Shown here one piece after another: positions 1 through 64,000 of a stretch of DNA of 64,000 nucleotides (within the stretch, counting starts at the first letter, position 1; each line of letters starts with the position of its first letter). The notes under the pieces were generated by a model. The model worked only from the letters and a program-made list of their open reading frames with translations. It was not told the DNA's origin and searched no databases. The position numbers were made by a program, and so were the translations under genes. This DNA is from Blastocystis sp. Blastoise (taxonomy: Eukaryota; Protista; Bigyra: Opalinata): the NCBI GenBank assembly GCA_039096225.1, contig JBBPEB010000015.1:2418001-2482000 (forward strand). Direction: 5' to 3'.

Positions 1-6
1 TCAAAT

Positions 7-455
7 GTGAAAAGAAGATTATCTAGATTAGCTTTAAAGCGTTGGTCTAATAATAAAACAATAAATCGATTTAATAGATTTGTAGAAGAGAGATTATATG
101 ATCATATTCGATGTTACCCTATAGAAGATTCAAATCATAATCCTACTATGACTCCTGAATTAATAGAATCATTTAATAAGAGTTGTGAATATGTATTTAA
201 TGAAATATATAGATGGATATCACAATGTGATAGAGGAAGAATAAATCATAATGATAGATATAATAATAATAATAGAGATGTAGGTAGTTCAGCTAATGAA
301 GATCGTAATTATCATAATGAAACTAGAAATAGAAATCATCATTTTCATGATAATAATAGATTTAATAATAATAATAATAATAGAAGATATATTAGAAGAT
401 ATAATAATAATAGAAATCAAAGAAGATATAATAATAATAATAGAAATACTAGAAG

Positions 456-490
<35 letters not shown>

Positions 491-2178
491 GAAATCATAA
501 TAATAATAATAATAATAATAATAGAAATACTAGAAATTTAAATACAAATAGAAATGAAAGAAGAATGAATAATGAAATGGAAATTGAAACTGAATCTGAG
601 AATACTAATAATACTAATACTAATTCTAATCAAATTAATTCTTCTAATTCTAATACTTCTAATAATGATACTCAATCAGAAAGAGAATCTAATATTAATA
701 ATTCTAATAATAATCGTTCTAATACTCATTCTAATAATAATTCTAATAATCGTTCTAATACTCATTCTAATAATAATTCTAATAATAATAATAGATATAA
801 TAGAAATAGAAATAATAATTATCATTCAAATAATAATAATAATAGATTTAATTATAATATAAATGATGAGAATGAATTGAATGAAGAATTAATAAATTCA
901 GAAATTCAATATTATAAGAAAGTATCTAAACTTCTTAATGAATGTATTCAATCTATTAATACATTTACTTCTCAAATATCTATGAATAATAATAATTCCA
1001 TTTCTATTCAATCTTCTATAAATATATTTATAGGTAAATTAGTAGAAATATATGAAATGAATACAGAAGAACCTATATTAGGTACTATATTAGAAAATCT
1101 AAATATATCAAATATTAATGAATCTATTAATATAATGAATATAGATTTATGGAATGATAGTAAGAATTCATTAAATCATTTTTATGATAATTCAAAAAGA
1201 ATGATTGAAGATTTATTAAAGAATAAAGAGAATATAAAGAATCATAGAGAAGCATCTAAAATAAGAAAAGATTTTGAAATTAATTCTAAATCTACTCTTC
1301 GTTCTCAAATATGGAATAATAATATTGGAGAACATTGTACTATTCCTCCTGATACTCTTACTCAATTATATTCTGATTTATATTCCTCTCATGAATCTAA
1401 TACTAATTCTACTTCTACTCCTCCTCCTTTATGGTTATCTTCTAATATTTCTACTATACCTGAAAATTCTTCTTCTTTCAATATTATTAAATTTAAAGAT
1501 GTTACTAGAATTCTAAGGAAACTTCCTAATAATAGTACTCCTGGTGCTAATGGAATTCCTTATGAAATCTATAAAAGAAGTACTTCTGCTAGATTATTAT
1601 TAACTTATATCTTAGAAGTATGTAGATATAATGAAATTACTTTAAATAGTTGGAATGAATCTATTACTTGGTTATTAGATAAAGGAAAAGATGATAAATC
1701 TTCTTTAAATAATTGGAGACCTTTATGTCTTCAAAATGTAGAATCAAAAATATTTTCTTCTCTTATAGTAGATTATATTAATAATATTAATAATTCTTAT
1801 CATATTATATCTTCTTATCAAAAAGGATTTACTCCTAGTGTAGCTGGTTGTGAAGATCTTAATTATATTCTTAGTAATATCATAGCTGATTTTAAATTAA
1901 AAAGACTAAGAAATTCTAATTTATTAATTAATTTCTTAGATTTAGAAAAAGCTTATGATACTGTTCCTCATAAGATATTATTAAATATTCTTCATATGAT
2001 GAATTTTCCTAATAATATTATTAATATAATAAAGAGTTGGTATGATAATGCTTCTACTAAAATTAGATATGATAATCATCAATATACTTCTTCTATTCAT
2101 CTTCATAGAGGTATTCGTCAAGGTGATCCTCTTTCTCCTCTATTATTTAATATTATTATAGATCCTCTTCTTAAATAT

Positions 2179-2209
<31 letters not shown>

Positions 2210-4178
2210 TGAAAGTACAAATAAAAGATAATGATACTATAATATTAGAATCAAATGCATATGCTTATGCTGATGATATAGTATTATTATCAAATTGTAC
2301 TAATGATAATAATATTTTATTAGAAAGAGTAGGTGAAGTATTAGATTATTATTCTATGAAATTGAGTGTTTCAAAATGTAAATGTATGGGAATGAAGATG
2401 AGTGATGATAGAAATAGAAAATTAGAATATACTATTACTCCTCCTATTTATAAGAATGAATCAATTCCTATAATGACTGAAGAAGAAACTGTAAGATATC
2501 TTGGTTGTCCTATTTCTTATATATATACAAAGAGAAGAGAATTTTGGGTAGATAATATAAAGAAAGTAAGTGAACGATTATCTTGTTTAAATAATAGTTT
2601 ATTAACTCCTTGTCAAAAAATTAATGTAGTAAAACAATATATCTTACCTTGTTTAGAATTCTTATTTAGAAATGGTGATATGAATAAGAATAATATTACT
2701 CTTATTGATACTACTATAAAACAATATATAATGAATTGGTTAGGAACTGGTACTAATCTACCTTCTCACTTCTTTAGTACTCCTATTAATAATGGTGGTT
2801 TAGGTATTATGCAATTAATTGATAGATATTATATAGGAAAGATATCTTTAATTGCGAGAATGGCTGTTTCTGATGATCCTCAAATTAGAAATATTCTTCA
2901 ATATACTATTAATAAATCTTCATTAACTAATGATTTATTTATGATACCTAATCCTATTGATTACTTAGATAATAATAATAATAATAATAATAATATTCCT
3001 GAAAATCATAAGAATGATTTATTATTCTTTCAATGGTTAATTAATGATAATCATAAAATAGTAAAAGGAAGAATAGAAAATGGTAATATAATAATACATG
3101 ATACTCCTTATGAATCATTAACAAATTTCTTTCCTTATCTTCGTAAAGCTGTAGATGCTGCTTATAAACTTGGTGTTAATATAGCTTATATAGATGCTAA
3201 TGATATATCTCTAGGTATTAAAATAAAATTAATAGATAAAGATATTCCTGAATTAAATACTACTATTCCTTATGAGAAAGTAAGAAGAACGATATGTAAA
3301 GAAATTAATAACTTATTGAAGAAGAAACATTCAAAACAATTATTAAATAATTATGAAAATACTTATTATTATAAATATTTAGATAATAACATAGAAAGTA
3401 ATAGATGGTTATTTAATGGTAAGAGATGTCATCCTATGAAATATTCTGCTTTAATTAATATAAGAATGAGAACAGCATTTACTGGTTCTCAATCTTTCTT
3501 ATATAATAAGAAGAGATCTCCTAAGATTAATGATACTGAAGCTCTTTGTCCTTATTGTTTAGAACATAATAAAAGAGCTATTCATAACTTGAATCATATT
3601 CTTACTACATGTGATAGAATCACAGATAATAATGGAATAGGTGGATTAATTACAAATAGACATAATCAAATATTAAATAATTTATATAAGAAATTAATAA
3701 GAAAATATAAATTAGGAGAATATAGAATAAGTATAGATAAATCATTATCAACTTCCTTTGGTAATGATATATTTAATAGAAATATGAATAATCTTCGTCC
3801 TGATATAGTAATTATTCCTACAAATCCAAATAACAAAGATATAATAATAGCAGATGTAGGTATAGCATATGAAGGATCTTCTAATCAAATAGATCCTCTT
3901 CAAACAATGAAACAGAAGAAAGATCATGATTATGATAATGTAATAGAAATATTGAATAATAATGGTTATAGAGTGAGTAATTATTCTTTAATCTTTGGTT
4001 CTTCTGGAGTTATTCCTAAAGATACTTTAAATAATCTTAGAAAGATATTAGATATTTCTAAGAAGAATGTATCTTACTATGCTTCTATATTAAATAATAT
4101 TATCCTAGATTGGTCATATAAATTCTGGTTAAAATCTCTTCCTGATAGTCATACTATCTCTACTCATTTAAGAGATTC

Positions 4179-4249
<71 letters not shown>

Positions 4250-4260
4250 TATCTCAATAA
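7..4260 (+). CDS. Retrotransposon protein: reverse transcriptase, CCHC zinc knuckle and restriction-like endonuclease (5'-partial; frame is open from base 1)
   Basis: RT motifs in order: PGANGIPYE, WRPLCLQN, QKGF, FLDLEKAYDTVPH, GIRQGDPLSPLLF, YADD, RYLG, GGLGI. Then CPYC...HILTTC, RHN, RPDIVI...IADVGI...KDHDY and IFGSSG. Confidence 0.96.
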
Positions 4261-4560
4261 TTTAAATTAATATATCATATTAATTTATCTTTTATTGATA
4301 TTTTATTCATTTACTTTCTTTTATTTTCAACTTCTTTCTACTATTCATTCTATATTATTTTAATACTTCATACTTCTATATATACTCAAAATCAATCATT
4401 TTCTTCTTATTTCTTCATTATATTCTTCTATTATCAATTCTATTCAAATATCTACGATTTATATGTAATTATCTTTATGTTAAATGAAGTCTTCAATTTT
4501 ACTAGATTTTATATATATACCTTACATATAGTATTAATTATTAATTTTATTCAAAATTTT

Positions 4561-5262
4561 ATGATTGTGTCCCAAAACACAATTAATAGTTGATATTATA
4601 TTTATATATATATAATCAATTGAAATTTTCAAATTTCGAACTCTAATGGAATCAGGAAATCGATTTATGTTTTGGAATATATATATACTTTTATATATAC
4701 ATTTTCATATAGACGTCCTCTCTAAAATCGATTTTTCATTACCTTCTAGATGGTCTTATAGGCTCTATTATACCTCAAACATCTTGTATTGAGCTATATT
4801 TGGTTTATTTATCATTCAAATTTTGATTCTGAAAATTTCATTTTTTATGATATTTTTCACTATTTCAAAATTTTGACTAAGTTACCCAAAAAATTAATTT
4901 CCTTATTTGTGTTCCAAAACACAATAAAATCCAACTAGGATATCTATCAACTACAAATAAGTTGTTTTCTTCGAATTTAGAATTCTAATAGAGTCAAGAG
5001 AACTAATTTAATGTTTTCACATTATCTCTCCTATTACTAAGTCAAGCCGAAATTAACTTAAAAATATCGAGTTTTCCAAAATTTTAAAATTTCATTAGAT
5101 ACTACTCCTTCCTCTTCATATTAATATATATTCCAATTTTCGTAAGTCTCTCTACTTTACTACTTATACATCATTTTATACTAAAAATTTCAATATACTT
5201 CTCATTATTATCGTTTTTTCTCAGTATTCAAAGCGCACATGATTGTGTTCCTTGGCAATAAT
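4561..5262 (+). repeat. Degenerate ~340-bp periodic repeat in the putative 3' UTR, each unit marked by a TTGTGT-loop-ACACAA hairpin
   Basis: Hairpin motif at 4564-4583, 4907-4924 and (degenerate) 5242-5259. A second shared block at 4631-4673 vs 4973-5017 has the same 342-bp offset. Confidence 0.6.
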
Positions 5263-5886
5263 ATTGTTCATTACTTCTACTACTACATTTCTTATTAAAT
5301 AAATATTCTCATATTTCTTATTTTTCATCTTCATTTTTATACTTTTATCAAAATCATGATTCTCATTTCTTATCATATACTCTATATTCTATTAACTGAT
5401 TCTCTCTTAAATATTTTTCATCCAACACTTATTTTTTCTCATATGATGAATTATTTCATCTCATTATTAAATCCATCTTTTTTATTCTATTTTGATCTCT
5501 CTTTCTCTCTATTATCACAAATTTATATAGTTCAATAAGGTTTTTATATATACATATATATATATATATATAGATTTCTCTCCTCTATATATATATATAT
5601 AAACCATATTTTATTTTTCTTTTATATATTTATTTTATAATTTTATTTCATTTAAAATAGGACATATTTTAATATAATATTAATTAATTTTAATAATAAA
5701 ATAAAAATATTTTTATAATATTTTTTTATATAATATATTACTATGCCTTATATTTATATATATATACATATATATAAATATAATATTATGACCTTTGTTT
5801 TATTAATAATATAAGATTTCTTTAATTTTATTATCATATATCTTATATTATCTAAAGATATATATATATATAGATATTTTATCATA

Positions 5887-6048
5887 TATATAGTTAGGAA
5901 CTATATAGATCAAAAACTCCTACCTATCCTGTCCTATAGGCAAAAAATTAAAAAACTAAAACTTTTTTTATAATTCTTGTTTTTGACGTCCCTCTTTGGA
6001 TGTCTTTTTTTCCATGCTGACATGGAGTTTTTGTTTAGTTTTTGATCT
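5887..6048 (+). other. Compact structured RNA element near the 3' end of the retrotransposon
   Basis: Helices 5887-5895/5899-5907, 5923-5927/5936-5940, 5985-5991/5998-6004 (one G-U) and 6011-6016/6021-6026, plus a 12-bp long-range pair 5907-5918/6037-6048. Confidence 0.55.
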
Positions 6049-6141
6049 TAAAATAAAGTTGACTTTCTCAATTTTATTATTATTTTATTTTTATTTGTGT
6101 TTCTCTGTTCCTTATCTTTCTTTTCTCTTGTTTAAATTAAT

Positions 6142-6164
6142 TGGTTCGATCCCGGGTCAAGGCG
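6142..6164 (+). tRNA. Orphan 3' fragment of a tRNA gene (T-arm/B-box, 3' acceptor strand, discriminator); isotype undetermined, Phe-like T-arm
   Basis: TGGTTCGATCCCGGGTCAAGGCG parses as GG-TTCGATC-CCGGG T-arm + TCAAGGC acceptor strand + N73. No D-arm, anticodon arm or complementary GCCTTGA strand upstream. Confidence 0.8.
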
Positions 6165-6165
6165 A

Positions 6166-6186
6166 TTTCTTTTTTCTTTTCTTTTA
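6166..6186 (+). terminator. Pol III-type oligo(T) terminator of the interrupted tRNA gene
   Basis: TTTCTTTTTTCTTTT starts 2 nt after the discriminator position. Confidence 0.55.
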
Positions 6187-6864
6187 TTATTCTTCTATTG
6201 CTTGTATCTAAAAGAAAATGCTTCTTTTTTGATGCTTTGGATTATGTATAATTATAAAACGTATTTATTATGCCTAATAGGAGAGTCTAATTGATTTGAT
6301 TTTTTTTTCGTGTTTTAAATAAAGTTATAGGGATGTTTAAACGTATATATATGCAGCATAAAATAACAAAGAAATGATAACACTCATTTTTAAAAATGAA
6401 ACACATTAGTTTTGCATCCGTTTTTTTATTAAAAGTTTTTAAAACACTATAAGAAAATGAGGGTGACATAGATGAGAATGAATAAGTAATATAATATAAA
6501 AGGCTTTCATTATTTTCGTATTATTACAAAAATGATTGATTTTGATAATATATAAGTCTATTTATAATATAATGTGTTCATACTCTGTTCAATGAATATA
6601 TTCATGTGACATAATAAAATGTATATGACAGATTCATTTTTTAAAATAAAAATGTAACTGTGAAAATTTCACATTCTAAAGAGCGACTCTTAGATATTTT
6701 AATTGAAACTAAAAAAACTAAAATAAAATAGATGATAATATAGAATTGGATTTTAAAAGATTTAAACAAATATAAGTAGAGATACGAATAAGAATTATTG
6801 ATTATATAGAAAAAGAAATATATTTTGTATATAATACTATTGCTCTCCTCTTCATATTCTACAA

Positions 6865-8265
6865 TTATTGTTTCATACATGGATAGGGTCCTACAGGATT
6901 AGATCGGCCATCTCCAAAGGTAGGACTGGCGGCTATACCTCTCCAATTCAAAACACAACGCTGATAAGCTAAACGTTCACCTGCAGTAGTAATATTAATA
7001 TGTTCAGGAGCAGTCCAGAGAGGCTCAGCACCAGCAAAACCACGGGGATAAATTGTTTGTTCCAAATCAGAGATATCAACTATATTTTGAATATATAAGT
7101 AATGAATATAAATATAGAATAAAAGAATAAAATAGAGAATAGAATAAGTATGAATGTGATATAATAGATAGAAGAATAGTCACATCTTATTATAATAAGT
7201 ATATATATATATATATACCCCATTCTCCCCACATACATAATTCCCCTCCGAGAACAAGTTTCTGTTTTTCAGGATCTTCAATATCAGCAATAGGATTGAC
7301 ATTATAGAATGTATCCCACTGAGCCCATAATTTAGGAAGGTACCATTGTCTAGCATGAGTATAGATTCCTATATAATAATATATAATAGTATATAATAAT
7401 AAACAAATATAATCATTGATAAATATAACAGAATAAAAACATGATATATATATATATATATATACCTTGATAGCCAGCATCAACAACGCGTTTCATAGCT
7501 CCACTACCTGCAAGCCATGTCTCAATAATACTTCCTTTAGGAGCATTAAAATTATTAAAAACTTCTTCCCAATATATAGCTGTTTTAGAATACTTAATAA
7601 CTATTTCATGAACCTATAGAATTATAATTAATATAATAATAAGTAAAAGATACACAACAATAATTATAATCATAAGAAATATATATACTCTCTTAATGAA
7701 GTATTCATAGGTATTTGTAACAGTATAATTATGAGCAGCCATCCAATCAGATACGGAAGGTGTACTGGTCCAACATGTAGTATTAACCTTTATAGAATAT
7801 GTATATAACTATATGTATATAACCATATATTTATATATACTTCATCTCCACCAACGTGGAAATAAGCATCAGGAAAAACTTTAACTATATATATATAAAT
7901 AGAAAAATAGAAGATATAAATATATATATATACCTAAAGATTTGACCATAGTCTCAATAACTTCGAATGTATGTTCATTTGCAGGATTCAGAGGACTTAA
8001 GCAAGTTTCAGAAGGACATATACTAGGATCTGATTTACACCAAATTGCAGCATGTCCAGGAACATCGATTTCAGGAATAACTCGAATACCTCTTTGACGA
8101 GCATATTCAACTAATTCGACAGTATCTTCAATAGTATATCTCTCATAAGGAGAGAAGGAGGAGGGGAACATATCTATACCCAGAATCTCCATAGGGAAAG
8201 AATCTTCATCGGATATATGCCAGTGGAGAGTATTCAATTTGGTCATTGCCATACTATCAATAACC

Positions 8266-8360
<95 letters not shown>

Positions 8361-9350
8361 TATCTAATAATAATAATAATAATAATAATATACGGAGCGA
8401 ATGGCTTTGGCGGGAAGGAAATGGCGGGAAGTATCGATCATGAGTCCTCGGTACTAGAGAATAATATAAATATAAATATATTTTAGAATCATGATAAAAT
8501 ATTGAACAATAATATATCAAATTCATTTTTTATATTAATAAAAATGCTCAAGTTATATATATATATATATATTTATGAATAGCAGCCAATAATAATATTG
8601 AAATTAAATAAACACTTAAGTAATATTAGATATAATAATATATATATATATATCTACGGAGTAGAATGGTTTATCATCAATAATCCAAGGGACACGGTGA
8701 ATAGTATAGCTATGAGTTGAAGGTATATAACGAATTAATTGAGATAGAGTCATCAATGCATGATAATAACCATAAATACAATTGGCGGTAATTTGAATCG
8801 TATTTCCAGTTTCAGGAACAAGAAGTGAATAAGATTCATCCATACCTTGAGATAAAGGACAAGTGTAATTTGAAATAGAAACTTCAAGAGTATCATAGTC
8901 ATCGTCATTAACTAAGGAGTTTTTATGAATATACAATAGATCTACCATTCTTTTGAATGCATTTTCAGCATCAACATTAGATGAATTGATGTCTAACTTA
9001 AGATCTTTCAAGTTTACAGTCCTTATTTCATCACCACTTTCATAATTATTTGGTCTAGGCCAAAGTATGAAATCAGGTTCATTTCCAGAAGGAACAAAAA
9101 TATCTTTAATTAAATAAATATCAACGAGTTGTTCGTAAGCTATATATCCACCTTTCTTCTTTAACCAACCGGCAGTATTGAAACCAATGCAATCCTTAGC
9201 TGCATCACAAGCAGCCATCATTTGTTCAGGAGATTGATAAGGAACCTTATATAAATCGGCATTCCACCAGTCGGAACGAACATATTTATTATAGTCTCTT
9301 GCAGAGACAACACACAAAAACAGTATACCAACGACAAAAACAGTCTTCAT
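6865..9350 (-). CDS. Secreted beta-N-acetylhexosaminidase (GH20), multi-exon
   Basis: Signal peptide MKTVFVVGILFLCVVSA; LWPRP, DESYSL, RGLMIDTSRHF, LHWHISDEDSFP, IPEIDVPGHA, catalytic FHVGGDE, VLGGELCMWGE, IYPRGFAGAEPLW; TAA at 6865-6867. Confidence 0.93.
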
Positions 9351-10695
9351 TCTTTAATAACAACACAAAACAAATAGTGTTTTCTATTTCTTTTTATAGA
9401 TTACTATTTCTCGTTTTTGTGGTGACAGACATGATTCCATTTTTAAGTGAATAATTATGAAATAATCATGGAATCGTAAAAATAAATTTATTTTTTGTTT
9501 CTAGAATATATAAAGGGTATCAACGTAGATTAAACAAAAGGCACAAGTCATATCATTACGAAGATTGAATGTTTGAAATAAATCTGCAATACTCTATATG
9601 ATTACCACTAATAATTCTGTTTCTTGAATGAAAAAACTTATAAAGCTTATCTAAAAATATAAAGAATCATCGTATATAAAATATATATAACAATGAATGC
9701 CATTTAAAAACAAAACAAAAACGATAATGAATAATAATTGGCCATAAGAATCACTGGCTGATCAGAAAACATCATAGTGAATATATATTGAGAACATTAA
9801 AGCATTATTCATTAATCCTTAAGAGAACACTCATACAATTTTATAATAATCAGAGGTTTCTTTTGCTGTCAAGTTGCTGAAAGAGATATAAATACTAGTA
9901 TGCTTGCAATACATAATACAAATATTGTAGTAAAGCTAAATCTAGCTTTATCAGTGAATTACTGATTAATTTTTTTAAATTTTCAAGCTAATACTTGAAA
10001 TGATAAAACAACTAAGTTTCATAATACTTGATATTTTTTGCCATTTCTTCTCGTTGTGAATGTTTCTTCATTTGGAGAAATACAATAAAAAAAGTCAATA
10101 AAAAAGTATACCGTTTTGTCACGAAAAACTATTCAATTGATTAAAATAAAAACATAAATAATCAAATGAGAGATAATTCATCAGGAGAATTATACAAATA
10201 TATCGAGGAGTTAAGTTATGAAGCAGTTTCGCAAACATTTTCACTTTGCCACTTATACATCAACCAGTTACATTACTATATTATGAGAATAAATCACATT
10301 ACGAATCAAGGAAAATACATTAATTTAGAGTCAAACAGACAAAAGAAAAAATGAATCAAATCGTTAACTTTGTCTTTAAAAAGAAAAATGCAACTATTTT
10401 CTAACGAAGATATAGTGAAAAACGCGTAAAGAATGAAATATTTATACGTTAAAAAAAGAAAATGTGATTCCATATGAATATATCCATAAAAACTAGTTAA
10501 ACTTCTCTACATACACTGTGCTCTTCATGCACGAAGACCTAATTAGAAGAATCGATGTAATTTCACAAATAAAAGACTAAATAAAAGTTGCTTGGAAAAT
10601 TTGGTTTTTTAAGAAATTCGCCTATTATTTTATAATATTTCTGGGAATTATCAAAAGGAAAAATTCTTTACTATTTCAGATTTAGCACTTCAATA

Positions 10696-15381
<4,686 letters not shown>

Positions 15382-16065
15382 TCATAAAACTATATTTTCT
15401 ATATCTATATATATTCATTTATACATCTATTTCTATATTTCATTTATCAATCTATTTCTGAGAGTATATATCTTTTTGTGTTATTATGCTAATCTATTTT
15501 ATTTATGAAATATATTTGTTTTTTAAATACGAAAGTCATGACATCATTGTTACCATTTTTTGTTGCTATTTAAAAATAGTTTTTCATTATTATCAGAGTA
15601 TTTATAATACTACAAAGTAAAATTAATAAATCCATAAACTTGATAGTCAAAAAGAGAATTTACAACAATGACAAAAAAATGTCAATCAGATTCAAGTAAT
15701 TCAAAATTAATAAATACATGTGATTTTGCTTTACAATATTTTTTTATGATATATATGTTATGTACAGAAGCATGTTATATGCTCATTTTATTAAAATATA
15801 TGAATGATTATATTCAATTTTTGCTAAATTTACTGCTAATTCTTTTTAATTATATTCATTTATTTTTTTTAAAGATAAAAGCATAACATATACAATCAAA
15901 AAAAGAATTACGAATTATTTCTTCAAAGTATGAGAAATCTTCGTTTTATGTGAGAATGTTTTTTTGTGGTTTTTTACTATCAAATATTGATATATGAATT
16001 GAGAGATTATTATAATTCTAATATTTAAATAAATAGCTCATTCAATAGATAAAAAAAGAGAGTGA

Positions 16066-16834
16066 ATGTTGTCATTATTATTAAAAAGAAGTTTATCAAC
16101 AGGAGGAATGAATATGGAGAAGAAAGTTTCAGTATATATATATGTTAATGAATTATTTTAAAAAAGTAGAACAATAAAATGAATAATATATAATATATAT
16201 ATAGAGATATGTAGTGTTTTCTGTATATCGTTATAATCCTGAAGTTGACAATAAGCCTCGAATGGAGAAACGAGTTGTTGATATAAGCAAGTACATTTAT
16301 ATATTTATTGAAGAATATATATATATATAGGTGTGGAACAATGGTATTAGATGCTTTATTCGCAATCAAACAACAGGATCCTACATTCAATTTTAGAAGG
16401 TATTTATTATGTTTATTATTTATTATTTATTATTTATTATATTATTATTTATTTATTATATTATTATGTTTATTATTTATTATATTATTTATTTATTATG
16501 TTTATTTATTATATTATTATTTATTATATTATTATTTGATGTATATACTATAATAGATCTTGCCGTGAAGGTATCTGTGGTAGTTGTGCGATGAATATCA
16601 ATGGTCAGAATGCATTAGCTTGTCTTACTCCCATTGTTGATGGTGTTCATGTTACAAATAAATGTCAGAAACGAAGTATTAATGTTCGTCCACTTCCTCA
16701 TATGTATGTATTAAAAGATCTTATTGTGGATATGACATTATTTTATGAGCAATATTCTTATATTAAACCTTATTTGATGAAAAAAACTAAAGATACAAAT
16801 TATGATATTGAAAATTTACAAGTATATAATATAT

Positions 16835-16872
<38 letters not shown>

Positions 16873-17298
16873 CTGAAGATCGTGCTCGTCTTGACGGTTT
16901 ATATGAATGTATTTTATGTGGTTGTTGTACTGCTTCATGTCCTTCCTATTGGTGGAATCCTGATAAATATCTTGGCCCTGCAGGTATATTCTATATTATA
17001 TAATAATAAACATAATAAACATAATAAACATAATAAACATAATAAACATAATAAACATATAGTTCTTCAACAAGCATATCGATGGATTGCTGATTCACGT
17101 GATGAATTCACAAGAGAACGTCTTTTAGAATTAGATGATGTATGGAAATTATATCGTTGTCATGGAATTATGAATTGTACAGTTTGTTGTCCAAAGAATC
17201 TTGTTCCTGGACGATCTATCTTTAAAATCAAACAAGCAATTAAACATTTATCTCCTTCTGAAAAAGATAAAGAAGTTCAAAATTGGGATATTGATTAA
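16066..17298 (+). CDS. SDHB: Succinate dehydrogenase/fumarate reductase iron-sulfur subunit, multi-exon
   Basis: Presequence-like [11 protein letters not shown]; CGTMVLDAL; 2Fe-2S motif [16 protein letters not shown]; [17 protein letters not shown]; [13 protein letters not shown]. Confidence 0.97.
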
Positions 17299-17585
17299 TT
17301 ATTGATTAATTATTATTATTCTCTATCTATATTCATTATTTCATTTATATATATATATTTTTAATAATAATATATTGTTATTTAAATATTAAAAATATAT
17401 ATATATAATAGTTTAACATTGTTGTTTAAAATATCATGGAATAATTTTTCTTTCTTTTATTAAAGAATAACAATAATAATAAAACAAAATACAAAATAAA
17501 ACAAATAAAATATATATATTAAAAAAAAAATTAATAATTATTTTTTTTACTTCTTTTCATTATTATCTATTTCTACATTAATATT

Positions 17586-19205
17586 TTATTTATAATCTTC
17601 TATAGTACCATCTTGTAAATACATTTTTCCTTCTACTTTCTCATTATTCTTAAATATACCTTCAAAATGATCTCCATTAGGATAATATTCTATTCCTTTT
17701 CCTTCAATAGCATCATTCTTAAATTGACCAACATATTTACGACCATCTTGGAAAATCAAAGTACCATTACCATTTGGTTTATCTTCTTTAAATTCACCAT
17801 CATACATTAACATATCTCCTAAATAAAACTTACCTTTTCCTTCACGTTTATATAATTTTATATCACCTATATATTTACCACCATTTAAATAATGAAGTGT
17901 ACCAAATCCATCAGGAGTATCTTCTTTAAAACTTCCTTCATATATACAAAACTTATTATTATTATATACTTTACCTTCTCCACAAGCTTTATCATCTTTA
18001 TATTCACCTTCATATCTCCAACCATTTGGCATATTTAATATTCCTTTACCTTCACGATTATTATTCTTAAATTCACCTTCATAAATACTTCCATCTAATA
18101 AATACATCTTTCCTTTACCTTCTTTCATATTATTCTTTATATCACCTTCATAAAATATCTTATTATCTTTATATAATTTACCAAAACCATTTAATATATC
18201 ATTCTCAAACGTTCCATCAATAATTAAACTATCTTCTTTATTATATATACGACCTAAACCTGTTTTCTTACCTTCTATAAAATCACCTTCATATCGTTCT
18301 CCATCTTCTTTTATATGTATACCTTTTCCATTTAATTTACCATCTTTATATATACCTTCCATTATACTTCCATCAGGAAATACCCATTTTCCTTCTCCTT
18401 CTATCTTATCATCTTTAAATTCACCTTCATATATTGCATTATTACTATATATACTCTTTCCAAAACCATTTGCTTTTCCATTCTTAAAATTACCTTCATA
18501 TCTCCAACCATTCTTTGAGGATATCTTTCCTTTTCCATCTAATTGACCATATTTAAATATACCTTCAAATATATCACCATTATAATTCATACGACCTTCA
18601 CCATGAGGTTGACCATTCATAAATATACCTTCATATATTAATTCATCTTTTAAATAATATTTACCAAATCCATTCCATAAATCATATTCCCAATTACCTT
18701 CATATCGTTCACCATTACTATATTCACATTTACCTTCACCATGACGAACACCATCTAATAAATCACCACTATATATATCACCATCAAAATCTTGATCTAT
18801 ACAATGGCTCTTCCCTTCAGGTAAATCTTTTATTCCATCATCTAATTTCATTTGTGAAATTTCTTCAGCATTATTTGATTCCTTTAAAGAATCAACCATC
18901 TTCTCATTGGACATATTTCGAAGAAATTGAGTATAAACCTTATCTGAAATCGGTAAACAAGATTTAGCAAAAGCAGGTATCATTATCGTTCTCTTTAATA
19001 TCATCGAATTCATCAACTTTACAGCTACTGACTCATTACTTGTATTCTTTATAGCTATACAATATTTATAATATTTATATCATATAATCATATCAAAAAC
19101 ATAATTATTTATTATAAAATATAAATCTAATGTCATACCTCCTGACAACTGACGAACCAATCTACTCTTCACACCACTCTTCACTATCACACGCACAAAT
19201 GACAT
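17586..19205 (-). CDS. MORN-repeat protein with a basic, presequence-like N-terminus (2 exons)
   Basis: Many tandem YEGxFxxxxxxGxG repeats. Upstream exon MSFVRVIVKSGVKSRLVRQLSG (ATG at 19205) joins through a GT-AG intron at ~19138-19056. Confidence 0.9.
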
Positions 19206-19528
19206 ACCTTTTTTTACTAAAATAAATAAGAAATATATGTAATTAAATTAATTTCTTTTTTGGTAAAAAGAGAAAACCATGGAAACATTCAGTTTCTCTC
19301 AATTTCCATAGAAAGCAATTGGAATCAGATCACTAATTTTGTCTTAATTATTTTCAGTTTCAAGAACAATAAGAAAAAAAATTCCCCAAATAGAATGAAA
19401 GAATGAAATGGTTCATCCAATAAAATCTTGCTTTTATCCCTCCTTTTCAATTCATTTTTTTTATTCTTATTTTTCTTTCAATATATCAAATAAAATGAAG
19501 TCAATATCATAAATTTATCAAATATTTA

Positions 19529-21752
<2,224 letters not shown>

Positions 21753-22259
21753 ATCAAAGTAATATTTTTTTTTTAATCTAATGAAAGCAAAAATGAATTT
21801 TCTATAATTTAATTTATTTTTTTTCAACAAAATTGTGATTTCATTACTTGTGTTCATCATTACAAGTTTACAGAGATATTCAAATGAGAATTTTTATATA
21901 ATCACAGCACATTTGATCATGTCAACTACAAGATTGTACCAGCATAAAGAGGTTGTTTTTATCGTAGATACTCTACATAGTATAGATTTAAGTTAAGTAT
22001 ACAGATAAATTGGAAATTAATGTATAAATAGAAAAGGAATGACGTCATCACATTCTTTGAAGATTCATGAAGAACCATCGTATGCAATCCAAAATTTGAA
22101 AAGACGCCATACATTATGATTGTGTTTTGTATTTTTTTTTTGAAAAAAATAATTGCGGGATAATATGGTGTATGACTAACAAAAAAATTGTGTTAACGAT
22201 TAAGAAAAAAATTTAGTTTGCTTTTCCTATTATTATATTGCTTTAAATAAAAAAGAAAG

Positions 22260-25526
<3,267 letters not shown>

Positions 25527-25541
25527 TTGCTAGTTTTTTAA

Positions 25542-25549
25542 TGTTTGTT
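25542..25549 (+). promoter_or_regulatory. Candidate TGTTTGTT 3'-end/polyadenylation motif
   Basis: Exact TGTTTGTT 15 nt after the stop of ATG22 paralogue 1. This motif is known downstream of poly(A) sites in Blastocystis. Confidence 0.4.
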
Positions 25550-26311
25550 TTAGTGGTGTATCTATTAGTCAATTCATTTATATTTTAGAATTTTTATGCC
25601 TGCATATTTATTATACTAGTTTATTTTCTTTCATACTCGTAATACTATCTTTATTTATATCAAATAAATGTTGAAACAATCTATTATTCTTAAAACTCGT
25701 TGTTGATTTTTTGTACAATTTCATTATTTAGATCTTATTATGTATATACATAATCAATTATCTCTTATCAATAAAAAAAAACTATTTTTGAAAAAAGAAT
25801 AACTTTGAAATAAAATCAATAGTATTTTCATGAAGCATATAGACGGTATTTCATGATGCACACTCATGCATATACGTAAGTAGTATTACCAAAATTCTTA
25901 ATTTCAAACATTACTATTAAAATAATCAGATTACTTGCTATTCATAATTTTTAATATTGAAATCTTATTTATTACATCTTTTCCTAAATAAACATAAGGA
26001 AGAAAATGTCGTCTATCAAATAGAGTCCTTTTTGACGAGACTTAGCCTCTGTATATTCGTCATTACAAAGATTCTGTATAATGACCTTCTTAGAAATCGA
26101 TTCTTTATATAGCCTTTCTACTTCTAGGTTAAGAAATCTAATTCCATTTTTTGAAATTCCACAAATGTCAAAGAAGTTCTTTTAGAAAATGCCTTCCCGT
26201 GAAAAAGTGTGTATTTTTAGTAGACTATTTGTATTTCATCGGTTGAAGGGGCGTTATCGTATTTTTCTAAAAAATAAAAATCATTTTTATTCATATAAAA
26301 AGAGTTTCAAG

Positions 26312-27027
26312 ATGAAGAAGAAGAATAATGTGTCAGGACTTCAGTCGATCCATCCATCTACAGATCTGGATAAAGTAAAAGATAAGAATACAAAGTCATC
26401 TGACCCATATTTGTCTAAAAAAGAACTTCATGGATGGTATATGTTTGATTGGGCAAACTCTGCTTTTTCTTCTGCTGCCATTTCTGGGTTTTTAAGTCTT
26501 GCACTTCAAGAAACCGCGTTACAAAACTCTGGATTTCCTGAGATATGTCCAAATGTGATTACTGATTCTTCTTTAGTTCATGAATATTTTCCTAATAAAA
26601 CTATGATGTATTTTTTGTATCCTTTATATATCGATTATATTTCTATTTTAAAAAAACATATTTTAATTCTTAACGATGAAGAAAATCTGCTAAACTTTTA
26701 ACTGATTGTATTCAAATGAACAATACACAGTACTGTTCAGGGACACGTATGTCTTCTCTTATAGATATATATATGCAATTAATGTTATTTTATATATACA
26801 GCTAGTGCTAGTTACTGTTTAAAGACCGATGGTATCAGTACATTTCCTCTTAGAGCTACAATTGGAAGTCTCTCTGTAGATCCCAATTCTTATTTTAGTA
26901 TCTCTATGACTGCTTCAAAAATAGTTCAATTGATATTTTACATTTGTCTTGGGTCTATGGCTGATTATGGTATATAACTTTCTATTCATAATATCACTTT
27001 ATATACTATTCTTATGGCTCAATACAA

Positions 27028-27082
<55 letters not shown>

Positions 27083-28199
27083 TAGTTTACGTTATAGTTG
27101 TCTACTGTTCTTCACCTTATTTGGCTCCATAGTTTCCCTCCTTTTACCTCTGATGAACAGCGCGTCATGGTGGCTTGGAGGGATTATTACTGTTGTCTCG
27201 TATATTTTATTAATAGTTGCTTAATTTCTCTTTAAATATATATATATATATATATATATTATTATTATTATTATTATTATTAACTTCTCTAGTACTTTTT
27301 GTTTTTGGTCTTTCGCTTTAAATATATATATATATATATTATTATTAACTTCTCTAGTACACTTTGTTTTGGTCTTTCTCTTGTTTTTTATAATTCTTAT
27401 TTACCTGTTTTGTCACAGTCCCATCCTCGAGTTCGAGATGCCATGAGTAGGTTTATTATTATTATATGTTTATTATTATTATTTCTTTGAATTAATATAT
27501 GAATATTTTTTTTTTGTTACATTTATAATCTGTTTCTACAATATATATAGAAGAAGATAAAGAGCCGATTAATACAAAGATTCAGGATGAAATGAGCGGA
27601 ACTGGCTTCATTATGGGGTATATATCCGGTGTACTTATCCTTATATTATGTGTATATACGTATTTTTAATTATCTTTGACTATATTTGCATCTCATCTAG
27701 TCACTTTATTATTATTATTATTATTATTATTATGAATAGGTACCTATTGTGTATTTCTTCAGTGTTTCTGGTTATATATGGAGTTGCAGTCTTTCTGGTT
27801 TATGGTATTTATTTTATTATATGTTTATTATATTTATTATTATTATCAGTATATTGAGTTTATATATTCTACTCTATAAATTATATATATATAGGTGGTT
27901 ATTGTTTTCTATTCCTACATTTTTATATTTAAAGAAACGACCGGGTCCAGATCTCCCCAAGGGAGAACATTATATTACTTATAACTTCAAACGATATGGT
28001 AGTTCTTTAAAGAAGATGATACTGCTTCCTAATGCTTTAAAAATGTTACTAGCCTGGTTCCTTTATAGTGACTGCTTCAATACTATTGGATCTCTTGGTA
28101 CATATATATATATATATAAACAATGATTCATTTCTATTCTCAATATACTATATATAAAATACATATTAACATCATTCTCATCATTTTAATTTTTATTAA

Positions 28200-28250
<51 letters not shown>

Positions 28251-28808
28251 CTATAGCTGTTCAATTGGCCAATATATACATCAATTGGGGATCCCTCAAT
28301 AAATCTATTGGTCTCGTGATTCTCATGATTGAATCCCCCTTGGCTGCAGGGATTGGCACGTGGTTCTTCCTTCTAATCACTAGAAAGTATATATATATAT
28401 CAATTTCATTTGTGTGAATCTTTAGTTAACCACGCTTTATATTGATATAAATTTTTTTCATATATAGAAATTTAATTCATGCTAAAAAGATTATATATAT
28501 TTGTGTGATTGGTAATCTTATTATATGTATATATGCTTCCCTAATGACTATTCCATCGTTGTTTCCTTATTTAAATGCTTACTATTATCTCTTCATTCTA
28601 TGCTTTATTTATGGATTCTTCTTAGGACCCGTACAATCTTATTCGAGATCTCTTTTTTCTACTATGATTCCCGCGGGACATGAAAGTGAATTCTTTGCTA
28701 TTTATGAAGTTACAGACAAAGGAAGGTATATAGTAATTATGTTTATTATTATTTTTATTGTTTATATGTAGTTCTTGGATTGGACCTCTTGCTATTTCTC
28801 TTTGTTCA

Positions 28809-28845
<37 letters not shown>

Positions 28846-29153
28846 ATTGTGGTCTACATTTAAAAGAAATGTTATTAAACAATTATATATATATAGACTT
28901 ATTTGAATAATATGTTATATGCTTTCTATATTGAAATAATCATGATTATTTTATCTTTGATTGTTCTTCTCTTTGTCGATACCAAAAAGGCAAAAAGAGA
29001 AGTGAAATTATTTGAAGGTATATATGATATATATATACTATAATAGTAAAATTTATTATAATTATATAGCTACTGAAAAAACTATTACAACTGTCAAATT
29101 TGCAAATGAAGTAATTATTTGTTATTCTTATAATAGTTATTATTATATATATA

Positions 29154-29190
<37 letters not shown>

Positions 29191-29318
29191 CCTATCACAT
29201 ATCCTCATTATTAAAAATTCTATTCTATAATAAATATATTTATATTCTTCTTCTTCCTTAGGTGAAAGAGAAAGTAGATATAGTTATCGATAAAGTGAAA
29301 GGTATGACTACCAATTAA
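26312..29318 (+). CDS. ATG22: ATG22/UMF1-family MFS transporter, paralogue 2, multi-exon
   Basis: GWYMFDWANSAFS, GSMADYG, VFYNSYLPVL, LKKRPGPDLPKG, QSYSRSLFSTMIPAGHESEFFAIYEVTDKG; colinear with paralogue 1; TAA at 29316-29318. Confidence 0.88.
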
Positions 29319-29702
29319 GACGATATTCATGATTATTTCTTGGTTTATAGGTTTTAAACTCATTTAGAAACTTCATATATGTTTTCAGCAGTTATATATA
29401 ATTATATTTTATTAATAATAAAATAGTATTATACATTTAAGCATTCTTTCCTCTCTTATTTTTGTAAATATTTATTAAAAGATTATGCTTTCCTATTGTC
29501 ATATTTCTATGAGCAATTCTATCTTATATTGTTAGTATAGTATTTTGTTTAATTTTTATTCATGATATCCACAAATTGTATTTGTATATAATATATATAC
29601 CAGAATAATAGAATAACTCAACAATAATAACAATACTAGTAAATAAAAATGTTAAAAGGGCACAATGTGACACTGGACAATGAATAAAAGAGTATATTAG
29701 AA

Positions 29703-30755
29703 TCAACAAAGAGGTGGATCAAGGATATTTAATTCATTTGATTGAAAAAGATAGGGAAGAAGATACAATCGTATGGGGAATAATAATGCAATTCCTAAGG
29801 GAAAAAGAAGAAGAAGAAGAGATGAAGACAATTTAAGAACATAAAGAATGAATATTAATATCATTTGAATGACAGTAAAAAGAAACAATGATTTTCTAGA
29901 GATCTAGAAATGATAAGGAAATGAAAAGTAAGGGTATATATATAATGTTATATACCTGCTTTATAATAGGATGTACCTTATATATAATAGGTTCAGCAAA
30001 TAATAATCTAATTCTCTTCGAAATAGCAGATGTGAAGTATAAATTCATTCCTCTATCTAATAATACTCCATATAAAGCTGCCTCAGGAATATGATGAAAA
30101 TCAACCGATAAAATAGTAACTAAGAGAAATAATCCTCCTATAATTAATGTAGATATTCGATTCTCAAATACATGAATAATCGTGAAAATACTATCTCCAT
30201 AAACAGGTTCTCTTTCTTCAAATACAGATAATGAGTAATAGATTAAGGATAAATAAAGAATGATATATATATATATATAATAATAATAATAAATAAAGTA
30301 ATGCCATTATATAGAAATAATAATAATAAGGATATTTTTATATGAGAGAGTGTTAGAGGGATTAAAGGCGTTACCCACGGTAAACCAAACAGACTGAGGA
30401 TGACAAGAAGAATTCCCATGGAAAATAAGTCCCAGTATTTCACAGAACCTTCTATGAATGTTATTAAATAGTAATATAATCATAGTAAATAGAAGTAGTA
30501 TAAATCTATATACTTCCTCTTTTCAATTTATATTGTTTCTTATAAATATTATCTGATGTAAGTTCTTCTTGTGTAATAATAAATAACTATATATAAAATG
30601 TATAACAAGAATATAAAAATATATAGATACAATATATATTTAAGTAAAAAATAATAATAATAATAAATATACAGCAAAGAGAAACCCTGGTATAACTGCT
30701 ACTAGAATAGCCCAGAAAGGAAACTATATTTATGGGAATGTGACTATTTGAAAGG

Positions 30756-30798
<43 letters not shown>

Positions 30799-30855
30799 AC
30801 ATCCCTCTTCAATACTTCTATTTGTTTCATATGGACATTCTGTAAGGGCAGTAGA

Positions 30856-30915
<60 letters not shown>

Positions 30916-31244
30916 TTGATATATAAATAGGAATATATATGAATCAATACTATTATATATAATAAATTTAAATATAGTGAATGAATATATGTTGATAAAA
31001 CATAAATGTTGTATATATATATATACCTATCAATCCATATATTATGTAGCATTTGATCTATAAATAGATAATATAATAGATAGAATTATATATATATATA
31101 TATATATATATAGAATAATATATAGATTATATATACAGTTATAAAAGAAAGGATTGATGATCCAACTACGATCTTTATATGATGGGTACAAATACTATAT
31201 AAGTATATATATATATATAAAGAATATCTTTAAGAAAAACATGA

Positions 31245-31280
<36 letters not shown>

Positions 31281-33988
31281 TCATGTTATTACGTACTCCT
31301 TCTGTAAGTGTATGGAATGACACAGGGATGTAGTCAATAGAAGGAAAGAAGAAAGAAGTTATACAAGAAGTTATGCCAATAGCAGTTATTGATGAAAATA
31401 GACGACAAAATGTACGAATTCCCCATCTTAAAAATGGTATAGCTTGAATTCTTTTGGAAATATTGATAATAGTGAGTATTCCCGTGATTATGGATATAGA
31501 TAGAAGACAGGAAGAAAAAGAATTTGAACTAAAAGAGAAACACAAAAAATAAAATTGATATTATCATTATACTAATGAATATATACTCCTGAGATTGTTT
31601 GTAGATTTGAATAATATATTTAAAAGCATTGATAATAAATATAGTACCAGTAAATGATATATAAATATCATTTGAGAAAGAAGTGAGAGAAGGAAGATAA
31701 TTAAATCCTATATATATATATATAATGAGGAAGATATATATATTGATATACCGTCAATGAATACAAATAAAAATAGAATTATAGAGCACCAAAGACCACA
31801 CCAGAAATAAAAGGGGAAAAAGGGAACAGAGAGAGTTCTAGAAGAAGAAATAAATAGAATATATATAGACATAAATGTTAAAAAATATGAATTTTGATAT
31901 CCTTATATAATGTAGATATATATATAAAAACATAGATGAACTATACTAGTTTAAACAATGATATAGAATATGTATATAAAGTTATATATACACAGTCATA
32001 GAATAAATAGCTCCAATAAAAAGTGCTACAAGTCCAGATGTACCTAAGAGAATGATTGGCTGTCCACCGCAGATTGACCAATAAATGAAGGCTATAGATG
32101 TACTAAGAAACATTTCTATATAGGAGATATGTTCTTGCGTTCCCGACATAAGGACCATTCCCGTGATTATTGTAGGTATAATATCACCAAAGAATGTACC
32201 TATTCTATAGAATAGATATAGAAATTGATGAATAAATATATTTAAAACAAATTAAGAGTCCTACATAAAATTATTTGTTATATATTTTATATAACAATAA
32301 ATATAATAGTGTCATACATATTGCAATATATTATTAATATAATAATATATATATAATAATGTCATACATATTGAAATATATTATTAATATAATAATATAT
32401 ATATAATAATGTCATATATATTGCAATATATTATTAATATAATAATATATATATAATGATATCAGTATTTAACAAATTTTTAATATAAATAATATAAATA
32501 ATATAAAATAAGATCACATATATCACAATATATATTTAATATGATAATATATATACATGTCATAGAGTATTTGAATGTGTCGTATGTCCTTGAAGTCCTG
32601 AATATATTCCTGTTTCCCTCGTTGCCACCAGTTATGGAGAAGACCGCGAGAAACAGAAGGAGAACCAATAGAAGTAGCTATCTGTGTAATGATAATATTT
32701 TGTTGAAGATGAGATAATTGATTCAAAAGTTTAGTACATACAATCTTAGAATCATTTTCTGAATATCTATATAGAATCATATAAATAAATGAAATATAGA
32801 TATCATTATATATATATACAATTCAATATAGAGAGAATCAGTAGCAAATATAGATACAATTGTATCATATATAGGAATATATGAAGAAGAAGATAAAGAA
32901 GGAGATAGAAAAAGAATCATATATCTATAGAATTACTATATATACTTATATAATGATACATAATACTTATATTGTTTTGTAATGTTATCATCAAAAAGTG
33001 TTGAAGAATTATATAATACAAAGATTAAATGACATTCTTTTATATTAATACTACTAAACTAAAGAGAAAACAAACATTAATAATATAAATACCATATATA
33101 TATACATATATGCATAAGAATCCATGAGAACAGAGTTTCTGTTGAATACAGTCTTCCTAAAAACAAATTACTATTAAATAATGAATATAAAAATATACAA
33201 TCATTATTTGAGAAGATTGAGCTTCGAAAGAAAGAAAAGAATTAGCATAAAAGGATACTACATCGATATCTGTATTCCACTTCATATCTTGATTTGCATA
33301 TATTGTCGCATTTTCAATTAACTTTTTCAGTTTTGAATCCATATCATCTTGAGAATCCACTAGCTACAATTTAAATAATTAAAAAAAAATATAATAAACT
33401 AAAAAAAACCTTTAATTGTTCATCGTCAGAGAGAATTGGTGTTGTATTTAATATTGAAGACGCTATAGAATCAATTGACTTTATTTGGAATGATGTTACA
33501 GTCCTTGAGGACAAGTTAGATTTATAATTGTTTTCTTGATCAAATTTTATGTTTGATTTCTTGTTGGTAGATTGTTCTCTATATTAATTATATTCGAATA
33601 AAAATAAATTTCATTCAAAATAAAAGAATAAAAAAATACAATCGTTCTACTAGAGGAGACTTTATAAAATCGAAATCATCTGAGCTTGTACCACTATGTT
33701 CTCTTTCAATTGGAGTATTCAAAGAAAGAAAAACATTATTTTGATCAGATTGTGAAGAAAGATGAATTGTCAAATCGTTTGAATTTCGTGATTTTCTTTT
33801 ATGTCTGACGAAATAAGAATGAAATGGCCCTAAAATAATATTTAAAATGATTTTTACAAATAATATATGCAACTAAGAGAATAGAAAAAGAAATACAATG
33901 TAATTTTCGTTTTGATTTTTCTTTTTTGACTTTTTTTGAAGCTAAGTATTCATTTAAAGTGTTTTTTTTTTGAGAATATACATTGCAT
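29703..33988 (-). CDS. SLC4-family (bicarbonate/borate anion) transporter, multi-exon; start not resolved
   Basis: GGQPIILLGTSG, FYFWCGLW, LFGLPWV, VFENRIST, PEAALYGVLL, FLFTVIQ, FPLGIALLFPIRLYLLP...ELNILD; long soluble N-terminal region. Confidence 0.8.
32311..32460. repeat. Three tandem copies of a 50-bp unit within an SLC4 intron
   Basis: Units starting GTCATA at 32311, 32361 and 32411 are nearly identical. Confidence 0.9.
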
Positions 33989-34414
33989 CTATGTTTTTGT
34001 ATACAACCGGAATAATTTATATGGTTTACAAGCTTCTTTTATGATGTGATTGAAGAGCGAAGCAAATAATTTTTTATAATAATTTATATATCCTGATTAT
34101 ACTGTTGAAAGAAATACAATACATGAAAATTCAAAGTGAATCCTTAAACAATACAATGCCGTGTTGTTGGAAATTATGAGTATTTTCTTCTTTTTCTACG
34201 ATAATATGAAAATGGGGTTATTAATAATTAATAGACAAAGTATTATTAACAAAACACATACATAATGAAGCCAGAATGTAAATGACGATAAACACAGCTG
34301 TAAAAAGAAAAGGAAATATGAAAAAGAGAAAAATAATGTGCAAGACTATTAAAGAAGCTCAAAAACTAAATAGTAAAGAAAACAGAAAAGTCAAAAAAGA
34401 AGAAGAAAAAATCA

Positions 34415-35277
34415 TTAATTCAACGACCGTTTTGAAATCAATACTTTTGTTCTCATTTTAGACCATAGAGAACGAGTAGATCTAGTTTTAACACGTCCAT
34501 GTAAATAAATACAATCCTAAAATAAAATATGATAAAAAAAGAGGAATTAAATTGATAATAAATAAAAAACATGTTAGTTTCAATAAATACAAATATATAC
34601 AGATTCAAGAAGAATTGATTGTACTGATGGTACTGCAATATCAATGCATTCTTGACATTTCCTATAAAAAAAAGAGTGATTAATTATAGATATATATAGA
34701 TAATAATAAAATACATTTCTTCTTGAGATAATGGGACTGTCAAATCCATTTGTCGAATACTAAATAAGAATTAAAAATAGTAATAAGATAAATGAACGAA
34801 TAAAATTAAGAAAATACATACATTTCACCAATACTTCCAACACTACTATATTGTTTCATCACAATAGATTCAACTAATGTACAATCTGGAGTCATAGTTC
34901 TAAAAAAATAAACAATAAAGGATTTAATGAAAAGGAATATACCTTATTCTCTGTTCATTTGAATAATATTGTGGTGTTACATCACTCTCAAGATGTTCAA
35001 AATCTTGTATGATCTCTGTTTTTGTAGAATCAAAACTTGTTGCAGAATTACTTCTTTCTCTAGATTGGCCAAACGTTAGAGTATCTATGACATTTGTAAA
35101 TGATTCATCATGAACATTATTATCAGGTTCTTTCACAGCAAAGTGTGTTTCGACATCTTCAGAATTAGATCGAACTGGTTTTGTCGAGGAAAGTGACTCC
35201 ATTCTTTCTGCTGGATGCATTTGATATATCTCACGATCATATTTAGTAAATGGATCAATAGTATCTTGTCGCTTCAT
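34415..35277 (-). CDS. Hypothetical protein, 5 exons
   Basis: Four GT-AG introns splice in frame from MKRQDTIDPF to ...GRVKTRSTRSLWSKMRTKVLISKRSLN and TAA at 34415-34417. Confidence 0.75.
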
Positions 35278-35893
35278 AGTAACAAGAAATATAGAAAAAA
35301 TGTGCCAAAAGTATCATTTTTATAAAGACTTAACCCGCTTTTTTTCCCACAAGTTTTCTTTTTTCCACCAAAAAATAATTAAGATCAATTCAGTTTATTC
35401 TGAAATATTCTTTTTATTTTAAAGAAAATATATATTTTTTTTGTTAAATTGGTAGATGGGTTTATTCTTTGGGGTTTATGTCTTATGTTTTATGAATATC
35501 ATTTAAAGATAAGTTTCTATGATTTATTTATAGTAGACAACGATATGTTTTTGTTGTATACCGCCATTTTTCTAGAACTGTATTGAATCTATTGGATTCT
35601 TAATGAAAAGTATGCTTTGACTATAACTTGCACTTTAATGATAGAAATAAGTCTTAGAGAAATGAAATGAAACAATGGACCAAACAAGATCAACAAACTC
35701 GAAAGATAAACAACAATATAAACCATTATAATAACATAGAGATTAAAACAAATAGGAATAGAGAGGTTATTTTATAGAGAAACAATAGTAGACAAAAAAA
35801 AAATGTTTTTTCACAAAAGCAAACCATTAATAATGGAAAATAACAATAAAGTAAAGCAGAGAAACAAATGTGATTAATAATTGAATGATATAA

Positions 35894-37979
35894 TTATACA
35901 CTGGGTTCGTCTTTGACAATTATTTTACAAATTGATGCATCATTAGAGGCAATAAGTTGAATGGGATTTTCAGGTTGTTCTGATGACGATTTCTTTGTAA
36001 CATCTTCAATTATAGGATCTTCATCTTCTTTTTTCTCAACATCTATTTCAATTGAATGTAATTTATCGCTGTTATCCATATTAGCATCAGTATCCTTTCG
36101 AACATCTGCTTGTTTTCCTCCAGGAATAAAACGGAGTATAAACATAGAAATAAATCCAATAAAACCGAATATGGCTCCAGTCAGTATAGACATCACTGGT
36201 GATTTTTCATAGACTATACCCATTACAGGTGGAGATATAACCATAGCTGCCTGACCTACTAATATACCTACAGAAAGAGCTTTTCCTTGTACTTCAGGGG
36301 GTGATTGAGCCTGTTAAAGATATATAGAAAATAATATATATGTATGTATTTTGTAATATATACAAATAATTATTATTTTATGACTAATAATTATAAATGT
36401 TATAATAATAATAATAATAATAATAATATATACAGAGAGAACAGAAGGAGTGACTGTAGTTAAGAAGCAATAACCAAGATACATGATATTACATGAAATG
36501 TAACTAAACCACACTTGCTTCATATAGGCCATAAGAATAAAACCAATACCTGTATATATATAATATTATATAATAATAATAGCATATTAATATATATATC
36601 ATATATACAGACTAGAATTCCACTCCAATAGGATATAGTAGCTATAGAAGAATGAATATAGGTCAAAATAATAATAGTTATTATAATTAAAACATACCAA
36701 TAGGAATATGTAGTTTATCATGAAATATCGGGAACAGAACTAATTGACCAAAACAAGACACAATCCCTGTGGAACATAAAATCAAACTATATATAAATAA
36801 ATATTAATAATAATAATAAATACTATATATAATAAATAAATAAATAAAAAATTAATAAATAAAAAAAAATAAATAATAAAAAAAATATAAAAATACCTGA
36901 AATCAAGGGTAGAGGCACCTAATTGTTGTTTTATATACATACCATACATGGACTCAATAATAATAGTACTCGATTCATTTGTAAACTTTGCTATTAATGA
37001 TAATATCTATATATATATATTAAAGATAAGATTTCTTATGATATTCATAATACTATTATAATTATATACCATTATAAAATTCCAATGAATCTTTATGGTT
37101 GGCTTATTCTTTGATTTTTGTAAAGCTAAAGTCTTCTCTTCATCAATAGCCTTCAGACGATGATTTAAGAAATCCATTCTTTGAGCTTCATTAGTATCAA
37201 AAGCAGTTTTTCTTTTCAATTTCTTAAGTTCATTCTTAATAGCATCTTTTTCTTTAAGACTAGCAAGAGATTCTTCTAAATGTGTAAATACAAAAATAAG
37301 GACAATAAAAGCTAAACCACCAGCAAATAAACTATAGAAATAAAATAATTATTTTATTCTTTATTATAGAAAAAAAAAAAACATACAATGGTGTTTCTAG
37401 AGAAATTTCAGCAAGTAAACCACCAATAGCAGGACCAAAGGCAAATGCAAATGAAATAACACCACCAAGTTGAGCCATATATTTAGGTCTATCTTCAGGT
37501 TTACATGTATCGGTAATAACAGCTTGACCTAAGGTGATACTACCAGCAAAAAGACCAGTAGCTGCTCTGAAAAGAATGAAAATCCATATGTGCCATGAAA
37601 AAGCTTGTAATATTGGTCCTAGAAAGTAATAAAAAAATAATAATAATTTATATTATTATAAATATTTAAAAAACAAACTTACCAAGGAAAGAACCCAATA
37701 AAGAAAGGATGATGAACAATTTACGACCATATTTATCACTTAAAGAACCCATCACATAAGCACCTAGATAAAAAAAAGTGTTCAATACAAGGATTAGACT
37801 ATTCATAACATACTAATGGCTTGAGTGAATGCATAGCTAGCGACAAGAATACCCATTTCAACAGAGGTTCCATTAAGTCTTTCCACATAATCAGGTAAAA
37901 TAGGTAAAACAAATGAATAGCCTAGTTGATCAATAAAAACGGTTAAATAAACAAGTATCAAAGTAATATTTTGTTTCAT
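35894..37979 (-). CDS. TetA/DHA1-like MFS drug:H+ antiporter, multi-exon
   Basis: MKQNITLILVYLTVFIDQLGYSFVLPILP; motif A GSLSDKYGRK; FRAATGLFAG; motif C GGVISFAFAFGPAIGG. Confidence 0.87.
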
Positions 37980-38691
37980 AATTGATATTATTGATAATCG
38001 AAAAAAGAAATGAAATGTAATTAATAGGATTGAAGAAAAAATCGAATGAAATCATGGCCAACGGTTCCAACATCCAATGAGATTGGTCAAAAAGGGAAGC
38101 TACTGGACATCTTTTCATTTTCAGAATGAACGAGATTTCTATCCAATTAATGAAGTGTCCTGAATTCGTTCACCAATCATATCGGAAACTCAAAAACTGA
38201 CATGATTTTTATGATCACAAAAAATATTATTCGATTGATGACACATCTCATTACAATTAAATGTTGTGTTTAGAATTCTTTATAAAATAATTCTTTCAAT
38301 TAATCTTATGCAATTCTTATTTAATTCGTATATATATTATATGATACATATGCCTTTTGCTATATACATCTATATGTAATCTTTATGTTTAGAATAGTGT
38401 ATATTTTATTCATTCAGTCATCTTTCAAGTTAAGTTATTCGTTTATTTTTATCTTTTTTAAAATTCTTATTTCATTTATGAACTATTCTATGCTAAATAA
38501 AACAATGGATTCATACATAGAGTGTAAACAAAACTAAATTCTTTTTTTTATGTAAGAAAAACTAGCAAATTCACTTTTGTATGTTTAGAATTTAAAAATT
38601 AAAGTAAGAACATCATAAATGAGTTAAAAAAAAGAATGAATTAAATTTGTTTAGTAAAACTACGTTTTGTTTAATGTATATATTATAGTAT

Positions 38692-41600
38692 TTAGTTAGT
38701 ATCATGACTTATTTCTTCATTTGTCTTGTGAATATATCCTTTAACCATAGTATAAAGATTAGGATCATTAGCAGCTACTACCATACCACTGAATATACTA
38801 TTAGGATTATTTAATAGATTAAGAGGAGTATCAAATTCAGCGACTATACCTTGATCCATGACACATACTCTGTCACTATCCATAATAGTATTCAAACGAT
38901 GAGCAATAGTTAATACAGTACAATTAATAAATTGTTTACGAATCATAGTTTGTAAGAATCCATCAGTTTCATTATCTAAAGAAGCAGTAGCTTCATCCAT
39001 AATTAATACTTTAGGTCTCTTTAATAAAGCTCTAGCCATACATATAAGTTGACGTTGACCAACAGAGAAATTACTACCTCCTTCATGAACATCACCATCT
39101 AATTTACCAGGTAAAGCATCAATAGCTTCTTTTAATTCGACTTCTTCTAATACTCTCCAAATCTCTTCATCACTAGATTCATTAAAAGGATCTAAATTAA
39201 AACGAACAGAAGCACTAAATAAAACAGGATCTTGAGGAATAATACATAAATGACGACGAACATCTTCTAAACCAATATCTTCTAATTTTATATTATCCAT
39301 ATATATAGCACCTCCACAACATTCACTTATTCTAAATAAACCTACCATAAGACTACTTTTACCTGCACCTGTTCTACCTACAACACCTACTTTCTCCATA
39401 GGATGAATATCCATATTCACACCTTTTAATACTTTAGGACCATTTCTATATCTCATTTCAAAGTTATCAAATTTAATAGCACCTTCAGTAGGCCAATCTT
39501 CAGGAGGTCTGTGGTCCTCAATAATCATAGGAGGTTCAGGTTCTACTGTATCTATATAAAACTTAACTCTTTCCACATTATTCATTTGAGCTTCTAATTG
39601 TGCAAGCATACGTGTACATTGTTTGAGGAACATAGACATATTTGAACTACTATTAAGAGCAACACCTAACAAACTAGCACTAATAAAACCTCTTAATCCA
39701 TTACTAAGAATAGCAATAATACAAGACATTCCAGCAGCTAAAATATCTGTCCTCATAGTTAACCAGCATCCACAGTAATTAAATAATAATAAGTTATGGT
39801 TATTGATAGTAAGACGATTCTCCATATGCTGAATAAAACGTTCTTGATATCCATAAGCACGAATAGTAGGAGCACCAGTAAGAACAGCTTGGAAATCTTC
39901 GAAGATAGGAGAACGAGATACAGATTCTAGACGTTGAATATCTGTGTTTGTACGACGGAAATAAGATTGTACGAAATAGAATATAAGAACAACAATAAAA
40001 ATAACAGGAATCATGATACCCTTTGTAGTAATAGATATTTGAATGATATCACCAACTACTGTTAAGAACATACTAACTACTTGATTGAAATTCTGAGGTA
40101 ATGTATTATCTACACCATCCTGTATATAGGGTCTATTAGTATATATATATAATGATTCTATTATAAATCTTATTATAAATAGTATCATTCAATTGAATAT
40201 ATAGATATTTAAATTATATGTGTGAGGAGTTTTTTAATATTATTTTAAATACTAAAATTAAATAAATAAAAATAAAAAAAAAAAAAATACAAAATATAAA
40301 TAAAAAAAAAAAGAATATAAATAATAAGCTTACCATATCTTTATTAAAACGATTTAAGATTCTTCCTACAGGAGTAATATCATGGAAGGCAATAGGAGCA
40401 GCCATGATTTTTGAGCTCAATTCTTTGTGTATATGTCTACTAGCACTAATACGAGCAGGTACATTTAATAAGGCATTTAATATAAGGAAAATAGATAATC
40501 CAATAATTAAATAACTATACCAAGATAAATAAGTATCACTAATAGCTAAACATTCAGGAGTTAAAATATCTGTTTCATTCGCAGTTTGGGCTTTACATTC
40601 TCTATATATAGTATCATTATTATATATATGACTAAATATTATTTTCTTTATCAAATAACGTTATAGAAGTATAGAAAGAGAAATTAAAATGAATAAAAAA
40701 ATAATTAATAAATAGAGCAATACAATTATCAATAGAATAGAAAACATACGGTGTTTCAGACCATGCAGAAAGAAGAAATTGAGTCAAAATATTAACAGTT
40801 TCACGAAGAATAAATAATACTAACATCAGTATAACTAATACAAGACCACAAGATCTATAGATATAATTATTAATTAAATATATATAAAAGATAATGAAGT
40901 AAAGAAAGAGTGTTTAAAAAGCTAAAAAAAAAAAAAAATTAAAAAAATTAAATAAAAAAATTATTTAAAAATAAAAACATAATATTGATTATACTTGAAA
41001 TAGAATGTATATGCACTTAAAGGAATACGTCCAGCATGTTTTTCTTCTTCTTCCACAAGTTGACCTTCATCTGATTCTTTCTTTTCTTTCTTCGCTTCTG
41101 TATGATCACGTCTACTTGTTTTTCCTGTATCAATACTACTTCTACCTACTTCTTGTTCTTGTAATATCTTCATAAATTCACTATCTTTCTGTTTTACTTC
41201 TTCATAAGTACCTTGAGCTTCTATAGTATTATCATTAATAACGATCACATAATCACATTTAGGTAAATATTGAAGAGCATTGGTAACAAGAATACGAGTT
41301 TTTCCATTTAATTCGGTTTTAATACATTTATTAAATAAATATTTACCAACATGAGCATCAACAGCAGCAATAGGATCATCCATAATAACTATATCTGTAT
41401 CACTATATACACAACGAGCTAAACCAATTCTAGCTTTTTGACCACCAGAAAGATTAATACCACGATCTCCAATTTCACACATTTCACCACCTTTTAATAC
41501 CTTTAAATCATCTTCCATACAACATACATGTAAAGCACGTTTATATCTTTCTTCTTCGAATTCTTTACCAAATAATACATTACCTCGAACAGTATCATTG

Positions 41601-42418
41601 ACCATCCAAGCTTGTTGAGAAGCAAATGAAACAGAACCATTAACAATACAACAACCACTATTCTTTGTCATTTCACCAATAAGAGCAGAAACAAAAGAAG
41701 TCTTACCACTTCCCACTCTACCTACTACTGCTACTAATGAACCTTTTTTAATCTATAATAATATATATTTTGAATATAGCTGATAAAGATTAAAAAAAAC
41801 AAAAAGTTATTAAACAAGTCAAATGAATATTTAATTAATACTATATTAGAAAACTTATATATTGAAAGAGATAGAAACAATAAGTATTTTATAAATATTA
41901 ATTAAATAAATAAATAAATGTATTTAAAGAAATAGAAACAATGACTAGAGTATATATAATATTAATAAGATATAATAATTAGTGATACCTTTATATTAAT
42001 ATCTTTCAATACATTTGTACCGTCACCCCAGGCAAAGGATCCGTCTTGTATGACGATAGGTGTGTCATCAACGTTATAGTCTGTTAGAGTCTGTTTATCA
42101 CCGTTATGATCAGTATATTCGATGGGTTTCGATCCTTCTCCGCTACTTATATTTCTATATACTAAGGAACTATCTACTTCATCTAAGGATAAGAAATGAT
42201 TGATACGTTTTAAAGACACTCTGAATTGAATATACATCATAATACACATGGGAAGCATCATAAAAGGCATACGTAAAATACCAAGAAGAGAGAGAGTGGT
42301 GAAAATAACAGAAGGAGTAAGAGGCTTCTGCTCTACAGAAGGATATATAGAGAAGATAATAAATGGAATTGCATAGGGAACTAACTATATATATAAATAA
42401 ATAAATAAATAAATAAAA

Positions 42419-42473
<55 letters not shown>

Positions 42474-42874
42474 AAATAAATATACATTCATAAGGATCAT
42501 AAAAGCACAAGCCATAATCCATGATTGCTTTTCAATTTGTTTTATTTCTTTTTCTCGAATTTCATCAATCTATTTTATATATAGAAAATAAGAAAAAACT
42601 ATATACTAAATATAATAATAAAGAATAAATACTTTTCCTAAGAATGGTCTTTCCCAGCAATAATACTTAATTACACGAATACCTATATATATAATGATTA
42701 TATATTATATTTAAGTATACTTTGAATAATCATATTAACTTTTTAATAAATATATATACCAATTAAAACTTCATTTAATAATTTAACTCTTGAATCCGTA
42801 AATTTCATATTTTTATCACGAATTTTACGAACAATACCACCACAAGTACCTTTAATAATATAATAATAATAATA

Positions 42875-42942
<68 letters not shown>

Positions 42943-42989
42943 TAATAATAATATAATAAAATAATATAATATAGTAATAATAATATAAT

Positions 42990-43028
<39 letters not shown>

Positions 43029-43616
43029 TAATATAATATACTATAATAATAATAATAATATACCTTGTATAACAAGCATTACAAATAAAATGCCAATTGC
43101 AATCCATGTAAGTTGTCCGATTTGAGTAATCATTAATAATATGCATATAATAATCATAAAAGGAGCAGAAATCAGAACTAGTATGAATACCGTAAACATT
43201 TGTAAAATATTTGTATCCGAACTCATAATATTAACAAGTTGACCCGTAGAAGTAGTTCCTTTAGCTGTAGAGGTGAGACGAAGTGCTTTTCTATATATAG
43301 CTTCTTGAGCCATCGATTTCATTTGAACACCAATTTTAGAAAGAGTCATAGAACCGTAGTTATGAAGGAATGCACCGATAGATGGTGCAACAAATAATAA
43401 AGCAGCATAACACCACTTTAAATACTCAGGTAAATAAATAAATAAATAAATAAATAAAAATAAATAAATAAAAATAAATAAATAAATATAAATAAATAAA
43501 TAAATAAAATATAAATAAATAAATAAAATATAAATAAATAAATAAATAAATAAATAAAATATAAATAAAATATAAATAAAATATAAATAAAATATAAATA
43601 AAATATAAATAAAATA

Positions 43617-43647
<31 letters not shown>

Positions 43648-43656
43648 ATACTCAGC

Positions 43657-43701
<45 letters not shown>

Positions 43702-44274
43702 AAATACGTAAATGTTCTCCATCTTCGGGATTTTGAAGATCAGAAACAAGTTGTTGCATGACTAAAGTAGGAATGAATGTAAATGCAAATTGAATAATTG
43801 CAGCTAATATAGCAAGAACCCATTCACAAACACCAGTTGCCTTAAGAATTGGACCAAATAAAGAACGTTTTTCTTTCGGAAATTGTTCTTGAAGAATATA
43901 ATTTTCTTCAAAACGATCATACAATTTATGAGGATCATCTCTGGGATTAAATCCACCAAGATCTTCTTGAGTCAACGTTCTTTTAGAACCAATCTTAAAG
44001 ATATGTTGTAAAAAATGAACACTTACCCAAGAAAACCAATTGGATTCTTTTTCACAACAAGGCATATCATTTTTAACATCTTTTTTAGGAGCCTGCTCTT
44101 TTATCTCAATATCCTAGATTAATAATTATAATTCATATCGTGAATTTTAGAAGAAATAAAATACTATAACTTCTGGAGTCTTTGTATCTGCATCCTAGTG
44201 AATCAATTAGAACTTATAAAGATTGGTTAATATACTTCTGACACCTCAGGAGACTTTTCTATTGTTGTATTCAT
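38692..44274 (-). CDS. ABCC/MRP-type full-length ABC exporter, multi-exon
   Basis: NBD1 GSGKT, LSGGQKARIGLAR, MDDPIAAVDAHVG; TMD2 TPVGRILNRFNKD, RLESVSRSP; NBD2 GRTGAGKSS, IIPQDPVLF, FSVGQRQL, MDEATA, IAHRL. ATG at 44274 followed by short N-terminal exons. Confidence 0.95.
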
Positions 44275-45076
44275 GGTTTATATAGAATACAAATTTGTAA
44301 TTTTTATTTGGATCTTCTCTTGGAAATAAATTTCACATCAATCGGATGCTCTAACACACAAATGCTTCAAGTCCAATTCGGTCTCTAAAAATCCTCCTGG
44401 TTATTTCGTAGAATTCAGCCTATTTTTTAAATACTATCGGTCTATGCAGATTATGAGACTACGTGCGTCATGACTAGAAGTATTCGAAAAGAACTTCTTC
44501 ATTTAGTAGATTTATTTTTGTTTTATTCAAATAACTGTTTGAATTTATGAAAAAAATATCGATTTATTATCATTTAAATATTTTTGAAACTGTTTTTATA
44601 AGAGTATACTTGCTGAATGTGTATATAGATATGTATATATAAAATTCATACCATGAAAAACAATATATAATAATTTTTTTTGTTTAGCTTCTGTTAGTGA
44701 TTTCATTATGATGCATTGCTATTTAGATTGTTCTATTGGTTATATGTTTAGTCTAAGAGAATCATTGGCTGGATTCCTGTTCTTTCGAACTTCGTTTTAT
44801 TTCGTTTAGAGTTCTGTGTTTCTGTTTTTTTTTTAACAACGTTTTGCCATCATTTCTAGCCATTTTTTGACTATTCGTTTAAAGGATTATGCTATAACGA
44901 ATATATTTGTATGAATCCATATAGCGAGCATGAACAAACAAAAGAGATTTGTTTAAAACAATAAAATAAAAAATTGAATCATTGTAAATAATAGTTTAAA
45001 AAGGCAAAAAAAAAAAAGTGAATATAAATCATAGTATAGATGAATTAAAAATAGAAATTGATTCTATAAGAATGAC

Positions 45077-56095
<11,019 letters not shown>

Positions 56096-56270
56096 AAGGA
56101 ATCAGTTGTTAAAAAAAAATCGAAAAAATAATCTTTAAAATAGGGGAAGAAAGTAAGATTCTCGTGTTTATAAAAACCCAATATTTATATTCGATTAGAT
56201 ATAAATAGAAGTTTCATTGTGAATACGTAATATATACTTTATTAGTAAATTTGAATTAGTATAGATAGAT

Positions 56271-58249
56271 ATGAGTGAAGATATAAGTATGTAGTGATTC
56301 TATAGTTATTTTATTTATATATTTAATAAAAACCCAAACAGTTGGTGAACGTCCTAAAGATAAACATCCTAGAATGATATATAAAAATAAATTTGGATTA
56401 AAGAAACAAGGTGCTGGTGGTAAAGGAACTTGGGGAAAGCCAGGATGTGAGTTGATTCCAGTTGAAGTCGATGTCAATGATCCTGCTTATGATTCTGAAG
56501 ATGTATGTTTTAATCGTTAAATGTTATTATTTTATTGGATATATGATTAATTTTTTATATTTTTGAATTTTGTTTTATGTTGATGACATTATGTATATAT
56601 ATATAGGATACTAATGTAATTTTATATCAAGTTCACGATGAGGAAGGTAAGAATGTAAAGAGTGATATCACATTAAAGGAATATAAAGCTGAAGTTGAGG
56701 ATATTATTGAAGAATATTTTTGTAGTCAAGATCTTGATGAACTTCGTGTGTATGTAGGTTTATTTATGTTTTAATTTTATTTTTGAATATATAAACGTTT
56801 TATTTATTTGTGTAATCAAGTTTTTAGTCAGAAGTTTTTTTTAATATTATTATTTTTTGAAATATATAATATTTTTTATTTTTTAAATTATATATTTATA
56901 TATTTTAAATATATAATATATATAATAATTAAAAAAAAAAACAATAATTATAGAATAATTATATAGATCATTAGATGAGTTAAAATGTCCTACATATCAT
57001 TATGAGTTTATAAAGAAGTCTATCATTCGTGCTATGGATTTTGGTCCTCATGAATGTGAATTAGTCTCTCAAATGTTAAATACTTTAGTAGGTGATGAAT
57101 TCTCACCTGCAGATATTACGAAAGCATTTGAAAAACTACTTGTACGTATTCAAGATGTTAAATTAGATGATCCTGATGCTGAAAATGTATATATATATAT
57201 ATTATTATATTTATATATATTTATAATCATTTTATTCAAACAAATACATGGAATTATATTGAATATATATATTTTTTTGAAGCTATTTTATTATCTTTTT
57301 TTTTTAAATAAAAGAAATAACTTGAATTATATATATATATATATATATAGGATTTATCAAAGTTTATTGCTCGTGCTGTAGCTGATGAAGTTATTCCTCC
57401 TTCCTTTTTAGTAGACCCAATATGTTTAGAGAAGAATGCTTCTGTATTAAAGATGACAGGTGATTTATTAAATATGAAGCATGGATTAGCTCGAATGGAA
57501 AAAATATGGGGAAATGGTAGTTTAATGACAGTTGAAGAATTTAAAGAAGTAGTTAAACAATCACTTCAAGAATATTTATTATCTTTTGATTTAAATGAAG
57601 TATATATATATGTTATTTGTTATATATTTTTATATTAAAGATTCTATAATTATAAAGTAAATATTAATTTAATTCTTATCTAAAGTGTTTACATTGTATA
57701 AAAGAATTAAATCAACCTTTCTTTGGTCATGAATTTGTTAAGAGAAGTCTTATTCTAGGAATGGATGGAGATGATAAACAAATGAAACTCGTTGAAGATC
57801 TTATTATTACTGCATTCAATACAGAAGTATACTATTATTATATATGCTTTTATTCTATTCTTTATTATTTATTATTTTATTCTATTTTTTATTCTATTTA
57901 TTATTTTATAATTTATTGTTTTATTTATTATTCTATTATTTATTATTTTATTTATTATTTTATTATTTATTATTCTATTTATTATTTTATTCTATTTATT
58001 GTTTTATTTATTATTTTATTATTTATTATTCAATTTATTATTTTATTATTTTTTAAAACTAAACTATTTTGTCTATTCTAGATTCTTTCTTATTCTCAAT
58101 TATGTTTGGGTTTGAAACGTGTATATTCTGAATTATCAGATATTCAATTAGATGTTCCTAAGGCTCCTCATTTACTTCAGGATTTCTCAAAACATTTAAT
58201 TGAACAAAACATTGTCTCTGAAGAAGATTTTAAACAAATCATGGCTTAA
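56271..58249 (+). CDS. PDCD4: PDCD4-like MA3-domain translation regulator, multi-exon
   Basis: KKQGAGGKGTWGKPG...DVNDPAYD; two MA3 repeats (IIEEYF...HYEFIKKSI...LDDPDA...FIARAVADE; LQEYLLS...HEFVKR...LDVPKA); TAA at 58247-58249. First intron boundary not resolved. Confidence 0.9.
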
Positions 58250-58923
58250 AAATATTTTATTTTTTTTTTATATCAGTCTATAGTTCATTTTTTTTTTGTA
58301 TTTATTTAACTTATTTCAGTATTTAATTTTTTTTTCATAAATATTGAATACTTTATTATTAATAGATATTTTTATCTCTTTTTAATTTTTTATGTAATAT
58401 TTTTATAATTAAAGACATTTTTGTAAAATACAAATTATTATTTTTTTTAAATATTAAAATCTACAAAAAAATATCATTATCATACACTACTATTTTGTTT
58501 AACATAAATGGATATATAATATTAGATATAGATTAAATTCTATGAGAAACATGACTCATTCACAATATATATATATTTCTTATGATATAGAAACTATTTT
58601 AATTTGAAAATTAACTCAGGCAAATATGGCTATCATTTACATTTTATTGAAATAGAACATAAACTATATGAATAAAAAAAATGACATTTTTATTCTTTAA
58701 TTGATCTCTGATTTAATGGGATTCATATAATACATTTACTTAAATGTTTAAAATGTGTAGTTGAATGAAAATTATCTAGTATAAACACACAAAAATTCAA
58801 AAAAATAATAAAAGATGATTTCAGTTTCATTTAGACAAACTTAAATAGAACTTAAAACATCATTTTTTTCGTTGGATTCTTGTTTTGTATGTATCTCTCA
58901 CTACTCCTCAAATTTATTTGAAA

Positions 58924-61900
58924 ATGAGAATATATATATTGATACTCTTTGCTTGTATGTATTAATAACGTTTACAATATATATTTTAGTGACATGTTAT
59001 TCATTGTGTACAGAACAAGAAACTGAATTATACTTATATCGTTCACTTACAGATCTACAATACGAGGGACACGTCGTACTGTATGAACGAACAGAACAGA
59101 ATGCAACTATTGTGTTTAATTCCTATCTCTTGGATACTATTAACTATAAAGATTATTATTATTTGTGTATCTCACCCCAAAAGAAGTACCAGCTCGCACT
59201 TCAACCGTAAGTTAGTTAATTATTATATAATTTTTTAATATTTATAATTAATTATGTCTTGTTTCTTTAATTAAAACTATATACTAATTATATATATATA
59301 TATTTATAGTGTATTTAGAGAGAGTGAACATCAACAATATGTTGCTCTGTCGTTAAACACAGGATTTCCTTTTTTTGAAGATTTATATCCATTATATCAA
59401 ATTAAACTGTTTGAATTTGAAGGTATAATCATATATATTTTATAGAATATTATATTTGTAATAATTCATAATTTCTCTATATATATAAATATTAACTATA
59501 AATAATTAATCTTTAGCTCAACCATTAGTTCATCAACATTCGTTATGGACATATACAATGACTCCAAAGAGTGAATCGGATTGGTTCTTACCCTACTTTG
59601 ACACATCTGATTGGTCTACTGGATGTCTTCAAGAAATATCGACATCTTCCTTGACTCAGATTCTTTATATTACTCGAATATGTGTATTAGATGATTTAAT
59701 ATATAGTAATGGAACATTACTTATTTCTGTATTAACTAGAACAGGTATTGTGTTCTATATTAATGGAATTGTTGCATTCGATAATTCAGAATCATTGTAT
59801 ATATTTATTCAATATATTTAATATATTTAATATATTTATTATATTTAATAGATTAAATATATTTAATATTTTTAATATATTTAAAGTATTATATACATTC
59901 ATTATATATAGGTTTATTCCAATGACAGCTAATACATTTACATAGTATTTATGCTATTCTTTTGATTATAATTCATATATATATATATTTCTCTTTATCA
60001 TAATATCATTTATTATTCTCTATAGTATAAGTGTGAATCCTTATTCTTATATGATTCCAGATTCGAAGGTATTACGCATGGCGTTTAAAATCCTCTTCAC
60101 ACCTCAACGACCTTATACGTCACATTTTGATATCTCTATTGTACTTCGAGTTGCCAGTATTTATTTATTATATTGATTTATTCTTTTTCTTATTTTATAT
60201 ATATCGATTATTAGTGTTATTATTATATATCTTATCTTTATGAATATATTAGATGATATTTCATCTTCTATCCATGTACCCTTAGAACGAACACCAATGT
60301 ATATATATATATTGCTTTAAATATATATTCCTTTATATATAATTAAAATATATTTATTTTTAAAAACTAAATATTATATTTTATATCTAGACAAGAGAAT
60401 TGTAAAGAATCAAGTGATATCATAGAAACTACATTAACTTATACTTTTGATAATTTGTATATATTTATATTTATTCTATTTATTCTATTTATTCTATTTA
60501 TAATATTTATAATATTTATTCATTTATATTTAATTATATTAATTATATTAATTCTATTTATATTTAATTATATTAATTATATTAATTAAATTAATTATTA
60601 TTATTATATAGTTATTCTACCATCAATGGTTATGTAATTTATTTTTCATCTATTACTTCAATATCTCCTACTTATTTTCAACTTCAGGCTTCTTTAGATG
60701 GAACTCATTGGACTATTCTAGATTCACGGGAATCCATCGAATATTTAAAAACTAAAGAATTCACTACATTTCCTATTTATGGAAATTTAAAACCATATCG
60801 AATATATCAACTTGTTTATAGTATATATATATATATATATAATAAATAATTAGGATTATCTTATTCTTTATATACAATATTATATTATGAATATTATAGA
60901 GAGCCCATCTTATTGTGAGTATCCTATTGACCACTTTGATATTGTGTTTTCGTACGGTGTTCCTCATGTATCTCAGCAATTATCTTATAATCGTCATGTC
61001 CTGTATACTATTCCTGTGATGCAATATGTCTATTTATATCCTCTTCTTCATTATTATAAAGACTTTACATCTGAAGGAAGTCTCCCTAAAGGATTAACTA
61101 TATCAAATCGAACAGGAGAAATACAAGGATATGTACATATCTCTGCTGAATATAAAGAGTATGTAATACTAATACAAGCAACTAATATGATTACCGGAGC
61201 TTATAAAACAAGTGTTGTTTCTATTATAGTCACAAGTATATACTTATGATAGATTATTTAATTTTATTAGCTTATTATTTTATTATTTATTTTTCATTTT
61301 TCTATACTTTATATAATTTTATTTATTTATTTATTTTTTATTTATTATATATTATATATTTTATTTATTTTTCATTTATTTTTCATTTTTTTAATATTAT
61401 ATATATATATAATTTTTTTTTATTTTTCATTATCAAAAAAGTTCAAATTTATTATATAAAATAACTTATTAATTCTCATTACAATATAATAATTATTATT
61501 ACCTTCTAGATTGTCATTATCCTCAAGTTCTTTTTCAAATAGAAGTTCAACGAGATATGTATAGTTATGGTGGTTTTTATTATATTCAAAATAATGTAAC
61601 TCATGAAGTATTAGATTATTATCATATTCAAAGTGCTACTTCTCCATCTAAATCTCCAATTCTATTTAATTATTGTGAAACTCAAGGTATTTATAATTTA
61701 CATTTTTATAATATCTATCATGGTGATTGGAAAGATCATACACAAATACGTATTAATTTAAGTTATCGAAATCAATTATATCCTATTGGATCTTTTACTT
61801 TAAATGGTGATATATATAAGGATGTATCGGTTTCTTTACAGTTTGCTATACATGAAAATGAAGAATGGCTTGTATTTTATAATGATAATGTTTTAAATTC

Positions 61901-64000
61901 TATTTCGAATACTTGGTATAAAAATGATTTTATTCCTGATTCAAATTGGAATGTTGTTACTTATAATGGTATAAAAGCTAAAGGTCGTATTTGGTTATAT
62001 CGAAAAGAATTCATCATAAATTCTATTGTTGGTTTTACTGGTTTTGAAATAAGATTAATGGCACGTGCAGGATTAGTTATTTATCTTAATGAAAAATTAA
62101 TATTTACAAGTAATATTAATTGTTCTACTGGTTTTATTTCTTCTTCTTCAGTAGCTACGGGAGGTGAATCTTTCTATTTTGATGAAACTACAAAGTCTAT
62201 TTCTGGATCCATATCCTTATTAAAATTAGGAAGAAATATATTATGTATTGCAAAAGTTCCTAAAGAATCTACATTTAATGCTACTGTATCCTCTGTATTT
62301 ATTACTCCTTATATATCTCTACGATTACTTCAAGAAAATAATCAAATGACTAGAGGTATATATGTTGATGAAGAAGTTATTAGTACTCCTTATATTAATT
62401 ATCAATATTATTTTAAACGTATATTTGAAGGTATAACTCCTTATTATTATAAAGGATTATATAATGAGAATTATCCTCATCCCTATGCTGTTGTATACTT
62501 TAATAATAATGGTGGAGAATATTTTAATAAATATTGTCTTACATGTAGTCCAGATATTGTATTAACAGATGTATATTCTATTATTATTGAAGGAATACAA
62601 GAATGTAAAGATTCTAATTGGAAACAAATTGATATTCAAAAAGATATTAATTTTATAAATCGTTTACAAAAGAAATGTTTTTATATACAAGATGACAATA
62701 TATTACCTTATAATTCTTTACGTTTTACTATATTAAGTATAAAAGGAAGTATGGAAAATACTCATTATGTATCTTTATCTCAAATAGAACTTCTTATGGA
62801 TATTCAAGATTATACAGATATTTCTTTAACATATCCTTCAGATTCTGTTACTATATATAGTCATACATATTTCCGTTTATATACAACATCTATGAGAATA
62901 GGTATATATTCTAATTTTACTGTTTCTCCTTCTTTGCCTGAAGGTATGCATATAAATATTGCTGATGGTACAATTTATGGTATTCCTACTAGTTATACGA
63001 ATCAATCATATATTATAAGTGCTAATAATATATATGGAATGAAAGTAAATACTAGTTTATTTATTAATATAGTAGATTGTTTATATCCTAATCTTTTAAT
63101 AACGATTACTATTGAGTGTATGAATGATGAAGATTGTTCTTCATATAGTTATTCATTAATAGAATCAGGAAGTCGTAAAGTAGATGAAGTCAATGAATTT
63201 TATTATGATATGCATTATACAAAAACAATATGTGTAATTCAATCTTTATATTCATTATATTTAGCCGATAAGACTTTTAAAGGATGGAAAAAAGCTACAA
63301 TAACTCTTCAAGAATATAATAAGGTATTATTTAATGGAGTAGCTACTAATGTACGTCTTCCTAATGTTATCCCTTTAAGTTTACGATATCTTATACATAG
63401 TACATATCAGAATTATATATATATACCTTCTGTGACAGAAGATATTATAGATTGGAAAGAAATCGAATATATACCTACTTCTGATTGGAAAGATCATAAA
63501 GGTTCTTTTACTTCTCTAGAAGGGAATGTACAATATTTAAGAACAACTTTTCATATAGAATCTATTGAAAATAGTATTATATGGTATTTAGAATTTACAA
63601 CTACTCAAGGTTTTGTTATATATATAAATGGAAAAGAATTATATCGTTATAATATGCCTGAAGGTAAAATTACTAAAGATACTTTTGCTATAAATAGATT
63701 TGATGTTGCACAAAGTATATCAACAAGTTCTATGTTTGAAGATGGAGTTCTTTTAGAACATCAAGATCATGTGGTATGTATTGAATTACATTCAAGTAAA
63801 GATCCTTCATTATCTAAATCATTTTCTATTCTTTTAAAACGTTATTTTGCTAAACAGATTCAAAATGAAGGAACTATATATAGTAATCATATTACTCCCG
63901 GAGTTATAGAGAATTTATCTTATTTATTTGATAATAATATGACAACTAATGTATTTATTAAAGCTATTTGTCATGAACATACAATTGATTATATATTTAA
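58924..64000 (+). CDS. Large secreted/surface protein with putative Ig (He_PIG-like) and F5/8-galactose-binding-like modules; 3'-partial
   Basis: Signal peptide MRIYILILFALTCYS; Ig-like LPKGLTISNRTGEIQG and LPEGMHINIADGTIYGIP; F5/8-like FQLQASLDGTHWTILD; repeated GIVFYING / GLVIYLNE / GFVIYINGKE; long exon from ~61511 reaching the window end. Confidence 0.8.

What the first reader, a model, noticed from the sequence alone, without database searches (positions are those of the whole stretch)
1..6186. Candidate tRNA-gene-specific RLE retrotransposon inserted in the T-arm of a tRNA
Seen: an intact RT-CCHC-RLE ORF and ~1.9 kb of non-coding tail, then an abrupt switch to TGGTTCGATCCCGGGTCAAGGCG plus oligo-T, which is the last ~23 nt of a tRNA gene with its 5' part missing. 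Known: RLE non-LTR elements usually cut fixed sites in multicopy RNA genes (R2 in 28S rDNA, NeSL in SL RNA, Utopia in U2 snRNA), and tRNA-internal targets are rare. Inference: this element targets a tRNA gene just 5' of the B-box, and the missing 5' half (predicted to start GCCTTGA) lies left of the element, outside the window. I know of no such family from this kind of protist. It would be a new site-specific TPRT integration system.
Basis: partly seen in the sequence, partly recalled or inferred. Interest (0 to 1): 0.92.

Follow-up and report, generated by a model that had tools for sequence, protein, structure and literature searches.

The report
tRNA-Phe-specific R2-like retrotransposon, tRNA kept intact
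The window holds the last 6.1 kb of a 10-kb R2/NeSL-type retrotransposon of a tortoise-gut Blastocystis that inserts only into tRNA-Phe genes, yet leaves a complete tRNA gene upstream by duplicating the tRNA's last 23 bases.

Summary

- **What the window holds.** Window 1-6141 is the 3' 61% of a ~10.07-kb non-LTR element (family A). It has one 2,717-codon ORF with RT, CCHC and an R2-type restriction-like endonuclease (RLE), then a 1.88-kb 3' UTR. The genome is Blastocystis sp. 'Blastoise' (33.3 Mb).
- **The tRNA is not split.** The array starts behind a complete tRNA-Phe(GAA) gene. Each copy begins at the first base after the tRNA and ends at a duplicate of tRNA positions 51-73 (window 6142-6164).
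- **Site specificity.** All eight family A 3' ends abut this fragment, and every 5' end found follows a tRNA end. All 7 tRNA-Phe genes are intact and 6 are occupied, often by head-to-tail arrays.
- **A second family.** Family B (43% identical protein) does the same at tRNA-Lys(UUU), occupying 5 of 6 genes with a 24-nt duplicate.
- **Relatives elsewhere.** Metagenome relatives at 23-29% identity follow tRNA-Val, tRNA-Ile and other tRNA 3' ends, with 14-16-nt duplicates.
- **Most likely mechanism (inferred).** Target-primed reverse transcription starts from a nick in the T-arm, with the 5' junction at the tRNA's 3' end.

tRNA-specific NeSL-type elements are already published, so this is a new variant, not a new kind. 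Other first-stage notes flagged both families elsewhere in this genome.

The parts
1..4260 (+). Codons 1299-2717 plus the stop of the element's single 2,717-codon ORF. The ATG lies outside the window at G000:C4:2414107, which is 32 nt after a tRNA-Phe 3' end.
1696..2514 (+). Reverse transcriptase domain, with YADD at 2260-2277.
   Evidence: Pfam RVT_1 at E 6.3e-33. The best solved relatives are R2 proteins (9nl2 at E 2.6e-37), ahead of LINE-1 ORF2 at ~1e-26.
3547..3612 (+). CCHC zinc knuckle (C-x2-C-x12-H-x4-C) of the linker that precedes the endonuclease.
   Evidence: The four Zn ligands are invariant or nearly invariant among 12 relatives.
3655..3933 (+). Catalytic core of the restriction-like endonuclease (PD-(D/E)XK type), with motifs RHN, RPD, D-V..Y-E and K.
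   Evidence: P166, D167 and K206 are invariant in alignment A1. The model has pLDDT 83.6. Foldseek's top 7 hits are all R2 proteins.
4261..6141 (+). 3' untranslated region of 1.88 kb, 20% GC, with no poly(A) tail. It ends ...TTTAAATTAAT(T).
   Evidence: The last 262 nt are 98-100% identical in all 8 copies that have a 3' end.
6142..6164 (+). Duplicate of tRNA-Phe(GAA) positions 51-73: part of the T-stem, the T-loop/B box, the acceptor 3' strand and the discriminator. This is the right-hand copy of the 23-nt direct repeat that flanks every element copy.
6165..6186 (+). Native tRNA-Phe trailer with its oligo-T Pol III terminator (ATTTCTTTTTT...). This is host DNA and marks the right end of the two-copy array.
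   Evidence: The trailer starts the same way at the unoccupied tRNA-Phe gene (L015) and at the end of another array (L002).

Best explanation
This is a site-specific, R2/NeSL-type non-LTR retrotransposon (family A) of Blastocystis sp. 'Blastoise'. It uses the tRNA-Phe(GAA) gene as its only landing site.

**Shown**
- The element is ~10.07 kb. It has a 32-nt leader, one 2,717-codon ORF (a long low-complexity N-terminal half, then RT, CCHC linker and RLE) and a 1.88-kb 3' UTR. It has no LTRs or terminal inverted repeats.
- Every copy starts at the first nucleotide after tRNA position 73. Every copy ends against a copy of tRNA positions 51-73.
- The result is always: intact tRNA, element, 23-nt tRNA end, then either the next element or the native trailer.
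- The element's first bases supply T-runs where the tRNA gene's own terminator used to be.

**Inferred**
- The protein recognises the tRNA gene as DNA. Its RLE nicks the antisense strand in the T-stem, between positions 50/51 or 51/52. The freed 3'-OH primes reverse transcription of the element RNA from its 3' end (TPRT).
- The sense strand is opened about 23 nt downstream, at the 73/74 boundary. Filling in this stagger duplicates the tRNA's 3' end and rebuilds a complete, terminated, presumably functional tRNA gene upstream.
- Because a complete target is regenerated, further copies can land at the same locus. This builds head-to-tail arrays.
For: **Protein**
- RVT_1 domain.
- R2 proteins are the best solved relatives.
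- The C-terminal model superposes on the R2 linker/RLE.
- The CCHC, RHN, PD, (D/E) and K motifs are conserved in 12 relatives.
- Pfam finds nothing but RVT_1, so there is no APE, integrase or tyrosine-recombinase domain.
- The unit has no terminal repeats.

**Specificity**
- 8 of 8 3' ends abut the fragment.
- Every 5' end found follows a tRNA or fragment end directly.
- All 7 tRNA-Phe gene bodies are intact: 6 occupied and 1 empty with its native trailer.

**Independent insertions**
- The six occupied loci have different upstream flanks.
- The four-copy array on contig 15 alternates two 5' subtypes: A1, A2, A1, A2.

**Independent replicates of the same geometry**
- Family B sits at tRNA-Lys(UUU) with a 24-nt duplicate. 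5 of 6 genes are occupied, and an empty gene (L025) has the same downstream flank as the end of the contig-10 array (L026).
- A tRNA-Val(GAC) element has a 16-nt duplicate (L046).
- A tRNA-Ile(GAU) element has a 14-nt duplicate (L047, L048).
- Three elements follow another tRNA 3' end (L042-L044), and one shows a 14-nt fragment between tandem copies (L045).

**Control**
- 0 of 40 generic non-LTR metagenome loci have a co-oriented tRNA upstream.
Against: - Nothing here shows the nicks, the RNA or an actual transposition event. No RNA run could be listed.
- Sequence alone cannot tell which 23-nt copy is old and which is new.
- It also cannot tell whether the left copy comes from a staggered cut or from cDNA of a tRNA-element co-transcript.
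- R2 itself cuts the two strands about 2 bp apart (from my own knowledge). A 14-24-nt stagger whose left edge is fixed at the tRNA end in five lineages, while the right edge drifts, looks odd for a pure DNA-cleavage rule.
- The N-terminal half has no recognisable DNA-binding domain.
- For family B the duplicate could be 24-35 nt, because the element's first 11 nt equal the native trailer.
Confidence: 0.8

Rival explanations
1. The element and the T-arm first nick are the same, but the left junction is made at the RNA level rather than by a staggered second nick. The template would be a transcript that still carries tRNA sequence at its 5' end (a tRNA-element co-transcript). Alternatively its 5' end would be cut by the tRNA 3'-processing enzyme RNase Z exactly after position 73. 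The end of the cDNA would then pair with, or be joined to, the upstream tRNA sequence of the target. An intact tRNA followed by the element is thereby copied from the donor locus each time.
For: - The element's left boundary coincides with the tRNA 3'-processing site in every lineage seen (Phe, Lys, Val, Ile), while the right-hand junction drifts from position 49/50 to 59/60.
- The leaders are only 16-50 nt in four of these lineages, which leaves no room for an upstream promoter inside the element.
- No self-cleaving ribozyme of the kind R2 uses was detected.
- Family B's leader begins with 11 nt identical to native tRNA-Lys trailers.
Against: - There are no RNA data at all.
- T-runs directly after the tRNA would stop Pol III, so a Pol II read-through transcript has to be assumed.
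- An internal initiator-type promoter firing at +1 would explain the short leaders equally well.
- In family A the junction is exact at 73/74, although the native trailer and the element start differ. This fits a fixed cut just as well.
Confidence: 0.2
2. The 23-nt tRNA end belongs to the element as its own 3' tail. Insertion would then occur exactly between tRNA position 73 and the trailer, with no target-site duplication.
For: - The final structure is indistinguishable by sequence.
- In L047 the upstream tRNA-Ile and the downstream fragment differ at one base. That is expected if the fragment travels with the element.
Against: - A tail that is sense to the tRNA could pair only with the antisense strand on the wrong side of a nick at 73/74, so it would not help priming.
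- The L047/L048 difference is a single base, probably at one locus seen in two samples.
- In R2-type elements, downstream target sequence in read-through RNA normally guides priming and is not copied. This point is from my own knowledge, not a test here.
Confidence: 0.08
3. There is no ongoing site specificity. One old insertion beside a tRNA gene would have been spread by segmental duplication and unequal crossing-over of a tRNA-plus-element block.
For: - Arrays have regular 10.0-10.6-kb periods.
- Some tRNA-Lys loci share downstream flanks.
Against: - Six tRNA-Phe loci on three contigs have different upstream flanks.
- Array neighbours alternate between subtypes and differ by 3-5%.
- A second family 43% identical in protein sits at a different tRNA with the same geometry.
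- Distant relatives sit at further tRNAs.
Confidence: 0.02
4. Integration is by a site-specific recombinase through an att-like core in the tRNA 3' end, as in bacterial tRNA-targeting islands or DIRS-type retroelements.
For: The layout looks the same as for prokaryotic integrative elements in tRNA genes: an intact tRNA on one side and a short tRNA 3' duplicate on the other (resemblance only).
Against: - Pfam finds nothing but RVT_1, so no integrase or tyrosine-recombinase domain.
- The C-terminal domain folds as the R2 RLE.
- There are no terminal repeats.
- The duplicate length varies from 14 to 24 nt between relatives.
Confidence: 0.02

Closest known systems
tRNA-gene-specific NeSL-group elements: NeSL-1_TV (tRNA-Pro, Trichomonas), LIN15_SM (tRNA-Arg) and LIN25_SM (tRNA-Glu) of planarians (Kojima & Jurka 2015, PMC4640811)
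   Same: These are RLE-bearing non-LTR elements that insert at a fixed place inside a tRNA gene in the tRNA's orientation. LIN15_SM also shows overlapping 5' and 3' tRNA flanks, meaning a long duplication.
   Different: In LIN15_SM the 3' junction is in the anticodon stem and the 5' junction is inside the T-arm, so neither copy is a whole tRNA. Here the 5' junction is at the tRNA's last base and the gene stays whole. The host (a stramenopile), the targets (Phe, Lys) and the 2,500-2,700-codon ORFs also differ. I could not compare sequences because no Repbase references were available.
NeSL-1-like elements of Caenorhabditis
   Same: The nearest named proteins in the profile search are Caenorhabditis proteins (P0241, P0221). 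They are collinear with family A from RT through CCHC and RLE: 22% identity over 955 columns, E 8e-45.
   Different: They fall in the sister clade of the tree. That these proteins are NeSL-1, and that NeSL-1 targets the spliced-leader gene, is from my own knowledge and was not tested here.
R2 (28S rDNA-specific)
   Same: Both have a single ORF with RT, CCHC linker and C-terminal RLE, no poly(A) tail, and a fixed site in a multicopy RNA gene. R2 is also the best solved structural match.
   Different: R2 targets 28S rDNA and inactivates the unit it enters. Its two nicks are about 2 bp apart, and it has N-terminal zinc-finger/Myb domains and a 5' HDV-like ribozyme (all from my own knowledge). Pfam found no zinc-finger or Myb domain in the family A N-terminal half, and Rfam found no ribozyme.
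R9 of bdelloid rotifers
   Same: It is an R2-lineage element that makes an unusually long target-site duplication (Gladyshev & Arkhipova 2009, cited in PMC5035012).
   Different: It targets 28S rDNA and its duplication is 126 bp (the figure is from my own knowledge). The duplication does not serve to rebuild a small gene.
Dictyostelium TRE5/TRE3
   Same: They are non-LTR elements that use tRNA genes as landmarks in a compact protist genome and spare the gene (PMC5391098).
   Different: From my own knowledge, they are APE-type elements that insert some tens of bp upstream or downstream of any tRNA gene through Pol III factors. They are not sequence-specific, do not enter the gene and leave no tRNA duplicate.
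Bacterial integrative elements and phages in tRNA genes; Dada DNA transposons (PMC8869645)
   Same: They land in tRNA genes. The prokaryotic elements restore the tRNA with a carried 3' duplicate.
   Different: Their enzymes are unrelated (tyrosine integrases, transposases). This is an analogy of outcome only.

Membership tests
RLE-bearing non-LTR retrotransposons (R2/NeSL/CRE type) | Reverse transcriptase of the non-LTR type | tested here: met
   RVT_1 at E 6e-33. R2 and LINE-1 ORF2 are the best solved relatives.
RLE-bearing non-LTR retrotransposons (R2/NeSL/CRE type) | CCHC motif and a PD-(D/E)XK restriction-like endonuclease C-terminal to the RT; no APE domain | tested here: met
   Conserved motifs. 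The fold matches the R2 RLE at E 1e-9. No PF03372 hit.
RLE-bearing non-LTR retrotransposons (R2/NeSL/CRE type) | No LTRs or terminal inverted repeats; single ORF | tested here: met
   Self-comparison of the unit. One 2,717-codon ORF.
RLE-bearing non-LTR retrotransposons (R2/NeSL/CRE type) | Insertion at one fixed sequence of a multicopy gene | tested here: met
   8 of 8 3' ends and every 5' end found lie at tRNA-Phe positions 51/52 and 73/74.
RLE-bearing non-LTR retrotransposons (R2/NeSL/CRE type) | Integration by target-primed reverse transcription | not testable with these tools
   This needs nicking/TPRT assays or junction-capture experiments.
R2 clade in the strict sense | 28S rDNA target site | tested here: not met
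   The target is tRNA-Phe.
R2 clade in the strict sense | N-terminal zinc-finger/Myb DNA-binding domains | tested here: inconclusive
   No Pfam hit in the 1,298 N-terminal residues. The one block shared with family B could not be folded (pLDDT 43) or matched.
R2 clade in the strict sense | 5' HDV-like self-cleaving ribozyme | tested here: not met
   An Rfam scan at E<=1 of full family A and B units and three relatives found only tRNA. A divergent ribozyme could be missed.
NeSL group (NeSL, Utopia, LIN and kin) | RT phylogeny placing it with reference NeSL-group sequences | tested here: inconclusive
   In a FastTree of 113 RT-to-RLE sequences, the tRNA-linked elements form a clade next to one that contains Caenorhabditis proteins. 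R2-like outgroups are more distant. No named Repbase references were available.
Utopia | U2 snRNA gene target | tested here: not met
   The flanks are tRNA-Phe.
Dictyostelium TRE-type tRNA-associated elements | APE endonuclease; insertion at a distance from any tRNA gene | tested here: not met
   The endonuclease is an RLE, not an APE. The junctions lie inside and at the end of one specific tRNA.
DIRS / integrase-type site-specific elements | Tyrosine recombinase or integrase, with terminal repeats | tested here: not met

The most novel reading that the evidence does not exclude
A large, so far unnamed clade of NeSL-like retrotransposons has made the 3' end of tRNA genes its niche. Members enter the T-arm, rebuild the tRNA by a 14-24-nt duplication and bring a new Pol III terminator. 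They would also use the tRNA itself as the 5' processing signal of their mRNA, with RNase Z cutting a tRNA-element co-transcript at position 73. The tRNA would then play the role that the HDV-like ribozyme plays for R2. That would be a retrotransposon whose integration site, host-sparing device and RNA maturation signal are one and the same host gene.
Probability: 0.22. Interest if true: 0.82.

Novelty: new variant of a known kind. Interest (0 to 1): 0.6.

Why it matters
- **A different way to use a safe site.** Site-specific RLE retrotransposons are the model for TPRT and are being developed as tools for inserting genes. Almost all studied ones (R2) destroy the gene unit they enter. Here the element lands inside a tRNA gene and still leaves a complete, terminated gene. 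That may explain how two families can occupy 6 of 7 tRNA-Phe genes and 5 of 6 tRNA-Lys(UUU) genes.
- **A natural series of related enzymes.** Related proteins have different short DNA targets (Phe, Lys, Val, Ile and others). This is useful for asking how RLE elements read and switch targets.
- **A testable question.** It can now be asked whether tRNA processing defines the element RNA.
- **Annotation.** For Blastocystis genomics it names roughly 10-kb repeat arrays that are currently annotated as hypothetical proteins.

Tried and rejected
- **RNA evidence.** The look-up of sequencing runs failed once, then listed no RNA run. Read laying was therefore not used, and nothing can be said about expression, transcript ends or co-transcription.
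- **Ribozyme search.** Rfam at E<=1 on full units of families A and B and three relatives found only tRNA.
- **N-terminal half.**
  - Pfam gives only a sub-threshold low-complexity hit.
  - The single block conserved between A and B (A residues ~958-1047) has no Pfam hit and no Atlas neighbour.
  - It folded at pLDDT 43, too poor to search. It remains unassigned.
- **Metagenome scan.** The scan with the RT-RLE alignment used the generic RT motif and returned ordinary non-LTR elements. It served only as a negative control for tRNA adjacency.
- **Context look-ups that gave nothing.**
  - P0121 and P0122 are from the window's own genome and are withheld.
  - P0241 is not on record.
  - P0003 and P0189 came without DNA.
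  - L129, from the sister clade, starts with a possible tRNA 3' end, but it is too short to call.
- **Hosts of relatives.** Cluster look-ups gave no organism names for members of the tRNA-linked clade. All come from Logan or ENA assemblies.
- **3' UTRs.** Families A and B share no alignable sequence beyond low complexity.
- **Phylogeny.** A tree against named Repbase clades (R2, R4, NeSL, Utopia, CRE, HERO) could not be built because no reference sequences were at hand.
- **Rejected readings.** I rejected an interrupted or split tRNA, recombinase-mediated integration, and spread by segmental duplication alone.

Full report
**1. What is in the window**

Window bases 1-4257 are one open frame that is already open at base 1. 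Pfam finds a reverse transcriptase (RVT_1, E 6e-33). Downstream lie a CCHC motif (3547-3612) and the motifs RHN, RPD, D-V..Y-E and K (3655-3933).

- An AlphaFold model of the last 301 residues, built on 12 relatives, has pLDDT 83.6.
- Its seven best Foldseek matches in the PDB are all R2 retrotransposon proteins (E 1e-9 to 2e-6, TM 0.55-0.65). Viral and restriction PD-(D/E)XK nucleases follow.
- By sequence, R2 proteins are also the best solved relatives (E 2.6e-37), ahead of LINE-1 ORF2.

After the stop come 1.88 kb of AT-rich non-coding sequence. At 6142/6143-6164 sit the last 22-23 nt of a tRNA, and then an oligo-T trailer follows. ARAGORN finds no complete tRNA in the window.

**2. The genome and the whole element**

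The window is G000:C4:2418001-2482000 of a 33.3-Mb, 34-contig assembly. A second family's protein (P0121) is named by NCBI 'Blastocystis sp. Blastoise' and occurs at 100% identity in G000. The size and GC content fit strain Rus-B from a Russian tortoise (PMC10690189). That paper never uses the words retro- or tRNA.

The DNA to the left of the window shows the following order:

- A complete tRNA-Phe(GAA) gene at C4:2403495-2403567.
- Copy 1 of the element, 10,485 bp, with a frameshift.
- The 22-nt tRNA fragment.
- Copy 2, 10,068 bp, whose 3' part is the window.
- The fragment again, then the native trailer.

Copy 2 carries one ORF of 2,717 codons. Its ATG lies 32 nt after the fragment, and the window holds codons 1299-2717. 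The N-terminal half is mostly low-complexity. The unit has no LTRs or inverted repeats.

**3. Site specificity**

- The 22-mer occurs 15 times in the genome and never in the reversed control.
- Seven occurrences are the ends of complete tRNA-Phe genes and eight follow an element 3' end.
- A search for the tRNA body with up to 3 mismatches finds exactly those seven genes and no orphan 5' half.
- The last 262 nt of the element occur eight times, each ending against the fragment.
- Each of the ten matches to the first 326 nt starts at the base after a tRNA or fragment end. Two further copies with a variant 5' end (L008, L010) start the same way.
- Six of the seven tRNA-Phe genes are occupied. The seventh (C25:44626) carries the trailer ATTTCTTTTT, which is also seen after the last copy of two arrays.
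- The occupied loci have different upstream flanks. The four-copy array on contig 15 alternates two 5' subtypes. Neighbouring copies on contig 4 are about 96-97% identical. The arrays therefore grew by repeated insertion, not by simple unequal exchange.

**4. Geometry**

- Counted on the 73-nt tRNA, the duplicate covers positions 51 (or 52) to 73.
- The element's 3' junction therefore lies in the 5' strand of the T-stem, just before the B box.
- The 5' junction lies at 73/74, the tRNA's 3' processing site.
- The element then begins with T4 and T5 runs. The upstream gene thus keeps its A box, B box and a terminator.

**5. Independent replicates**

*Family B.*
- It uses tRNA-Lys(UUU). Its protein is P0121/P0122, 2,536-2,568 residues.
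- It is 43% identical to family A over the C-terminal 1,050 residues, with one further conserved block of about 170 residues (34% identical) in the N-terminal half.
- Its tandem period is 8,591 bp and it leaves a 24-nt duplicate of positions 50-73. The ATG lies 29 nt after the tRNA.
- All six tRNA-Lys genes are intact and five are occupied.
- The empty gene on contig 1 has the same downstream flank as the distal end of the contig-10 array.

*Relatives outside the genome.* These have 23-29% identity and come from Logan and ENA assemblies of unnamed organisms.
- Three contigs begin with another tRNA 3' end about 80 nt before the ATG (L042-L044).
- One has tRNA-Val(GAC) 16 nt before the ATG. A 16-nt duplicate at the element's end is followed by the next copy's leader (L046).
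- One has tRNA-Ile(GAU) 50 nt before the ATG and a 14-nt duplicate, again followed by a next copy (L047, L048).
- One shows the end of a preceding copy, a 14-nt tRNA-like 3' end, a T-run, and then its own ORF (L045).
- In every case an oligo-T run follows the tRNA end directly.
- As a control, 40 ordinary non-LTR loci from metagenomes had no co-oriented upstream tRNA.

**6. Size and placement of the clade**

- A profile of the RT-to-RLE region finds at least 150 cluster representatives with E below 1e-114 among 1.84 billion proteins. Most match collinearly over nearly the whole profile, and many have 800-1,700 residues in front of the RT.
- In a FastTree of 113 such sequences, A and B are sisters and group with the L042-L044 elements (support 99).
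- The Val, Ile and L045 elements lie in the neighbouring 42-member clade.
- A 55-member sister clade contains Caenorhabditis and Filamoeba proteins.
- Family A is collinear with the C. japonica protein through CCHC and RLE (E 8e-45).
- I take those nematode proteins to be NeSL-1-like. That rests on my own knowledge and was not tested.

**7. Mechanism**

*Shown.* The domain set of an R2/NeSL-type element, strict site specificity, a 23-nt direct repeat, an intact upstream tRNA, and tandem stacking.

*Inferred.*
- The antisense strand is nicked in the T-stem and primes cDNA synthesis (TPRT).
- The sense strand is opened at 73/74, and repair duplicates the interval.
- Precedent for long duplications exists in R9 (cited in PMC5035012) and, implicitly, in planarian LIN15_SM. 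There the 5' and 3' tRNA-Arg flanks overlap but neither copy is complete.

*Main open point: how the left junction is made.* The left edge is fixed at the tRNA end in all lineages, while the right edge moves between positions 49/50 and 59/60. The leaders are very short and no ribozyme was found. I therefore give about 20% to an RNA-level origin. That would be either a tRNA-element co-transcript whose cDNA pairs with the target, or RNase Z defining the RNA's 5' end. No RNA run was listed, so this could not be tested.

**8. What is known and what is new**

- tRNA-gene-specific RLE elements are published as a side result: NeSL-1_TV, LIN15_SM and LIN25_SM (PMC4640811).
- Searches of the paper library found no such element in Blastocystis and no description of the gene-preserving geometry.
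- I rate it a new variant of a known kind. It has a new host lineage, new targets and giant ORFs, its insertion rebuilds the target gene, and it nearly saturates the target genes.

**9. Earlier notes and compliance**

- Other first-stage notes on other pieces of this genome describe the same two families. They agree with what I had already found and added nothing new.
- Copies are only described, and none is proposed for revival.

Noticed in passing
G000:C13:619037-636242 (L020-L022, L029-L031); also arrays on C10, C14, C29, C33: A second R2/NeSL-like family (B; NCBI 'hypothetical proteins' of 2,536-2,568 aa) sits in tandem behind tRNA-Lys(UUU) with an 8,591-bp period and a 24-nt tRNA duplicate. 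Its copies are 98-100% identical in protein, much closer to each other than family A copies are.
   Followed up: yes
L019:~170-185, about 65 nt after the tRNA end (codons ~12-16); the same place in family B (L029, L034, L036, L031): A small hairpin, GGAGU-(C/U)(A/C)AA-ACUC(C/U), is conserved at the nucleotide level in subtypes A1 and A2 and in both B subtypes. The surrounding N-terminal sequence is otherwise not alignable between the families. It could be an RNA signal at the element's 5' end, or a short conserved peptide.
   Followed up: partly
P0123, P0124, P0125 (N-termini; loci L042-L044): These relatives carry a motif like the Cys box of ubiquitin-specific proteases (..GNTC(Y/F)(V/M)N..) near the N-terminus. 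Pfam did not report a UCH/USP domain at E<=0.1, so this is only a motif-level hint.
   Followed up: partly
L013:1643 onward (G000:C23:~80162): A family A copy is cut off after 120 bp by another repeat that starts CAGTGTTTTGCAA and holds many TTTGCAAAATACTTTGG units. It is probably a nested DNA transposon. Such nesting may explain the 31-84-kb gaps between some family A 5' and 3' ends on contigs 4 and 23.
   Followed up: no
L007:1523-2925 (G000:C15:492971 onward): The copy after the first contig-15 element is only about 75% identical to family A over 1.4 kb. It is an older or third subfamily at the same site.
   Followed up: no
L047:18-90 versus L047:~6312; L048: In L047 the upstream tRNA-Ile has A at position 68. 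The duplicated fragment, and the tRNA in L048, have G there. This may be one locus seen in two samples, and a single base is too little to decide which repeat copy is element-borne.
   Followed up: partly
L045:~430-455; L046:~6365-6385; L048:~6255-6276: The Val, Ile and L045 elements all have GAATAAACA, which is like a polyadenylation signal, 2-13 nt before the tRNA fragment. Families A and B lack it and instead end in pyrimidine-rich stretches with TTTGTGT...TCTCTG.
   Followed up: no
All seven tRNA-Phe genes, e.g. L015:1450-1522: The acceptor stem has a C5-A68 mismatch (GCCTCGA paired with TCAAGGC) and the discriminator is G. Both features are present in the empty gene too, so this is the species' normal tRNA-Phe and not damage from insertion.
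   Followed up: partly
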